DNA of 64,000 nucleotides from an uncultured Gemmatimonadales bacterium (GTDB lineage: Bacteria; Gemmatimonadota; Gemmatimonadetes; Gemmatimonadales; GWC2-71-9). The position numbers and the translations under genes are program-made. The DNA lies in the NCBI GenBank assembly GCA_963825055.1, contig CAWGSK010000012.1, positions 224,001 through 288,000 on the forward strand. Direction: 5' to 3'. Of the stretch, positions 1 to 64,000 are shown piece by piece; the first letter of the stretch is position 1; every line of letters starts with the position of its first letter. Under the pieces are notes generated by a model, which saw nothing but the letters and a program-made list of their open reading frames with translations, did not search any database and had not been told where the DNA came from.

Positions 1-361
1 CGTTGGCCGCGCCCAGACCCGCGAGGATGTAGGGCTTCACCATGCTGCCGGGAGCGCCGAAGGCGAACACGGCGTCGGCATTACCGCTGAAGATCTTGAC
101 CTTGGCGCTGGAACCCGCCTTGTCACTGTTCTGGCTGTACATGCCGTCGACGCGAATCCCGAAGGGCACGCCGGGGAGCATGAAGTTGACGCCACCCACG
201 CCATTCCAGCCGGTCTTGGCCACGTCCTTGAAGTCACCGGTCGGGATGGTTGCACCGCCACCGAGGAAGAAACTCGCCCGGGCGGTCTGAGCCTGGGCAG
301 CCGAGGCCGCGACGAGGGAGACCAGCACCAGTGCCACGGCCGCGTGCAGCATGCGCTTCAT
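1..361 (-). CDS. Outer-membrane beta-barrel protein, N-terminal part (runs off window start)
   Basis: Manual translation from ATG 361: MKRMLHAAVALVLVSLVAASAAQAQTARASFFLGGGATIPTGDFKD...KPYILAGLG. Signal peptide, amphipathic strands, GGAGAGAG RBS. Not in the ORF track because there is no stop in the window. Confidence 0.75.
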   Translation of the reverse strand, partial: MKRMLHAAVALVLVSLVAASAAQAQTARASFFLGGGATIPTGDFKDVAKTGWNGVGGVNFMLPGVPFGIRVDGMYSQNSDKAGSSAKVKIFSGNADAVFAFGAPGSMVKPYILAGLGAAN

Positions 362-488
362 AAACTCTCTCCAGAGAAAAGATGGTGGACTCAAGGGGAA
401 CGAGCCTCCCACTTCCACCGGTGTGGGATGAGCGGCCCGAAGATAGGGCCCGGGCAACCGAAAGGCAAGCGTGGCAGGGAGATAGAGG

Positions 489-1646
489 CTAGTGAATCCG
501 AGGTACAAGCGTTTCAAGCACCGAGTCACCGACGGTGCCTGAGAGCCGGAAAACGAGACCGTTTCGAAGGAACTTCAAGGAATCCATCGGAGCGGAATAG
601 CCAGGTAAGCTGTTTACAATATTATTGTTACGCGCGTCATATGATGTAGCACCTGAGATATTGGCACGCCGCTGTTCCAGATAGAGGGTGTCGGTCTGAG
701 TGGGAAACGTGTAGCGGATCCGGGCCACGGGAGGCACCTCGGAATTGAGTTCCACGCCATCCGGCGAGAGGCCGTCGATGAGCAGGATTGAGCCACCCAG
801 AACATCGACGGCGTCCTCCAGAGAGGACGACCGGAAGCCGTTCCCGGGGAGCCCCAACCCCTTCGAAGGGACCGCAAGGCGCTGCGCGGCCTCCGGTTTC
901 TGGGCGCTCTCAGCGCTGGCGTCGCGGCGAGCCCGCGCCTCCGACCTGGCCGGAGCGGCCACGAACGCGTCCGCACGTTGCTTCGTGGCAACCTGATCGG
1001 CAGGGACCAGGGGTGCTGCCGCCGCTGCCGCCGACCCTGAGTCAAACGGAACCGGGGCACCGGGTCGCTCTTCCGTTGCGGGCACGCCCGTGACTCCGGG
1101 GTGCAGTCGGGCCAGATCGTCACGGTGACCCCCGGCATCGTCCTGGTCCTTCACCGCCACCGGTTTTTCGGGCACTGCGGCCTTCCCGGCGGCAGGGGAC
1201 TCCGGGATCTTCGCTGTGGCATTTCCCTCCGCCGACGGCACCGTTTGCGTCACCGGCCCGGGCGCCATCTGGATGTCCGGAGCGTTTTGTCGGGCCGGGC
1301 CGGATGCTTCGGTTGGGGCAGGGGGAAGCGCGCGGTCGGGTCTGCCGCGCCATTCGCCGCTGTAATAGCCGATACCCGCCGCGAGGACGACAGTCGCCGC
1401 CCAGGCCAGCGGCCGGTACCGAACCCACCAGGCTCGCGGGACGGGCCGCGCCGACACCTGGCCCAGCGGTGGCGGCACCAGCGACTCCACCATGCCATCC
1501 GCCTCGGCCATCATCGCCTGCTCCTCGGCCAGGCGTGCGCGACAGACCTCGCACCCCCGGAGGTGCGCCTCCAGCGTCCGCTGCTCGTCGCCGGTCAGCT
1601 CCCCATCCAGCAGGGCGGCCAGCATGCCATCGTCAGGATGCGACAT
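489..1646 (-). CDS. zf-HC2 anti-sigma factor with TM helix and long periplasmic tail
   Basis: MSHPDDGMLAALLDGEL...HLRGCEVC (HxxxCxxC), TM LAWAATVVLAAGIGYY. Start overlaps the ECF sigma 3' end. Confidence 0.85.
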   Translation of the reverse strand: MSHPDDGMLAALLDGELTGDEQRTLEAHLRGCEVCRARLAEEQAMMAEADGMVESLVPPPLGQVSARPVPRAWWVRYRPLAWAATVVLAAGIGYYSGEWRGRPDRALPPAPTEASGPARQNAPDIQMAPGPVTQTVPSAEGNATAKIPESPAAGKAAVPEKPVAVKDQDDAGGHRDDLARLHPGVTGVPATEERPGAPVPFDSGSAAAAAAPLVPADQVATKQRADAFVAAPARSEARARRDASAESAQKPEAAQRLAVPSKGLGLPGNGFRSSSLEDAVDVLGGSILLIDGLSPDGVELNSEVPPVARIRYTFPTQTDTLYLEQRRANISGATSYDARNNNIVNSLPGYSAPMDSLKFLRNGLVFRLSGTVGDSVLETLVPRIH

Positions 1647-2133
1647 CGCGTTCCTTCTCCATGCTGCGGTACGCTTCCACCAGGCGGCGCCGGGCGCGGG
1701 AGAGCGTGGTGCCCACCGCGCCGCGCGCCAGCCCCAGGGTGGCGGCGATTTCCTCGTAATTGAATCCCTCCGCCTTGAGGAGGAGGGCCTCCCGGTCGCG
1801 CTCGGTGAGTTGATCGAGCGCCGCCCGGACCCGCGCGACCCGTTCTTCCCGCTCGAGTTCCTGGTCCGCCGGCTCGTGGTGTGGCGGGGTCTCCGCCTTG
1901 AGCAGGACCAGACGGCGGGCCTGCCGGCCGGCCTTCCGCGCGTCCTCACGCACCAGGTTCAGTGCCACCGCAAAGAGCCACGGACGCGGGTTCTCCGGCG
2001 GGGCTGCGACAGCGCGGGCAAAGACCTCCTGCGCCATGTCCTCCGCGCGATCACGGTCACCCGTCCGGCGCCAGAGCATCCGGACGAGCGACGCGTGATA
2101 CTCACGGAAGAGATCCCCGACCGGTGTGGTCAT
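1633..2133 (-). CDS. ECF RNA polymerase sigma factor
   Basis: 166 aa; AEDMAQEVF, WLFAVALN and region-4 HTH YEEIAATLGLARGAVGTTLSRAR. Confidence 0.92.
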   Translation of the reverse strand: MTTPVGDLFREYHASLVRMLWRRTGDRDRAEDMAQEVFARAVAAPPENPRPWLFAVALNLVREDARKAGRQARRLVLLKAETPPHHEPADQELEREERVARVRAALDQLTERDREALLLKAEGFNYEEIAATLGLARGAVGTTLSRARRRLVEAYRSMEKERDVAS

Positions 2134-4358
2134 TGGCCTCGATACGCCTTGACGAAGGCATCCAGCTTTCCGGGGGCCCAGGTTGTGCGGCCGCCGGCTG
2201 CCACCCGGATGCTGGCCCGCTTCCCGGCGATGAGGATGGCCTCGTCGCCGCTCAGGAACGGCCGGACCTCGGGCAGGGCCCGGGCCAGGTCGAACCAGGC
2301 AGTGCTGTAAGGTGCGATGCTCACGGTGTTCACCGTATCGCGCTGGCCCGCATCCGTCCAGACCGAGTCGCGGAGCACGAACATCCGCCCGCCGATCCGG
2401 CGGACCTGCAGGGCATCGTCGTCCTTCACCCCGGCCTGCATTTCCCGGAGTTGGCGCTCTGCCGCCTGGTCGGTGGCCGCCACGGAACCGGCCGCGCTCA
2501 TCTCGGCGCTGGCCTTGGCGCTGTTGAAGGCACGCGTTCCCGTCTGGTCGCGCGGTACTGGCGCGGTCACGCCTGACTGTGCTGTCGGGAAGGTATTTCG
2601 GCGCTGCAGCGCGAGCGTGCTCCCCGGCTCCTGCACCAGGTACGAGGTGTACTCGGTGAGAATCCCATAGCGCAGCCCGAGCTCGCGCACCTCGGCGATA
2701 CGCTCGGGTGTGGCGCCCTCGAGCCGGATGGTGCGGGTCAACTCACCGATCCGCCGGGAGGCCCAGAGCTTCGGCAGGAAGTCGTTCTTCTGCTCCCGCC
2801 GGGGGAAGGTAGCAGTGGCGGTGAAGCGCTCGCGTCGCCCGGCCCGCTCGCCCTCGATGATCACTTCGCCGTTCCCCGTCCCATGATATCGTCCCAGGAT
2901 CACCAGTTCTTCTCCATAGAAGAGATCCGGGAGGCTTGCAGGATACGTCAGGTCGAACTGCACCGGCTGGTTCACGATGCGCAGGTTGACCAGCGCGGGA
3001 TGCTGCAGCTTGCCGAGCAGGTCGCCCATCGCGACCTCCACATCGCCCTCGGGAGGAACATACGCCGCGCTGCCGCGTCCTTCGCGGGCGAGGCGGTCCA
3101 GCAGGTAGGTGTTGACGTCGTGCCCCACGCCCACGGTGAAGATGCGCCTGTCGCCGATGCGGGCCGAGACGCCCGAGGCGATCTGTTCGGGTGCCCGCTC
3201 GCCCACGGACGGGAGGCCGTCAGTCAGGAAGACCAGGATCGGAAGCCGGCCGTCCCGCGGGTTCGCCTCCAGCGCCAGGTCCAGCGCGCCCGCGATGTTG
3301 GTGCCGCCGCCCGCAACCAGTCCATCGACGTACCGCCGGGCTTCGGCGATGATGGCGGGTGTTGCCGCGGACCAGCCATCATGGAACTCGTGAAGGCCGG
3401 ACGAGAAGGTCACCAGCCGGAACCGGTCGCGGGTGCCCAGCGTACCCAGGGCCTCGCGAAGCGCGGCTTTTGCCTGGGTGAGTTTGGTTCCGGACATGGA
3501 TCCCGAGACGTCCACGACCAGGGTGAGGTCGCGGGGAATGCTGACGGTTTCACCGCTGGCCGGCGGGGCGACCAGGAGCATGAAGTACCCGTCCTCACCC
3601 GGGGGCGCGTGGGTCACGAGGCTGGTGCCGACCAGCCCGCGACGATAGGGCAGAAAGATCTCGACATCACCATTGGCTTCGGGATCGAGCGACACCCGGA
3701 CCTGGCCGTCATGGCGCTCCGTCGTGAGCGTGTGCGTCGGGGAGTAGGGCGTGCCGAGCCGGCCGCCGTTCTCGACCGCCAGGTCGAACGTGAACGCATC
3801 GGCGAATCCCGGCGCGCCGCCGCCGCCCCTGGCTACGCTCTCCACCCGCTCGCGGTTGCCGATGGCGTACCGCATCCGCAGCGCATCGCCCGAGCGCTCG
3901 AGCACCTGGGTGTAGCGCAGGACCACCTTGCGGGTCTCGCCCGGTGCTATGGGAAATACCCTGGCACGGATGAGGCCATGGTCCTCCAGCGTCAGCAATG
4001 CCGGGTCCTTGAGCTTCCGGACGATCGCCTCGTAGATCCCCCTGGCCTGGTCGGCCGGGAGCATCTCCCCACGGACTTCCTCATTACCCATCCAGAGCGA
4101 GAAGTTGTCAAACACCGCCTCGCCCGGCAGGGGATAGAGATAGGTGCCTTCGGCGATGCCGCCGCCGCGGTTCCGGAACTGCTCCTCCACCTCCACCCGG
4201 GCCACACGTCCGTCCACGGTCACCTGGACGTGCGAGCTCACCCGGACCACCGGACTGGGCGCCGTGGCCACGCGGCGTTCTACGTCGATCCAGCCCTGGG
4301 CCGCCACGGGGGCCGCAGTTACGGCCAGGGCAAGGGCAGCCAGCATGATGCGCGACAT
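2130..4358 (-). CDS. Secreted VIT + VWA domain protein (inter-alpha-trypsin inhibitor-like)
   Basis: Signal peptide MSRIMLAALALAVTAAPVAAQ; VIT-like EGTYLYPLP...VFPIAPGE; MIDAS DVSGS and FLTDG. Start placed at ATG 4358 after GGAGA. Confidence 0.9.
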   Translation of the reverse strand: MSRIMLAALALAVTAAPVAAQGWIDVERRVATAPSPVVRVSSHVQVTVDGRVARVEVEEQFRNRGGGIAEGTYLYPLPGEAVFDNFSLWMGNEEVRGEMLPADQARGIYEAIVRKLKDPALLTLEDHGLIRARVFPIAPGETRKVVLRYTQVLERSGDALRMRYAIGNRERVESVARGGGGAPGFADAFTFDLAVENGGRLGTPYSPTHTLTTERHDGQVRVSLDPEANGDVEIFLPYRRGLVGTSLVTHAPPGEDGYFMLLVAPPASGETVSIPRDLTLVVDVSGSMSGTKLTQAKAALREALGTLGTRDRFRLVTFSSGLHEFHDGWSAATPAIIAEARRYVDGLVAGGGTNIAGALDLALEANPRDGRLPILVFLTDGLPSVGERAPEQIASGVSARIGDRRIFTVGVGHDVNTYLLDRLAREGRGSAAYVPPEGDVEVAMGDLLGKLQHPALVNLRIVNQPVQFDLTYPASLPDLFYGEELVILGRYHGTGNGEVIIEGERAGRRERFTATATFPRREQKNDFLPKLWASRRIGELTRTIRLEGATPERIAEVRELGLRYGILTEYTSYLVQEPGSTLALQRRNTFPTAQSGVTAPVPRDQTGTRAFNSAKASAEMSAAGSVAATDQAAERQLREMQAGVKDDDALQVRRIGGRMFVLRDSVWTDAGQRDTVNTVSIAPYSTAWFDLARALPEVRPFLSGDEAILIAGKRASIRVAAGGRTTWAPGKLDAFVKAYRGQ

Positions 4359-4443
4359 GATATCTCCCGGTTCTGGGGTCGGCGGGGAGATGCCGCGGGA
4401 AGGGAGACTTACACATCGATGCGGCCGGAGCATGGTTGCGCTG

Positions 4444-4508
4444 GTCGTTAAGTCGTTGAGTCGCACTGGACAACGTCTCAACGAATCAACCACCCAACCA
4501 CTCAACTC
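4444..4508. repeat. Bipartite inverted octamer tandem repeat (GTCGTTRA left / CAACNNNN right)
   Basis: Left GTCGTTAA GTCGTTGA GTCG; right CAACGTCT CAACGAAT CAACCACC CAACCACT CAACTC. Confidence 0.75.
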
Positions 4509-4537
4509 TTCCCCCGTCACCCGCTACCTTCCGTGCG

Positions 4538-4885
4538 ATGCAAGTCCAGATCTTCGGCGTCAAGAAAAGCCCCGACACACGCAAAGCCCTGCGCTTCTTT
4601 GCGGAGCGGCGGGTCAAGACGCATTTTGTCGACCTGAACGAGCGGCCTGCCTCGCCCGGCGAGCTGCGGCGGTTCGTGCAGAGGTTCGGCCTGACGGCGC
4701 TGATCGACCGGGACAGCCGACGCTACGCAGAACTGGGCCTGGGCGCCGGGAGGTACAGCGACGACCGCTGGCTGGAAATTCTTGCGACTGAGCCGCTGGT
4801 GCTCCGGACGCCGCTGGTGCGCTACGAGCAGAAACTCACCATTGGGGCCGACCTGGACACCTGGCGCACCTGGACGGGCAAATGA
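4538..4885 (+). CDS. ArsC/Spx/MgsR-family thioredoxin-fold protein
   Basis: IFGVKKSPDTRKALRFF...LRTPLVR. The N-terminal Cys is replaced by Ser. Confidence 0.8.
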   Translation: MQVQIFGVKKSPDTRKALRFFAERRVKTHFVDLNERPASPGELRRFVQRFGLTALIDRDSRRYAELGLGAGRYSDDRWLEILATEPLVLRTPLVRYEQKLTIGADLDTWRTWTGK

Positions 4886-4901
4886 GACACGGATCCGCAC
4901 T

Positions 4902-6851
4902 GTGGCGCTGATCGAGGTCGGGAGCCTCACCCTCCGGGCCGGGGGCAAGCCGCTGTTGTCCGACCTCTCCTTCAAGGTGGAGCGCGGCGAGCGCTGGGGG
5001 ATGCTCGGCCGGAATGGCAGCGGCAAGACGACCCTGTTCCGCGCCATCCATGGTGACGTGGACCCTGCGGGAGGGCAGGTGGTCCGCACAGCGGGGCTTC
5101 GTCTCGCGTGGCTCGACCAGCATCGCGACTACGGCGACGACGCCACGCTGTGGGACGTGGCTGCCGCTCCCTTCGCACATCTCCAGCGTCTTGAGGAAGC
5201 CCTCCACCGGCAGGCCGAGGCGCTGGCGCACGACGCTTCGCCGGCCGCGCTGGACCGCTATGCGAAGGACCAGGACCGATTCGACCGTGAAGGTGGCTAC
5301 GCATGGCACGCCCGGGTGGATGCCGTGCTCCATGGCCTCGGGTTCGATCCCGATGCAGCGCGTGTGCGCAGGCTCCGCGAACTGAGCGGAGGCGAGCGCG
5401 GCCGCCTCGGCCTGGCGCGCCAGCTCGTGCAACCCGCCGACCTGCTCCTGCTCGACGAACCCACCAACCACCTCGATCTCGAGACGACCGACTGGCTGTC
5501 CGAGTACCTGGTCCAGACGGATGAAGCGAGCATCGTCATCAGCCACGACCGGGATTTCCTCGATCGGGTCGTCAATCATGTGCTCCATCTCGAGGGGGGG
5601 AGCGCGTACGCCTACGACACGGGATACCGCGCCTTCCTTGAGCTCCGCGCCGAGCGCCGGCTCTCCGCGGACCGTGCCAGGCAGAAGCAGGAAAAAGTGA
5701 TCGCCGCGGAGGAGGACTACATCCGCCGCAACATCGCGGGCGGGAACAGCCGTCAGGCGAAGGGCCGCCGCCGCCGGCTGTCCCGGCTTCCGCGGCTGTC
5801 GGCGCCGCCGGGCGAGGCCGACGTCATGTCCCTCCGGCTCCATCCATCCGAGCGAAGCGGCGACCAGGTCATCGTGGCGGAGAACATCACGCTCGCCATC
5901 GGCGGTCGGACCCTGCTGCGCGGATTTTCCGCGCGGGTCACGCGGGGAGAACGTATTGGCCTCGTCGGCCCGAACGGGGCGGGGAAGACCACGCTGCTCA
6001 GGGCTCTGGCCGGTGAACAGGCGCCCGACGACGGACGGGTGACGCTCGGGGCCGCGGTAACCGCCGCGTGGTATCATCAGGATCTGGGCCAGGTCCCGAT
6101 GGAGCAGACCCTGTTCGACATCATTCACGACCGCCGACCCCGCTGGAATCGCGGCCAGGTCCAGGGGCACCTCGGCCGCTTCGGGTTCCCCGGCGATGCG
6201 GTGCTCCGGAAGCCGGCCAGCCTTTCCGGCGGTGAACGTGCCCGGCTGGCCCTCGCGCTCCTCATGCTGACGGAGGCGAACCTGCTGCTGCTCGACGAGC
6301 CGACCAATCATCTCGACGTCGAGTCCATCGAGGTGCTGGAGGATGCCCTCACCGACTATCCGGGCACGGTGCTGCTCGTCAGCCATGACCGGGCGCTGCT
6401 TCGATCGGTTACCGACCGGACCTGGGCGTACCGGAAGGACAGGATCGCCGACTACCCCGGCGGGTTCGAGGACTGGGAGATCGCGGAGGAGGAGCGGCGC
6501 ATGGTGGCATCCGCCGAGGAACAGCGGGTCCAGCAGGAGCGACGCGCGCTGGAGCGGAAGCGCCGTTCGGATCGGTCAACGGCGGAGCGTGGTCCACGAA
6601 CGGGCCTGCGCGCGGCTCGTCGCGACGCAGAGCGGGCCGAACAGGTGGTGCATGAGCTGGAACGCGAGGTCGAGCAACTCACGGGAGCGCTCGCGGACCC
6701 GGCCCTTTATGCGGGAGACGATGGTGCCGTGCGCGCCGCCGAACTGGCGGCGCGGCTGGCGGCGCGGCGTGGCGAGCTCGATGCCGCCATGGAGGTATGG
6801 AGCGAGGCGGGGTCGGCACTCGAGGCCATCCAGACGGAAGAACGTTCGTGA
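4902..6851 (+). CDS. ABC-F family ATP-binding protein (Uup/YdiF-like)
   Basis: Two ABC cassettes (GRNGSGKT and GPNGAGKT, each with LSGGE and DEPTNHLD), no TM segments, C-terminal coiled coil. GTG 4902. Confidence 0.92.
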   Translation: MALIEVGSLTLRAGGKPLLSDLSFKVERGERWGMLGRNGSGKTTLFRAIHGDVDPAGGQVVRTAGLRLAWLDQHRDYGDDATLWDVAAAPFAHLQRLEEALHRQAEALAHDASPAALDRYAKDQDRFDREGGYAWHARVDAVLHGLGFDPDAARVRRLRELSGGERGRLGLARQLVQPADLLLLDEPTNHLDLETTDWLSEYLVQTDEASIVISHDRDFLDRVVNHVLHLEGGSAYAYDTGYRAFLELRAERRLSADRARQKQEKVIAAEEDYIRRNIAGGNSRQAKGRRRRLSRLPRLSAPPGEADVMSLRLHPSERSGDQVIVAENITLAIGGRTLLRGFSARVTRGERIGLVGPNGAGKTTLLRALAGEQAPDDGRVTLGAAVTAAWYHQDLGQVPMEQTLFDIIHDRRPRWNRGQVQGHLGRFGFPGDAVLRKPASLSGGERARLALALLMLTEANLLLLDEPTNHLDVESIEVLEDALTDYPGTVLLVSHDRALLRSVTDRTWAYRKDRIADYPGGFEDWEIAEEERRMVASAEEQRVQQERRALERKRRSDRSTAERGPRTGLRAARRDAERAEQVVHELEREVEQLTGALADPALYAGDDGAVRAAELAARLAARRGELDAAMEVWSEAGSALEAIQTEERS

Positions 6852-8035
6852 CGCATCCCGGCCGGCGCCCGGCGGTCACCATGCTCGGCCTGCTCGCCCT
6901 GGCCGAGCTGCTGGGGATGGCCCTCTGGTTCGCGGCCAGCGCTGTGGCTCCCGAACTCCGGGCCCGCTGGGGGCTGAGCGCCGAGGCCGCCGCATGGCTC
7001 ACCGGCGTGGTGCAGCTCGGATTCGTCGCGGGCACCGCACTCGCGGCCGTCCTCAACCTGGCCGACATCATTCCGTCACGAGCGTACTTCGCGCTGGCTG
7101 CGGTCCTGGCCGCAGTGGCCAATACCGCCCTGCTCCTGGTCGACTCGTATTCCGCCGCGCTCGTGGCCCGGTTCTTCACGGGCTTCTTCCTGGCCGGGGT
7201 ATATCCGCCGGCGCTCAAGATGGCGGCGACGTGGTCCTCGAAGGCCCGTGGCCTGGCCGTCGGGACGATCGTGGGCGCGCTCACCGTGGGCAAGGCAACG
7301 CCCTACCTCGTCACGGTCCTGTCCAGCCTGGCGCTCCGGCCCGTCGTGCTCGTGACCTCCGGCGGGGCACTGGTTGCCGCGGCTCTGGTCGGGCTCGTAT
7401 ATCGCGACGGCCCGTTCCCGTTCCCGCGTCGCCCGTTCGACTGGTCGCTGGTGGTCACGGTGCTTCGTCACCGCGAGACCCGCCTCGCGACCTTCGGGTA
7501 TCTGGGGCACATGTGGGAGTTGTATGCGATGTGGACGTGGGTGCCCGCGTTCCTCGTGGCCAGTTTCGCCGCCCATGCCGGGGGGGAGGGGCATCGGGGC
7601 GCCTACCTCGCGGCCTGGGGCGCCATCGCGATCGGTGGGGCGGGGGCCGTCTGGGCAGGATGGGTCGCGGCGCGCTGGGGCTATCCCCGGGTCGTGACGG
7701 TGTCGATGGCCGTGAGCGGGGCGATCTCCCTCGTCATCGGGCTCCTGTTCGGGATGACGCCATGGATCGTGGTTCCGGTCGTTCTCGTCTGGGGCTTCTT
7801 CGTCGTGGCGGACTCGGCCCAGTTCAGCGCGATGGTCACCGAGGTCGCGCCGCCGCATGCCGTGGGGACCGCGCTCACGATCCAGACCTCCATGGGTTTT
7901 CTCCTGACCATGGTAACGATTCAACTTGTGCCGGTTCTGGTGGAGAGTTTCGGGTGGCCCTGGGCATTCGTCGTGCTGGCCCCGGGCCCGGCCCTGGGGA
8001 TTGTCGCCATCGGCCGGCTGCGCCGCCCCGGCTAG
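6848..8035 (+). CDS. MFS transporter
   Basis: Multiple TM helices; GVYPPALK, GYLGHMWELYAMW and ADSAQFS motifs. GTGA overlap with the ABC-F stop. Confidence 0.88.
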   Translation: MTHPGRRPAVTMLGLLALAELLGMALWFAASAVAPELRARWGLSAEAAAWLTGVVQLGFVAGTALAAVLNLADIIPSRAYFALAAVLAAVANTALLLVDSYSAALVARFFTGFFLAGVYPPALKMAATWSSKARGLAVGTIVGALTVGKATPYLVTVLSSLALRPVVLVTSGGALVAAALVGLVYRDGPFPFPRRPFDWSLVVTVLRHRETRLATFGYLGHMWELYAMWTWVPAFLVASFAAHAGGEGHRGAYLAAWGAIAIGGAGAVWAGWVAARWGYPRVVTVSMAVSGAISLVIGLLFGMTPWIVVPVVLVWGFFVVADSAQFSAMVTEVAPPHAVGTALTIQTSMGFLLTMVTIQLVPVLVESFGWPWAFVVLAPGPALGIVAIGRLRRPG

Positions 8036-8217
8036 AACGATCGTTCTTGCCTCTGGACCACCGGGGGTGAATATTGGCGTCCTGCCGAAGTTGCGGCATG
8101 GCCGCACGAAAAAACCTTCCAACCTTGAGTTCCCCACCCGGAAGCCTGACCCCCTCAGGTCGCTGGGGGCTTGCCGTCCTGGAGTCACCTGCCCTCTTCT
8201 TCCCAGGAGTACGTCCC

Positions 8218-9639
8218 ATGAGGCATTCCGTACAACGTTTCTCGATGGCGGCCGGTATGGCCGTTCTGGTATCACTGTCCGCCTGCACGGACAGTACCAA
8301 CCCCCTGCCAACGGCAGCAGGGACTGACGGAGCCGTGGCGACCCCGGCCTTCGCCGCCACGGTGGCGGGGAAGACTTCGTATGTCCTCATTGCGCCGAAC
8401 ACGAGCCTGCCCGCCAATCTGGCTGCCAGCGTCGCGGCGGCCGGCGGAACCCTGACGGTCAGCCAGGATGCCATCGGCGTGGCCATGGCGGAGTCAGACG
8501 ACCCGTCATTCGCCGCCAAGGCGAAAAAGATCAAGGGCCTGCAGACCGTCGTCGCCGACCAGATCGTCCAGTGGGTGCATGATGACGACCTGGCCGTCGC
8601 CGCATTCGACGGCAATGCGCCGCCGGCAACCGGATCCAGCATCGGTGACGATGAGTCGTTCTGGTTCTACCAGTGGGCCCCGCGGTCGGTGCATGCGCCC
8701 GAGGCATGGGACCTTGGTGCGCGGGGTACGGGGGTACGCGTGGCGGTCATCGATGGCGGGATCCGCGCGACGCACATTGATCTGGCGCCGGTCATGGACG
8801 TGGCCCACTCGACCTCGTTCGTCCCGGGCTTCCCCTTCAATACGGACGTCGGCACCGGCTTCTGGCACGCCATGCATGTGGCCGGGATCGTGGCCGCGGC
8901 TGACAACGGCCTCGGAACCATCGGCATTGCGCCCGGCGCCACGATCATCGGCGTCAAGGCGCTCCATGGCGGCAGCGGCAGCTTCGGTGCCGTCATTCAG
9001 GCCATCGTGTATGCCGCCACGCCCATTGCCGAGGGCGGTGGTGGGGCCAACATCATCAACATGAGCCTCGGCGCCGTGTTTCCGAAACAGGGCAGTGACG
9101 CGGCACACCTGGCGAATGCCATCGGCCGCGCGACCACCTATGCCTACCAGCGCGGCGTGACGGTGATCGCCTCCATGGGCAACGATTACCTTGACCTGGA
9201 TCATTCGGCGAACCTGATTTCCGTGCCGGCCATGTCGCCGCACGTCATTTCGGTGTCGGCGACCGCCCCCGAGGGTTTCGCCTACGGGGCGACGGACTTC
9301 ACCCGACCCGCCTCCTACACCAATTTCGGCCAGTCGGCGGTCATTTTCGCCGGCCCCGGCGGCGACTTTGACCTTCCGGATCCGTTGTACGTTTATGACA
9401 TGGTCCTGAGCCCGGCCAGCGGCGGTGCGGACAACGGCTACTACTTTGCCGCGGGCACCAGCATGTCCTCCCCCGCGGTGGCCGGCGTGGCGGCGCTCAT
9501 CATCGAGAAGAACGGCGGCTCCATGTCGCCCGCGCAGGTGGAGGCAGCCCTCCGCCAGTCTGCGGATGACCTCGGCAAGCCCGGCAACGATGACTATTAC
9601 GGGCGCGGGTTCGTGAACGCGCTCCGCGCCGTCCAGTAG
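8218..9639 (+). CDS. S8 subtilisin-like serine peptidase, probable lipoprotein
   Basis: AGGAG RBS; lipobox LSAC; VAVIDGG (Asp), HAMHVAG (His), INMSLG, GTSMSSP (Ser). Confidence 0.92.
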   Translation: MRHSVQRFSMAAGMAVLVSLSACTDSTNPLPTAAGTDGAVATPAFAATVAGKTSYVLIAPNTSLPANLAASVAAAGGTLTVSQDAIGVAMAESDDPSFAAKAKKIKGLQTVVADQIVQWVHDDDLAVAAFDGNAPPATGSSIGDDESFWFYQWAPRSVHAPEAWDLGARGTGVRVAVIDGGIRATHIDLAPVMDVAHSTSFVPGFPFNTDVGTGFWHAMHVAGIVAAADNGLGTIGIAPGATIIGVKALHGGSGSFGAVIQAIVYAATPIAEGGGGANIINMSLGAVFPKQGSDAAHLANAIGRATTYAYQRGVTVIASMGNDYLDLDHSANLISVPAMSPHVISVSATAPEGFAYGATDFTRPASYTNFGQSAVIFAGPGGDFDLPDPLYVYDMVLSPASGGADNGYYFAAGTSMSSPAVAGVAALIIEKNGGSMSPAQVEAALRQSADDLGKPGNDDYYGRGFVNALRAVQ

Positions 9640-9662
9640 CAAGAGGGTTTCCCGCCAGACCC

Positions 9663-9700
9663 GACCGGGTCCGTCCTTCGGGGCGGGCCCGGTCTTTCTT
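9663..9700 (+). terminator. Rho-independent terminator
   Basis: 14-bp stem GACCGGGTCCGTCC-TTCG-GGGCGGGCCCGGTC followed by TTTCTT, just after the S8 stop. Confidence 0.85.
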
Positions 9701-9800
9701 GCGGCCAGCCTTGGCGCCGGGCGCCATCCCGGGGCTAGATTGCTGGCCTCTCTCCATTCCAGTCCAGCGGACAGCGGATCATCACCACAGGAGCCCCTCC

Positions 9801-11819
9801 ATGCGGTTTTCCGTCCCATCCGGCCTGCGGGCGCTCGTGCCCGCCCTGGCCACCACCGTCCTCGCCATGCCGGCCGCCGCGCAGCAGCCGGCCACGCCGG
9901 CTCCCCCGGTACCGCCGGTCGCCCGGGTGGCATTCCAGCAGGACGCCGTCACCATGGAGCTGAATGACACGCTCCTGGTGAAGGCCACGGCCTACGATTC
10001 CTCGGGCAACGTCCTGACCGTGCCGGTGCGGGTGTTCTCCACCGCCCGCCGTTCGCTCGGCGCCGATGCGGAGAACCGGCTGATTGCGTACAAGCCGGGC
10101 GAGTTCATGGTGCTCGCGATGGTCCCGGCAGTCGGGTTCAACATTCGCGACACGCTGACCGTCACGGTGAAGTGGCCGAAGATCCAGTCGGTCACGCTCG
10201 CCAATGCACCCGCCCGGGTGTATGCGGGGACGGTGACCCGCCAGCACGCGAGGGTAGTGGACGTGACCGGCGCGGAGCGTGAAGATGCGGTGACCTGGCG
10301 GTCGAGCAACCCGAGCGTCCTGACGGTGGACCAGTACGGATATGTGACGACGCACAAGCCGGGCTCGGCGGTCCTGCATATGGAAGTGGGAGGGATGGAG
10401 GGGACCCATCCGGTGAGCGTGGTGGCCAACCCGGTCCGGTCGGTCGCGCTGGAGGCCACCGCGGAAGCCGCGCGGGTGGGTGACGTGGTCCACTTCAGCG
10501 CCACCGCGCGGGATGCCTCGGGCCGGGCCGTGGGTGACGCACCGGTAACCTATTCCCTGGTGACAGCGCTCGAGGATACCGTGATCGCGTCCGAGGCGGC
10601 CGGGACGATCGACCAGGATGGTTCGTTCGTGGCGCAGCGGGCGGGGGTGTTCACGGTCCTGGCCACGAGCGGTGGCCAGTCGGCCCGGAAGACCCTGACC
10701 GTCAATCACCGTCGCAAGGGACTCCGGGTCGCGCAGGCCGACGGCCACGGCTCAGTGAGCAACGCCCACACCTCGGACCTCTGGGTCTGGAGCGGGAAGG
10801 ACGGGAGGGACTACGCCGTCACTGGCACCTGGGGCGCCAGCGGTGTGGCGTACTTCTGGGATGTGACAGACCCGGCCAGCCCCGTGAAGGTGGACAGCGT
10901 ACAGGTCGACGCGCGCACCGTCAACGACGTCAAGGTGGACGAGGAGCGCGGGATCTGCGTGATCAGCCGGGAGGGCGCGTCCAACCGCAAGAACGGTTTC
11001 GTCGTGCTCGACTGCAGCAATCCGCACGACGTGAAGCAGATCTCCACGTTCGACGACGGGCTCTACGGCGGGGTGCACAATGTGTTCATCTGGAACAAGC
11101 ACGTCTTCGCCATCAACCAGGGCACGCGGTTCGACATCATTTCCATCGAGGATCCGGCCAACCCGCGCCGGGTCGGCGTGTTCGAGCTGGACACGCCGGG
11201 CCATGGTATCCACGACATCTGGGTGGTGGACGGCATCGCCTACACCTCCAACTGGGGCGACGGGGTCTGGCTGATCGACGTGGGCAACGGCATGGCCGGC
11301 GGCACGGTGGAGAAGCCGGTGGCGATCGGTTCCTACAAGTATCCCATCGGCGCCACGCACAGTGCCTTCCCCTATCGCAACAAGGAAACGGGGAAGTTCT
11401 ACGTGTTCGTGGGCGATGAGCAGTTCCCCTACGGCCTTGACGATACGGTGCCCGACGAAGCCGGCGGGTATATCCACATCGTGGACTTCACCGACCTGAA
11501 AAAGCCGGTGGAAGTCGCCCGGTACGACGTGCCGGAAGCCGGTCCCCACAACTTCTGGATCCAGAACGACACGCTCTACGTGGCTTACTACAATGCGGGG
11601 CTCCGCGTGGTGGACATCGCCGGGGAGCTCAAGGGCAACCTGTACGACCAGGAGCGGGAGATCGCCCGCTTCCAGGCAAACGACGCCAGCGGGTACGTCG
11701 CCAACGCGCCGATGGCATGGGGGCCCCAGCCACACAAGGGCTATGTCTTCTTCAGTGACTTCAACTCCGGGCTGTGGAGCGTGAAGCTGCCCGAGCCGAA
11801 GAAGGAACTCACGCCATGA
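9801..11819 (+). CDS. Secreted Ig-like (Big_2) + LVIVD-repeat beta-propeller protein
   Basis: Signal peptide; VTWRSSNPSVLTVD Ig motif; repeated ...DVTDPASP, ...AYYNAGLRVVDI and ...SDFNSGLW blades. Confidence 0.82.
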   Translation: MRFSVPSGLRALVPALATTVLAMPAAAQQPATPAPPVPPVARVAFQQDAVTMELNDTLLVKATAYDSSGNVLTVPVRVFSTARRSLGADAENRLIAYKPGEFMVLAMVPAVGFNIRDTLTVTVKWPKIQSVTLANAPARVYAGTVTRQHARVVDVTGAEREDAVTWRSSNPSVLTVDQYGYVTTHKPGSAVLHMEVGGMEGTHPVSVVANPVRSVALEATAEAARVGDVVHFSATARDASGRAVGDAPVTYSLVTALEDTVIASEAAGTIDQDGSFVAQRAGVFTVLATSGGQSARKTLTVNHRRKGLRVAQADGHGSVSNAHTSDLWVWSGKDGRDYAVTGTWGASGVAYFWDVTDPASPVKVDSVQVDARTVNDVKVDEERGICVISREGASNRKNGFVVLDCSNPHDVKQISTFDDGLYGGVHNVFIWNKHVFAINQGTRFDIISIEDPANPRRVGVFELDTPGHGIHDIWVVDGIAYTSNWGDGVWLIDVGNGMAGGTVEKPVAIGSYKYPIGATHSAFPYRNKETGKFYVFVGDEQFPYGLDDTVPDEAGGYIHIVDFTDLKKPVEVARYDVPEAGPHNFWIQNDTLYVAYYNAGLRVVDIAGELKGNLYDQEREIARFQANDASGYVANAPMAWGPQPHKGYVFFSDFNSGLWSVKLPEPKKELTP

Positions 11820-12994
11820 CGCGGCGTCACGGGCAGGCGGCTCCCGTTCTGGGGGCCGTCCTCGCCCTGGCGCTTGCCGGGTGTGCCGGCGGACCCGCGC
11901 CCGCCGGCGTTGCCGTTCCCGCGGCGGCCCCCACCTACCGCTTTCTCGCCGGAGCCGAGTCCGCCGATCAGGTGGCCCTCATGCGCTTCACGCCCTGCCC
12001 GGCGCCCGACTGCGGTGCCGGGGTGGAGCGCACCTACGATGTCGGCTTTTTCCCGAGCGACATCGAAGGTCCGCACGGCGTGATCGCGTCCCATGACGGC
12101 AAGGCCTTTTACGTCAGCATCGCGCACGGCCGCCCGGCCGGATGGCTCCAGAAGTACGACCTCGAGACCGGACGCCAGCTGGGGCAGGTCGAGCTCGGCA
12201 TGTTCCCGGCGACCGTGGACATCGCGCCCCACGCGGAGGTCGTTTATGTCATCAACTTCAACTTCGACGACCCCGAGATGCGGCCGTCGAGCCTTTCCGT
12301 TGTGGACGGTGAGGACATGGTGGAGCTGGCCCGCGTGTCCACCTGCCGGATGCCGCACGGGTCGCGCGTCAACCCCGCGGGGACCATGCACTACAGCGGC
12401 TGCATGATGAACGACCTGCTGGTCGAGGTAGATGCACGGTCGCTCGTCCTGCACCGGCTGTTCAGCCTGGCGCCGGGCCATGAGGGGCCGGTGGCTCCGG
12501 CGACGATGGCCGCCGCGGGTGGCATGGCGCACGAGGGCATGGATCACGGTTACGCCAGGTCCAACGTCTGCTCGCCGACCTGGGCGCAGCCCTCGGCTGA
12601 CGGCACGCGCGTCTACGTGGCCTGCAACAAGTCGAATGAAATCGTGGAAGTGGACGTCACGGACTGGTCGCTGGTCCGCCGCTGGCCCACGCCGAAGGCG
12701 CCCTACAACCTGGCGGTAACGCCGGACGGAAAGCTGCTCCTCGCAACCCAGAAGGGTCCGGGGACGGTGAGCGTCTGGAACCTGGCCGACCACACGCTGC
12801 TGAAGGACATTCCCGCGAGTGGAAGGGTGGCGAGCGGTATCGCGGTCAGCGCCGACTCGCGCTACGCGTTCGCGACCCTCGAGGGCGTGGGCGGCGAGCC
12901 CGGGCTGGTCGACATCCTCGACCTGCGGTCGCTGGAGCGTGTGGCCAGCATCCCGATCGGGAAGCAGGCGGGCGGCATCGCGATGCTTCCCTGA
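11816..12994 (+). CDS. YncE/YVTN-family beta-propeller lipoprotein
   Basis: Lipobox LAGC; PHGV..SHDGK..YV, PYNLAVTPDGK and IPIGKQAGGI repeats. ATGA overlap. Confidence 0.82.
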   Translation: MTRRHGQAAPVLGAVLALALAGCAGGPAPAGVAVPAAAPTYRFLAGAESADQVALMRFTPCPAPDCGAGVERTYDVGFFPSDIEGPHGVIASHDGKAFYVSIAHGRPAGWLQKYDLETGRQLGQVELGMFPATVDIAPHAEVVYVINFNFDDPEMRPSSLSVVDGEDMVELARVSTCRMPHGSRVNPAGTMHYSGCMMNDLLVEVDARSLVLHRLFSLAPGHEGPVAPATMAAAGGMAHEGMDHGYARSNVCSPTWAQPSADGTRVYVACNKSNEIVEVDVTDWSLVRRWPTPKAPYNLAVTPDGKLLLATQKGPGTVSVWNLADHTLLKDIPASGRVASGIAVSADSRYAFATLEGVGGEPGLVDILDLRSLERVASIPIGKQAGGIAMLP

Positions 12995-12997
12995 CGC

Positions 12998-13805
12998 TCA
13001 TCTCCGTCCCTGGGCACGCCGCATGAGGGCCATGACGGCGCGCCTTGGCAGGACCCGCGTGACCTGCACGATCATCTTGTTGGCCAGCCCCGGCACCACC
13101 ACCGGCTTGTCCCCTGATCATGCCCTCATAGCCCGCACGAGCCACCGCATCTGCCTCCGTCGACAGCAGGTTCCGGAGCCAGGCCCGCCGGGGGTGCGGG
13201 CGGACGGGAATCCCGGCGGCTTCCTGGAAGCCCGTCAGCACAGGGCCGGGGCAGAGGGCCGTCACGCTCACGCCGGTGCCCGCGAACTCCGCCGCCAGTG
13301 ATTCGGACAGGGACAGCACGAAGGCCTTCGTGGCGTAGTAGGTCGCCATGCGCGGCCCGGGCAGGAACGAAGCCACACTCCCCACCTGCAGAATCCGGCC
13401 GTCACCCCGCGTGACCATCGCCGGCGCCAGCCGTCGCGTGAGCGCGGTCAGCGCCACGACGTTGAGCCGGATCAACCCCAGGATCCGCTCCGGGTCCGTC
13501 TCCAGGAATCCAGCCAGGGTACCGGCACCCGCGTTGTTGACGAGGGTATCCACCTCGAGGCCCTGCCGCTCGAGAGCGGCCGCCAGGGCTGCCGCCGCGC
13601 CCGGCTCGGCCAGATCGGCGGGGAGGACGTGGGCCGTGATGCCGTATCGCTGCTCCAGGTCGGTGGCCAGATCACGGAGGCGTTGTTCCCGGCGGGCCGA
13701 GAGCACTACATCCGCGCCGCCTTCGGCAATGATACGGGCCAGCTCGAGTCCGATGCCACTGGAGGCGCCGGTGACCAGGGCCAGCCGCGGTTGCCGGGCG
13801 CTCAT
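12998..13805 (-). pseudogene. Short-chain dehydrogenase/reductase with a +1 frameshift near 13110 (or sequencing error)
   Basis: TGASSGIG, NNAG, YYATK. The family-typical tail KPVVVPGLANKMIVQVTRVLPRR...* lies in another frame, ending at TGA 12998. Span is 808 nt = 3n+1. Confidence 0.75.
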
Positions 13806-14224
13806 TCCGGGTCCACCGGCCGGCGCCTGGCCTTGGTTTCCGCCCGCTTGCGCTTTGCCGCCAGCCGCCGCTCCTTCGAAGCCCGGGTCGGCCGGGTGGG
13901 TTTCCGCTTCTTTCGAGGCGTGAGTCCACGCAGGAGAAGGTCCTGGAACCGCCGGAGCGCTTCATCACGGTTCCGCGCCTGGCTCCGGTGGACGGCGGAC
14001 ACAATCCTGAGGCGTCCCTGGCCGTCGAGCCGATGGCCTATCCGTTCGCGCAGCATGGCGCGCTGCGCCTCATCCAGGCTGGGCGAGTGCTCCAGGTCCC
14101 ACCACAGCTCCACGCGGGTCGCCGAACGGTTCACGTGCTGGCCCCCGGGTCCGCCGGCGGGGGTGGCCTTGAACTCGAGTTCGCTTTCCGGAATGGTGAG
14201 ATCCGGGGTGATGGAGAGGCCCAT
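13802..14224 (-). CDS. arfB: Alternative ribosome rescue factor ArfB
   Basis: GGPGGQHVN, RSQARN and basic tail RKPTRPTRASKERRLAAKRKR. Confidence 0.92.
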   Translation of the reverse strand: MGLSITPDLTIPESELEFKATPAGGPGGQHVNRSATRVELWWDLEHSPSLDEAQRAMLRERIGHRLDGQGRLRIVSAVHRSQARNRDEALRRFQDLLLRGLTPRKKRKPTRPTRASKERRLAAKRKRAETKARRRPVDPE

Positions 14225-14232
14225 GATGGAAA

Positions 14233-14310
14233 GTAGCTGGGAGTCGGCAGCTGGCAGCAAGGAACAGGGAACAGGGAGAACACTCGATTCCCGATTCCCG
14301 ATACCCGACT
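14233..14310. repeat. Bipartite heptamer tandem repeat
   Basis: Left period-7 run GTAGCTG GGAGTCG GCAGCTG GCAGCAA GGAACAG GGAACAG; right CTCGATT CCCGATT CCCGATA CCCGACT. Lies between divergent arfB and larE. Confidence 0.7.
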
Positions 14311-14321
14311 AACTTTCCCGC

Positions 14322-15131
14322 ATGCCCGGCCTCGAGCTCCTCTCCCGCCACCTCCGCGGCCTCGGTCGCGTACTCCTCGGCTATTCCGGCGGGGTTGATT
14401 CCGCCCTGCTGGCGGTGATCTCGACCCGGGCGCTTGCGCCGGGTGACTTTCTTGCCGTGATCGGCCGAAGCCCGTCCTACCCGGAGGTACAATACCGGAG
14501 CGCGCTCGAGACGGCCGGGACGTTCGGGGTGCCCCTCAGGGAGGTCGACACCGCGGAGATGGACGATCCGGACTACGTCGCAAACCCGACCAATCGCTGC
14601 TACTTCTGCAAGCACGAGTTGTGGGGCAGGCTCCAGCGGATCGCCGCCGCGGAGGGGTATGATGCGATCATCGACGGGACGAACGCGGACGACCTTGGCG
14701 AGCACCGCCCGGGACTGCGTGCCGCGAGCGAGTGGTCCGTTACGAGCCCGTTCGCCGTGATGGGATGGACCAAGCAGGACATTCGTGCGGCCGCGCGGGA
14801 GCTCGGACTTCCGATCTGGGACGCGCCCGCGGCGCCCTGCCTCTCGAGCCGGATCCGATTCGGGCTGGCAGTGACCCCGGAGCGCCTCCGTCAGGTGGAA
14901 ACCGGGGAGGCGTGGCTGCGCGGGATCGGCGTCACCGGGGACCTGCGCGTGCGGCACCACGGGGATCGAGTCAGCGTTGAAGTCGCGCCCGAGTGGGTCG
15001 GCCCGCTGCAGCACCGCTGGGCCGAAGTCGAGGAGGCCTTCAACGAGCTGGGCCTCGTGGCGGTGGAACTCGACCCGGCGGGCTACCGGCGCGGCAACAT
15101 GGTCCGGTCGGCGGGGTCGAACGCCCGCTGA
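14322..15131 (+). CDS. larE: ATP-dependent sacrificial sulfur transferase LarE (PP-loop)
   Basis: SGGVDS, NRCYFCK, DGTNADD, RPG, PCLSSRI, LRVRHHG, GYRRG. Confidence 0.88.
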   Translation: MPGLELLSRHLRGLGRVLLGYSGGVDSALLAVISTRALAPGDFLAVIGRSPSYPEVQYRSALETAGTFGVPLREVDTAEMDDPDYVANPTNRCYFCKHELWGRLQRIAAAEGYDAIIDGTNADDLGEHRPGLRAASEWSVTSPFAVMGWTKQDIRAAARELGLPIWDAPAAPCLSSRIRFGLAVTPERLRQVETGEAWLRGIGVTGDLRVRHHGDRVSVEVAPEWVGPLQHRWAEVEEAFNELGLVAVELDPAGYRRGNMVRSAGSNAR

Positions 15132-15682
15132 TGCGACTGTTCGTGGCGATGCCGGTCAATGGCGGGCCCGCCCGGCAGCTGGATACACTCCTCCGTGACC
15201 TGACCGGGCGCGCCTGGCCCGTCCGCTGGGCCCGGCCAGGGCAGTGGCACCTGACACTCAAGTTCCTGGGCGAGGTGCCCGAGAGTCACGCCGACGCGGT
15301 TGGGGAGGTGGTGGGTGAGGCGGGACAGGGCACCGAACCGCTTCCCGTGTCCCTGGGCGAGGTCGGCGCCTTTCCGTCGCGCCGCCGGCCCCGGGTACTC
15401 TGGGTGGGTCTCGAGGCGCCACCCGCGCTGGAACTGCTGCAGGATCGCATCCAGCGCGGCCTGGCCGTCCTCGGATTCATGGTGGACGGGCATCCGTGGC
15501 GGCCCCACCTGACGCTGGGGCGCGTACGCCAGGGGGCTTCGCTGCCGCGGGATGCCGTTGCTTCCATCCCCGCACCCGACGGCGCCGCAGGCCTGATGGA
15601 CCGGATCGTTCTATACGAGAGCCAACTGCTGCCGACGGGAGCCCGTCACGTGCCACGATTCACCCGGCGGTTCGACGCATGA
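15131..15682 (+). CDS. thpR: RNA 2',3'-cyclic phosphodiesterase (2H family)
   Basis: MRLFVA; two HxT motifs (HLTLKFLG, PHLTLGR). TGATG coupling. Confidence 0.9.
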   Translation: MRLFVAMPVNGGPARQLDTLLRDLTGRAWPVRWARPGQWHLTLKFLGEVPESHADAVGEVVGEAGQGTEPLPVSLGEVGAFPSRRRPRVLWVGLEAPPALELLQDRIQRGLAVLGFMVDGHPWRPHLTLGRVRQGASLPRDAVASIPAPDGAAGLMDRIVLYESQLLPTGARHVPRFTRRFDA

Positions 15683-16323
15683 TCGGCTGCCTCACCTGGC
15701 CGTTCAAGGTCGCCGCGTTCCTCCTTCTGGTGCTCGCCCTTGCGGCGGCGTGGTTCTATCGCGACCGGCTGGGACCGCTGACCGACAAACTCCTGCACCG
15801 GACCGCGGCGGCCGAAACGGTGGGCCGGCCGGGGACTGCGGCCCTCCGCCGCGCCCGGGACAAGGTCGACTCTCTGAACGGCTGGCGCGCGGATTCGATC
15901 ATCCTTACGGCGAGCGAGGCCGCGTCGCTCATCGGGGCGGGACTGGACCCGGCCGTCCGCGGCGAGCTGGATTCCCTGGAGGTGCGGCTTGGCCAGGGCC
16001 GGGTCGACCTGTCCGGCGTGCTCAACACCCGGCGCGTGCCCCGGTCACTCCTCGGGCCGTTCTCGGGAGCGATCGGCGACCGGGAGCGCGTGACGGCGGG
16101 AGGCGCGCTCATCATGGGGCGCCCCGGCTTGGCGGTCTGGGATATTGACCGCCTCCAGATTGGCAGTTTCCCCTTCCCCAAGGACGTCGTGCCCCGCGTG
16201 GTGGAGCAGGCGTTTGGCGGTTCAGCGCGGGGCGGAGTGCCCCTCCATCTGCCCGAGGGGATCGGGGGTCTCAAGGTGCGCCCGGAAGGCGTAACCGTTT
16301 ATCCTGACAGGACTGGACCATGA
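15679..16323 (+). CDS. Membrane-anchored hypothetical protein
   Basis: ATG 15679 overlaps the thpR stop; N-terminal TM MIGCLTWPFKVAAFLLLVLALAAAW; its stop overlaps the next start. Confidence 0.72.
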   Translation: MIGCLTWPFKVAAFLLLVLALAAAWFYRDRLGPLTDKLLHRTAAAETVGRPGTAALRRARDKVDSLNGWRADSIILTASEAASLIGAGLDPAVRGELDSLEVRLGQGRVDLSGVLNTRRVPRSLLGPFSGAIGDRERVTAGGALIMGRPGLAVWDIDRLQIGSFPFPKDVVPRVVEQAFGGSARGGVPLHLPEGIGGLKVRPEGVTVYPDRTGP

Positions 16324-17690
16324 CCCATCGGATACTCGTGATCGACGACGAACCCGGCATCCGGGAAGCCCTCAAGCAGGTGCTCGAGTACGAAGGCTAC
16401 GAGGTGCGCGGCGCCGCCTCCGGGACGGACGGCATCTCGGCCTACGCCGAATTCCAGCCGAACGTGGTGTTCCTTGACGTGAAGATGGCCGGCCTGGACG
16501 GGCTCGAGACCCTGAAGCGCCTCCGGACCCTCGAGCCCCGGGCCCCGGTGATCATGATCTCGGGCCACGGCACGATCGCCACGGCCGTCGCCGCCACGAG
16601 GGAAGGGGCCTTTGACTTTCTCGAGAAGCCCCTCGATACCGACCGAACGCTGCTCACGGTGCGCAACGCGATCCAGCAGGCCACGCTTGCCGGGGAAAAC
16701 GAGCGACTGCGCGAGGTGGTGGACGAGCGCCACCAGGCCGTCGGCAAAAGTGCGGCCCTCACGCAGGTGCTTGAGGTGGTGGAGAAGGTGGGGCCGACAC
16801 CGGCCCGTGTGCTCATCACCGGCGAAAACGGCACCGGCAAGGAACTGGTCGCCCGCGCGCTGCACGACCGCTCGCCCCGGGCGAAGCAGCCGTTCGTCGA
16901 GGTGAACTGTGCCGCCATTCCCGGCGAGCTCATCGAGAGCGAGCTCTTCGGGCACATGAAGGGCTCCTTCACCGGCGCCTTCGCCGACCGGGCCGGGAAG
17001 TTCGAGCAGGCGAACGGCGGGACGCTGTTCCTGGACGAGGTCGGGGACATGTCCCTGTCGGCACAGGCCAAGGTATTGCGCGCCCTTCAGGAAGGCGTGG
17101 TGACGCGCATTGGCGGGTCGCGGACGCTCAAGGTGGATGTCCGCGTCATCGCGGCAACCAACAAGGACCTGGCGGAGGAGATTGCCGAGGGCCGGTTCCG
17201 GGAAGATCTCTTCTATCGCCTCAACGTCGTGCCGATCCACGTGCCGCCGCTGCGCGAGCGGCGCGACGACATTCCCCTGCTGGTGGCGCACTTCGTCTCG
17301 GTCCTCCAGCGCCAGATGGGCATTCCACCCCGGGAGTTCGACGAGGCGGCCATCGAGCGCCTTCGGCATCGCTCCTGGCCGGGCAATGTCCGTGAGCTCC
17401 GCAATGCGGTGGAACGCGCACTCATCCTGGCCACAGGCAAGTCGGTCACGACCGCCGATCTCGACCGCCTCTTTGGCGCCGAGGACGCCGCAGACGCGGA
17501 GATCCCCGCGGCCCTGATGGACGGTGCAACCTTCGAGACGTTCAAGCACGACGCCGAGCGGAGCTTCCTCGCCGCCAAGCTCCGGGAACACCAGTGGAAC
17601 GTCTCGGAGACGGCGCGGGCGCTCAAGATGCCGCGATCGAACCTCTACAAGAAGATCGAGCGCTACGGACTGAGCCGGGATAATCCATGA
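16320..17690 (+). CDS. Sigma-54-type response regulator (NtrC/NtrX family)
   Basis: Receiver (VIDDE, LDVKM), GENGTGKE, ESELFGH..GSFTGA, FLDEVGD, WPGNVREL, Fis-type HTH. Confidence 0.93.
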   Translation: MTHRILVIDDEPGIREALKQVLEYEGYEVRGAASGTDGISAYAEFQPNVVFLDVKMAGLDGLETLKRLRTLEPRAPVIMISGHGTIATAVAATREGAFDFLEKPLDTDRTLLTVRNAIQQATLAGENERLREVVDERHQAVGKSAALTQVLEVVEKVGPTPARVLITGENGTGKELVARALHDRSPRAKQPFVEVNCAAIPGELIESELFGHMKGSFTGAFADRAGKFEQANGGTLFLDEVGDMSLSAQAKVLRALQEGVVTRIGGSRTLKVDVRVIAATNKDLAEEIAEGRFREDLFYRLNVVPIHVPPLRERRDDIPLLVAHFVSVLQRQMGIPPREFDEAAIERLRHRSWPGNVRELRNAVERALILATGKSVTTADLDRLFGAEDAADAEIPAALMDGATFETFKHDAERSFLAAKLREHQWNVSETARALKMPRSNLYKKIERYGLSRDNP

Positions 17691-18145
17691 GCGATGCCCC
17701 CCGCGACTGGGACAGGGAACTGGCCAAGATCGACCGCCTGATCGAGCAGGGCCAGGGCGCGCCTCCGCCCGCGAAAACGGCAGGCGGCAAGGCGGCTCCC
17801 GCTGCAGGGCCTCAATCGGCGCCGGCGCTGCCCGCGGTGCCGCGTGGAAAGAAGGACATTGCCGGCGCCTGGCTGCGCGTGCTGCTGGGCGTGGCGCTCG
17901 GTGCCGGCGTGACCCAGTGGCCGTACGACGCCCACTGTGGTACCGGGCTGTTCGTGTACCTCGCCCCGGCCGGGCTCGTCGTGCTCGTCGGCCTGTGGTC
18001 GGCGGTCACCGCATGGCGCCGCCGGATCGGGCTCGCGCATGTCATCAGCCTCCTGGTGGTGCTCCTGGGGCTCGTCCTCGTGGCACAGGTCGTCCTGCCC
18101 CGAACCGGTTACCTTGGTTCGCATCTTCCGTGGGGCTGCGGATGA
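17687..18145 (+). CDS. Hypothetical membrane protein
   Basis: RDWDRELAKID N-terminus followed by about three TM segments; ATGA coupling. Confidence 0.72.
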   Translation: MSDAPRDWDRELAKIDRLIEQGQGAPPPAKTAGGKAAPAAGPQSAPALPAVPRGKKDIAGAWLRVLLGVALGAGVTQWPYDAHCGTGLFVYLAPAGLVVLVGLWSAVTAWRRRIGLAHVISLLVVLLGLVLVAQVVLPRTGYLGSHLPWGCG

Positions 18146-18181
18146 TCCGCCGCCCCTGATTCATCCCCTGATTCCGGACCC

Positions 18182-19675
18182 ATGGCCAAGACCTACAGGA
18201 ACTTCATCAACGGTGAATGGGTGGCCGCCCGCTCGGGCGCCACGTTCGAGAACCGCAACCCGGCCGATACGACCGACCTGATCGGCCGTTTTCCCGACAG
18301 CGATGCGGCGGATCTCCGCCAGGCCGTGCAGGCCGCGAAGAAGGCGTTCCCGTCCTGGAGCCGTACGCCGGCCCCGCTCCGCGGCGACCTCCTCCGCCGG
18401 CTGGGCGACCTGCTCGTCCGGGACAAGGAGAAGCTGGCCGACGCGATGACCCGCGAGATGGGCAAGGTGCTCACCGAGACCCGCGGCGACGTGCAGGAGG
18501 GCATTGATACGGCCTATTACGCCGCCACCGAGGGCCGGCGCCTGTTCGGCCACACGGTGCCGTCGGAACTGCGTGACAAGTGGGCCATGAGCTATCGCCG
18601 TCCCATCGGCGTGGCCGGGCTGATCACCCCGTTCAACTTCCCGCTCGCCATCCCCACGTGGAAGATGTTCCCCGCGCTGCTCTGCGGGAACGCGGTCATC
18701 TTCAAGCCGTCCGAGGACGTACCGCTCACCGGCCACCACCTGGTGGAGCTGGCCCTCGAGGCCGGCTTCCCGCCTGGCGTGATCCAGCTGGTACATGGTC
18801 GCGGGGAGACCGTGGGCCGGGCGCTGGTGGAACACCCGGAGGTGCCCCTCATCAGCTTTACCGGCAGCACGCAGACCGGCTCGTTCATCGGCGAGACCTG
18901 CGGGCGGATGCACAAGCGGCTCTCGCTTGAGATGGGCGGCAAGAACGCCCAGATCGTGATGGACGATGCCGACCTCGACCTCGCGCTCGAGGGCGTACTG
19001 TGGGGGGCCTTCGGGACAACCGGACAGCGCTGCACGGCCACGAGCCGCCTCATCCTGCACCGCAAGATCCACGACCGCTTCCTGCGCCGCCTGGTGGATG
19101 CCGCCGAGGCCCTGCGCCTGGGCGACGGCCGGGACGAAAAGACCGACGTCGGCCCGCTCATCCACGGGGAGGCGCGGGAAAAGGTGGAGCGTTATGTGCA
19201 GATCGGGCAGGAGGAAGGGGCGGAGCTGGTGACGGGCGGCAGCCGCCCGCGCAGCGCCCGGCTCAAGAACGGCTGGTTCTACCGGCCGACGATCTTCGCC
19301 GGAGTCAAGGCGAAGAGCCGGCTCGAGCAAGAGGAGATCTTCGGTCCGGTCCTGAGCGTGATCCAGGTGCGGAGCCTGGACGAGGCGATCCGGGTGAACA
19401 ACGACGTGAAGTATGGGCTGTCGAGCGCGCTCTACACCCGGGACGTCAATGCGTCGTTCACGGCCATGCAGAGGCTGGACAACGGGATCAGCTATATCAA
19501 CGCACCGACGATCGGCGCCGAGGCGCACATGCCATTCGGCGGCGTGAAGCAGACCGGAAACGGTCACCGTGAGGGTGGCTGGGAGGTCTACGAGTTCTAT
19601 TCCGAGACGAAGGTCTGCTATGTGGACTACTCCGGGAGCCTGCAGCGGGCGCAGATCGACACCGAGGAGGTATAG
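18182..19675 (+). CDS. Aldehyde dehydrogenase
   Basis: PFNFP, FTGS, LEMGGKN, GQRCTA, EEIFGP, PFGGVKQTG. Confidence 0.95.
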   Translation: MAKTYRNFINGEWVAARSGATFENRNPADTTDLIGRFPDSDAADLRQAVQAAKKAFPSWSRTPAPLRGDLLRRLGDLLVRDKEKLADAMTREMGKVLTETRGDVQEGIDTAYYAATEGRRLFGHTVPSELRDKWAMSYRRPIGVAGLITPFNFPLAIPTWKMFPALLCGNAVIFKPSEDVPLTGHHLVELALEAGFPPGVIQLVHGRGETVGRALVEHPEVPLISFTGSTQTGSFIGETCGRMHKRLSLEMGGKNAQIVMDDADLDLALEGVLWGAFGTTGQRCTATSRLILHRKIHDRFLRRLVDAAEALRLGDGRDEKTDVGPLIHGEAREKVERYVQIGQEEGAELVTGGSRPRSARLKNGWFYRPTIFAGVKAKSRLEQEEIFGPVLSVIQVRSLDEAIRVNNDVKYGLSSALYTRDVNASFTAMQRLDNGISYINAPTIGAEAHMPFGGVKQTGNGHREGGWEVYEFYSETKVCYVDYSGSLQRAQIDTEEV

Positions 19676-19683
19676 GGCCCCCG

Positions 19684-19712
19684 TTGCGCCGGGATTGGGG
19701 CGTAGGTAAGGT
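19684..19712 (+). promoter_or_regulatory. Candidate sigma70 promoter for the sigma factor gene
   Basis: TTGCGC-17 nt-TAAGGT, followed by a GC hairpin at 19719-19743. Confidence 0.35.
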
Positions 19713-19876
19713 TCGACAGGCGGCCGGTCTCCGTCCGGCCGCCCGCGCATTCATCCGTGTTCCCGTATTCGTCCCTTCGCACCAGCCGTGAGTTCCAGAC
19801 TGCCCCTTCTGTCCCGCGCTCTGCTGCCCGCGTTCCGCCGTCCGGTTTCCGACCGGACCGTCAGGTGGTGCGCCTG

Positions 19877-20746
19877 ATGCGCCCGATCCAGATCGGTGGC
19901 GGCCGCCGCGGGCCCACGAGCGACGAGGGCTCGCTCGACCAGTACCTGCGTGAGATCAGCCGGTATCCGCTGATCAACCAGGATATGGAAGTCGAGCTGG
20001 CCCAGCGGATCCGGACGGGAGAAGAAGAGGCACTCGACAAGCTGGTCCGCAGCAACCTCCGCTTCGTGGTCTCGGTCGCCAAGAAGTACCAGAACCAGGG
20101 CGTTTCCCTCTCCGACCTGATCAACGAGGGCAACCTTGGCCTGATTCGCGCCGCCCACAAGTTCGACGAGACCAAGGGCATCAAGTTCATCTCCTACGCC
20201 GTCTGGTGGATCCGGCAGGCGATCCTCCAGGCCCTGGCCGAGCAGAGCCGCATCGTGCGGGTGCCGCTCAACCGGGCCGGGACGCTGCACCGGATCGGCA
20301 AGCGTTCCTCCGCGCTGCTTCAGGAGCTCGGCCGTGAGCCCACCCCCTCCGAGATTGCAGAGGGGATGGACATCTCGATGGAAGAAGTCCGCAAGACGAT
20401 GTCCATCTCGCAGGGGCACCTCTCGCTGGACGCCCCGCTCACCCCCGGCGAGGACAACAAGCTTCTCGACTATCTCCCGGACGACCAGAACCCCGGGCCC
20501 GATTTCGAAACGTTCGAACACGCGCTCAGCGAGTCGATCGAGGAAGTGCTCGGCACCCTCAAGGAGCGTGAGGCCAAGATCCTCCGCCTGTACTTCGGCC
20601 TGGACGCGCCCGAGCCGATGACACTCGAGGAGATCGGCGGCATGCTGGGCATTACCCGGGAGCGCGTGCGCCAGATCAAGGAAAAGGCCCTGATGCGACT
20701 CCGGCACGTGAGCCGCGCCAAGGCGCTGGAGAGCTTCCTGACCTGA
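19877..20746 (+). CDS. RpoD/SigA-family sigma factor lacking region 1.1
   Basis: YLREI, NLRFVVSVAKKY, DLINEGNLGL, FISYAVWWIRQAI, TLEEIG..TRERVRQI. Confidence 0.93.
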   Translation: MRPIQIGGGRRGPTSDEGSLDQYLREISRYPLINQDMEVELAQRIRTGEEEALDKLVRSNLRFVVSVAKKYQNQGVSLSDLINEGNLGLIRAAHKFDETKGIKFISYAVWWIRQAILQALAEQSRIVRVPLNRAGTLHRIGKRSSALLQELGREPTPSEIAEGMDISMEEVRKTMSISQGHLSLDAPLTPGEDNKLLDYLPDDQNPGPDFETFEHALSESIEEVLGTLKEREAKILRLYFGLDAPEPMTLEEIGGMLGITRERVRQIKEKALMRLRHVSRAKALESFLT

Positions 20747-20780
20747 ACAGCGGTGAACTGTGAAAAGTGAAGGGTGAGAG
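20743..20780 (+). repeat. Heptamer tandem repeat, GTGAAC family
   Basis: CTGAACA (contains the sigma stop) then GTGAACT GTGAAAA GTGAAGG GTGAGAG. Confidence 0.65.
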
Positions 20781-20812
20781 GGCGCACCCTTTCCCGACGC
20801 CCGGCAGTACCT

Positions 20813-20884
20813 TCCGCCTGTCCGCCTGTCCGCCTGTCCGCCTGTCCGCCTGTCCGCCTGTCCGCCTGCCCGCCTGCCCGCCTG
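20813..20884 (+). repeat. Octamer tandem repeat (TCCGCCTG)7(CCCGCCTG)2
   Basis: Nine consecutive units read directly from the sequence. Confidence 0.97.
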
Positions 20885-20962
20885 ATTCTCCTTGCCGCCC
20901 CTGTCCCGGGCCGTTACTCTCCGGGGTAATACCGCGTGACCCACCCCCGAACCTTCGTGCCC

Positions 20963-21466
20963 ATGGCCAGTAATCCTTCCTTTGACATCTCCACCGGCGC
21001 CGACCTCCAGGAAGTGGACAACGCCGTCAACCAGGCGACCAAGGAGATTGCGCAGCGCTACGACTTCAAGGGCACCCACTGCACCATCGAGTTCGATCGC
21101 GCGAAGGCCGAGCTGCATCTGGCCGCGGACGACGACTATCGCATGGACGCCCTGATCGATGTCCTGCGCACGAAGCTCATCCGGCGCGGGGTGCCGGTGA
21201 AGAACCTGGACATGAAGGAACGCGAACCGGCCACAGGCTCGAGTGTGCGCCAGACCATCGCCCTCACCCAGGGCATTCCGCAGGAGACGGCCAAGAAGAT
21301 CGTGAAGGCCGTCAAGGATCAGGGGTTCAAGAAAGTCCAGGCCTCGATCCAGGGCGAGGAAGTGCGGGTGACGGCGCCGTCGAGGGATGAACTCCAGGGC
21401 GTGATCTCGTTCCTCAAGGGTGAGGACTTCGGACTCGAACTGCAGTTCGGCAACTACCGCGGCTGA
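20963..21466 (+). CDS. yajQ: YajQ family nucleotide-binding protein
   Basis: PSFDI, EVDNAVNQA.KEI..RYDFKG, KVQASIQGEEVRVT, LQFGNYR. Confidence 0.93.
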   Translation: MASNPSFDISTGADLQEVDNAVNQATKEIAQRYDFKGTHCTIEFDRAKAELHLAADDDYRMDALIDVLRTKLIRRGVPVKNLDMKEREPATGSSVRQTIALTQGIPQETAKKIVKAVKDQGFKKVQASIQGEEVRVTAPSRDELQGVISFLKGEDFGLELQFGNYRG

Positions 21467-21476
21467 CCCGGCCACC

Positions 21477-22796
21477 GTGACCCGGGTGTGGTGGGCCCGT
21501 CGCCGGAGGGTCGCCGTGATTGCCGTCCTGCTCACCGCCTGTGGGTCGCCGCCGCCCGTCGAGCCGCCAGTGCCGGCCGATACGGTCAGGACCCCGCCCC
21601 CCCAGGCTGAGCGCCCGGCAACACCGGAGGCGGAGCCCGAGGCTGCGCCGGCCCGGCCGGGTGCCGTCGAGCCGACCATCCGCATCGGGCTCCTCGTGGG
21701 CGTGGCGGCGGTCCGCATCGCGGGCGGCGGGGACCTGCTGGTCTCAGCGGCGGACGGTGCCAGCCGCACCGTGGCCGCGCTCGACCCGGTCACCCTGCGG
21801 GCGGAGGGTGGGGGCGTGACCGGCGGCGGGCTGCCCCGGACCGGCGCCGTGACCGTGACGCCGCTCGCTCCCGATGGACTGGTGTCCGTCGACGGACGGT
21901 CCTATCGCGGCAGCGTGCAGGTCAGGCGCAATGGTCCCGGGCTCGTGGTCATCAACGTCCTCGGCCTCGAGAGCTACCTGGCCGGGGTGCTGCCACTTGA
22001 ACTTGGCCGGCTCGAGGACGGGGATCTCCAGGCGATGAAGGCCCAGGCGATCGTCTCCCGGACGTATGCGCTCAGGAACCTGGGGAAGCGCGAGCGGGAC
22101 GGGTTCGACCTGCTCGGCACGGTGGCGGACCAGGTCTACGGCGGCGCGTTGGTCGAGACGGACCTCGCCTGGCGGGCCCTCCGGGAAACTGCGGGGCGGA
22201 TCGTGACCTGGCAGGGTGCCCCCATCGACGCGTTCTTCTTTTCGACCTGCGGTGGACGGACGGCGGAGGGGACAGAGGTCTACGCCGGCGCCGACCGGCC
22301 CTATCTCCGGTCGGTTGCGGACGTGGATGCGTCGGGCGAGGCGTGGTGCCGCCTCTCGCCCCGCTTCCACTGGACGGTGCGCTGGACCCGGGCCGAACTC
22401 CAGGAGGTGCTCCGCCAGACGGTGCCAGCCGTGACGGGCCGGGCGGTGGCGCCGGAAGACCGGGTCCGGAGTGTCCGGGTCACGTCGCTCACCTCGTCCG
22501 GGCGGGTTGCGACCCTGGGGCTGGATCTCGGTGGTCGTACGGTCGCGGTCCGTGGCCCGGCGATCCGCCAGGTGCTCCGGCCTGCGCCAGGGGAGATCCT
22601 GCGGAGCGCCGCCTTCGACCTGCACGAGGACCGTCAGGGTGGGTCGCTCCGCACTCTCGAGGCGGATGGGCGTGGGGCGGGACATGGCGTCGGGTTCTGC
22701 CAGTGGGGCGCCATCGGGCGTGCCCGTGCCGGATTCCGCTACGACCAGATCCTGGCCGCCTATTATCCGGGAACCGAACTCACACAGGTGTACTGA
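21477..22796 (+). CDS. SpoIID/LytB domain lipoprotein
   Basis: Lipobox LTAC; LESYLAGV..E, KAQAIVSRTYA, DQVYGG, STCGGRT, GHGVGFCQWGA. Start approximate. Confidence 0.9.
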   Translation: MTRVWWARRRRVAVIAVLLTACGSPPPVEPPVPADTVRTPPPQAERPATPEAEPEAAPARPGAVEPTIRIGLLVGVAAVRIAGGGDLLVSAADGASRTVAALDPVTLRAEGGGVTGGGLPRTGAVTVTPLAPDGLVSVDGRSYRGSVQVRRNGPGLVVINVLGLESYLAGVLPLELGRLEDGDLQAMKAQAIVSRTYALRNLGKRERDGFDLLGTVADQVYGGALVETDLAWRALRETAGRIVTWQGAPIDAFFFSTCGGRTAEGTEVYAGADRPYLRSVADVDASGEAWCRLSPRFHWTVRWTRAELQEVLRQTVPAVTGRAVAPEDRVRSVRVTSLTSSGRVATLGLDLGGRTVAVRGPAIRQVLRPAPGEILRSAAFDLHEDRQGGSLRTLEADGRGAGHGVGFCQWGAIGRARAGFRYDQILAAYYPGTELTQVY

Positions 22797-23446
22797 TGCT
22801 TCGACGGATACTGCCCCTGCTGTTCCTCGCCAGTACGGCCATCGCCTCGCGCGCCGGCGCGCAGCAGGCGCTCGAACGCTTCAGCTACGATGGTATCCGG
22901 TTCACGGGCCTCGAGGCCGAAGTCGGGGTCGTGACCTCGGACCGGCTGAAGGGAGCCGTCTCCTACGGCCTCCGGGTGGACCTGGGCCAGTTTGCCCCCC
23001 GCGTCCGGCTCCAGGTGGGAGGTGCCTGGTATCGCAGCGAGTTCCAGACCGAGGAGATTGCCAAGTTTGCGGAAGCTCTCCGGGGGGTGGTGAACGATCC
23101 GACCAACGACTTTGACATCAACCTCGGCACGATCCACTGGTCGGACTTCGCGCTCGACGCCGACCTGCAGTACCTGCTCGCGACCGCGGGACGGTGGCGC
23201 CCATACGTCGGCATCGGCGCGGGCGTGCACATGCGGAACGGTTCCGGCCGCGCGATTGACGGGACCTTCGTGGAGGATGCCCTGGACGAGGTCGGCGCCG
23301 GGCTCAGCGTCACTGGCGGCTTCGACGTGTTCCTGACGCGGGCCATCACGCTCAATATCGGGGGCCGGGCCGTCGTCGCCGGTGACCTGCAGACCCTGGG
23401 CCTCATGATCGGCTTCGGCTTCAAGAATCCGGGAGCGAACCCGTGA
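22796..23446 (+). CDS. Outer-membrane beta-barrel protein
   Basis: Signal peptide; RPYVGIGAG and alternating strands; TGATG coupling. Confidence 0.72.
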   Translation: MLRRILPLLFLASTAIASRAGAQQALERFSYDGIRFTGLEAEVGVVTSDRLKGAVSYGLRVDLGQFAPRVRLQVGGAWYRSEFQTEEIAKFAEALRGVVNDPTNDFDINLGTIHWSDFALDADLQYLLATAGRWRPYVGIGAGVHMRNGSGRAIDGTFVEDALDEVGAGLSVTGGFDVFLTRAITLNIGGRAVVAGDLQTLGLMIGFGFKNPGANP

Positions 23447-24453
23447 GCGATCCGATCCGGGTAGGCATCATCGGCGGCGGCGCCATTACCCAGGTCGGGC
23501 ACCTGCCGGTCCTGAAGAAGCTGAAGGGCGTCACGGTGCACGCGATCTGCGACAGCGACGTGCCGAAACTCCAGGCGCTCGCCCAGCGGTACCGCATTCC
23601 CAACGCGGTGGACGACATTGACGACCTGCTGGGGATCGACGGGCTGGACGCGGTCGTGATCTGCACCCCGAACCACCTGCACGAGTCCCACGTGCAGGCG
23701 GCGGTGTCCGCCGGGCTCCACGTCCTGGTGGAGAAGCCGGTCGTGACCGTGACCGGTGACGTGATGCGCGTCAAGCGCGCGGCCGAAAAGCGGAACGTGC
23801 ATGTCATGGTCGGCATGAGCCACCGCTATCGCACCGATGTCCAGATTGTCCGGAGCTTCGTCCAGAGCGGGGAACTGGGCGCCATCGAGAGCGTTCGCGG
23901 GAGCTGGCACGTCTTCCGTCCAAGCCGCAGCATGCTGGGCTGGCGACTCCGGAGGGAGCAGTCGGGCGGTGGGGCGATGCTCGACCTTGGCCTGTCCATC
24001 CTCGATCTTGGCCTCTGGCTGACCGGCGTCCCGAAGCCGGTGCGCGTCAGTGCCAATCTCGACCGGCCCCCCGGTGAGAAGGCCGTGGAGCAGTCCGGAA
24101 GCGCGTTCGTGGTCTGTGAGAATGGCACCAGCATTTTCCTGGACGTAACCTGGCACCACGTCGGCGCCGGTGAGCGATTCGGCGTCGGGCTGCGGGGGAG
24201 CAAGGGCACGGCCGGCATCAACCCGCTGCATGTCTGGAAGGAACTCCACGGCGTGCCCACCGATGTTGCGCCGACCGGGTCGATCGGGCGCGAGAACGCC
24301 TTCTTCGCGGCCTTCCGGGCGGAGTGGGCCCACTTCCTCGCCGTCATCAGGGGTGAGGTCAAGGCACCGTCGCTGGACGATCACGTCATCCTGCACAAGG
24401 TGATCGATGCGATCTACCAGTCCGCGGCCGAAGGGCGTGACGTGACGCTGTGA
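23443..24453 (+). CDS. Gfo/Idh/MocA oxidoreductase
   Basis: GIIGGG, ICTPNHLH, HVLVEKP, GGGAMLDLG. Confidence 0.92.
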   Translation: MSDPIRVGIIGGGAITQVGHLPVLKKLKGVTVHAICDSDVPKLQALAQRYRIPNAVDDIDDLLGIDGLDAVVICTPNHLHESHVQAAVSAGLHVLVEKPVVTVTGDVMRVKRAAEKRNVHVMVGMSHRYRTDVQIVRSFVQSGELGAIESVRGSWHVFRPSRSMLGWRLRREQSGGGAMLDLGLSILDLGLWLTGVPKPVRVSANLDRPPGEKAVEQSGSAFVVCENGTSIFLDVTWHHVGAGERFGVGLRGSKGTAGINPLHVWKELHGVPTDVAPTGSIGRENAFFAAFRAEWAHFLAVIRGEVKAPSLDDHVILHKVIDAIYQSAAEGRDVTL

Positions 24454-25964
24454 GGGCCCGGGCCGCCTGCCTGCTCCTGGCCCAGGGGCTGCTGACCCTC
24501 CTCGCCATCCCTCCCATCTCCCTGCCGGGCGCCCCGCTGCTGCTGCTTGTCCCATTCGCGCTCCTGCTCCTCAGTGCCGCCCGCGAGGCCGCGCCCGTGT
24601 ACCATGCCGCCGTCCTCGGCTTCCTCGCGGGGGTCGTGTCCGCAGCCGTTGAGTACTCCTGGGTGCCCGCCGCGCTGCATCGGTACACGCCACTCTTCAT
24701 TCCGGGCGCCCTCGCCGTCGTGGTCATCGTGGCGGCGCTCTGGTCCGCGACGGCGGCGCTGGCGGTGGCCTGCTGGACCCGGCTGTCCGCGCCCCGGTGG
24801 CTCGTGCTGGCCGCGGCTTTCACGGCCATGGATTGGGGCCGGGCACACCTGCCGGGCCTCGCGTTCCCCTGGCTTGGCCCTGGTGTGGACCTTGCCGGGA
24901 CGCCCATCCTCATCCAGGCTGCGGATACCGTAGGGGCACGGGGGCTCACGTTCCTGGCCGTGGCGATGAGCACACTCGTGGCGGAGGCGCTGGACGGTGC
25001 CCCGCGCCGCTGGGCCCGGCTGGCAGCGTCCGGTGCCCTGGCAGGCGGGCTTGCCGCATACGGCGCGTGGAGGCTCGTCACGCTGCCGGTGGTTCCAGGC
25101 GGCACCGCAGGTGTCGTGACTACGGCGGTGCACGCCGGCGGGAGGGCCGACCAGGAGGGCATGCTGCACCTGACGGCGGCGTTGCAGGACTCCAGCGTTG
25201 CGCTGGTGGTCTGGCCCGAAGCGGTGGACTCGACGCCGGTGACCCGCGACGGGAGCCTGCCGCGCGCCCTCGCCCTTCTGGCCGGGGCGGGAACTCCCAT
25301 CATGGCCGGCATGATGATGCGCGACACCGAGACCGGCCTGCTGTCGAATACGGTCTGGTGGTTCGCCGGCCGGGCGGGCGGGGACACGATCTACCGGAAG
25401 CGTCGCCTCGTACCGGGGGTGGAAAGCGGGACGACCGCGGCGGGCCGCGAGGCCCCGATCCTTGCCACACCCGCCGGCGCGGCGGGCGTCCTGGTGTGTT
25501 TCGAGTCGGGATTCGAGGACCTGGCCCGCGACTACCGGCTGCGCGGGGCCACGCTCCTCATCAACCCGACCAACGACGCCTGGGGTGCGGGCACGATGGG
25601 GCCGGCGCAGCACCGCGCGCACCTGGTCCTCCGGGCGGTCGAGACCAGGGTGGGGGCGCTCCGGGTCACCAACCTCGGCGTGAGCGAGACGATCGATCCG
25701 CGCGGCCGCGTCACCCGGCTCGAGGGTGCCGTCGCGGGGCTTCCCGGCCACACGTCGACGATCCCCCTCCATGTGCGCCTGGGCGACTGGGTGGGACTCA
25801 TGAGCGTCGTGTTGTCGGTGGGGATGCTGGTGGTGTGTTACCGGACCGGGGCGTCCCGCACCGCCTCGCGGAACATGGCGAACAGGTCGGCGTCGAGGCG
25901 CCCGGAACCTACTTCATCGTCAATGATCTCGAACGCGCGTTCCACCGGCACCGCCGGCTTGTAG
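24450..25964 (+). CDS. lnt: Apolipoprotein N-acyltransferase
   Basis: TM N-terminal half with FPW; nitrilase triad WPE, YRKRRLVP, VCFE; TNDAW, RAVE. Confidence 0.85.
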   Translation: MRARAACLLLAQGLLTLLAIPPISLPGAPLLLLVPFALLLLSAAREAAPVYHAAVLGFLAGVVSAAVEYSWVPAALHRYTPLFIPGALAVVVIVAALWSATAALAVACWTRLSAPRWLVLAAAFTAMDWGRAHLPGLAFPWLGPGVDLAGTPILIQAADTVGARGLTFLAVAMSTLVAEALDGAPRRWARLAASGALAGGLAAYGAWRLVTLPVVPGGTAGVVTTAVHAGGRADQEGMLHLTAALQDSSVALVVWPEAVDSTPVTRDGSLPRALALLAGAGTPIMAGMMMRDTETGLLSNTVWWFAGRAGGDTIYRKRRLVPGVESGTTAAGREAPILATPAGAAGVLVCFESGFEDLARDYRLRGATLLINPTNDAWGAGTMGPAQHRAHLVLRAVETRVGALRVTNLGVSETIDPRGRVTRLEGAVAGLPGHTSTIPLHVRLGDWVGLMSVVLSVGMLVVCYRTGASRTASRNMANRSASRRPEPTSSSMISNARSTGTAGL

Positions 25965-27763
25965 GGCCGGTCGCTGGCGGTGAGCGCGTCGAAGATATCT
26001 GCGATGGTCATCATGCGCGTCTGCACGGGGATCTCGGGGGCGGCGAGCCCGTGGGGATACCCGCTCCCGTCCAGTTTCTCGTGGTGGCCCAGCGCAATGG
26101 CGGGCACGGCCTTGAGGTCACGGGTCCACGGGATACCCTTGAGGAAATTGAAGGTGTGGGTGACGTGCCGCTCGATCTCCCGGCGCTCGCCGGGGTCGAG
26201 GGTACCCTGGCCGATCCGCAGGAAGGCCAGCTCTGCCGGATCGAGGCACGGCTGCATGGCTCCCGCAAGGTCTTCGTACGCTTCACCGGCAGCCGCATCC
26301 AGCGCGGGCGAGACCTCGCCTATCACGACGCTCGGCAGATTCGCCTCCTCCACCAGCGTCTTCAGCTTCCCGATGCGCTCCACCTCGGCCGCGTACCGCG
26401 CCTCGGCCTCCCGCACAAAGGCCTCGTAGCCGCTGCTGCCGTGAGTCTCCAGGTGGGCGGCGCGCTCCATGGCAAGTCGCCACTGCGCGGTGCGGAGCAT
26501 GAAGGCGCAGCGCTGGCGGAAACCGGCCAGGTCCTGGGGGTAGAGCTTGGTCTCCTTGACCAGAACGTTCTCACGCACGCCGACCTTGCCGAAGTCGTGC
26601 AGCAGGCACGCATAGCGGAGTTCCCGGATCTGCTCGCGCGAGAAGCGCAGGTCGCGGTAGGCGCCCTGCCGTACGCGGTCCACCACGTCCGCCAGGGCGA
26701 TGGTGTGTCGGGCGACGCGTTCCGAATGCCCCGATGTCGCGGGGTCACGCTGTTCAATGGCGGTCACCGCCGCTCGGATAAAACCTTCGAAAAGCCGCTC
26801 GATGCTGGCGTAGAGCTGGGAGTTTTCCAGCGCGACCGCCGCCTGCCCGGCCAGTGCCCGGACGAGGCGCACCATGTCCTGGCTGTAGGGCAGCGCCTCC
26901 CGCGCCGAGACCTCCGGCGAATCCAGGCGCACATCGGAGTGCCGCTTACGGTTGATGAGCTGCAGGACCCCGATGGTCTCGCCCTGGTGGTTTTCCATCG
27001 GCACGACCAGCGCGGAACGGGTGCGGTAGCCGGAGCGATCGTCGAACGACTGGTTGAACCGGTAGGGCAAGTCGGGTGCAAGGCCGTACACGTCCTCCAC
27101 CACCAGGGGCCGCCGTTCCACCGCAGCGTACCCTGCCAGCGAGGTGCGGTCCATCGGAACGGTGAACTCGAGCAGTGGGAGATCAGGGCGGCTGTCGTTC
27201 TGGCTGAGCTTGAAGCGGAGGTGCGGCCCACCGCGCGGCGTGGCCTCGACCAGGTAGAGGCTTCCCGCATCGGACACCGTGATGCGGCGGGCCTGGTAGA
27301 GAATCTGTTCCAGGAGCCGGTCCGTGTTCCGTTCGGTTGCCAGGAGGATCCCGATGTCGGTGAGCTCGGAGAGATCCCCCTCCTGCCGGGCGACCTGCGT
27401 TTCCAGCGAGCGCAGACGGGCCTCCGCGGCAGAGGCGCGGAAGGCGGACCGTAAGGCCAGCAGCAGCTGGCGCCGGGGCCACGGCCAGGGGATCCAGGCG
27501 GCCACGTCCCCGTCGCCCGCAGGTGCATCGGCCTCCCCCTCGGCGCCAAGGAGGATCAAGGCCGCGCCGGCCTGATGCAGGCTGTGGCGCGTGGCGTTGG
27601 CGAGCGACTCGCGTGATGCGGGGTCAAGCACCACCGCGAGCGGCTCCCCCAGCCGGGGAAGCGCGTCCGCCTGGAGTGGAACGATCCGGATTCCCTCGGC
27701 GGCCAGTGCCTCGGTCAGGTCGCCGGGTGACCAGCCCCTGGCGTGGAGGAGGGTGAGCGGCAT
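25838..27763 (-). CDS. GAF + HD-GYP phosphodiesterase
   Basis: GAF (SGYRTRSALVVPM, GVLQLIN), RDPATSGHSERV, LLHDFGK, HHEKLDGSGYP, DIFDALT..RPYK. ATG 27763. Confidence 0.9.
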   Translation of the reverse strand: MPLTLLHARGWSPGDLTEALAAEGIRIVPLQADALPRLGEPLAVVLDPASRESLANATRHSLHQAGAALILLGAEGEADAPAGDGDVAAWIPWPWPRRQLLLALRSAFRASAAEARLRSLETQVARQEGDLSELTDIGILLATERNTDRLLEQILYQARRITVSDAGSLYLVEATPRGGPHLRFKLSQNDSRPDLPLLEFTVPMDRTSLAGYAAVERRPLVVEDVYGLAPDLPYRFNQSFDDRSGYRTRSALVVPMENHQGETIGVLQLINRKRHSDVRLDSPEVSAREALPYSQDMVRLVRALAGQAAVALENSQLYASIERLFEGFIRAAVTAIEQRDPATSGHSERVARHTIALADVVDRVRQGAYRDLRFSREQIRELRYACLLHDFGKVGVRENVLVKETKLYPQDLAGFRQRCAFMLRTAQWRLAMERAAHLETHGSSGYEAFVREAEARYAAEVERIGKLKTLVEEANLPSVVIGEVSPALDAAAGEAYEDLAGAMQPCLDPAELAFLRIGQGTLDPGERREIERHVTHTFNFLKGIPWTRDLKAVPAIALGHHEKLDGSGYPHGLAAPEIPVQTRMMTIADIFDALTASDRPYKPAVPVERAFEIIDDEVGSGRLDADLFAMFREAVRDAPVR

Positions 27764-27773
27764 TGCCCCGGGA

Positions 27774-28472
27774 TCAACCTCCGGCCTTCTGCAGGCCTTC
27801 CCGTGCCTCGGAGTATTCCGGATACACCTCGAGGGCCTTCCGGTAATACTCGACGGCCCGGGCGCTGTCGCCACGATCCTGGTACAGGAGCGCGCGGCTG
27901 TAGTACGTCACGGCCTCGGCGGGCACCGCCCGCGCGCGCGCCGCGCTGGCGATGTTCTCGGGCAGGGGAGGGAGCTTGGTATTCGCCATGATCCCTTCCG
28001 CCGACTGCTGGATCAGGCTGTACAGTTCGTCACGCGGCTTCGGGCCGACCGAGACCACCTTGAGGATCTCCCCTGTCTCGACATCCACGATACGCGTGTC
28101 GATCCGGAACTTGCCGTAGAAGTCGGTGAATACGCCCATGATCATGTAGCGGGCGCCCACCAGCTTCCCGATACGCGCCGCGGTCGTGGCATCGACGCGT
28201 CCGGCCTCGGCGAGGTTCTGTTCGTCAAGCATCTGCCGGATACTGGAACGCTCCACCACGCGCGCCGCCGGATTCCGGCTGAGCGCGCTGATGATCATGG
28301 CGGGTATGCCCTGGCGCAGGGCCGCGAAGTCTTCCTTGTCGCGCCCATAGGAGCCGCCGTCGTCGTACGGGAGGACCGCGATGCCCGGCCGGCGGTCCTG
28401 CGCGGCCGCGGTGCGTACGGCGGGCACCGTGAGCGTCAGCAGCAGCAGCGCCATCACGTATCGTTTCAACAT
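27774..28472 (-). CDS. CsgG/HfaB-like exported protein with C-terminal TPR
   Basis: Signal peptide; IAVLPY, VVERS..L.EQ, AARIGKLVGA, RIVDVETGEI; TPR AVEYYRKALEVYP. GAGGAG RBS before ATG 28472. Confidence 0.82.
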   Translation of the reverse strand: MLKRYVMALLLLTLTVPAVRTAAAQDRRPGIAVLPYDDGGSYGRDKEDFAALRQGIPAMIISALSRNPAARVVERSSIRQMLDEQNLAEAGRVDATTAARIGKLVGARYMIMGVFTDFYGKFRIDTRIVDVETGEILKVVSVGPKPRDELYSLIQQSAEGIMANTKLPPLPENIASAARARAVPAEAVTYYSRALLYQDRGDSARAVEYYRKALEVYPEYSEAREGLQKAGG

Positions 28473-28484
28473 GCCCACTCCTCG

Positions 28485-29351
28485 CTAGAGACGTATCTGC
28501 ATGCCCTCGCGGGCCGCATCCACCTGCAGGTCGGGACAGCGGCCCCCGGCCAGGGCCCGTGCACGTGCGAGCAGCCCGTCCAGATCGCTGTCGTCGTGCG
28601 TCGGCTCATGATGGAAGAGCACCAGCCGGTTCACTCCGCTCTCGGCGGCGACCTCGACGGCCTCACTGGCCGTGGAATGCCCCCAGCCCGCCCGGTCAGC
28701 GCCGAGTTCCTCGGTATACATCGCGTCATGGATCAACGTGTGTACGCCCGAAAGGAACTGCACGAACCGCGCCCGCCAGTCATCCGGTACGTCATACTGG
28801 CCGCCCGGACCGAGTTCATTGTCCGTCACGTACGCCAGGGTCTGGCCCCCGGCTCTCGGGGTCAGGCGATAGGCCAGCGTGCACCCGGGATGCCGCAGCC
28901 GCATCGTGGCGACGTCATACCCGTCCGTGACGAACGATTCTTCCCCGATCTCCTGCACGCTGAGGTCGGCCGGCAGCGCGGTGAGGGGCACCGGGAAGAC
29001 CATGGGGTCCATCTGCCGGTCCAGCACCTCGCGGAGCGGCACGTTCATCTGCCTCGCGCCGTGGATGCGGATCCGGTTCCCGCGCACCGCCAGCGGCCCG
29101 AAGAACGGGAGGCCCTGGATGTGGTCCCAGTGCGTGTGCGAAATCATCACGTCCGCCCGCAGCGGGCTGCGCCCGGCGCGGCCCAGCGCGAGTCCGAGTT
29201 CCCGGATTCCGCTGCCGGCGTCCAGGATCACCAGATGACCCTCTGCGTCTTCGACCGTGGTGCACGGCGTGTTACCGCCGTAGCGCACGGTTCCCGCGCC
29301 CGGCGAGGGAATCGAGCCCCGCGTACCCCAGAACGTGATGGTGGTGTCCAC
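28485..29351 (-). CDS. MBL-fold metallo-hydrolase
   Basis: WGTRGSIP, YGGNTPC, DAGSG, SHTHWDHIQG, GWGHS, LFHHEP. Confidence 0.9.
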   Translation of the reverse strand: MDTTITFWGTRGSIPSPGAGTVRYGGNTPCTTVEDAEGHLVILDAGSGIRELGLALGRAGRSPLRADVMISHTHWDHIQGLPFFGPLAVRGNRIRIHGARQMNVPLREVLDRQMDPMVFPVPLTALPADLSVQEIGEESFVTDGYDVATMRLRHPGCTLAYRLTPRAGGQTLAYVTDNELGPGGQYDVPDDWRARFVQFLSGVHTLIHDAMYTEELGADRAGWGHSTASEAVEVAAESGVNRLVLFHHEPTHDDSDLDGLLARARALAGGRCPDLQVDAAREGMQIRL

Positions 29352-29438
29352 GGGGATCAGTGGATTGCGAGAAGTGTGCCGGTGGCGGGAGGCCGGGGCC
29401 CCGGTGTGACGGACATCACCCGACTTTCGTGAGGTGGA

Positions 29439-30116
29439 TCACGTCCGCCCCGCGGCGGTTTCCAGCGCCGGACGGTTGCGGATCGTGATGTCCTTCCGGG
29501 TAACATCGATGAAACCCGATTCGACGAACTCGCGCATCGTGCGGGAGACCGTCTCCCGGCTGGAGCCGATCATCTGGGCGATGGTGTGGTGGGTCATCTT
29601 CCGCCGGATCAGGTCTCCACCTTCCTCGTCGGCGGCCCGGAGCAGCAGGTCGGCGACGCGCCCGTTGACGTCCAGCAGGACGAGGCTGCCGATCTTCTCG
29701 TCCGCGCGGCGGAGGCGTCGGGACAGTTCCTTGAGCAGCCCGATGGCTACCTCCGGATTGGCCCGGAGCCGCGCCTGGAAGTCCTCGCGCCGCAGCGTGA
29801 GCACCCTGGCATCGTCCATCGAGATGACGTGCGCGGAGCGTGGTGCGTCATCGATCAGCGCCATCTCGCCGAAAAAGCTGCCCTTGCCGAGGATGGACAG
29901 GATGACCTCCCGGCCGTCCTCACCGATCAGGACGACCTTGACCTGCCCCTCGGCCACCAGGTACAGGCTGTCGCCCCGGTCATTCTCGAAGAATATGACG
30001 CTGCCTTTGGGGTAGGTCCGTTCCCGGGTGAGATCGGCAAACGCCTGCATTTCGGTTTCAGGGAGCCCCTGAAAGAGTGGAACTTTGCGGAGAACGTCAA
30101 CCGGGGACAGGCTCAT
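29439..30116 (-). CDS. Crp/Fnr family transcriptional regulator
   Basis: cNMP-binding FGEMAL..PRSA; HTH IAQMIGSSRETVSR. Confidence 0.93.
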   Translation of the reverse strand: MSLSPVDVLRKVPLFQGLPETEMQAFADLTRERTYPKGSVIFFENDRGDSLYLVAEGQVKVVLIGEDGREVILSILGKGSFFGEMALIDDAPRSAHVISMDDARVLTLRREDFQARLRANPEVAIGLLKELSRRLRRADEKIGSLVLLDVNGRVADLLLRAADEEGGDLIRRKMTHHTIAQMIGSSRETVSRTMREFVESGFIDVTRKDITIRNRPALETAAGRT

Positions 30117-30336
30117 GGGCTACCTCGCTCGGAGTCGGAAGTGTCTGTCCAGACTTTACTTGCGTACTGGAACGGTGTCAATCGGCCCCAAGGCGCCGCG
30201 GCCCGCGTTCGGCGCGGACCAGAGGAATGTAACCGAGGCTTGCCCCCGGAGGGCTGCCATGGCTAGATTTCCCAGCTTTCCGGGAACGTCAAGTCCAGAC
30301 CGAGCAATCGGTTAGCGCCAGAAGGAGTGGGACCAG

Positions 30337-30555
30337 GTGAAGCCGAACATCCATCCGAAGTACATGCCGATCACGGTGCAGTGTGCCTGCGGCAACAGCT
30401 TCGAGACGCGCAGCACGAATCCGTCGATCCACGTCGAAGTCTGTGCCAAGTGCCATCCGTACTTTACCGGCAAGCAGCGTCTGGTCGATACGGCCGGTCG
30501 CGTTGACCGCTTCCGCCGCAAGTACCAGAAGGCTGCCGACACCGCGCAGGCCTGA
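30337..30555 (+). CDS. rpmE: 50S ribosomal protein L31 (zinc-binding type)
   Basis: IHPKY, CAC...[16 protein letters not shown]. Confidence 0.96.
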
Positions 30556-30558
30556 CGC

Positions 30559-31632
30559 ATGGAACGCCGACTCCGCCAGGCGCGCGCCAGGGCGGAGGAG
30601 GTGGGCCGCGCGCTCTCCGACCCCGCCACGGCGCGGGACCCCGCCAAGCTGAAATCGCTGGGGCGCGAGCATGCCAGACTCGCGCCCATTGTCCAGTCCG
30701 CCGATCGGGTCGCACGTCTCGAGCGCGAACTGGCCGAGGCGCGTGAGCTGCAGGACGATGACGACACCGAGCTCGCGGAGATGGCGACAGCCGACGCGGA
30801 ACGCCTCGAGCAGGAACTCGAGGAGGCTCGTGAGGATCTGCACGAGCGCCTGCTCCCGCGCGATCCGCACGACGATCGCGACGCGATCCTCGAGATCCGG
30901 GCCGGGACCGGCGGCGACGAGGCATCCCTGTTCGCGGCCGACCTGTTCAACATGTACCGCCGCTACGCGGAGCAGCACGACCTCTCGGTGGAGCCGCTCA
31001 CGCTCAGCCAGGGAAATGCCGGCGGCTATCGCGAGGTCATCGTCGCGATTCGCGGGCCGGAGGCGTACGGCCTGCTGCGCCGCGAAAGCGGCGTACACCG
31101 CGTACAGCGGGTTCCCGAAACCGAGACGCAGGGGCGCATCCACACCTCGGCGGCCACCGTGGCCGTGCTCCCGGAGGCCGAGGAGGTGGACGTACAGATC
31201 GAGCCCAACGATCTCAAGATCGACGTGTTCCGCTCGAGTGGTCCGGGGGGCCAGAGCGTGAACACGACGGACAGTGCCGTGCGGATCACGCACCTGCCCA
31301 CCGGGCTCGTCGTGAGCCAGCAGGACCAGAAGTCACAGTTGCAGAACAAGCTCAAGGCGATGGAAGTGCTGCGCGCCCGGCTGCTGGACCGGATGATCGC
31401 CGAGCAGGAGGCGGCGCGCAGCCGTGAGCGCCGGTCCATGGTCGGTACCGGTGACCGCTCGGCCAAGATCCGGACATATAATTTCCCCCAGAGCCGCGTG
31501 ACGGACCACCGGATCAATCTCTCGGTGCACAACCTGGCGGAGGTGCTGGGGGGTGGCCTTGACGAGCTGGTAGATGCGCTGCGGATGGCCAGTCGCCAGG
31601 AAATGCTGGAGGAGGCGGGCACGGATGCCTGA
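30559..31632 (+). CDS. prfA: Peptide chain release factor 1
   Basis: [20 protein letters not shown] (PxT), GGQ, RTYNFPQ. Confidence 0.97.
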
Positions 31633-32470
31633 GACCGGTCCGGCGGTCCAGGACCTCCTGCGCGATGCCGCCGGGCGGCTGACCGCGGCCGGCGGCGACG
31701 GGATACGCGAGTCACGGTGGCTCTGGGAAGCCGTGTCGCGCTTCGGCCGGGCAGCCTTGTTCCTTTCGCAGGTTCCGGAGGACGCCGAGCTGGAGGCCTT
31801 TGCGCGGGCCGTGGAACGGCGGGTACGCGGCGAGCCGCTGGCCCACGTGACGGGCACGATGCAGTTCCGGCACCTGACACTCGCCTCGGACCGCCGGGCG
31901 CTGATCCCGCGTCCCGAAACCGAGGGCCTGGTCGAGCTGGCCCTGGCCCGGGTCTCCACCGGGTGCGCGGCGGACATCGGGACGGGCTCGGGCTGCATCG
32001 CGCTGGCGCTGGCCGCCGAGGGGTCCTTCGACGCGGTGGTCGGCATTGACACGTCGCCGGGAGCGCTGGCACTCGCCCGCCAGAATCGGGAGTGGACCAG
32101 CCTGCCCGTGCGGCTGGTCCAGGCGGACCTCTGCTCACCCCTGGCCTCCCGCGCGTACGACCTGGTCGTGGCCAATCCTCCGTACCTGACGGAGGGGGAA
32201 TACGCCCGGCTGGATTCATCCGTCCGTGACTGGGAGCCGCGCGAAGCACTGGCCAGCGGTCCGGACGGGCTCGAGACAACCCGCCGCCTGGTGGACGAAG
32301 CGCGCCGGCCCCTCCAGGCGGGAGGCTGGCTCGTGCTCGAGCTGGACAGCGCCCGTGCGGAAGCGAGCGCGGCGCTGGCGCGCCGGGCGGGGTGGGAATT
32401 CGTGGAAGTGCATGACGATCTCTTTGGCCGTGCGCGGTATCTCACCGCGCGCAGGAGTGAAATAACATGA
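31625..32470 (+). CDS. prmC: Release factor glutamine methyltransferase
   Basis: [19 protein letters not shown]; follows prfA. Confidence 0.93.
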
Positions 32471-32820
32471 TGTGGGACAAGGCACAGGAACTTGGGCGCC
32501 TCATCGGACAGACCCCGGAGTGCAAGGCGCTGCGCCGCGCGGAGGCGAGCCTTCGCGAGGACAAGACGAGCCAGGATCTGCTGGAGACCATCCAGAAGCA
32601 CGCTCGCACGCTGGAGCAGGCCATGGCGACGGGGCAGGAGCCGGACGAGGCGACGGCCCAGGCCTATGAGAAGGCCGTCCGCGACCTGGAACTGAGTACC
32701 ACCGGTCAGGCCTACGTGGCCGCGCGCGCCAACTTCGAGAAGATCATGGTGAAGGTGAACCAGCAGATCAGCGAGGGCATCGAGAAGGGTGCCACGAGCA
32801 ACATCATCACGCTGGGATGA
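32467..32820 (+). CDS. YlbF/YmcA (Com_YlbF) family protein
   Basis: DKAQELGRLIGQTPE...KVNQQI helical pattern typical of the family. Confidence 0.7.
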   Translation: MMWDKAQELGRLIGQTPECKALRRAEASLREDKTSQDLLETIQKHARTLEQAMATGQEPDEATAQAYEKAVRDLELSTTGQAYVAARANFEKIMVKVNQQISEGIEKGATSNIITLG

Positions 32821-33452
32821 GCGGGACGTTCCTGGTCGTCGAGGGCCCTGACGGGGCGGGCAAGTCCACGCTCGTGTCCGCGCTTGCCGCGCGCCTGCGC
32901 GAGGCTGGCATCGAGCCTGTCCTGGTCCGGGAGCCGGGCGGCACCCCGGCGGCCGAGCGCATCCGCGAGGCGATCCTCGAAGCCGGGGGGCAATTCGAGG
33001 CCGAGACCGAGCTTCTGTTCATCGCCGCGGCGCGGGCCCATGTGGTGGAGTCCGTCATCCGGCCCGCCCTCGCGCTGGACCGGGTTGTTCTGAGCGACCG
33101 CTACGCGCTGTCCACGGACGCCTACCAGGGCGCCGGGCGCGGCATCCCGGCCGACGTGGTTCACACGGTGAACGCCTGCGCGACCCGTGGTCTCCAGCCG
33201 GACCTGACTATCATCCTCGATGTCTCGCCCGACGTGGGGAAGGCGCGCCAGCTGGCGGGCGGAAAGTCGCTCGACCGGCTGGACCAGGAGGACCTCTCCT
33301 TCCGCCGGCGGGTGGCCGACGCCTATCTGGCGGCACGGGGGGAAGGGGTGCGACATTTGGATGGCACCCTGCCGGTGGATGTGCTCGTAGACCTGGCGTG
33401 GGAAGCCATCGTCGGGACGGGCGTCACAACGCCCCGAACGGCTCAGGGTTAA
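32817..33452 (+). CDS. tmk: Thymidylate kinase
   Basis: EGPDGAGKST, REPGGT, DRY, AYQG, PDLT. Confidence 0.95.
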   Translation: MSGTFLVVEGPDGAGKSTLVSALAARLREAGIEPVLVREPGGTPAAERIREAILEAGGQFEAETELLFIAAARAHVVESVIRPALALDRVVLSDRYALSTDAYQGAGRGIPADVVHTVNACATRGLQPDLTIILDVSPDVGKARQLAGGKSLDRLDQEDLSFRRRVADAYLAARGEGVRHLDGTLPVDVLVDLAWEAIVGTGVTTPRTAQG

Positions 33453-33519
33453 GATTGATCAGGTACGGCGGGAGGGCCGGACGGGGGTCGTCCGGAGCCG
33501 CCCGCCTCTGGAGGTGTAC

Positions 33520-35154
33520 ATGCGGCAACGGTGGGGAGTGATCGCGGTCGTTGCGGTGCTGGCGTTCCTGAGCGGCGGCTGGCTCATGCAGCGCGGGGCC
33601 GCGACCGGCGGCAACGTCTACCAGCAGGCCCGGCTGTTCGACGACGTGCTTGCGCACGTGAACCAGTATTACGTCGACTCCATCGGCGAATCCACGCTCT
33701 ACCGGAAGGCCACCGACGGCCTCCTGAGCGAACTGCACGATCCCTACTCGGAACTCCTCGTCGATACCACCTACCGCCAGCTGACAGAAACGCTGGGCGG
33801 CAACTACGGCGGCCTCGGCATTCAGATTGACGTACGCGACAAGTTCATTACCGTTGTCGCGCCGCTTCCCGATACGCCCGCCGAACGGGCCGGCATCGAG
33901 ACCGGAGACCGGATCGTCGAGGTGGACGGCAAGTCCACCGAGGGCTGGAGCAGCGACGAGGCCGTGAATGTCCTTCGGGGGCCGCCAGGCTCCACCGTTC
34001 GCCTGTCGGTCGAGCGGGCCGGGGTGGCCTCACCCCTCACGTTTACCCTGGAACGGGCCCGGATTCACGTGCGCTCCGTCCCGGCCGGCACCATCTTCCC
34101 CGGTGGCATCGGCTACATCTCGCTCAACCCGGTGGCCGAGAGTTCGCCGGACGAGCTGCGGGACGAAGTGGTGGCGATGCAGAAGAAGGGCATGACGTCC
34201 ATGGTCCTGGACCTCCGGGGCAATCCGGGCGGCCTGCTGGAGCAGGGGGTGGACGTTGCCGACCTCTTCCTTGATCCGAAGCAGGAAATCGTGTCCACCC
34301 GCGGCCGTGCGCGTGGATCGACGCGGGAATTCGATGACAGCCGGCCCCAGCAGTGGCCGGACCTCCCCATCGTGGTGCTGGTCAACGAGGGTACGGCCAG
34401 CGCGGCGGAGATCATCGCCGGCGCGCTGCAGGATCATGATCGTGCCGTCGTTGTGGGCACGCCGACGTTCGGCAAGGGCCTGGTGCAGACGCTCTTCACG
34501 CTGGGCGAGGACGTGGCGCTCAAGCTCACGACCGCCCGCTGGTACACGCCGAGCGGCCGCACCATCCAGCGCCAGGCGGCGGACATCGAAGACCAGCTCG
34601 CCCTGGCGGAGAACGAGGCCCAGGGAATCGAGGACACCCTGCATGCCCCCGTCGACACCGCGAAACTGCCGGCCTACCACACCGACGCCGGGCGCGTGGT
34701 GCGGGGCGGGGGCGGTATCGTGCCCGACATCATCGTCCGGCGCGACACGCTCACGGCCGACGAGCGCAAGTTCGTCGCGGCGATCGGGCCGAAGATCCCG
34801 GAGTACCGGGATGTGCTCACGGCGTTCGCCCTGGACATGAAGCGCCAGGGGCGGGTGACCGCCGAAGACTTCCAGGTGACGCCGGAGATGCTCCAGGACG
34901 TCCGTCGCCGGCTCACCGCCCGTGGCGTGAACATCAGCGAGGCCGACTTCCAGGGCGCCAACCGCATCCTGCGGGAGCAGTTGTCCTATGAGGTCGCGCG
35001 CTACGTGTTCAGTCGCGAGGCGGAATTCCGCCGTCGCGCGCGCGACGACCAGCAGCTCCAGACCGGGATCGACCTGCTGCGGCGGGCCTCGTCGCCGAAG
35101 GACCTGATGCAGCTGTCCATGGCGGAGCGATCCGGGGCGCCGTCCAGCCATTGA
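33520..35154 (+). CDS. S41 C-terminal processing peptidase (CtpA-like)
   Basis: PDZ GLGI; DLRGNPGG, TASAAEI, FGKG, GGGIVPD; GGAGG RBS. Confidence 0.93.
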   Translation: MRQRWGVIAVVAVLAFLSGGWLMQRGAATGGNVYQQARLFDDVLAHVNQYYVDSIGESTLYRKATDGLLSELHDPYSELLVDTTYRQLTETLGGNYGGLGIQIDVRDKFITVVAPLPDTPAERAGIETGDRIVEVDGKSTEGWSSDEAVNVLRGPPGSTVRLSVERAGVASPLTFTLERARIHVRSVPAGTIFPGGIGYISLNPVAESSPDELRDEVVAMQKKGMTSMVLDLRGNPGGLLEQGVDVADLFLDPKQEIVSTRGRARGSTREFDDSRPQQWPDLPIVVLVNEGTASAAEIIAGALQDHDRAVVVGTPTFGKGLVQTLFTLGEDVALKLTTARWYTPSGRTIQRQAADIEDQLALAENEAQGIEDTLHAPVDTAKLPAYHTDAGRVVRGGGGIVPDIIVRRDTLTADERKFVAAIGPKIPEYRDVLTAFALDMKRQGRVTAEDFQVTPEMLQDVRRRLTARGVNISEADFQGANRILREQLSYEVARYVFSREAEFRRRARDDQQLQTGIDLLRRASSPKDLMQLSMAERSGAPSSH

Positions 35155-35166
35155 GCCACCGCACCG

Positions 35167-35988
35167 GTGGCTGAGCTGCTCGGGGCCTTCGGCGTCGGGC
35201 TGCTCGTCGGCGCGATCTCGGCCCTGACGGGCATCGGAGGCGGGGTCATCATGGTTCCGTTCCTCTACCTGGTCTACAGTGGCTCACCGTATTCCCTCAC
35301 CGCCCAGACTGTCGTGGCCCACGCCACCAGTCTGGGCGTCGCCAGTGTGACGGCCTCGGTCGGCACGTGGCGTTACCACCGGCGCCAGGCCATCGACTGG
35401 GCGGCGGGGCTCACCTACGCGATTCCCGCTGTCGTCACCGCCTTCCTGACCGCACGTGTCCTGTCCACGCTGGACGAGGCGACCTGGGTGCGCGGGGCGT
35501 TCGGGGTCATGCTGATCGTCGCCGCGGCCGACATGGCGCGCCGCGCCTGGCGTCACGACCCTGAGCAGCTGGAGATCCCGCGGTCGGGGCGTCCACCCGC
35601 CCTGCTGGGCCTGATCGGCGCCATTGGCGGCGTCCTGACCAGCGCGCTGGGGATCGGTGGTGGTCTTCTCGCGCTGCCCTCGCTGCTCTACGTCGGCAGG
35701 CTGCCCGTGCGGCAGGTCGCCCCCACCTCGTTGATGACCGTGTTCCTGGCCACCCTGGCTGGTGTTTCGGGCTACGCCCTCTCCTCCGGGGCACCGGCAG
35801 TGTCGGGCGCCATGGCCGGCTTTCTCGACCTGCGGCTGGCCCTCCCCCTCGCGCTGGGGGCCGTCTGCACCGTGCCGCTGGGCGTCTGGCTCAACCGGGC
35901 GTCCCGGCCGGTCACCCTGTATGTCGTGTTCGCCGTGCTGCTCTCCGTGCTGGGGGCACGCCTCGCCTGGCAGGGGTTCGGGCTGTGA
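35167..35988 (+). CDS. TauE/SafE family sulfite exporter
   Basis: Duplicated GIGGG...P and TSL motifs; hydrophobic. Confidence 0.87.
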   Translation: MAELLGAFGVGLLVGAISALTGIGGGVIMVPFLYLVYSGSPYSLTAQTVVAHATSLGVASVTASVGTWRYHRRQAIDWAAGLTYAIPAVVTAFLTARVLSTLDEATWVRGAFGVMLIVAAADMARRAWRHDPEQLEIPRSGRPPALLGLIGAIGGVLTSALGIGGGLLALPSLLYVGRLPVRQVAPTSLMTVFLATLAGVSGYALSSGAPAVSGAMAGFLDLRLALPLALGAVCTVPLGVWLNRASRPVTLYVVFAVLLSVLGARLAWQGFGL

Positions 35989-36836
35989 GCGACATGATCG
36001 CTATCGTCGGCCCGGGACGCATGGGGCAGGGGCTCGGGCTGGCGCTCGTCGTTTCGGGCGCCGAAGTCCGCATTCTTGGACGCCGGCGGCGGGAGATGGC
36101 TGGCGGGCTCCGGCTGGTGACCCGTGACTGGCGCCCGGTTCTGACGGAAACCGATCTGGTGCTCGTGGCGACCCGGGACGACGCGATTGCCAACGCCGCC
36201 AAGGACCTGGCCGACCTCGCCGTGCTCGGCGGGCGGCACACGGTCCTGCATCTCTCCGGCAGGCTTGGCCGGAGCGCCCTGGCGCCGCTGGAGCGCACCG
36301 GGGCGTCCCTCGGCAGCCTGCATCCCCTCCAGACTATCGCCGATCCGCTCACGGCCCCGGCACGCCTCCGGGGCGTCTTTGCCGCAGTGGAGGGTGACGA
36401 CCGGGCCCGGGAGGCCGCGACGGCCCTGTGCGGTCGCCTGGGGATGCGTCCGGTGGAGGTGGATGAGGCAGGGAAGCCCGCGTACCACGCCGGCGCGGCC
36501 GTGCTGGCCAACTACACGGTCACCCTGGCCGACCTGGCCTCGCGGCTGGCGGAGCAGGCCGGGGTGGCTCCCGAAGTGGCCCACATGATGTACCTGCCGC
36601 TGTTGTCGGGAGTGCTGCAGAACCTGGAGTCCATGCCACCGGCCGATGCACTCACCGGACCGATCCGCCGGGGCGACGTTGACACGGTCAAGGCGCACCT
36701 CGCCGGTCTGGACGAAGCCGAGCGGGAACTCTACCTGGTGCTGGGGCGTGCCACGCTGAGGCTCGCGGTGCGTGGCGGACTGGATCGGGAGGCGGCGGTG
36801 GCGGTGGGGGAGGTGTTGGGGGTGGAGGAGGTCTAG
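35985..36836 (+). CDS. Rossmann-like + DUF2520 domain protein
   Basis: GPGRMG, HLSG, HPLQT, YHAGA, ALTGPIRRGD. Confidence 0.9.
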   Translation: MSDMIAIVGPGRMGQGLGLALVVSGAEVRILGRRRREMAGGLRLVTRDWRPVLTETDLVLVATRDDAIANAAKDLADLAVLGGRHTVLHLSGRLGRSALAPLERTGASLGSLHPLQTIADPLTAPARLRGVFAAVEGDDRAREAATALCGRLGMRPVEVDEAGKPAYHAGAAVLANYTVTLADLASRLAEQAGVAPEVAHMMYLPLLSGVLQNLESMPPADALTGPIRRGDVDTVKAHLAGLDEAERELYLVLGRATLRLAVRGGLDREAAVAVGEVLGVEEV

Positions 36837-36932
36837 GGGTCGAAAGGTCGAGAGGTCCAGGGTCGAGAGGTCAGGAGAGCCGGAGTACTCGACTCCTCGA
36901 CTGCTCGACTTCTCGACTTCTTGACCTCTCTA
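36829..36932. repeat. Bipartite inverted octamer repeat, AGGTCGAG family (empty site 1)
   Basis: Left AGGTCTAG GGGTCGAA AGGTCGAG AGGTCCAG GGTCGAG AGGTCAGG; 12-nt spacer; right CTCGACTC CTCGACTG CTCGACTT CTCGACTT CTTGACCT CTCTA. Confidence 0.92.
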
Positions 36933-37574
36933 CGGCTCTACCACCCTCACACCGCTCGGCACCTTGAATACGAAAGCCGACTTGCTGACCGTCCGGTTCG
37001 TCTGCACGCCGGCCAGTGTCACCGTGCGGCTGGCCCGCGCCCCCTCCTCCACTTCCACCCGCCGGGGGAGGTGGTCTCCCCGGTCAATCCAGATGGTGGC
37101 GGCCCGGAAGGGCAGCGACGAGTCCTTCGGAACAAGGCGCAATACGTCTGTCTGGCGTCCGCCCACCGGTTCCACGCGCAGCCAGGTCGAGTCATAGCGT
37201 TCGTTGGGGCGATCCAGGAACCAGGCAATCACATTGGGGCCGGCGCTCGGGCTTTCGGGGGCGGGGTAGCGGAGCACCTGGCCGGGCGTGGAGCTCGGCG
37301 TGTACACCCAGAGGTGCTCTCCGTCCAGCACGATTGCTTCGCCGTCGGGATCGGTGAAGTGCATGGCAAACCGGTTCTCGCCGGTCTGCATGAGCCGGCC
37401 CCGGCTCTCCATGGCGCCCGACATGTCCTCGATGCGCTGCGTGAAGTCCGCGCTGAATGAGCTGAGGGCCTTGTATGTACGGGCGGCCTCGGCCAGGATC
37501 GCCTGCGGGTCCTGAGCGCGAAGCGGCCCGGCAACCATCGCCAGGCCGGCTGCGGCAAGGATGTATGACCTCAT
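36930..37574 (-). CDS. lolA: Outer-membrane lipoprotein carrier protein LolA
   Basis: Signal peptide; SFSADFTQ, IVLDGEHLWVY, FVFKVPSGVRVV. ATG 37574. Confidence 0.85.
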   Translation of the reverse strand: MRSYILAAAGLAMVAGPLRAQDPQAILAEAARTYKALSSFSADFTQRIEDMSGAMESRGRLMQTGENRFAMHFTDPDGEAIVLDGEHLWVYTPSSTPGQVLRYPAPESPSAGPNVIAWFLDRPNERYDSTWLRVEPVGGRQTDVLRLVPKDSSLPFRAATIWIDRGDHLPRRVEVEEGARASRTVTLAGVQTNRTVSKSAFVFKVPSGVRVVEP

Positions 37575-37590
37575 TCGAACTCCGATTCTC

Positions 37591-37616
37591 CGACTCAACG
37601 ACTTACGACTCAACGA
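37591..37616 (+). repeat. Short CGACTCAA-family repeat
   Basis: CGACTCAA CGACTTA CGACTCAA CGA. Confidence 0.7.
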
Positions 37617-37644
37617 ACGGCTGGCATGGGCGGTGCCACCGCCC

Positions 37645-38685
37645 CTACGATTGGACTCCCACCGGCTCCGCCACCCGCCGCCCGATCGCCTCGGCGATGA
37701 CGCGCACCTCGCGCATCATGTGATCGAACTGCGCGGGGTAGAGGCTTTGCGCCCCGTCCGACATCGCGCGATCCGGCGTCGGGTGCACCTCAACCAGGAT
37801 GCCGTCGGCCCCGGCAGCGACCGCCGCGCGCGCCATCGGGATCACCATGTCACGCTGGCCCGTACCGTGGCTCGGGTCGGCGATGATCGGCAGGTGCGAG
37901 AGACCGTGCACCAGCGCGATCGCCGACAGGTCCAGCAGGTTTCGCGTCATCGTGTCGAAGCTGCGGATGCCGCGCTCGCACAGGATGACGTTCGGATTGC
38001 CTTCCGCCAGAATGTACTCGGCGGACAGCAGCCACTCCTGGATGGTGGCCGAGAGCCCGCGCTTCAGGAGCACCGGCTTGCCGGAACGGCCCGCCTGCTT
38101 GAGCAGGGAGTAGTTCTGCATGTTCCGGGCCCCGATCTGGATGATGTCGGCCCTGGCCGCCACCATGTCCAGCGAGTCTGCGTCGAGTGCCTCCGTGACG
38201 ATCAGGAGGCCCGTTTCCTCGCGCGCCCGGACGAGGAGATCCAGCCCGGGCATGCCCAGCCCCTGGAACGAGTAGGGCGAGGTCCGCGGCTTGTAGGCCC
38301 CGGCCCGGAGCACCGTAGCCCCGGCATCACGCACCTGCCGTGCCGCCGTCAGGATCTGCTCCTCACTCTCCACCGAGCAGGGCCCGGCCATGACCACGAT
38401 GTCCGTCCCGCCGACGGTCAGGCCGCCGGGCAGGGGGACGATGGTGGACTCCGGCTTCCACTCTCTCGAGACCTGCTTGTACGGCTTGGTGACGTGGATC
38501 ACCTCCTGCACGCCCGGAAGGGCCGACAGGCGGCTGGAATCCACCCGGCCGTCGTTCCCGACCACGCCCACGCTCGTCCGCTGTTTCCCGGGCATGGGCC
38601 GTGCCTGGTAGCCGAGTTCCTGGATGGTCTCGACGACTCGCTGGATGTCTTCCTGGGGCGCATCGCGCCGCATGACTACGAGCAA
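37645..38685 (-). CDS. aroF: DAHP synthase (type I-beta, with N-terminal regulatory domain)
   Basis: AGPCSVE, KPRTSPYSFQG, IGARNMQN, LKRG, CERGIR, DPSH; TTG start. Confidence 0.93.
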   Translation of the reverse strand: MLVVMRRDAPQEDIQRVVETIQELGYQARPMPGKQRTSVGVVGNDGRVDSSRLSALPGVQEVIHVTKPYKQVSREWKPESTIVPLPGGLTVGGTDIVVMAGPCSVESEEQILTAARQVRDAGATVLRAGAYKPRTSPYSFQGLGMPGLDLLVRAREETGLLIVTEALDADSLDMVAARADIIQIGARNMQNYSLLKQAGRSGKPVLLKRGLSATIQEWLLSAEYILAEGNPNVILCERGIRSFDTMTRNLLDLSAIALVHGLSHLPIIADPSHGTGQRDMVIPMARAAVAAGADGILVEVHPTPDRAMSDGAQSLYPAQFDHMMREVRVIAEAIGRRVAEPVGVQS

Positions 38686-38719
38686 GGGGTACCCTGTTGG
38701 TGACGGGGAAAATCTAATA

Positions 38720-38866
38720 GAGTCGAGGGGTCCAGAGGTCGAGCAGTCGAGTGGTTTCGGCCTCCAGACCTCTCGACCCCTCGACCTCTCGACCGTTCGA
38801 CCTCTCGACTTCTCGACTTCTCGGCTTCTCGGCTTCTCGACCTCTCGACCTCTCGACCTCCGACTT
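38720..38866. repeat. Bipartite inverted octamer repeat, AGGTCGAG family (empty site 2)
   Basis: Left GAGTCGAG GGGTCCAG AGGTCGAG CAGTCGAG; right about 12 units of CTCGACYT (38764-38859) running into the smc stop. Confidence 0.95.
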
Positions 38867-41800
38867 AGACGTTCACGTCTTCGTGCTCATGCAACCGCAC
38901 GCCCACAATGGAGGACACTCCGGGTTCCTGCATGGTGACACCATAGACGGCGTCCGCTGACTGCATGGTCCGGGGGTTGTGCGTGATGACGATGAACTGC
39001 GTATCCGCCTTGAACTCCTCCAGCAGCCGGGTAAAGCGCCCGACATTGGAGTCATCCAGCGGCGCGTCCACCTCGTCCATCAGGCAGAAGGGGCTCGGCT
39101 TGCTGAGGTAGATGCTGAAGAGCAGCGAGGTCGCCACCAGGGTCCGCTCGCCGGAACTCAAGAGGTGAATCCGCTGCGTCCGCTTGCCCCGGGGGGCGGC
39201 ATGGATGTCGATCTCGCTCTCGAGCGGGTCATCCGGATTTGCCAGGCGGAGAGCGCATTCGCCGCCGCCAAAGAGGGTCTGGAACACCTCGCTGAAATTG
39301 TCCTGAATGGCCTCGAACGTCTCGAGGAACATCGTGCGGGCGGTCCCGTCGATCTCGCGGATGGCCTGCTGAAGTGACTGGCGGCCCGCGACCAGGTCGT
39401 CACGTTGCGTGGTGAGGAAATCGAGCCGCTTTACCTCCTCGGCGTGCTCCTCCACCGCCAGCGGATTGACCAGCCCGATCTGCTCGAGCCCCGCGACGAT
39501 CCGCTCGGATTCGGCCTGGAGGGTCTCCAGGTCAAGGTCCAGCATCGGCGCCTCAGCGAAGAGCGCGTCAATCGGCTTCTTCCATTCTGCCTCCACCCGC
39601 TCCACGATGGAGCGCCGGCGGGCATTCGACTCTGCGACCTCCAGCTCGAGGCGGTGGTGTTCCTCGTTCAGCGCTTCGAGGGTGTGGCGAGACGCCGAGA
39701 GTTCCGACTCGACCGCCGTCAGCGTGTCGTCGGCCCGAGCCAGCTCCTGCTCGGCGTCGGCACTGGCAGCCTCGAACTCGAGCAGCGCCACCTGGCGTTC
39801 CGCCCGCGATTCCTTCCACTGCTGCTGCTGCTCCTCCAGCGCGCCGGCATCGAGCCCGAGGCGATCCAGCTCGGCTGCCAGGGCCTCCGCCTGCCGCAAC
39901 GCTTCCGCCCCGGTGGTCTCCGCGCGCTCAAGGCGCTCGTCGAGCGCCTGGAGCCGGGCGGCAATCTGTCCGCTCTGCACCTGCCAGTGCACCCGCTCCT
40001 CGCGCGCGCTCTCCTGCTCGCGCTCAAGCTCGGACAGCGCCCCCCGTGCCTCGCCCAACTGTTCCTCGAGGCGGGCGCGGGCCAGGGAACCATCGGTGAG
40101 GGCTTCGTCGATCTCGGACAGGCGGCGCTCGCTCTTTTCCGCGCGCTCTGTAAGCGTCGCCAGCTGGGCCGTGGCTTCCTGAAGCTCGCGCTCGAGGTTC
40201 TGGGCCAGCCGCGCCGCATCCTCCCGAGCCGCCACACCCAGCCGCTCCTCCCCGCGGGCCTCTTCGGCTGCCGCGGCAGTGCGCTCCACGCCGGTTTCGG
40301 CGTCAGCGAGCTTCGCCAGGGTCTCCTGCAGCGTGGCCTCCGCCGCGGCGCGGCGCTGGCCGGCCTGCGCGACATCGTCGGTCAGGCTCTGCAGCTCCGC
40401 ACGACGGCGGAGCGGGCCCGACGGGGCAGGTGCGCCCGCGAGCAGGATGGAACCGTTGGCGCGCCGGAGCGCGTGACCGTCGCCCTCGATGGTCTCTGAG
40501 CCGCCCAGGAGAGCCCGGACCCAGTCGACTGCCGGGCCCTCCGCCCGGAGCCGGTCTCCCAGGGGATTCTGGCCCGTTGTTCCAGCCGGTCCGGGATTGA
40601 CGGGCAGCAGGACGATGGCCCCGGGCTGCGCCTCCGCGTGCCAGCGCCGGATGTCGGCCACCGCGCCGGTATCCCGGACGAGGACGGCGTGCACCCACTC
40701 GCCGAGCAGCCGCTCAGCCAGTTCCGCGTCCTGACGGGAGGTATTGAGGTAATCGCTCAGCGGGCCGAGGACAGCGCCGCCGAAGCGGTCCTTCGCGGCA
40801 AGGAGGGCCGCGGCACCGGGGGCGAGGCCGACGCGGTCACGCTCCAGTTCCTCCAGCGCGTGCCGGCGCGCGTCGAGCTGGGCCGCCAGTTCCTGTGCTT
40901 CGCGCAGCGACCCACGATCGTGCGCTTCCTGCCGGCGGAACTCGCCCAGAAGATGGCGGGCCTGTTCGGCATCGGCGACGGCCCGGCGCGCGGTCGCCGT
41001 GAGCCGTTCGGCGGATTCGGCAGCCTCGTTCCGGCGGGCCGTGGCATTCTGGAGATCGGATTCGAGAGTGGACCGTCTCGCCGAGATGTGACCCACCCGC
41101 TCCCGCAGGCTGGCAAGGTCGCTTTCGAGCGCCGTGCGCTCGCCTTCGAGCGAGCGGAGGGTCTGGACCTGCCGCTGGAGCTCCTCCTCCATGGACCGGA
41201 GCGCGGTGCGCTGTTCGCTGAGCCGGGTTCGTACGCCGTCCTCGGCGGTGCTCCGGGAGGCGAGCTCCCGCTCGATGGTCTCGCGCTCGGCCACCGCGGC
41301 CTCACGCTCTTCCCGGGCCCGCTCCTGCTCCCGCGCGGCCTGCTGCTGCCGTTCCTCCATGCCCTGCCGCTCATCCGTCGCCCGCAGCTTCCGTGACGCG
41401 GCATGCGAGAGACGCTCGGCCGCGAGGGCCAGGTCGCCGTCCAGCCGGCCGAGTTCCACCCGTGCCTCGGCCAGTCGGCGGCCAAGATCGGTGCGCCGGG
41501 ACTCCACGCTGCCGCGGGTGCGCGCGGCGTCCTCCCGCCGGTGTTCGAGCCCGGCGAGCTGCTCGCGGGTCTCCGGGAGGATGGCGCCCAGTTCCTCGCG
41601 GCGGGCCCTGATGGTGCCGAGCTGTTCCTCGAGGTCGTCGAGCAGGCGGCGCGCGAGCGTCAGCTGCACCGCGAACTTCTCTTCGGTGAGCTTGACGTGT
41701 CGCTCCGCCTTCCCCTTCTGCCTGGCCAGGCTCCGGATCTGGCTCTGCACCTCGGCGATGAGGTCCTCCACCCGCTGGAGATCCTGCGCGGTTTCCTCCA

Positions 41801-42341
41801 GCCGGCGCTCCGTGCTGTGTTTCCGGTCGCGATACAGCCCGATGCCCGCGGCTTCCTCGAACAGGCTGCGGCGCTCTTCGGCCCGGTCGCTCAGGAGCAG
41901 GTCAATCATCTTCGCCTCGATGACCACACCCGCGTCACTGCCGAGGCCGGTACCGCGCAGCAGATCCTGGATGTCGCGCAACCGCGCCGCGCTCCGGTTC
42001 AGGAGGTAGTCGCTCTGGCCCGAGCGGGAGAGGCGGCGGGTGATGACCACTTCCTGGTAGGGGACCGGGAGCTGGCCGTCGCTGTTGTCGAGAAAGAGGG
42101 AGACCTCGGTCACGTTGACCGGGCGGCGCGAGGCAGCGCCCTGGAAGATCACGTCCTCCATCTTGCTGCCGCGCAGCAGGCGGGCTGACTGCTCGCCCAG
42201 GACCCAGCGTACGGCGTCCGAGACGTTCGACTTGCCGCAGCCGTTCGGGCCCACGATGGCGGTCACACCGTCGCCGAAATCCAGCGTAACGGTATCGGCG
42301 AACGACTTGAAGCCGGAAAGTTCCAGCCGCGAGAGCTTCAT
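38865..42341 (-). CDS. smc: Chromosome segregation protein SMC
   Basis: GFKSF, GPNGCGKSN, long coiled coils with a hinge, LSSGE, DEVDAPLD, ITH. Confidence 0.96.
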   Translation of the reverse strand: MKLSRLELSGFKSFADTVTLDFGDGVTAIVGPNGCGKSNVSDAVRWVLGEQSARLLRGSKMEDVIFQGAASRRPVNVTEVSLFLDNSDGQLPVPYQEVVITRRLSRSGQSDYLLNRSAARLRDIQDLLRGTGLGSDAGVVIEAKMIDLLLSDRAEERRSLFEEAAGIGLYRDRKHSTERRLEETAQDLQRVEDLIAEVQSQIRSLARQKGKAERHVKLTEEKFAVQLTLARRLLDDLEEQLGTIRARREELGAILPETREQLAGLEHRREDAARTRGSVESRRTDLGRRLAEARVELGRLDGDLALAAERLSHAASRKLRATDERQGMEERQQQAAREQERAREEREAAVAERETIERELASRSTAEDGVRTRLSEQRTALRSMEEELQRQVQTLRSLEGERTALESDLASLRERVGHISARRSTLESDLQNATARRNEAAESAERLTATARRAVADAEQARHLLGEFRRQEAHDRGSLREAQELAAQLDARRHALEELERDRVGLAPGAAALLAAKDRFGGAVLGPLSDYLNTSRQDAELAERLLGEWVHAVLVRDTGAVADIRRWHAEAQPGAIVLLPVNPGPAGTTGQNPLGDRLRAEGPAVDWVRALLGGSETIEGDGHALRRANGSILLAGAPAPSGPLRRRAELQSLTDDVAQAGQRRAAAEATLQETLAKLADAETGVERTAAAAEEARGEERLGVAAREDAARLAQNLERELQEATAQLATLTERAEKSERRLSEIDEALTDGSLARARLEEQLGEARGALSELEREQESAREERVHWQVQSGQIAARLQALDERLERAETTGAEALRQAEALAAELDRLGLDAGALEEQQQQWKESRAERQVALLEFEAASADAEQELARADDTLTAVESELSASRHTLEALNEEHHRLELEVAESNARRRSIVERVEAEWKKPIDALFAEAPMLDLDLETLQAESERIVAGLEQIGLVNPLAVEEHAEEVKRLDFLTTQRDDLVAGRQSLQQAIREIDGTARTMFLETFEAIQDNFSEVFQTLFGGGECALRLANPDDPLESEIDIHAAPRGKRTQRIHLLSSGERTLVATSLLFSIYLSKPSPFCLMDEVDAPLDDSNVGRFTRLLEEFKADTQFIVITHNPRTMQSADAVYGVTMQEPGVSSIVGVRLHEHEDVNV

Positions 42342-42389
42342 GCGTGCTGTCCTGGGGTCGTGCGGCGTTCGGGGTCGGGACGGGAAATA

Positions 42390-43766
42390 CTACTCCCCGT
42401 CAGGCTGATAGATGAAGAAGGGCCGGCCCAGCCGGCGCCCGGCCTGTTCGGCCAGGTTGCGCGTGGGGTAGGGACCCAGCACCACGCGGTTGCCATCGTC
42501 GACACCGCGCGGCGGCAGCACCTTGGCGGGCAGTCCCGCCTCCCGGAGCTTCCGTGCGAGATCCTCTGCCCAGTCGGGATTGCGCGAGCTGCTGACCTGG
42601 AGGTACACCGGTGAGCCCGACTCGGCGGTAGTGTCCGCCACGGCCGTGTCGCCGGTGATGGCGCGAGTCGTGGTGCCGTCATCCGGCTGCCAGGCGAGCG
42701 GCACCCAGCGGTCGGACGCTCCACCCTGGACCCGGCCCACCTCCTGCCAGGGTTCCTGGCTCAGGTCATAGCCGACCACATCACCGCCTTCGGCGGTGAG
42801 CAGGATCCCGCCGCCCACGACGGCCGGCAGGGTGGGTCCCCATCCCGTGCGGACCGTGCCCGCGACCTTCCCGCCGATGGCGTCCACGATCCAGGCGGTG
42901 TCCTTTGCGGTCGAGCGAATCAACAGCCAGTCCCCGTAGGCGTCAGTGCGCAACTCCGCGGGCTCGCCGGGGAGCTTCAGCTCGTCGAGCTCGTCGTCGT
43001 TGAACCGGTCGATGATGGCGAGGGGCTTCTCCCGGCGCAGGACGTAGAGCCGGTGGCCGCTCGGCGAGAAGGCAACATCGATGACGTGGCCCGACATCTT
43101 CATGCTCCGGACGGGCGGATCCTGAGCCGGATCGTACAACACCACGGCCGTATCGGCGGCCACGGCGACCAGGTCACCCCAGAAGGTGGCGGCTGTGGGG
43201 CCGTCCGGGATCGGTTCGGTGTGGATCGGCTGGTCCCCACTCAGCCGGACGATGGCCGGGACGTCGCCCCCGGTCACGACCAGGAGCTCGTTTCCCAGGC
43301 CCCCGAAGAGTACCGAAGGCCGGGCGGGGAGGGGGTCAGTGAACCGGCTGGTGGCCCGATGGGCCACTTCCAGCACGCGGTTGCTGTCGCTCACCGCGTA
43401 GAGGGTGCCGTCCGGCCCGACCGTCCCGCTCCGGACCTTGGGGAAGAGAGTGCGGACGCTCCGGCTCTCGAGGTCCAGCGCGAGCACCTGGTCCCGGTCG
43501 CCCAGCAGGTAGACCAGCCGGTCATCGATGCTCACGCCGAGGACGGAGGCGATATCCGGCAGCTTCTCGCGGAGGGCCCAGTCGTCCTCGGTCAGGTCCG
43601 GGATCCGGTACAGGGACGGCTTGCCGCCCCCGGTGGGGACCCGGAGGACGCTCGCGCGCTCGACCGGGCTCTCCTCGCGGATCCGGTCGGAGAGGCCCTT
43701 TGGGGTGCGATGACACGCAGAGAGGACGAGCGCCAGAAGCGCGCAGGCGTAGAGGGACCGTGGCAC
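42390..43766 (-). CDS. SPOR-domain lipoprotein with beta-propeller-like body
   Basis: Lipobox LSAC; C-terminal YLQVSS...RVVLGPY SPOR. Start is either GTG 43766 or 43796. Confidence 0.78.
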   Translation of the reverse strand: MPRSLYACALLALVLSACHRTPKGLSDRIREESPVERASVLRVPTGGGKPSLYRIPDLTEDDWALREKLPDIASVLGVSIDDRLVYLLGDRDQVLALDLESRSVRTLFPKVRSGTVGPDGTLYAVSDSNRVLEVAHRATSRFTDPLPARPSVLFGGLGNELLVVTGGDVPAIVRLSGDQPIHTEPIPDGPTAATFWGDLVAVAADTAVVLYDPAQDPPVRSMKMSGHVIDVAFSPSGHRLYVLRREKPLAIIDRFNDDELDELKLPGEPAELRTDAYGDWLLIRSTAKDTAWIVDAIGGKVAGTVRTGWGPTLPAVVGGGILLTAEGGDVVGYDLSQEPWQEVGRVQGGASDRWVPLAWQPDDGTTTRAITGDTAVADTTAESGSPVYLQVSSSRNPDWAEDLARKLREAGLPAKVLPPRGVDDGNRVVLGPYPTRNLAEQAGRRLGRPFFIYQPDGE

Positions 43767-43798
43767 GGGGGGAAAGTAACGGGGGGAGGGCGCCACCC

Positions 43799-43865
43799 GT
43801 AGGGGCGGGTCTGGACAGGCGGACGGGCGGTCAGGCGGACGGTAGGGGCGGGTCTTGACCCGCCC
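43799..43865 (+). repeat. GTAG-type REP-like palindrome with partial duplicate and intervening GGACAGGC octamers
   Basis: GTAG-GGGCGGGTC-TT-GACCCGCCC at 43842-43865; GTAGGGGCGGGTCT also at 43799-43812; GGACAGGC GGACGGGC GGTCAGGC GGACG lies between them. Confidence 0.75.
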
Positions 43866-43930
43866 CCGCCCGCGCGGCGAGTCACACCATCCACGGCAGT
43901 CATTTGACCATGGTGGGCTATGGCTTAACC

Positions 43931-43954
43931 GCGAAGGAGGCGAAGAGCGCGAAG
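43931..43954 (+). repeat. Nonamer tandem repeat
   Basis: GCGAAGGAG GCGAAGAGC GCGAAG. Confidence 0.6.
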
Positions 43955-43966
43955 CACAGAGTCAGA

Positions 43967-43994
43967 TTGACAGCGACCCGGCTATCGGTACACT
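43967..43994 (+). promoter_or_regulatory. Candidate sigma70 promoter for ORF 44069
   Basis: TTGACA-16 nt-TACACT. Confidence 0.55.
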
Positions 43995-44068
43995 GATCTC
44001 AATCCTGCACCGGTTGGTCCCCACAAGTTTGTGACTTTGCAGGCGCGTTCACCCGCGCTGCTGAGGTT

Positions 44069-44437
44069 ATGAAGTTGATATACGCCAGGTGGCATACAGA
44101 GATCGGGGAGAAGGGTCTCAAGCTCTTCATCGCTCGGGTGTTCTATTGGTTCTCACTGAGTTCAACCGCCGAGAGAGAACTCGACGTGGTCACCCATCTT
44201 CTGGAACTCGATGACCATGGAGTCGTGCGGAGAACCGTGGGTCTGGACGCGGCTGGCATTCCAGCCACCGTCGGGGGGGCGGGTGGGCACCGGCAGTCAC
44301 CCTTTGTTGGCGAGACCTTCCCTGTTGACCCGCAAGAGTTGATCCCACCGGCCAAGTTGATCGGGAGAGAAGAATTCCAAGCTGCATGGAGGGCCGCGAT
44401 ATCAGATCGAACCGGACGAGTTCACCTGGGCGGGTGA
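44069..44437 (+). CDS. Small hypothetical accessory protein
   Basis: 122-aa ATG ORF filling an intergenic gap, visibly more A/T-rich than its neighbours, with its own promoter; LELDDHG..R.VGLD..G and I.REEF..AW motifs. Confidence 0.65.
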   Translation: MKLIYARWHTEIGEKGLKLFIARVFYWFSLSSTAERELDVVTHLLELDDHGVVRRTVGLDAAGIPATVGGAGGHRQSPFVGETFPVDPQELIPPAKLIGREEFQAAWRAAISDRTGRVHLGG

Positions 44438-44468
44438 TTGGTGCTGGGGGTGAGAATGGCCGCTGACA

Positions 44469-44558
44469 AGTGAGTAGTGCTTCAGGGCGAGCGTCACCCG
44501 AGTGGGTTCGGCCCCATCCCTGATTCACTACTCACTACTCACTACTCACTACTCACTG
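44469..44558. repeat. Bipartite heptamer repeat, CTCACTA family
   Basis: Left AGTGAGTAGTG; right TTCACTA (CTCACTA)3 CTCACTG at 44524-44558, next to the stop of the Omp85 gene. Confidence 0.88.
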
Positions 44559-44563
44559 CTTCT

Positions 44564-47500
44564 CTAGAACGTCGGCCCGAGGCTCAGCGTCCAGAGGCTG
44601 TTCACGCCATCGCGGTTGAGCGGGTTCGACCAGTCCAGCCGCAGGATCAGGATGCCCAGCACGTTCATCCGGATCGACGCGCCGATGGTCTGCATCGGGG
44701 TGCGGACCGTGACGGGGCTGTCGCCCGGGTCGCGGCTGAACTTGAGCGTGTTGCCACTCCGCCATGCCATGCCCACGTCATAGAACAGGGCGCCTTCGAT
44801 CGGCGGGAAGCCGATCGGCACGAACCCGAGCGACGCGTTCAGCAGCGGGAACCGGAGCTCGGCGCTGGCCAGTGCGATTTGCGTTCCTACGAGGCGGTCG
44901 AGGGCAGCGCAGCCGGTCTGGGTGCCGATGTCGTTGGAGTTCAGGCACTCGTTCCGCCGGTAGGAGCCGGAGGTGTTTCCACGGAGCAGCTCGGTGCTGC
45001 CGAGGAAGACCTGGAACTGGTCCGCGTCGCGTCCCAACCGGCCGAAATAGAGCGCGCGGGTGGCGAACGTGAACGGCCCGAAGAGATGGTCGTAACGGCG
45101 ATAGTCGGCCGTGGCCTGGGTGAAGGTCCAGCCGCCGATCGTCTGGGCCAGCTCGAAGCGGGAGCGCCGTCCGAGCAGGGGTCCGGTGTAGCCAAAGATG
45201 GTGTTGTCGTGCACCAGCGCGACCGACGGCTCGGCGTAGGTGACGTTGTTGAGCCCCTGCTCGTCCAGGGTCGCCTGGCGCGTGGCGAAGCCGGTGCCCG
45301 GGTCGTACGGCTCGAGGATGCTGAGCCGGGCGTCGTCTACGTTTGCCACCCGGACCCCCGCCTCGATCCGGCGGAAGCGGTTGATGGGATAGTATGCCTG
45401 TCCGAACGCCGAGCGGATCACCAGCCGGCGGATGTTGGTGACGAGGGTGTTCTCAGTGGACGTCGGCTCCCCCGGACGAATCTCGCTTGGCTCCAGGAAG
45501 AAGTAGGGGTCCTGCGAGACGCCGGTGATCCAGTTGACCCGCTTCTCCTGGTTGAGGTATGCGGCCAGGATCTGCGACTCGGTGAGGCGTCCGTTGACGT
45601 AGCCCGAAAAGATGAGCGTGTGGTTGTTGAGGATATCGCTCAGGGCGATGGTCGTGCCACCGAAGAACCCGTTCCCGAACGTGTCACGCGTGTAGCCGAT
45701 GGACGGTCGCGCGATGTAGTCCGGCGTCAGCTTGACGTTATAGTCCCGGATGGTGAACTCGCTCGTGTCCGGGAGATTGAGCGACGTGCTGTCCAGCAGG
45801 GCCTGGATCGAGACCGGGTTCGGGAGCAGGGAATCGATGCCGGTCCGGGTGGAGTCCGACTCGCGGAACCCGCTGGGCGTACGGTAGACCGACCCGCCCT
45901 GGCGCACCGCCCCCGACGCCTCCCCGGTGTCCGCCGGCGCAGCGCGGGGGACGTCCGGCGCAACCGCGGCGAGCTGATTGGGCCGCTCCTCCACCGGGCG
46001 CGGGGGGTGCGCGTACGACCGCGGGTTGGAAAGGGTGTAGACGTCGTAGTTCGAGTCCTCGTAGTACACGAAGGCCAGACGGTCGACGTCGCGGGCCCAG
46101 CTCAGGACCGGGGCGAGCGGGATGATACCCTGGACGCCCGTGTAGAAGTTCGTGATCTGGCTCAGCGACCGGTTGGTGAGGTCGTACATGTAGATGTTGC
46201 TGACGCCGTCCCGGTCGGACACGAACGCAATCTGGTTCCCGTCGGGCGACCACTGCGGGCTCGAGTTGCGGCCCTGCATCTGGTCCAGCACCTCGACGTT
46301 GCCGCTGTCCAGGTGATAGAGCGCGATCCGGAAGTTGCCGTACTTGAGCTGGTCGAAGTTGGTTTCCGGGCCCCGGTCGGTGCTGAAGGCAATGGTCTTC
46401 CCGTCCGGCGACCAGACCGGATGGAAGGCAGCGTACTTGTCGTTGGTGAGGCGCTGGAGGTCGGACCCGTCCTGGTTCACGACGAAAAGGTCCGAGAGCC
46501 CGCCGTCATATCCGGTGAAGACGATGCGGGTTCCGTCGGGGCTCCAGCTCGGCGTGGTGACCCCGTCCAGCGGGACCTTGATGCGGCCGATCTCGTCCTT
46601 CTTGTCCACGTCGACGATGACGATGTCGTCCCGCGGGCCGCTCTTGGCGGCGAGGACGAGGCGGCGCCCGTCCGGCGCGAAGTCAACGCCGGAGTTGATG
46701 AACCGGAAGGTTTCGTAGTTGGCGCTGAAGGAGGACTTGAGCAGCCGACCCTCCACCCGGCCCGTGTTGCCATCCGCCAGGTAGAGGTCGATGAAGTAGG
46801 TGTTCTTCTCGCTGAAGTACGCGACCTTCGACCCGTCCGGGGAGAGGGCCGGGGCCAGGTGCACGGTCCCGTCCGAACGCTTCTCGGTCAGCAGCTCGCT
46901 GGCCACGGTGCGCGCCTTGACGCGGTCGCCGATCTGGGGCAGGTACTTCTTCTGGACGGCGTCCCGCCACTGGTCGGAAAGCTGATCGAAGTTGAGCCCG
47001 ATCACCCGCCGGAAGGCACCTTCGAGGCTCCCGCTGACGCTGCTGTTCAGGATGGCGCCGATCGCCTCGTCCCCCCATCGCTCGCCGATATAGGCGAGGA
47101 TGGCGTGGCCGAAGCGGTACGGGAAAATTCGCGGGTCGTACGTCAGCTGCTCGATGGTGGGGAGGTCGCCCTCGAGGGCGGCGTCCCGGAGCCACATGGC
47201 GGTATTCGCATCGATCCGGCCCAGGGAGAGGTACTCCGCCATCCCCTCCACGAACCAGCCCGGCGGCCGGAGCTGGATGATGGTCTGGATGCCGGCCCCG
47301 GCCTTGCCACGGCTCCAGATGTCGTACTGAAACTGGTGGACCATCTCGTGCGTGAGCACGTGGTCGAAGTCGGCGTAGGAGCCGGTGAACGGCAGGATGT
47401 TCCGCTGCTTGAAGAAGTCGGTCTGCCCGCCCACACCCTCGGGAATGTCACTGATGTTGGTCTGCTGGAATTGCGAGTGTGACGCGTAGACGATGATCGG

Positions 47501-47746
47501 CTTCCGCTCGGTGAAGCGGTGGTTCAGCACCCGGGTGAGGCGCGCGTACGAGCGCTCGGCCATGCGGGCCGCATCCAGCGCAGCCGCCCGCTCCTCCGGG
47601 TAGAAGTAGACGTCGAAGTGCTCGGTCTGGATGATCTTGAAGTCGAAGGACTCGTAATGGACCTTGTTCTGCCCGAAGTACTGCGCGTGCAGCGCCGGCA
47701 GCGCCAGCGCGGACAGGATCAGGACCAGACCACCGATGCGTTTCAT
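44564..47746 (-). CDS. Peptidase-MA-like + PD40/TolB propeller + Omp85 (BamA/TamA) barrel protein
   Basis: Signal peptide; QYFGQNKV; HEMVH...WFVEGMAEY; repeated PxWSPDG; C-terminal ASAELRFP...GPTF. ATG 47746. Confidence 0.85.
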   Translation of the reverse strand: MKRIGGLVLILSALALPALHAQYFGQNKVHYESFDFKIIQTEHFDVYFYPEERAAALDAARMAERSYARLTRVLNHRFTERKPIIVYASHSQFQQTNISDIPEGVGGQTDFFKQRNILPFTGSYADFDHVLTHEMVHQFQYDIWSRGKAGAGIQTIIQLRPPGWFVEGMAEYLSLGRIDANTAMWLRDAALEGDLPTIEQLTYDPRIFPYRFGHAILAYIGERWGDEAIGAILNSSVSGSLEGAFRRVIGLNFDQLSDQWRDAVQKKYLPQIGDRVKARTVASELLTEKRSDGTVHLAPALSPDGSKVAYFSEKNTYFIDLYLADGNTGRVEGRLLKSSFSANYETFRFINSGVDFAPDGRRLVLAAKSGPRDDIVIVDVDKKDEIGRIKVPLDGVTTPSWSPDGTRIVFTGYDGGLSDLFVVNQDGSDLQRLTNDKYAAFHPVWSPDGKTIAFSTDRGPETNFDQLKYGNFRIALYHLDSGNVEVLDQMQGRNSSPQWSPDGNQIAFVSDRDGVSNIYMYDLTNRSLSQITNFYTGVQGIIPLAPVLSWARDVDRLAFVYYEDSNYDVYTLSNPRSYAHPPRPVEERPNQLAAVAPDVPRAAPADTGEASGAVRQGGSVYRTPSGFRESDSTRTGIDSLLPNPVSIQALLDSTSLNLPDTSEFTIRDYNVKLTPDYIARPSIGYTRDTFGNGFFGGTTIALSDILNNHTLIFSGYVNGRLTESQILAAYLNQEKRVNWITGVSQDPYFFLEPSEIRPGEPTSTENTLVTNIRRLVIRSAFGQAYYPINRFRRIEAGVRVANVDDARLSILEPYDPGTGFATRQATLDEQGLNNVTYAEPSVALVHDNTIFGYTGPLLGRRSRFELAQTIGGWTFTQATADYRRYDHLFGPFTFATRALYFGRLGRDADQFQVFLGSTELLRGNTSGSYRRNECLNSNDIGTQTGCAALDRLVGTQIALASAELRFPLLNASLGFVPIGFPPIEGALFYDVGMAWRSGNTLKFSRDPGDSPVTVRTPMQTIGASIRMNVLGILILRLDWSNPLNRDGVNSLWTLSLGPTF

Positions 47747-47759
47747 GACCAACTCCCGC

Positions 47760-48137
47760 TTACGAACTGGCCAGCAGGGCGGGGGCATCGCCCCACAGTC
47801 GCTCAAGCTGGTAAAAGGCCCGGGTTTCCGGATGGAAGAGATGAATGACGAAGTCCACGTAGTCGAGCAGGACCCAGTGCCCGCCGGACAGCCCTTCCAC
47901 GTGATGGGTCCGGTGCCCGGCTTCACGGAGTGTTTCCATGACCGCCTCGGCGATGCCGCGGACGTGCGCGTCCGAAGTTCCCGAGGCGATGATGAAGTAG
48001 TCCGTGGCGTCGCTCACGTGACGCAGGTCCAGCACCCGGAGCTCCCGCGCCTTCCGATCTTCGATGGCCCGGACCGCCGTCGCCACGAGGGCGGGCAGGG
48101 CCGGGGTTCCTTTCTGACTACGAGTGCCGCGTGTGAT
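47760..48137 (-). CDS. rsfS: Ribosome silencing factor
   Basis: DRKA, DYFIIASG, EG..WVLLDYVD..HLF..R.FYQLERLW. Start is either GTG 48086 or ATC 48137. Confidence 0.92.
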   Translation of the reverse strand: MTRGTRSQKGTPALPALVATAVRAIEDRKARELRVLDLRHVSDATDYFIIASGTSDAHVRGIAEAVMETLREAGHRTHHVEGLSGGHWVLLDYVDFVIHLFHPETRAFYQLERLWGDAPALLASS

Positions 48138-48157
48138 TGGTTGAGCTCCTCTCCCGC

Positions 48158-49987
48158 TCAGGCCGACTCCGCCGCGCCCGTCGCGGGGGTCTCGTCCTCC
48201 ACCTGGTAAAATACTCCCCAGGCTCCCTCGCCCACATGGGTCCCGATGACCCCCGTTGCCATGGACGTGAAGCAGTCCTGCGGCCGATAGGCCGCGACCA
48301 GGGCGTTGGCGACCCGCTCGGCGGTCTCGGGCGCCTCGGCGTGGACCACCCCGAAGCGTAACCGGCGCGGGCGGGGCGTCAGTTGCCGGTCCAGCAGTGC
48401 CAGCACCCTCGGGACCAGCTTGTCCCGCCCACGGACCCGGTCGACCGGCTGGATCGCCCCGTTCTCGTCCAGGGCCAGGATCGGCTTCACGTCCAGCATG
48501 CCCGCCAGCCAGGCCTTGCCCCGGGTCACCCGTCCCGAGCGGATGAGGTTGTCGAATCGGTCCACCGTGATCAGGCAGCCGGACTGCGCCCGGACCCGGC
48601 GCAGCTCATTGGCGATGTCCGCTGCCTTCCAGCCCTGCTCGGCGAGTTCTGCCCCCCGGAGCGCCAGCAGGCCGAGTCCCAGCGAAGCCGAGGCGCTGTC
48701 GACCAGGTGCACGCCGGTGAGGCTCGCCGCCTTCACCGCCGCCTGCGCCGACTGGAAGGTCCCCGAGAGACGGCTCGCGAGCAGCACCGCGACGATTTCC
48801 TCCGCTCCGGCCAGCGTGTCCCGGAAGACCCGCACGAACTCCGACGGGGCGGGCTGGCTGGTGGTGGGGAGCTCCTTCGCCAGCCGCATCCGGCGGTAGA
48901 AGTCGGCCGGCTTGAGCTCCACCCGGTCCTGAAACGTCTGGTCCCCGAAGACGATCTGGAGCGGCACGATGCTGATGTGATGCCGGTCCAGGGTGGTGTC
49001 GGGGAGATCTGCCGAGGAGTCCGCGACGATGCCGACCGCCCGCTTCTCCGGGTGGGTCAACTCCCGGTGCTGCGCCCGCATGTCATCGGCCTTCCGGAGT
49101 TCGACCTCGCCCCAGCGGGTCGCATAGGTAAAGACGGCCTCGGGCGTGTCCGTATGCACATGGACCTTGAGCAGGTCTCCCGCCACCACCACCACCAGGG
49201 AGCCGCCGAAGACCCGCATCGCCCGGCGAATCTCGTTGGCCGTGGGGAGCTGGTCCCCCCGAACCATGACCTCGGTGCAGAACTGGTAGTCACGTTCCGC
49301 ATCCACCTCCACCATCGCGGCGGGGGCCAGATCCGCCGCCGAGTAGCTGGTGGGCGCCGGCAGAATGGGGTCTCCGTGGATGAGGCGGACCACGCCTTCG
49401 AGCATCCGGACGAACCCCATCCCCCCGGCATCCACGACCCCCGCCTCCTTGAGGACGGCCATCAGCTCGGGGGTGCGGGCCAGCGCCTCGCGGCCCTCGG
49501 TCAGGAGCCGCCGCATGAACACCTCGACGTCCCCCGTGTCGGCCGCGATGGCCTCCGCCGCGGCCGCGGCTTCGCGGGCCACCGTGAGGATCGTCCCCTC
49601 CTGGGGTTCGTCCAGGGCATCGTAGAGCTTGTCGGCCCCGCGCCGGATGGCCCGGGCGAGGTCTTCCGTGGAGGCCGTGTCCTGGTCCGCGAGCACCTCG
49701 GAGAACCCGAGGAGGAAGTGCGCCAGCATCATTCCCGAATTGCCGCGGGCGCCCAGGACGGCGCCGCGGCTCATGGCGGCGACGGTGGCGGAAAGCGGCG
49801 CGTCGCCGAGCGCCCGGAGGGCGTCGACGACGGCGCGGAGGGTGAGGCTGAAGTTTGTTCCGGTGTCCCCGTCCGGGACGGGGAACACGTTGATGCGGTT
49901 GATTTCCTCGCGGCCGGCGGCCACCCAGTCGGAGGCCGCGAACAGCGAACGGGCCAGCCTCGGCCCGTCGACGTACGCGATGCCCAC
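48158..49987 (-). CDS. DAK2 (FakA-like) + DegV (FakB-like) fusion protein
   Basis: INVFPVPDGDTGTN, ARGNSG, EGTILTV, VVDAGG, KVHVHT, then DSSADL, TTSQP, LSGTFQSA, SGR, IGTHVG. Confidence 0.9.
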   Translation of the reverse strand: MGIAYVDGPRLARSLFAASDWVAAGREEINRINVFPVPDGDTGTNFSLTLRAVVDALRALGDAPLSATVAAMSRGAVLGARGNSGMMLAHFLLGFSEVLADQDTASTEDLARAIRRGADKLYDALDEPQEGTILTVAREAAAAAEAIAADTGDVEVFMRRLLTEGREALARTPELMAVLKEAGVVDAGGMGFVRMLEGVVRLIHGDPILPAPTSYSAADLAPAAMVEVDAERDYQFCTEVMVRGDQLPTANEIRRAMRVFGGSLVVVVAGDLLKVHVHTDTPEAVFTYATRWGEVELRKADDMRAQHRELTHPEKRAVGIVADSSADLPDTTLDRHHISIVPLQIVFGDQTFQDRVELKPADFYRRMRLAKELPTTSQPAPSEFVRVFRDTLAGAEEIVAVLLASRLSGTFQSAQAAVKAASLTGVHLVDSASASLGLGLLALRGAELAEQGWKAADIANELRRVRAQSGCLITVDRFDNLIRSGRVTRGKAWLAGMLDVKPILALDENGAIQPVDRVRGRDKLVPRVLALLDRQLTPRPRRLRFGVVHAEAPETAERVANALVAAYRPQDCFTSMATGVIGTHVGEGAWGVFYQVEDETPATGAAESA

Positions 49988-49998
49988 CGGTGCCGTGG

Positions 49999-50445
49999 TT
50001 ATGCGGGCACCACCTTGACCTTCAGGTCCGCCGTGACTTCGGGGTGCAGCCGGATCGGCACCGTGTGCTCGCCCACGGTCTTGATGGGGTGGTCGAGCTC
50101 GATCTTGCGGCGATCCACCTCGACGCCCTTTTCCGCCAGCGCCGCGGCCAGGTCCTGGGCGGTGATGGAGCCGAAAAGCCGGTCGCCCTCGCCCGCCTTG
50201 CCCTCGATGGTGAGATCGATCGCGTTGATGCCCGCGGCCTGTGCCTCGGCGCCTTCTTTCTCGGCCGACAGCCGGACCGAACGGGCCTTCGTCTCGGCCT
50301 CGATCCGCTTCTTGTTTCCCGCGGTGGCCTCATAGGCCAGCCCTTGCGGGAGCAGGTAGTTTCGCGCATACCCCGGCTTCACCCTGACCATCTCGCCGGC
50401 CTTGCCGAGGAAGCGGACATCTTCCCGCAGAATCACTTCAGTCAT
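49999..50445 (-). CDS. rplI: 50S ribosomal protein L9
   Basis: LG..GE...VKPGYARNYLLPQG, LFGSIT. Confidence 0.97.
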   Translation of the reverse strand: MTEVILREDVRFLGKAGEMVRVKPGYARNYLLPQGLAYEATAGNKKRIEAETKARSVRLSAEKEGAEAQAAGINAIDLTIEGKAGEGDRLFGSITAQDLAAALAEKGVEVDRRKIELDHPIKTVGEHTVPIRLHPEVTADLKVKVVPA

Positions 50446-51405
50446 TCATCCTCCGTGTGGCGGGGCCGGGAGGCGCCGCCGGAAATCGATCCACGTGTCA
50501 GCCAGGCCGATACCGGCCAGGCCGAGCAGTACGAAAGGTAACAGGAACACGAGCACCGCCCCCAGCAGCACGGTACCGAATCCGGGCCGCAGGATCCGCC
50601 CGGTAACCGCCATTCCGCAGGCCGCGTAGAGCCCGCCGACCACGACCAGCAGGTTGAGGCCGAGTGTCCCGAGGGCCGACACGATGATACCGACCAACTC
50701 CAGCCCCGCTGGCGTCTCGCGGAGTGAAGCCGAGGCCGGGGCGCTTATCAGCATCATCGCCAGGGCCGCGCTGGTGAGCCAGACGACACCCATTGGCACC
50801 CGGAACTCCGTGAACGGGCCCGGCCGCCGCCCGATGGGGTGCACGGCGATCCGGTGATGCCACTCGGCTGCCAGCACCACTCCCAGGAGCCCCGACAGGG
50901 CCATCCGCGCGGGGAACAGCCGGGCAACCGGCTCGGCCAGGCTTCCCACATCACGTGAGAGATTGCCGTGCAGCATCTGCCGGGTCATGTCGCTCCACTG
51001 CCGGACCAGTGCCTGCTGGATGTCTCCCCAGCCGACCCGGAAAACCACCGCCCAGAACACCACTGCCGCGAGCGCGAGGAGCACCGCCAGGGCCGCGTTC
51101 CCAAACGCCGTTCCCCGCCGCGGGGTCACGAGGATCGCGGTGCCCGCCAGCAGCACCGCCGAGGCGCCCGTCACCTCGGCCGCCAGTCCGCCAGGGCTGA
51201 CCAGGAGCATCGCGGACAGGGCGGCCAGCGTCACCAGCCACGCCCGCTCCCGGCCGGTGTGCGTGCCGCTCACTGCCTGCATCACCACGAGGGGCAGCAG
51301 GAGGAGGAGCGGCGTCGGGGCGATCAGGAAAAACCCGATCGTGGCCAGGACGGGGACCAGCGGTCCCGGCCGGGCGCCGGGCGGGCCGTTGCCCGGGTGT
51401 GTCAG
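50446..51405 (-). CDS. DUF2232/YybS-like membrane protein
   Basis: Multi-TM; C-terminal [12 protein letters not shown]; located between rpsR and rplI. The frame is open back to CTG 51405, which overlaps the rpsR stop (first GTG at 51288). Confidence 0.75.
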
Positions 51406-51623
51406 CCCCCGTGTCCCTTGATGTAGGGCAGCAGGGCCAGTTCGCGCGCCCGCTTGATGGCCGTGCTGAGCTGCCGCTGGTGCCTGGCACAGCAGCCCGA
51501 GAGCCGGCGCGGGAGGATCTTGCCGCGTTCGGTCAGGAACCGGGAGAGCGCGCGTTCATCCTTGTAGTCCACGACGCGAACGCCGGACTCGCAGATCGGA
51601 CAGACTTTCGACATGCGGCGCAT
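51402..51623 (-). CDS. rpsR: 30S ribosomal protein S18
   Basis: CPIC, DYKD, GKILPRR, HQRQL..AIKRAR..ALLPY. Confidence 0.96.
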
Positions 51624-51976
51624 CAATCGTCCTCCCCGTCACGGCTGTCGTCGTCTTCACTCGTGCGGGCCGCCACCGGCTGCTCGCCGTCGTTCAGGAC
51701 CACCAGAAACCGCAGCACACCGTCGTCCAGCTTGGCGGCACGCTCGAACTCCGGGAGGAGATCCGGGGAGGTCTCGAACTTGGCCACGACGTAGTAGCCG
51801 GTCTCGTGTTTGTTGATGGGATACGCCAGCGTCCGCTTGCCCCAGTGGTTCAGGTCCGGCTGGGATTCCTCGCCGGGGACCTTGAGCATGCCGCTGAAAC
51901 GTTCGAGTTTTTCATTGATGGCGGTCTCTTCGAGGGCGGAATCGAAGATATAGACCACCTCGTACTGACGGGTCAT
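51623..51976 (-). CDS. rpsF: 30S ribosomal protein S6
   Basis: [31 protein letters not shown] 51976. Confidence 0.96.
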
Positions 51977-52080
51977 GACACCTTCCTTCGGACGTTGAAG
52001 CTTGCCCCGGCGCCGGTGTGAGGCCGAGGAGGATTTTGTGAGGGGGGTAAGATAGTGGGGGAGGGGGAGTTGCGGAAGGC

Positions 52081-52231
52081 GTTGAGTGGTTGAACAGCTG
52101 TTTCGTCGGCTTGACACCGTTGCACGTCGCTAACATTCTACAACCTAACGACTTAACGACTTAACGACTTAACGACTCAACGACTCAACGACTTACGATC
52201 TAACGACTCAACGACTAACCACCCAACGCCC
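52081..52231. repeat. Bipartite octamer repeat, YAACGACT family
   Basis: Left GTTGAGTG GTTGAACA; right (TAACGACT)4(CAACGACT)2 TACGATC TAACGACT CAACGACT, decaying into the pirin ATG. Confidence 0.95.
52111..52139 (+). promoter_or_regulatory. Candidate sigma70 promoter for pirin, in the spacer between repeat arms
   Basis: TTGACA-17 nt-CATTCT. Confidence 0.45.
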
Positions 52232-53092
52232 ATGAAATCCCCCACCACCATCCTACCCGCTCCCTCCCCCCACTGGGTCGGTGACGGCTTTCCGGTCCGG
52301 ACCGTCTTCTCCACCCATGCCCAGGGGGCGGCGATCAGCCCTTTTCTCCTCCTGGATTACGGTGGCCCGGCCCGCTTCGAGGCATCGAATCGTCCGCGCG
52401 GAGTAGAGCAGCACCCCCATAAGGGCTTCGAGACAGTGACCATCGTGTTCGAGGGGGAAGTGGACCACCGCGACTCGGCCGGGAACGCGGGCCATATCGG
52501 GCCGGGGGACGTGCAGTGGATGACCGCCGGGCGGGGCCTGGTGCATGAAGAGATGCACGGCGAGCGCTACACGCGGGACGGTGGTCCGTTCGAGATGGCC
52601 CAGCTCTGGGTCAATCTCCCGGCCCGGGACAAGGGGGCCGAGCCGGGGTACCAGACGCTGACCCGGGCGCAGATCCCCGCGGTGTCGCTCGGCGGGAAGA
52701 GCACGGCCCGCGTGATCGCCGGGACGGTGAGGGAGACCACGGGGCCGGCCCGGACCTTCACACCGGTCACACTGCTCGACCTCTCCCTGGCCGGCGGGGA
52801 GGAGGTCACGCTCGACATCCCCGACGGCCACACGACCCTGGTCCTGGTGCGTGTGGGGAACCTGGACATGGGCGACGGTCGGTCCGTCGGACCAGCCGAT
52901 ACCGTGATGTTCTCGCGCGAAGGGCAGGGCCTCACCCTCCGCCCGACCATGCCCACCGCCGCGCTGGTCATGGCGGGGGAGCCCATCAATGAACCCGTCG
53001 CGGCGTACGGGCCATTCGTGATGAATACGCGGGAGGAGATCAGTGAGGCGGTGGAGCAGTTCAGGAGGGGGGAGATGGGGAGGCTGGGCTAG
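52232..53092 (+). CDS. Pirin family protein
   Basis: PFLLLD, HPHKGFETVT, HRDS, QWMTAGRGLVHEE, QLWVNLP, GPFVMN. Confidence 0.95.
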   Translation: MKSPTTILPAPSPHWVGDGFPVRTVFSTHAQGAAISPFLLLDYGGPARFEASNRPRGVEQHPHKGFETVTIVFEGEVDHRDSAGNAGHIGPGDVQWMTAGRGLVHEEMHGERYTRDGGPFEMAQLWVNLPARDKGAEPGYQTLTRAQIPAVSLGGKSTARVIAGTVRETTGPARTFTPVTLLDLSLAGGEEVTLDIPDGHTTLVLVRVGNLDMGDGRSVGPADTVMFSREGQGLTLRPTMPTAALVMAGEPINEPVAAYGPFVMNTREEISEAVEQFRRGEMGRLG

Positions 53093-53094
53093 AC

Positions 53095-53172
53095 GTTGAG
53101 TTGTTGAGTGGTTGAGTAGTTGAGTGGTGAGTTTGATTCAGCCGGGATCGCACGACTCAACGATTTACCGCT
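53095..53172. repeat. Bipartite octamer repeat, GTTGAGTN / CAACGA family
   Basis: GTTGAGTT GTTGAGTG GTTGAGTA GTTGAGTG GTGAGT right after the pirin stop; right arm CACGACT CAACGATT TACCGCT. Confidence 0.9.
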
Positions 53173-53179
53173 CGCGCGC

Positions 53180-55531
53180 CTATCGCACGTTCAATCGCTG
53201 CTCCCGCACCAGCTCCTCGCCCGTCTCCGTGTCGGTTACGGTCAGGATCAGCCGGTAGCTGCCGGGCCGTACGCGCGCCAGGCCCATGCTGCGCTTGTAC
53301 CACGCGCGCGGGCTGGTCGCCGTTTCGGTAAACCGCAGGGAAGCGTCGGGGCGATGGTCGCCCTTCCGGACTTCGATGCGCGTGCGGTATCGCCGTCCGG
53401 GCACCTGGCCGTCCACTTGATAATAGAGTTCGGCGCTGGCGCCCTGGCGGTAGGCGTTCGTGGCGTTGATGCCGATGGGTGTGCCGAGGTGGTCCCAGAC
53501 GAGTGTGCTCTCTTCCTCCCCAAGAATCAGGTCGCTCATGACGCGGCGGCCGGTGCCGAAGGCCGGGACCTGTACGGCCGGCAGCCGGAAGACCGCCCCG
53601 CGGCTGTCGGACGTATCGCTGAGGGCAAGGCTGGCCTGGTACTGGCCCGGGGGCGCACGAAGCACGACGAGCCCCTGGAGCCAGGACCCTTCCGGCAGTT
53701 CCCTTCCGGCCTCGAGCCGCCCCACGTCATCCACCTGGGCGGCGGTTCCGGAGCCGGGCGCCGCCGACAGGCGGTAGTTGAGCGGTACTGCCCGCCCGGC
53801 CGTGTCCACGAGCTGGTGCGAGGGGACGGCAAAGACGCCGAGGAGTCCTCCGGCCACGCCGTAGATCTGGACGATGCCATCCATGGGCGTCGGATAGACA
53901 AGCTCGTTGTCATCACTGCGCAGTACGTGCTCGCCCGCCTTCCGCACCTTCTGGGACTTGCGAATGTCTTTCTGGAAGTCCAGGTCGTCCTTCCAGGTCA
54001 GCTGGGCGGCGGCCCGCGCGCAATACCAGGCGTCCAGCTGGCAGGCGGCATCACCGGTCGCCGGGGCGGTGACCAGGTAGAGGCGCGGGGGCACGCTGGG
54101 CGGCCCGGCGAAATGGAGCACGCGTGGCCCGTCCGTCTCGAGGTACTTCCAGTCCTCGGCGTACCACTGGTTCACGCCGGATCCTGTCACGCGCCGGTCG
54201 GGCTCCCCATGACGCATGTACACCAGCCCCCGGTCGTCGAACGGGCCGCGGAAGGTCCGGCTGATGCGATGAATCCGGTTGGTGAGCCGGTCCGGGCCCG
54301 CCTGCGGGTCGTTAAGGCCTTCCCGGAGCCCGCCCCCCACCGCGGCGGCGCTCAGGGTCCACTCGAACGGGCGGGAGTATACCTCGGGCGGCAGGCGGTA
54401 GTGGGCCAGGGCGTAGACCTCGCGCCGGCGATGCTCGGCGAGCCGGCTTCCCAGGGGCCGGCCGTCCTCCACGTCCCGTTGCTGCCAGAAATGGCGGACC
54501 CACGCCGCCCGGTCCTGGATGGTATCGACGTCCCAGGCGGTCAGTTCCGTGGAGTCGGCCGTCAGGGCCAGATCCTCCCGGAGCGCCGCGCGGGACACGG
54601 AGTCGTCCGCGACGCGCACCGCATCGTAGTACTCGCGCGTGCCCTCCAGCGCCCGGCCCAGGGCAAAACTGAGGCGGGAGCGCTCGAAGAGCACGATGGC
54701 CGAGTCGCCGCCGGCGCAGGCGTATCGCTCCACGGCGGCCAGGGCCGAGTCATACTCGGCGATCTGGAAATACAGCCGGGCCTGAAGACGGAAGATGTCG
54801 AGGGTAGGGCGGGGGAGATCATGGCTGATGGCCAGGCGGCTCGAATCGGGCCGATCATCCGGGACAAGGCCACTCAGTGGTTCCCTGCCGCCAGCGGCCG
54901 CATACTCGTGCCAGGTCGCGCCGGCGGCGGGATAATCCTCCAGTTCGGCCTCGGTCTCCATGAGCAGCCGGTAGCTGGTGGAATCGCGGCTCCGGGCCGC
55001 GGCCAGCTGCAGGATCGGAAGCAGCGTGACCGGGTCGTTCGTGAAGCCCTTCCGACCGACCAGCGAGGCCAGGGCGACGACGGCGTCCTGCCGCGAAGGA
55101 TCCAGCTCGAGGACGCGAAACCAGGCAGCCGATGCCCCGCCGATGTACCCCGCCCCGTCTCCCATGAGCGGGGCCGCCTTGGCGAACCCGCCCTCACGCG
55201 CGAGGCGTTTCCGCACCTCGCCCAGGGCGAACCAGATGTCAGGATTGTCCCAGTCACGCTGGACGGCCCAGTTCAGTTCCTGCTCCGCCTCGTGAAGCTC
55301 CCCCCGCCCGAGGAGGACCAGACCCGTTCTGATGGCGCTGGCCGGAGTGTGGTCGACCCCATTCAGGGAATCGGCGAGCCGTGAGAGCAGCGCGTCGTCG
55401 GCATGCTGGAGTCGGGCGCGGAACGCGGCGATGTTGTCGGAGGAGTCGACTCGCGCGAGATCATGCTGCGCCGCGACACCGGCCGGAATGACCAGGCCGG
55501 CGAGGAGAAGAAGCCCGCGTCGGGGGGACAT
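53180..55531 (-). CDS. Secreted TPR + GWxTD-like domain protein
   Basis: Signal peptide from ATG 55531; TPR-like helices; HFWQQRD...RLAEHRRR..YA...DDRGLVYMRHGEPD; C-terminal Ig-like PGSYRLILTVTD. Confidence 0.78.
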   Translation of the reverse strand: MSPRRGLLLLAGLVIPAGVAAQHDLARVDSSDNIAAFRARLQHADDALLSRLADSLNGVDHTPASAIRTGLVLLGRGELHEAEQELNWAVQRDWDNPDIWFALGEVRKRLAREGGFAKAAPLMGDGAGYIGGASAAWFRVLELDPSRQDAVVALASLVGRKGFTNDPVTLLPILQLAAARSRDSTSYRLLMETEAELEDYPAAGATWHEYAAAGGREPLSGLVPDDRPDSSRLAISHDLPRPTLDIFRLQARLYFQIAEYDSALAAVERYACAGGDSAIVLFERSRLSFALGRALEGTREYYDAVRVADDSVSRAALREDLALTADSTELTAWDVDTIQDRAAWVRHFWQQRDVEDGRPLGSRLAEHRRREVYALAHYRLPPEVYSRPFEWTLSAAAVGGGLREGLNDPQAGPDRLTNRIHRISRTFRGPFDDRGLVYMRHGEPDRRVTGSGVNQWYAEDWKYLETDGPRVLHFAGPPSVPPRLYLVTAPATGDAACQLDAWYCARAAAQLTWKDDLDFQKDIRKSQKVRKAGEHVLRSDDNELVYPTPMDGIVQIYGVAGGLLGVFAVPSHQLVDTAGRAVPLNYRLSAAPGSGTAAQVDDVGRLEAGRELPEGSWLQGLVVLRAPPGQYQASLALSDTSDSRGAVFRLPAVQVPAFGTGRRVMSDLILGEEESTLVWDHLGTPIGINATNAYRQGASAELYYQVDGQVPGRRYRTRIEVRKGDHRPDASLRFTETATSPRAWYKRSMGLARVRPGSYRLILTVTDTETGEELVREQRLNVR

Positions 55532-55573
55532 GGGGGCAGTATGTCGTCCGCGGACGGGGAGGGCAAGGTGAGA

Positions 55574-55797
55574 AGCCGGGTATCGGGCATCGGGAGGGTC
55601 GGTCGGTGAGTCGTTGACACGCTCCCCCGTCGACTGCCAACATCCCCGCAGCTTCGCCGTCAGGGCTTCACCGGGCGCTCGGCGTCCATCGACGACCACC
55701 CTGCGGTGACGGAGCAGGGACGCAACGCGCCCTCCGAAGCCGCCGACTGCCGATTGCCGACTGCCGATTGCCGACATCCGACACTCTACTGCCTACT
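55574..55797. repeat. Bipartite heptamer repeat with about 150-nt spacer
   Basis: Left AGCCGGG TATCGGG CATCGGG; right GCCGACT GCCGATT GCCGACT GCCGATT GCCGACA TCCGACA CTCTACT GCCTACT (55742-55797). Confidence 0.8.
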
Positions 55798-55806
55798 CCC
55801 TCCCCC

Positions 55807-56901
55807 TCACACATTAAACCGGAACAGCATCACATCCCCGTCCTGCACCACGTATTCCTTCCCTTCGGCCCGGGACAGGCCCTGCTCCCGCGCGCCCTTC
55901 CAGCCGGCGGCCTTCACGAAGGCCTCATAGGCGACGGTCTCCGCGCGGATGAATCCCTTCTCGAAGTCCGAGTGGATTACCCCGGCGGCGACCGGGGCCT
56001 TGTCCCCGCGATGGATGGTCCAGGCCCGGACCTCCTTCTCGCCGGCGGTGAAGTAGCTCTGGAGGCCGAGCAGGTGATAGGCCGCGTGCGCGAGCCGGTC
56101 GAGCCCGCTCTCTGTGAGGCCGAGGGATTCGAGAAACTCCGCGCGGTCTTCTGGTGGGAGTTCAGCCAGCTCCGCCTCGACCTTGGCGGAGAAGGTCACA
56201 ATCTCCGCCGGTTCGCCATCCCGGTTGATAGCCGCCTGCAACCCCTCTGTCAGTGCGTTCCCGTCCAGTTCATCCTCGGCGACGTTGGCGGCATAGAGCA
56301 CCGGCTTCGCCGTGAGCAGGTTGAACGTCCGGTAGACGGCGGCGTCTTCGTCGGGCGGTACCACACTTCGCGCGGGCTTCCCGGCGGACAGCGCTGCCTG
56401 GAGCTGTTCCAGCAGCCGTACCTCGGCCTTCGCCTGCGTGTCGCCCGACTTGGCACCCTTCTGCGCACGGTCCAGCCGCCGTTCCACGGTCGCGAGGTCG
56501 GCCAGGCCCAGTTCGAGGTTGATGATCTCGCGGTCGCGCACGGGATCGACATCGCCCATCACGTGCTGGACGTCGTCATCCCGGAAACAGCGGACCACGT
56601 GCACCACCGCGTCCACCTCACGGATGTTGGCCAGGAACTTGTTGCCCAGCCCCTCGCCCTCGCTGGCGCCCTTCACCAGCCCGGCGATGTCCAGGAACTC
56701 CACGGTGGCCGGGAGGGTGCGCTCCGGACTGACGATGCCGGCAAGCGTCTCGAGCCGGGGATCGGGGACCTGGACTACGCCGACGTTGGGCTCGATGGTC
56801 GCGAACGGATAGTTCGCGACCAGCGCCCCGGCCTGGGTCAGGGCGTTGAAGAGCGTGGATTTGCCGACGTTGGGGAGGCCGACGATGCCGAGTCTTAGCA
56901 A
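55807..56901 (-). CDS. ychF: Redox-regulated ATPase YchF
   Basis: TTG 56901 LLRLGIVGLPNVGKST, NYPFATIEPN, DIAGLVKGAS, IHSDFEKGFIRAE, FRFNV. Confidence 0.96.
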   Translation of the reverse strand: MLRLGIVGLPNVGKSTLFNALTQAGALVANYPFATIEPNVGVVQVPDPRLETLAGIVSPERTLPATVEFLDIAGLVKGASEGEGLGNKFLANIREVDAVVHVVRCFRDDDVQHVMGDVDPVRDREIINLELGLADLATVERRLDRAQKGAKSGDTQAKAEVRLLEQLQAALSAGKPARSVVPPDEDAAVYRTFNLLTAKPVLYAANVAEDELDGNALTEGLQAAINRDGEPAEIVTFSAKVEAELAELPPEDRAEFLESLGLTESGLDRLAHAAYHLLGLQSYFTAGEKEVRAWTIHRGDKAPVAAGVIHSDFEKGFIRAETVAYEAFVKAAGWKGAREQGLSRAEGKEYVVQDGDVMLFRFNV

Positions 56902-56904
56902 GGG

Positions 56905-56936
56905 AGGTCGAGAGGTCCAGGGGTCAAGAGGTCGAG
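56905..56936 (+). repeat. Left arm, AGGTCGAG family, upstream of the four-helix-bundle gene
   Basis: AGGTCGAG AGGTCCAG GGGTCAAG AGGTCGAG. Confidence 0.9.
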
Positions 56937-57037
56937 GGACGCAGAACAAGCGACGAATCGTTCCGGGCCGCGTCGCTTCGGTACGGATTGTTTCCCGGTC
57001 GAGTGTATCTCAGTACGCACTCTTCCGAGACTGGGGC

Positions 57038-57397
57038 ATGGCCGACTTCAAGCAACTGGCGGTCTGGCAACGCTCACACCAGTTCGCCCTTGAGATATAT
57101 CGGGTCACGTCGACCTTCCCTGCCGCGCAGCGGTTCACGCTGACCGCTCAACTTCAGCGCGCGGCTGTGTCGGTCTCCTCCAATATCGCTGAGGGATGCG
57201 GTCGTTCCGGTGACGCCGAATTCTGTCGCTTCCTTCGTATTGCCCGCGGCTCGGCCAATGAAATCGAGTGTCAGCTTCTACTTGCGCGGGATCTGGGCTT
57301 TCTTCCGCGCGACGAGTGGGAGAGGCTGGACTCCGTGTGTCAACTGCTCAGCGCCATGCTCCTGAAACTGGCAAATGCGATTCAGGAGCAACCGTGA
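57038..57397 (+). CDS. Four helix bundle protein (23S rRNA IVP / Avd-like fold)
   Basis: 119 aa: [11 protein letters not shown]...IYRVT..FP...[21 protein letters not shown]...[14 protein letters not shown]...QL..A.DLG. Confidence 0.93.
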
Positions 57398-57407
57398 GAA
57401 GCACCCG

Positions 57408-57433
57408 CTCCACTCTCGACCTCTCGACCTCTC
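57408..57433 (+). repeat. Right arm, CTCGACCT, downstream of the four-helix-bundle gene
   Basis: CTCCACT CTCGACCT CTCGACCT CTC. The unit is the exact reverse complement of the left-arm unit. Confidence 0.88.
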
Positions 57434-57434
57434 T

Positions 57435-59498
<2,064 letters not shown>

Positions 59499-59526
59499 GG
59501 TCTCAGCGGAGTGAGGGTGAGCGGCA

Positions 59527-60093
59527 TCAGCGATTGAACTGGTTCATGGCGAACTCGATACCGTCGGTCAGCCAGGTCTCCACGGCCAGGGCCATGGGGT
59601 CGAGCAACTCCTCCAGCGCGGCGGACTCGTCCGGGGCAAACCCGGCCAGGACGAAATCTGCCAGATCGTCAGCATCCGGGGGCAGGGGACCCACCCCGAT
59701 CCTGAGCCGGGCATAGTCCTGCCGGCGGAGGGCGCCCTCGATGCTCTTGAGCCCGTTGTGGCCCCCGGCGGAGCCGGCGCCACGGAGGCGGAAGCGCCCC
59801 AGCGGGAGGGCCACGTCGTCCACCAGGACCAGCAGGTCCAGCGCGGGGTCGAACCCCGGTATGGCACGGAGCGGAGCCAAAGCGGCCCCGCTCCGGTTCA
59901 TGTACGTCAGCGGTTTGATGAGGCGAACCTCGTGCCCCTCGCGCCGGCCGGCCGTCACCCGGGCGGCGCCATCGCGGCGGAACGCCGGGAACGCCCACCG
60001 CCGGGCCACGAAGTCCGCCAGCCGGTAGCCCGCGTTGTGGCGGGTGGCGGCGTATTCCGGGCCGGGGTTGCCGAGTCCCACGATGGCCCGCAG
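59527..60093 (-). CDS. pth: Peptidyl-tRNA hydrolase
   Basis: (M)[38 protein letters not shown]. Probable CTG start at 60093. Confidence 0.94.
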
Positions 60094-60096
60094 GAC

Positions 60097-60756
60097 TCAG
60101 TCCTCTTCTTCGGTTTCCTCGTCCTCGTCCTTGGCCTTCCGGATGAGTTCGGGCTCCGCCGTGGTCTCTTCCTCGACCTCGACCGGCTCCTCCTCCACCC
60201 GCGGGGGCACGACCGTGCAGACCGGAAGGTCGGGATCGTTCAGGATGGTGCCGTTCTCGAGGGGCACGTCGCGCACGAAGATCGAGTGTCCGATGGTGAG
60301 TGCGGTGACGTCCACGTCGATGCTCGACGGGATGTCGCCCGGCAGGCACTCGACCTCGAGCTCGCGGAGGGCCTGGTCGAGCACGCCGCCGCCGTTGCGG
60401 ACGCCGTCGGCAATGCCGACGAGGTGCACGGGCACGTCAACCGTGACCGTTTCATCCGCGCGAACCTCGTAGAGGTCCACGTGCAGGATATCGACCGGCT
60501 TGACCGGGTTGCGCTGGACTTCGCGGATCAGCGCCTTGACCGGCTCGCCGCCGTCCACCAGCACGTCGATGACGGTGCTGCCGCCCGCGACGTTCAGGAC
60601 TTTCTGCAGGCCCGGACTGTCGATCGCCAGGGCGCGCGCCTCGCGCCCGTGCCCGTAGATCACCGCGGGAACCTTGCCTTCGCGCCGCAGCGTCCGCGCT
60701 GCGCCCTTGCCCGTATCCCGGCGGCTCTCGACCGCCAGGCTCACCTGGTCTGCCAT
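60097..60756 (-). CDS. rplY: 50S ribosomal protein L25 (Ctc type)
   Basis: GKGAARTLRREGKVPAVIYG, HVDL, GG.LDQ, acidic tail. Confidence 0.95.
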   Translation of the reverse strand: MADQVSLAVESRRDTGKGAARTLRREGKVPAVIYGHGREARALAIDSPGLQKVLNVAGGSTVIDVLVDGGEPVKALIREVQRNPVKPVDILHVDLYEVRADETVTVDVPVHLVGIADGVRNGGGVLDQALRELEVECLPGDIPSSIDVDVTALTIGHSIFVRDVPLENGTILNDPDLPVCTVVPPRVEEEPVEVEEETTAEPELIRKAKDEDEETEEED

Positions 60757-60772
60757 GGATTTCCGTCCCTCG

Positions 60773-61726
60773 TCAGTCGAACAGCGAGCTTACCGACTGG
60801 TCGCTGTGTGTGTAGCCGATCGCCTTGGCCAGGAGGCCGGCGATCGAGAGAACCTTCAACTGCCTGAACTGCCGCTCCGGCGGGAGCTGGATCGTGTTCG
60901 TCACGACCACCTCGGCCACCGGACTGGCCTGCAGCCGCTCCACCGCCGGGCCCGACAACAGGGCATGCGTGGCGCAGCAGTACACGTTGTTGGCCCCCAG
61001 GCGCTTCAGCGCGTGGATCGCCTCCGTCATCGTGCCCCCGGTATCGATCATGTCGTCCGGGATGAGGCAGTCACGCCCGTCCACCTGGCCGACCACGTTG
61101 GCCACCTCGGCCACGTTGGCGGAGGGGCGCCGCTTGTCGATGATCGCCAACGAGGCGTTGAGCCGCTTGGCGAACCCGCGGGCCATCTTTGCGCTCCCGA
61201 CATCCGGCGCGACCACCACCGGGTCCTTCAGGCCGAGCTGCCGGAAGTAGTTCGTGAACACCGGCGCGGCGTACAGGTGGTCCACGGGGAGGTCGAAGAA
61301 CCCCTGCATCTGGTGCTGGTGAAAATCCATCGCCAGCACCCGGTCCGCCCCGGCCACCGAGATCATGTTCGCAATCAGCTTCGCGCTGATTGCCACCCGG
61401 GGCTGGTCCTTCCGGTCCTGCCGGGCATACCCGAAGTAGGGCATGACCGGGGTCACCCGGGCCGCGCTTGCCCGCCGGGCGGCGTCCATGAGGAGCAGCA
61501 GCTCCATGAGGTTCTCGGCCGGCGGGTTGGTGGGCTGGATAATGTACACATCCCGCCCCCGCACGTTCTCGTCGATCTTCACGAACAGCTCGCCATCGGC
61601 GAACCGTCGCGTCGTCACACGACAAAGCGGCTGCCCGAGATGGGACGCCACTTCCTCCGCCAGGGGCCGGTTGGCCGACCCGCTGAGCAGGAGTATCTGG
61701 CTGCGCGACATCGCTAGATCGGCCAT
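60773..61726 (-). CDS. prs: Ribose-phosphate pyrophosphokinase
   Basis: FADGE, PYFGYARQDRK, APDVG, DDMIDTGGT. Confidence 0.96.
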   Translation of the reverse strand: MADLAMSRSQILLLSGSANRPLAEEVASHLGQPLCRVTTRRFADGELFVKIDENVRGRDVYIIQPTNPPAENLMELLLLMDAARRASAARVTPVMPYFGYARQDRKDQPRVAISAKLIANMISVAGADRVLAMDFHQHQMQGFFDLPVDHLYAAPVFTNYFRQLGLKDPVVVAPDVGSAKMARGFAKRLNASLAIIDKRRPSANVAEVANVVGQVDGRDCLIPDDMIDTGGTMTEAIHALKRLGANNVYCCATHALLSGPAVERLQASPVAEVVVTNTIQLPPERQFRQLKVLSIAGLLAKAIGYTHSDQSVSSLFD

Positions 61727-61779
61727 AATACAGCCTTCCAAAATAACCGGGTCATTCCGGGGGAGTCAATGAAGGGGGA

Positions 61780-61850
61780 TTGGCCCTGGTGGATTCGAAC
61801 CACCATTCTCAGATCCAAAGTCTGATGTCCTGCCATTGGACGAAGGGCCA
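61780..61850 (-). tRNA. tRNA-Gln(TTG)
   Basis: Cloverleaf: TGGCCCT/AGGGCCA acceptor stem, GTCC/GGAC D arm, TCAGA-CTTTGGA-TCTGA, GGTGG-TTCGAAT-CCACC. CCA not encoded. Classical ispE-tRNA-Gln-prs position. Confidence 0.96.
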
Positions 61851-61886
61851 GAGCTGCCGGATAACGTAACCCTTTAACAGAAAGGC

Positions 61887-61961
61887 GTAAACGGTGAACG
61901 GTAAACAGTGAACGGGGTGGCTGAGGCGGGGACGCTTCACCGTTGACTGTTCACCGTTCAC
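61887..61961. repeat. Bipartite inverted heptamer repeat, GTGAACG family
   Basis: Left GTAAACG GTGAACG GTAAACA GTGAACG; right CTTCAC CGTTGAC TGTTCAC CGTTCAC (the last unit contains the ispE stop). Confidence 0.9.
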
Positions 61962-62815
61962 GCGGTCTGGACCGGGATTGTCCGTCCAAGTTTCGGGCTC
62001 AGCATCATCTTCGCGTCGTCACGTTCGCGGGCCGTGCGATACACCGCAAACAGGGTCGAGCCCGAGCCGGTCATCCGGCACAGCACGGGGTGGGTGTTGA
62101 CCAGCGCCTCGTAGCCCGCCCGGATCGCGGGGTGGTGGCTCCACACCACCGATTCGAACTCGTTTCCCGCCAACCGTCCGATGCTGCCCCAGCTGGACAG
62201 GGCCTCGAGGTCCAGCGCCACGGCCCCGCGCGAGGTGCCCGCCGAACGGGCCTGGTCCACCCAGAGATACGCGTCAGGGGTCCCGACGCGAACCGGCGGC
62301 ACGAGCAGCAGGGCAGGCGCCTTCGGCAGGGGTGGGAGGCGGAACATCCGCTCACCCCGGCCCCAGGACAGCGCCAGAGACCCGCCGCCGACGAAGAACG
62401 GCACGTCACTGCCGAGCCGGGCGGCAAACTGGAGCAGCTCATGCTGTGGCACTGCATGGCCGGCGATCTGGTTGACCGCCAGGAGCGCACCGGCGGCGTC
62501 CGCCGAGCCCCCGCCGAGGCCGGCCTGGGCGGGGATGCGCTTGGTGAGACGGAGTCGCACACCATGCCGGCGACCGGTGGCGGCCAGGACCATCTCCGCC
62601 GCGCGGACGGCGAGGTTCTCCTCCGGGGGGCCCAGGTCGGTCGCGTCGGTGTCCAGCTCGACTCCGGAGTCCAGCCGCTCGGCCTCCAGGGTATCGGCCA
62701 GGTCAATCAGGCAGAACAGGGTTTCCAGGCCATGGTATCCGTCTTCTTGCCGGGAGAGCACCCGGAGGAAGAGGTTGAGTTTGGCCCGGCACTCCACCCG
62801 CACCGGGTGGCTCAC
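61958..62815 (-). CDS. ispE: 4-(cytidine 5'-diphospho)-2-C-methyl-D-erythritol kinase
   Basis: AKLNLFL..DGYH, KRIPAQAGLGGGSADAA, GSDVPFF, MTGSGS; GTG 62815. Confidence 0.95.
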   Translation of the reverse strand: MSHPVRVECRAKLNLFLRVLSRQEDGYHGLETLFCLIDLADTLEAERLDSGVELDTDATDLGPPEENLAVRAAEMVLAATGRRHGVRLRLTKRIPAQAGLGGGSADAAGALLAVNQIAGHAVPQHELLQFAARLGSDVPFFVGGGSLALSWGRGERMFRLPPLPKAPALLLVPPVRVGTPDAYLWVDQARSAGTSRGAVALDLEALSSWGSIGRLAGNEFESVVWSHHPAIRAGYEALVNTHPVLCRMTGSGSTLFAVYRTARERDDAKMMLSPKLGRTIPVQTA

Positions 62816-63852
62816 GCGGTGGCTTCCTTCTGGAGCGATCGCAGGCCGAGTCCGGTACGGACCAGGGACCAGGCGCCGAGGAGGGTGATGGGGAGGAAGG
62901 TGGTGGCGTGGTAAACGAGCGCGTAGGACACCGCGCGGCCCTCGGTCACGCCGTACAGAACCAGGACGGCGCGGATGGCCAGCTCGAAAGCTCCTACGAA
63001 GCCGGGAGCGGTCGGGACGGTGATCGCCAGGGCGAGAATGCCCTGCATGACCAGCGCACCCGCGAAGTCGACGGGAATCTGGAAGGCGCTGAAGGCGACA
63101 TGGAAGGAAGCGGCGTTCACCAGCCACAGGACGAGTGACCAGGCGATCGCGCCCAGCAGGCGCACCGGGGACTGGAGGGCCGAGAGGCCATGAATGAGAC
63201 CGTCAATGAGTGCCACGATCCGGCCGGCGATGCGCTCGGATGGGACCAGGCGCTTGACCATCCGCTCGGCGAACGCCGGAAACGCAACGACCAGCCCCGC
63301 CACCAGGAGGCAGCCCACGAACACCCCCCCCATGGTGCTGGCGATCCGGGTGAGCCGCACCCCACCGACGGTGGTGCCCGCCGGGAGGTCGGAGAAGAAG
63401 AGCCCCACCGCGAGCAGCGAGACGACCGCGACACCGTCGAAGAGCCGCTCTACTGCCACTGACGAGAGCGCGGAGGTCACCCGGGTGCGGGTGAGCCGGG
63501 CGGCGGTGATGCTCCGGATCACCTCACCGGCGCGGAACGGCAGCACGTTGTTGGCCATGAAGCCGATGGCCACCGCGTGCCAGAGCGAGCCGGCCGGCAG
63601 GCTCTGGCCGTCCTCGCCGTGCAGGAGAATCCGCCAGCGTACGAGCCGGATCCCGAATGTGGACGTTGCGATGACGACTGCGGCGAGAATGGGCAGCAGC
63701 CGTGCCTCGCGCAACTCGCGGAGGACCTCGCCCAGGTGGATGTCTCCCAGCGCCAGATAGAGGAAGACCCCCGAGGCCAGTACGGCCAGGACCAGTCGCC
63801 AGGCCTGTGCTCTCGGTGCGCCCGGGGGCGTTGGGGTGGGAGTGGCGGTCAC
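62812..63852 (-). CDS. Lysylphosphatidylglycerol synthase TM (flippase-like) protein
   Basis: RW..LL, NNVLPFRAGE, ERLFD, PTAPGFVGAFE. Confidence 0.9.
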   Translation of the reverse strand: MTATPTPTPPGAPRAQAWRLVLAVLASGVFLYLALGDIHLGEVLRELREARLLPILAAVVIATSTFGIRLVRWRILLHGEDGQSLPAGSLWHAVAIGFMANNVLPFRAGEVIRSITAARLTRTRVTSALSSVAVERLFDGVAVVSLLAVGLFFSDLPAGTTVGGVRLTRIASTMGGVFVGCLLVAGLVVAFPAFAERMVKRLVPSERIAGRIVALIDGLIHGLSALQSPVRLLGAIAWSLVLWLVNAASFHVAFSAFQIPVDFAGALVMQGILALAITVPTAPGFVGAFELAIRAVLVLYGVTEGRAVSYALVYHATTFLPITLLGAWSLVRTGLGLRSLQKEATA

Positions 63853-64000
63853 ACGCCGCCGGAAGACTCGTGCTGGGCCAGCGCCACGAGGTCGTGCAGT
63901 TCTGCCACGAGGGGGCGCACCCGCCTGGGATCGTCAGTTTCCCCGAACAGCCGGGCGAGGTCGCGGCTGACTTCGCGAGCCCGTCGAATGGCTCCATCGC
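63849..64000 (-). CDS. C-terminus of a hypothetical protein entering from the right edge
   Basis: Open frame ...AIRRAREVSRDL...LVAELHDLVALAQHESSGGV*; its stop overlaps the GTG of the next gene. Confidence 0.6.
   Translation of the reverse strand, partial: DGAIRRAREVSRDLARLFGETDDPRRVRPLVAELHDLVALAQHESSGGV

What the first reader, a model, noticed from the sequence alone, without database searches (positions are those of the whole stretch)
56905..57433. Four-helix-bundle (Avd-like) gene enclosed by inverted octamer arrays, with empty copies of the same arms elsewhere: candidate repeat-bounded cassette system
Seen: the gene lies on the opposite strand to its neighbours hppA and ychF. Its left arm is (AGGTCGAG-like)x4 and its right arm is the reverse complement (CTCGACCT)x2+. 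The same arms occur with only a roughly 12-nt spacer and no gene at 36829-36932 and 38720-38866. The 18-mer AGGTCGAGAGGTCCAGGG is identical at 36845 and 56905. Known: this family (TIGR02436 / 23S rRNA IVP) has no established function, and its fold resembles the nucleic-acid-binding Avd of diversity-generating retroelements. Inference: filled and empty sites suggest a small mobile cassette, or a protein that binds or propagates these repeats, with no transposase encoded in cis.
Basis: partly seen in the sequence, partly recalled or inferred. Interest (0 to 1): 0.85.

Follow-up and report, generated by a model that had tools for sequence, protein, structure and literature searches.

The report
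Repeat-armed four-helix-bundle gene cassette
A small gene of unknown function sits between mirror-image runs of a short repeat; this genome holds eight such genes, nearly all with their own repeat word, and about a hundred gene-less repeat pairs next to stop codons, which suggests the protein recognises and spreads its own repeat and could explain the puzzling 7-base repeats of many bacteria.

Summary
Observation confirmed. An intact TIGR02436/PF05635 four-helix-bundle (FHB) gene (57038-57397) lies antisense between hppA and ychF, bracketed by inverted octamer arrays; the two empty pairs are real. It is one of 8 FHB genes in this Gemmatimonadales genome, all bracketed by inverted 7/8-mer arrays, among 588 arrays whose G-rich strand follows stop codons (187 vs 21). 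Matching inverted arrays flank 110 of 170 FHB loci across phyla (controls 0 of 328). The unit follows the protein, not the genome (1 of 62 co-resident pairs share it). Relatives show naive, empty and filled hppA-ychF junctions. Against a simple MITE: 72 of 111 empty pairs have unmatched arms, share no inner sequence with the filled element, and duplicate strain segments show arms gained or switched in place. Best reading (0.5): a selfish RAYT/REPIN-like system in which a pentameric FHB recognises its repeat and seeds arms as half-elements; no catalysis or binding shown. Earlier findings of this scan reported the same design in at least 8 other genomes; papers describe only the empty repeats or one rRNA intervening sequence.

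The parts
56905..56936 (+). Left arm: four G-rich octamer units, 3 nt from the ychF start codon (TTG at 56899-56901 on -)
56937..57037 (+). Unique leader; a -10-like hexamer ends 14 nt before the ATG (by eye); no full sigma-70 match; no second copy in the genome
   Evidence: related FHBs carry such a box 5-7 nt before ATG in up to 46 of 72
57038..57397 (+). Four-helix-bundle gene, 119 aa, intact, all six invariant residues (W10 N49 E52 G53 S72 E75); GC3 0.68 vs 0.92 for hppA
57413..57433 (-). Right arm: reverse-complement octamer units, 1 nt from the hppA stop codon (57435-57437)
36837..36929 (.). Empty inverted pair of the same repeat family; fills the 93 nt between the convergent stop codons of DUF2520 and lolA
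38720..38862 (.). Empty inverted pair of the same family between the smc stop and the DAHP synthase (aroF) start
57435..59498 (-). Host gene hppA (sodium-translocating pyrophosphatase), flank
55807..56901 (-). Host gene ychF, flank
53095..53160 (.). Empty pair of another family (that of the FHB on contig C2), directly after a TAG stop
44525..44557 (-). Heptamer arm of another family
52146..52220 (-). Octamer arm of another family, ending just before a start codon
55742..55800 (-). Composite heptamer arm (two units) downstream of the ychF stop
20813..20884 (-). Octamer arm of the family of the FHBs on C7 and C9
14230..14308 (.). Short composite heptamer pair

Best explanation
A selfish 'gene plus cognate repeat' system built like RAYT/REPIN but with a four-helix-bundle protein. 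Shown: the gene is packaged between inverted 7-9-nt tandem arrays; each protein lineage keeps its own unit; gene-less arrays of those units are scattered through the genome with fixed polarity, G-rich strand directly after stop codons; junctions occur naive, empty or filled. Inferred: the FHB forms a pentamer like Xcc0516 and binds single-stranded runs of about 4-5 units of its repeat. Inferred, less sure: it delivers such repeats to breaks or exposed single strands just behind stop codons, where host repair polymerases extend each 3' end from an existing copy, primed by a few matching bases. Each arm is thus laid down as a half-element; two facing arms give an empty pair, matched or unmatched, and copying through a whole filled element moves the gene. 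The paired arms loop the insert out of host mRNA, which keeps it nearly harmless, as in rRNA intervening sequences.
For: 8 of 8 resident FHBs bracketed (7 of 8 pass the script cut-off); 110/170 loci vs 0/328 shifted windows, 4/338 permuted pairings; 30/68 metagenome loci vs 0/63. Co-resident FHBs share a unit in 1 of 62 pairs, different-genus pairs at >=50% identity in 12 of 93 vs 31 of 1752 overall; nearest-neighbour unit distance 2.73 vs 3.37+-0.14, 0 of 2000 permutations. 354 of 588 genome arrays lie within one edit of a resident FHB unit vs 61+-37 for random sets from relatives. Polarity: 112/165 convergent vs 1/156 divergent arm pairs within 100 nt; G-rich arm after a stop 187 vs 21, TAG enriched, odds ratio 3.4. 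Half-elements: inner units within one edit in only 39 of 111 empty pairs; 239 of 519 arms without a detected partner; one naive/filled pair with arms of two different families and no duplication, one site with the same spacer but switched arms. Median 4.6/4.1/3.6 copies; fold matches pentameric Xcc0516, Z 20.6, rmsd 1.1 over 113. Arms pair on the host-sense RNA.
Against: No binding, cleavage or mobility shown; invariant residues may be structural. G031 (8 FHBs) and G020 (6) had 0 arrays in 80 kb each, and FHB-less genomes still had 7 in 288 kb. An abundant octamer family in G007, G019 and G002 had no clearly cognate FHB among 13, 9 and 3 loci examined. The window's own protein is atypical: its 8 nearest relatives all have 7-mers 2-4 edits away. 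Cross-phylum covariation is modest (2.44 vs 2.82, 26 of 2000). The 354/588 match is partly circular. 60 of 170 loci lack matched arrays. The naive/filled strain pair is a single case of unknown direction in a MAG with 6% contamination. The whole-element fold is only z -2.4.
Confidence: 0.5

Rival explanations
1. Whole-unit transposition: the FHB is itself a new kind of nuclease or transposase (or recruits one) that moves the complete hairpin, as RAYT does for REPINs; unmatched pairs are later recombinants or nested insertions.
For: Filled elements have matched arms; empty pairs match more than chance, 39 vs 13.1 expected; some spacer 8-mers recur at 5-6 sites; N49, E52 and E75 are invariant in 247 of 247 proteins; the genome also holds GIY-YIG, GxxExxY and Y1 genes bracketed by their own inverted repeats; several divergent RAYTs per genome, each with its own REPIN population, are described (10.1101/2022.05.22.493013, passages).
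Against: 59 of 111 empty pairs differ by 3 or more edits; no target duplication; leader of the filled element not reused; top structural matches are non-enzymes.
Confidence: 0.2
2. The arrays spread by host slippage and recombination and serve as mRNA hairpins (terminator, stabiliser, RNase III site); FHB is a repeat-binding RNA regulator or a passenger that hitch-hikes between arms, without driving the spread.
For: Arms hug stop codons and only 20 of 519 lie inside called genes; copy number varies between strain copies; FHB-rich genomes with few arrays exist; damaged FHBs occur at the ychF junction (G027, perhaps G037); S23p was not detected in vivo and the IVS is cut by RNase III in Coxiella (PMC4990558, introduction and discussion).
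Against: A pure passenger would not keep a lineage-specific unit across genera while co-resident FHBs differ; strict G-rich-first polarity and the restriction to periods 7-9 are unexplained by slippage; the window's octamer triplet occurs in 2 of 41 genomes, 34 of 35 matches in the genome with its FHB.
Confidence: 0.2
3. Retro-element model: as Avd does in DGRs, the FHB pentamer holds the element's RNA for a reverse transcriptase in trans; copying from the C-rich 3' arm puts G-rich repeats on a DNA end, and truncated copies are the single arms.
For: Fold like Avd (Z 14.6, rmsd 2.0 over 112); Avd binds an RNA stem-loop with all five protomers and assists the RT (10.1101/2023.10.23.563531, passages); the FHB's downstream neighbour is on the opposite strand in 8 of 8 resident genes and 57 vs 9 in relatives.
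Against: PF00078 found in 6 of 41 genomes, not in G000 (87% complete) nor in array-rich G007, G015, G022; orientation reverses outside this order (37 same vs 11 opposite); Avd's Z is close to unrelated bundles (13.4) at 7-8% identity.
Confidence: 0.1

Closest known systems
ORF-bearing 23S rRNA intervening sequences (S23p; Coxiella, Leptospira)
   Same: Same protein family between terminal inverted repeats; heptameric repeats of variable number upstream of the ORF are noted in Coxiella (PMC4990558, passages and two sections).
   Different: Here between protein-coding genes, antisense to them, 8 divergent copies with different units, and hundreds of gene-less arms; the paper treats one rRNA site.
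RAYT/REPIN systems
   Same: Several divergent small genes per genome, each tied to its own family of dispersed inverted repeats (10.1101/2022.05.22.493013, passages; PMC3733652, passages).
   Different: The gene is not an HUH/Y1 transposase; arms are tandem 7-9-mers, not palindromic REPs; most empty pairs are unmatched. The genome's Y1 genes have other flanks.
G-rich heptamer repeats of Xanthomonas and Nostoc
   Same: Convergent inverted pairs, G-rich strand within 50 bp after stop codons (PMC4692102, passages).
   Different: No protein partner proposed there ('helix bundle' and 'S23': 0 hits). The solved FHB Xcc0516 is from Xanthomonas campestris; whether it lies between those repeats was not tested.
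DGR Avd
   Same: Similar four-helix fold (Z 14.3-14.6); pentameric RNA binder.
   Different: 7-8% identity; no RT found in the genome; no template/variable repeat context seen beside the gene.
MITEs / IS with terminal inverted repeats
   Same: Filled and empty forms with inverted ends.
   Different: No duplication at the one naive/filled pair, unmatched arms, no shared inner sequence.

Membership tests
TIGR02436 / PF05635 four-helix-bundle family | HMM score above curated cut-off | tested here: met
   124 vs 24 bits; 129 vs 33.8 bits
TIGR02436 / PF05635 four-helix-bundle family | Four-helix fold like Xcc0516 | tested here: met
   pLDDT 96, four helices; 2gsc Z 20.6, rmsd 1.1, 113 aligned
TIGR02436 / PF05635 four-helix-bundle family | Homopentamer | not tested
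   Inferred from the five-chain entries 2gsc and 2rld and PMC4990558; the complex tool takes at most four copies and was not used
23S rRNA intervening sequence | Located inside an rRNA gene | tested here: not met
   Between hppA and ychF; the only Rfam match in the window is a tRNA
23S rRNA intervening sequence | Complementary ends forming a stem around the ORF | tested here: met
   Arms pair in both MFE and centroid folds, z -2.4
23S rRNA intervening sequence | RNase III excision from the transcript | not testable with these tools
   No RNA run listed
RAYT/REPIN | HUH/Y1 transposase gene | tested here: not met
   Only PF05635 matches the gene; the PF01797 genes lie elsewhere
RAYT/REPIN | Gene flanked by members of a cognate dispersed inverted-repeat family | tested here: met
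DGR (Avd) | Linked reverse transcriptase | tested here: not met
   No PF00078 match in G000, 87% complete; neighbours are housekeeping genes
MITE / IS | Target-site duplication | tested here: inconclusive
   None in the single naive/filled strain pair; no close naive allele exists for the window site
MITE / IS | Empty copies derive from the full element's ends | tested here: not met
   The 100-nt leader matches only itself; 72 of 111 empty pairs have inner units 2 or more edits apart

The most novel reading that the evidence does not exclude
FHB pentamers are programmable repeat-writing factors: each reads its own 7-9-nt word and has host enzymes add that word to DNA ends behind stop codons, like telomere healing, giving head-to-head arrays. 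This would be a new class of selfish element with no transposase, integrase or reverse transcriptase of its own, the common source of heptamer repeats across bacterial phyla and of ORF-bearing rRNA intervening sequences.
Probability: 0.25. Interest if true: 0.92.

Novelty: new variant of a known kind. Interest (0 to 1): 0.72.

Why it matters
It ties three loose ends together: a widespread protein family without function, ORF-bearing rRNA intervening sequences of unknown origin, and the excess of heptamer repeats in bacterial genomes. It names a ligand for each protein, so specificity is directly testable; this one genome supplies eight proteins with seven distinct words as built-in cross-controls. 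If the protein also drives spread, it is a mobile element without a recognisable recombinase and a small, retargetable single-strand binder.

Tried and rejected
Artefact or chance: rejected. Y1 transposase, GIY-YIG or GxxExxY genes as the tandem arrays' cognate genes: their own flanks are other palindromes; GIY-YIG repeats do sit near arms (8 of 8 and 3 of 3 sites), so a helper role is not excluded. Resident RT: none found. Excision or empty alleles in sequencing runs: four contig-only soil runs of one study, no listed joint skipping the element, 10 joints not shown; no RNA holder listed; both uninformative. Sigma-70 promoter and terminator scan: none. Rfam: only a tRNA. Dose relation between FHB number and arrays: weak. 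FHB at the DUF2520-lolA junction: in 0 of 24 loci. The aroF-smc junction was not compared in relatives. A per-family listing of the sequences inside the arms was not completed. MacGregor 2015 (PMC4679880, passages), PMC5524665, PMC8700078, PMC10053308 and PMC11270868 showed no link between FHB genes and tandem arrays in the passages seen. Tree is the quick one, 14 of 105 branches well supported; used only descriptively.

Full report
OBSERVATION. A 119-aa ORF at 57038-57397 (+) scores far above the cut-offs of TIGR02436 and PF05635 and lies antisense between hppA and ychF. Four G-rich octamers (56905-56936) precede it and two reverse-complement units plus a partial one (57413-57433) follow it. 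The element fills the whole junction: 1 nt from the hppA stop, 3 nt from the ychF start. The pairs at 36837-36929 and 38720-38862 fold at z -3.2 to -4.2. The 18-mer is identical at both places and has 3 genomic copies. The gene has GC3 0.68 against 0.92 for hppA. The genome (3.53 Mb, 68% GC, 87% complete, 6% contaminated) belongs to Gemmatimonadales by inference: a named hit (L134) gave the same protein as a locus of same-family genome G015.

GENOME CENSUS. A motif-free detector found 359, 164 and 106 arrays of period 7, 8 and 9, against 10-27 for periods 4-6 and 10-12 and 6 and 4 in shuffled DNA. Adjacent arms lie within 100 nt in 112 of 165 G-rich-then-C-rich cases and 1 of 156 reverse cases. 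After removing homopolymers, 588 arrays form 519 arms; the counts include some duplicated strain segments. With my own gene calls (3010 genes), 20 of 519 arms lie inside genes; 283 face a stop codon (median 3 nt) and 212 a start (median 63.5 nt); empty pairs sit at convergent junctions in 35 of 109 cases vs 352 of 2975 junctions overall. A stop is followed directly by a G-rich arm 187 times and by a C-rich arm 21 times; TAG is enriched (104 of 187 vs 476 of 1784, odds ratio 3.4), and by eye the stop is often in register with the repeat (45 examples printed). All 8 FHB genes are bracketed by inverted arrays by eye, with seven distinct words; six of the seven detected pairs with 413-539-nt spacers enclose FHBs, the seventh a GIY-YIG gene.

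GENERALITY. FHB genes occur in 34 of 41 genomes of the order, 0-13 matches each. I fetched 105 of the 134 matches in relatives, the best 80 GTDB loci and the best 80 metagenome loci. In the first set (177 loci; 2 without HMM hit and 5 truncated dropped), matched inverted arrays scored >=13 in 110 of 170 and >=15 in 88 of 170 (own 7/8, relatives 48/85, GTDB 33/77); controls: 0 of 328 shifted windows, 9 of 170 in direct orientation, 4 of 338 permuted pairings. In the second set (14 truncated, one duplicate dropped): 30 of 68 metagenome and 10 of 13 further relatives, control 0 of 63. The arrayed GTDB loci span Acidobacteriota, Bacteroidota, Planctomycetota, Chloroflexota, Pseudomonadota, Cyanobacteriota and others. 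About a third of loci lack matched arrays; at least one G031 gene has a plain inverted repeat instead.

THE WORD FOLLOWS THE PROTEIN. Mean unit distance falls from 3.6 edits below 35% identity to 2.4 at 60-70% (108 proteins). With same-genus pairs and neighbours above 70% excluded, nearest neighbours differ by 2.73 vs 3.37+-0.14 in permutations (0 of 2000); co-resident FHBs share a unit in 1 of 62 pairs, different-genus pairs at >=50% identity in 12 of 93, all different-genus pairs in 31 of 1752. In GTDB loci alone the effect is modest (2.44 vs 2.82, 26 of 2000). Kin are not independent, so these p-values overstate. In G000, 354 of 588 arrays are within one edit of a resident FHB's unit, against 61+-37 (max 177) for random sets of seven units from relatives; this is partly circular. 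The window's octamer triplet was found in 2 of 41 genomes (34 overlapping matches in G000, 1 in G039). Against: a second octamer family has 15 or more matches in 7 of 41 genomes but a cognate FHB was evident in only four (G000, G003, G020; G022). The window's protein has 7-mer neighbours only, although the 7- and 8-nt forms of its word replace each other at one orthologous site. Sampled DNA gave 7 arrays in 288 kb of seven FHB-less genomes and 36 in 373 kb of five FHB-rich ones, two of which had none in 80 kb each.

NAIVE, EMPTY, FILLED. Of 30 ychF loci, 9 have hppA directly upstream: gaps of 7-32 nt in four (G006, G002, G024 and G014, the last unpublished and not to be published without permission), 125 nt without arrays in G033, a 103-nt empty hairpin in G017 whose word resembles that of G017's own FHB, 360 nt with a possible remnant in G037, and intact antisense FHBs in G000 and G025 (40% identical, different words). 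G027 has an internally deleted FHB upstream of ychF. Repeated insertion and old insertion with repeated loss both fit. At DUF2520-lolA, 12 of 16 relatives with the convergent pair overlap or leave 3-51 nt, while G000's empty pair spans stop to stop (one of the four long gaps is G014's). The assembly holds duplicate segments at roughly 75-99.9% identity, taken as co-binned strains. Of 30 orthologous array sites, 13 were nearly identical; most others differ in copy number or unit, and three comparisons are self or tandem artefacts. One site is naive in C28 (two convergent TAG stops 5 nt apart) and filled in C13 by 163 nt whose arms belong to different families, without duplication; direction unknown. 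At another (C27 vs C13) the spacer is homologous but both arms changed family. Genome-wide, inner units of 111 empty pairs are within one edit in 39 (13.1 expected, max 27) and 3 or more apart in 59; 239 of 519 arms have no detected partner, some of them below threshold. The filled element's leader occurs once.

PROTEIN. The model is a confident four-helix bundle matching Xcc0516 (Z 20.6), BT_0352 (17.1) and Avd (14.3-14.6, with unrelated bundles at 13.4). N49, E52 and E75 are invariant in 247 proteins; their spacing is compatible with helix packing, so catalysis is open (inference). In this order a -10-like box lies 5-7 nt before the ATG in up to 46 of 72 genes, suggesting leaderless own promoters, and the downstream neighbour is usually opposite (57 vs 9, 39 uncalled); in GTDB loci it is usually the same strand (37 vs 11, 30 uncalled; heuristic calls). 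RT was found in 6 of 41 genomes, not in G000.

MECHANISM. I favour (0.5) a selfish system in which the FHB pentamer reads about 4-5 copies of its word (median copies 4.6, 4.1, 3.6) and seeds arms one at a time at DNA ends behind stop codons, host enzymes doing the copying. Architecture, polarity, covariation and presence/absence are shown; binding, seeding and the enzyme are inferred. Rivals: whole-hairpin transposition by a new nuclease (0.2), host-driven repeats with FHB as regulator or passenger (0.2), Avd-like retro-copying (0.1).

WHAT IS KNOWN. Warrier 2016 (PMC4990558; abstract, introduction, discussion, passages) reports variable heptameric repeats upstream of S23p in one rRNA IVS. Rehm 2015 (PMC4692102; passages) describes convergent G-rich heptamer pairs after stop codons with no protein. 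RAREFAN (bioRxiv 10.1101/2022.05.22.493013; passages) and Di Nocera 2013 (PMC3733652; passages) give the RAYT/REPIN parallel; the DGR structure preprint (10.1101/2023.10.23.563531; passages) gives Avd's role. Ten searches listed no paper linking FHB genes generally to cognate tandem arrays; the library lacks most subscription journals and supplements were not read. Earlier findings of this scan reported the gene-in-heptamer-hairpin design in at least 8 other genomes; they are unchecked notes, not support.

VERDICT. Real, general, apparently undescribed as a system; new variant of known kinds (IVS, RAYT/REPIN), with a 0.25 chance of a new mechanism class. Interest 0.72.

Noticed in passing
G000:C3:91084-91688 (L375, L380): Small GIY-YIG gene bracketed by its own palindromic repeat and nested inside heptamer arms; copies of that palindrome lie near array arms at 8 of 8 sites. 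Di Nocera 2013 says CGTC-type repeats lack a dedicated transposase; whether this palindrome is of that type was not tested.
   Followed up: partly
G000:C13:290996-291343 and C30:97637-97981 (L011, L012): Two GxxExxY genes beside a different inverted repeat family, not near heptamer arms: a third 'small gene plus repeat' system.
   Followed up: partly
G000:C3:21452-21799 and C20:60213-60473 (L009, L010): Two Y1 (IS200-like) transposase genes with their own palindromic flanks.
   Followed up: partly
G000:C18:55755-56090 (L379): A second small GIY-YIG gene begins right beside a heptamer pair.
   Followed up: no
window 56899-56901: ychF appears to start with TTG directly behind the C-rich arm, with no room for a ribosome-binding site; most relatives show ATG, a few GTG.
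   Followed up: no
L027 (G031:C5:681204-684524): FHB enclosed by a long plain inverted repeat without tandem units; most G031 FHBs lack arrays and sampled G031 DNA had none.
   Followed up: no
L032/L200 (G025), L199 (G027), L197 (G037): The ychF 5' junction carries FHBs or remnants in up to four of 30 genomes, always antisense: a hotspot or an old insertion.
   Followed up: partly
window 43790-43900: A palindromic repeat, present twice, interleaved with short octamer units.
   Followed up: no
G000 contigs C6, C14, C16, C21, C24-C28, C31-C33: Duplicate long segments of larger contigs at roughly 75-99.9% identity, likely co-binned strains; long A/T homopolymer runs on C7 and C34 may be assembly errors.
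   Followed up: partly
window 61780-61850: tRNA gene on the - strand.
   Followed up: no
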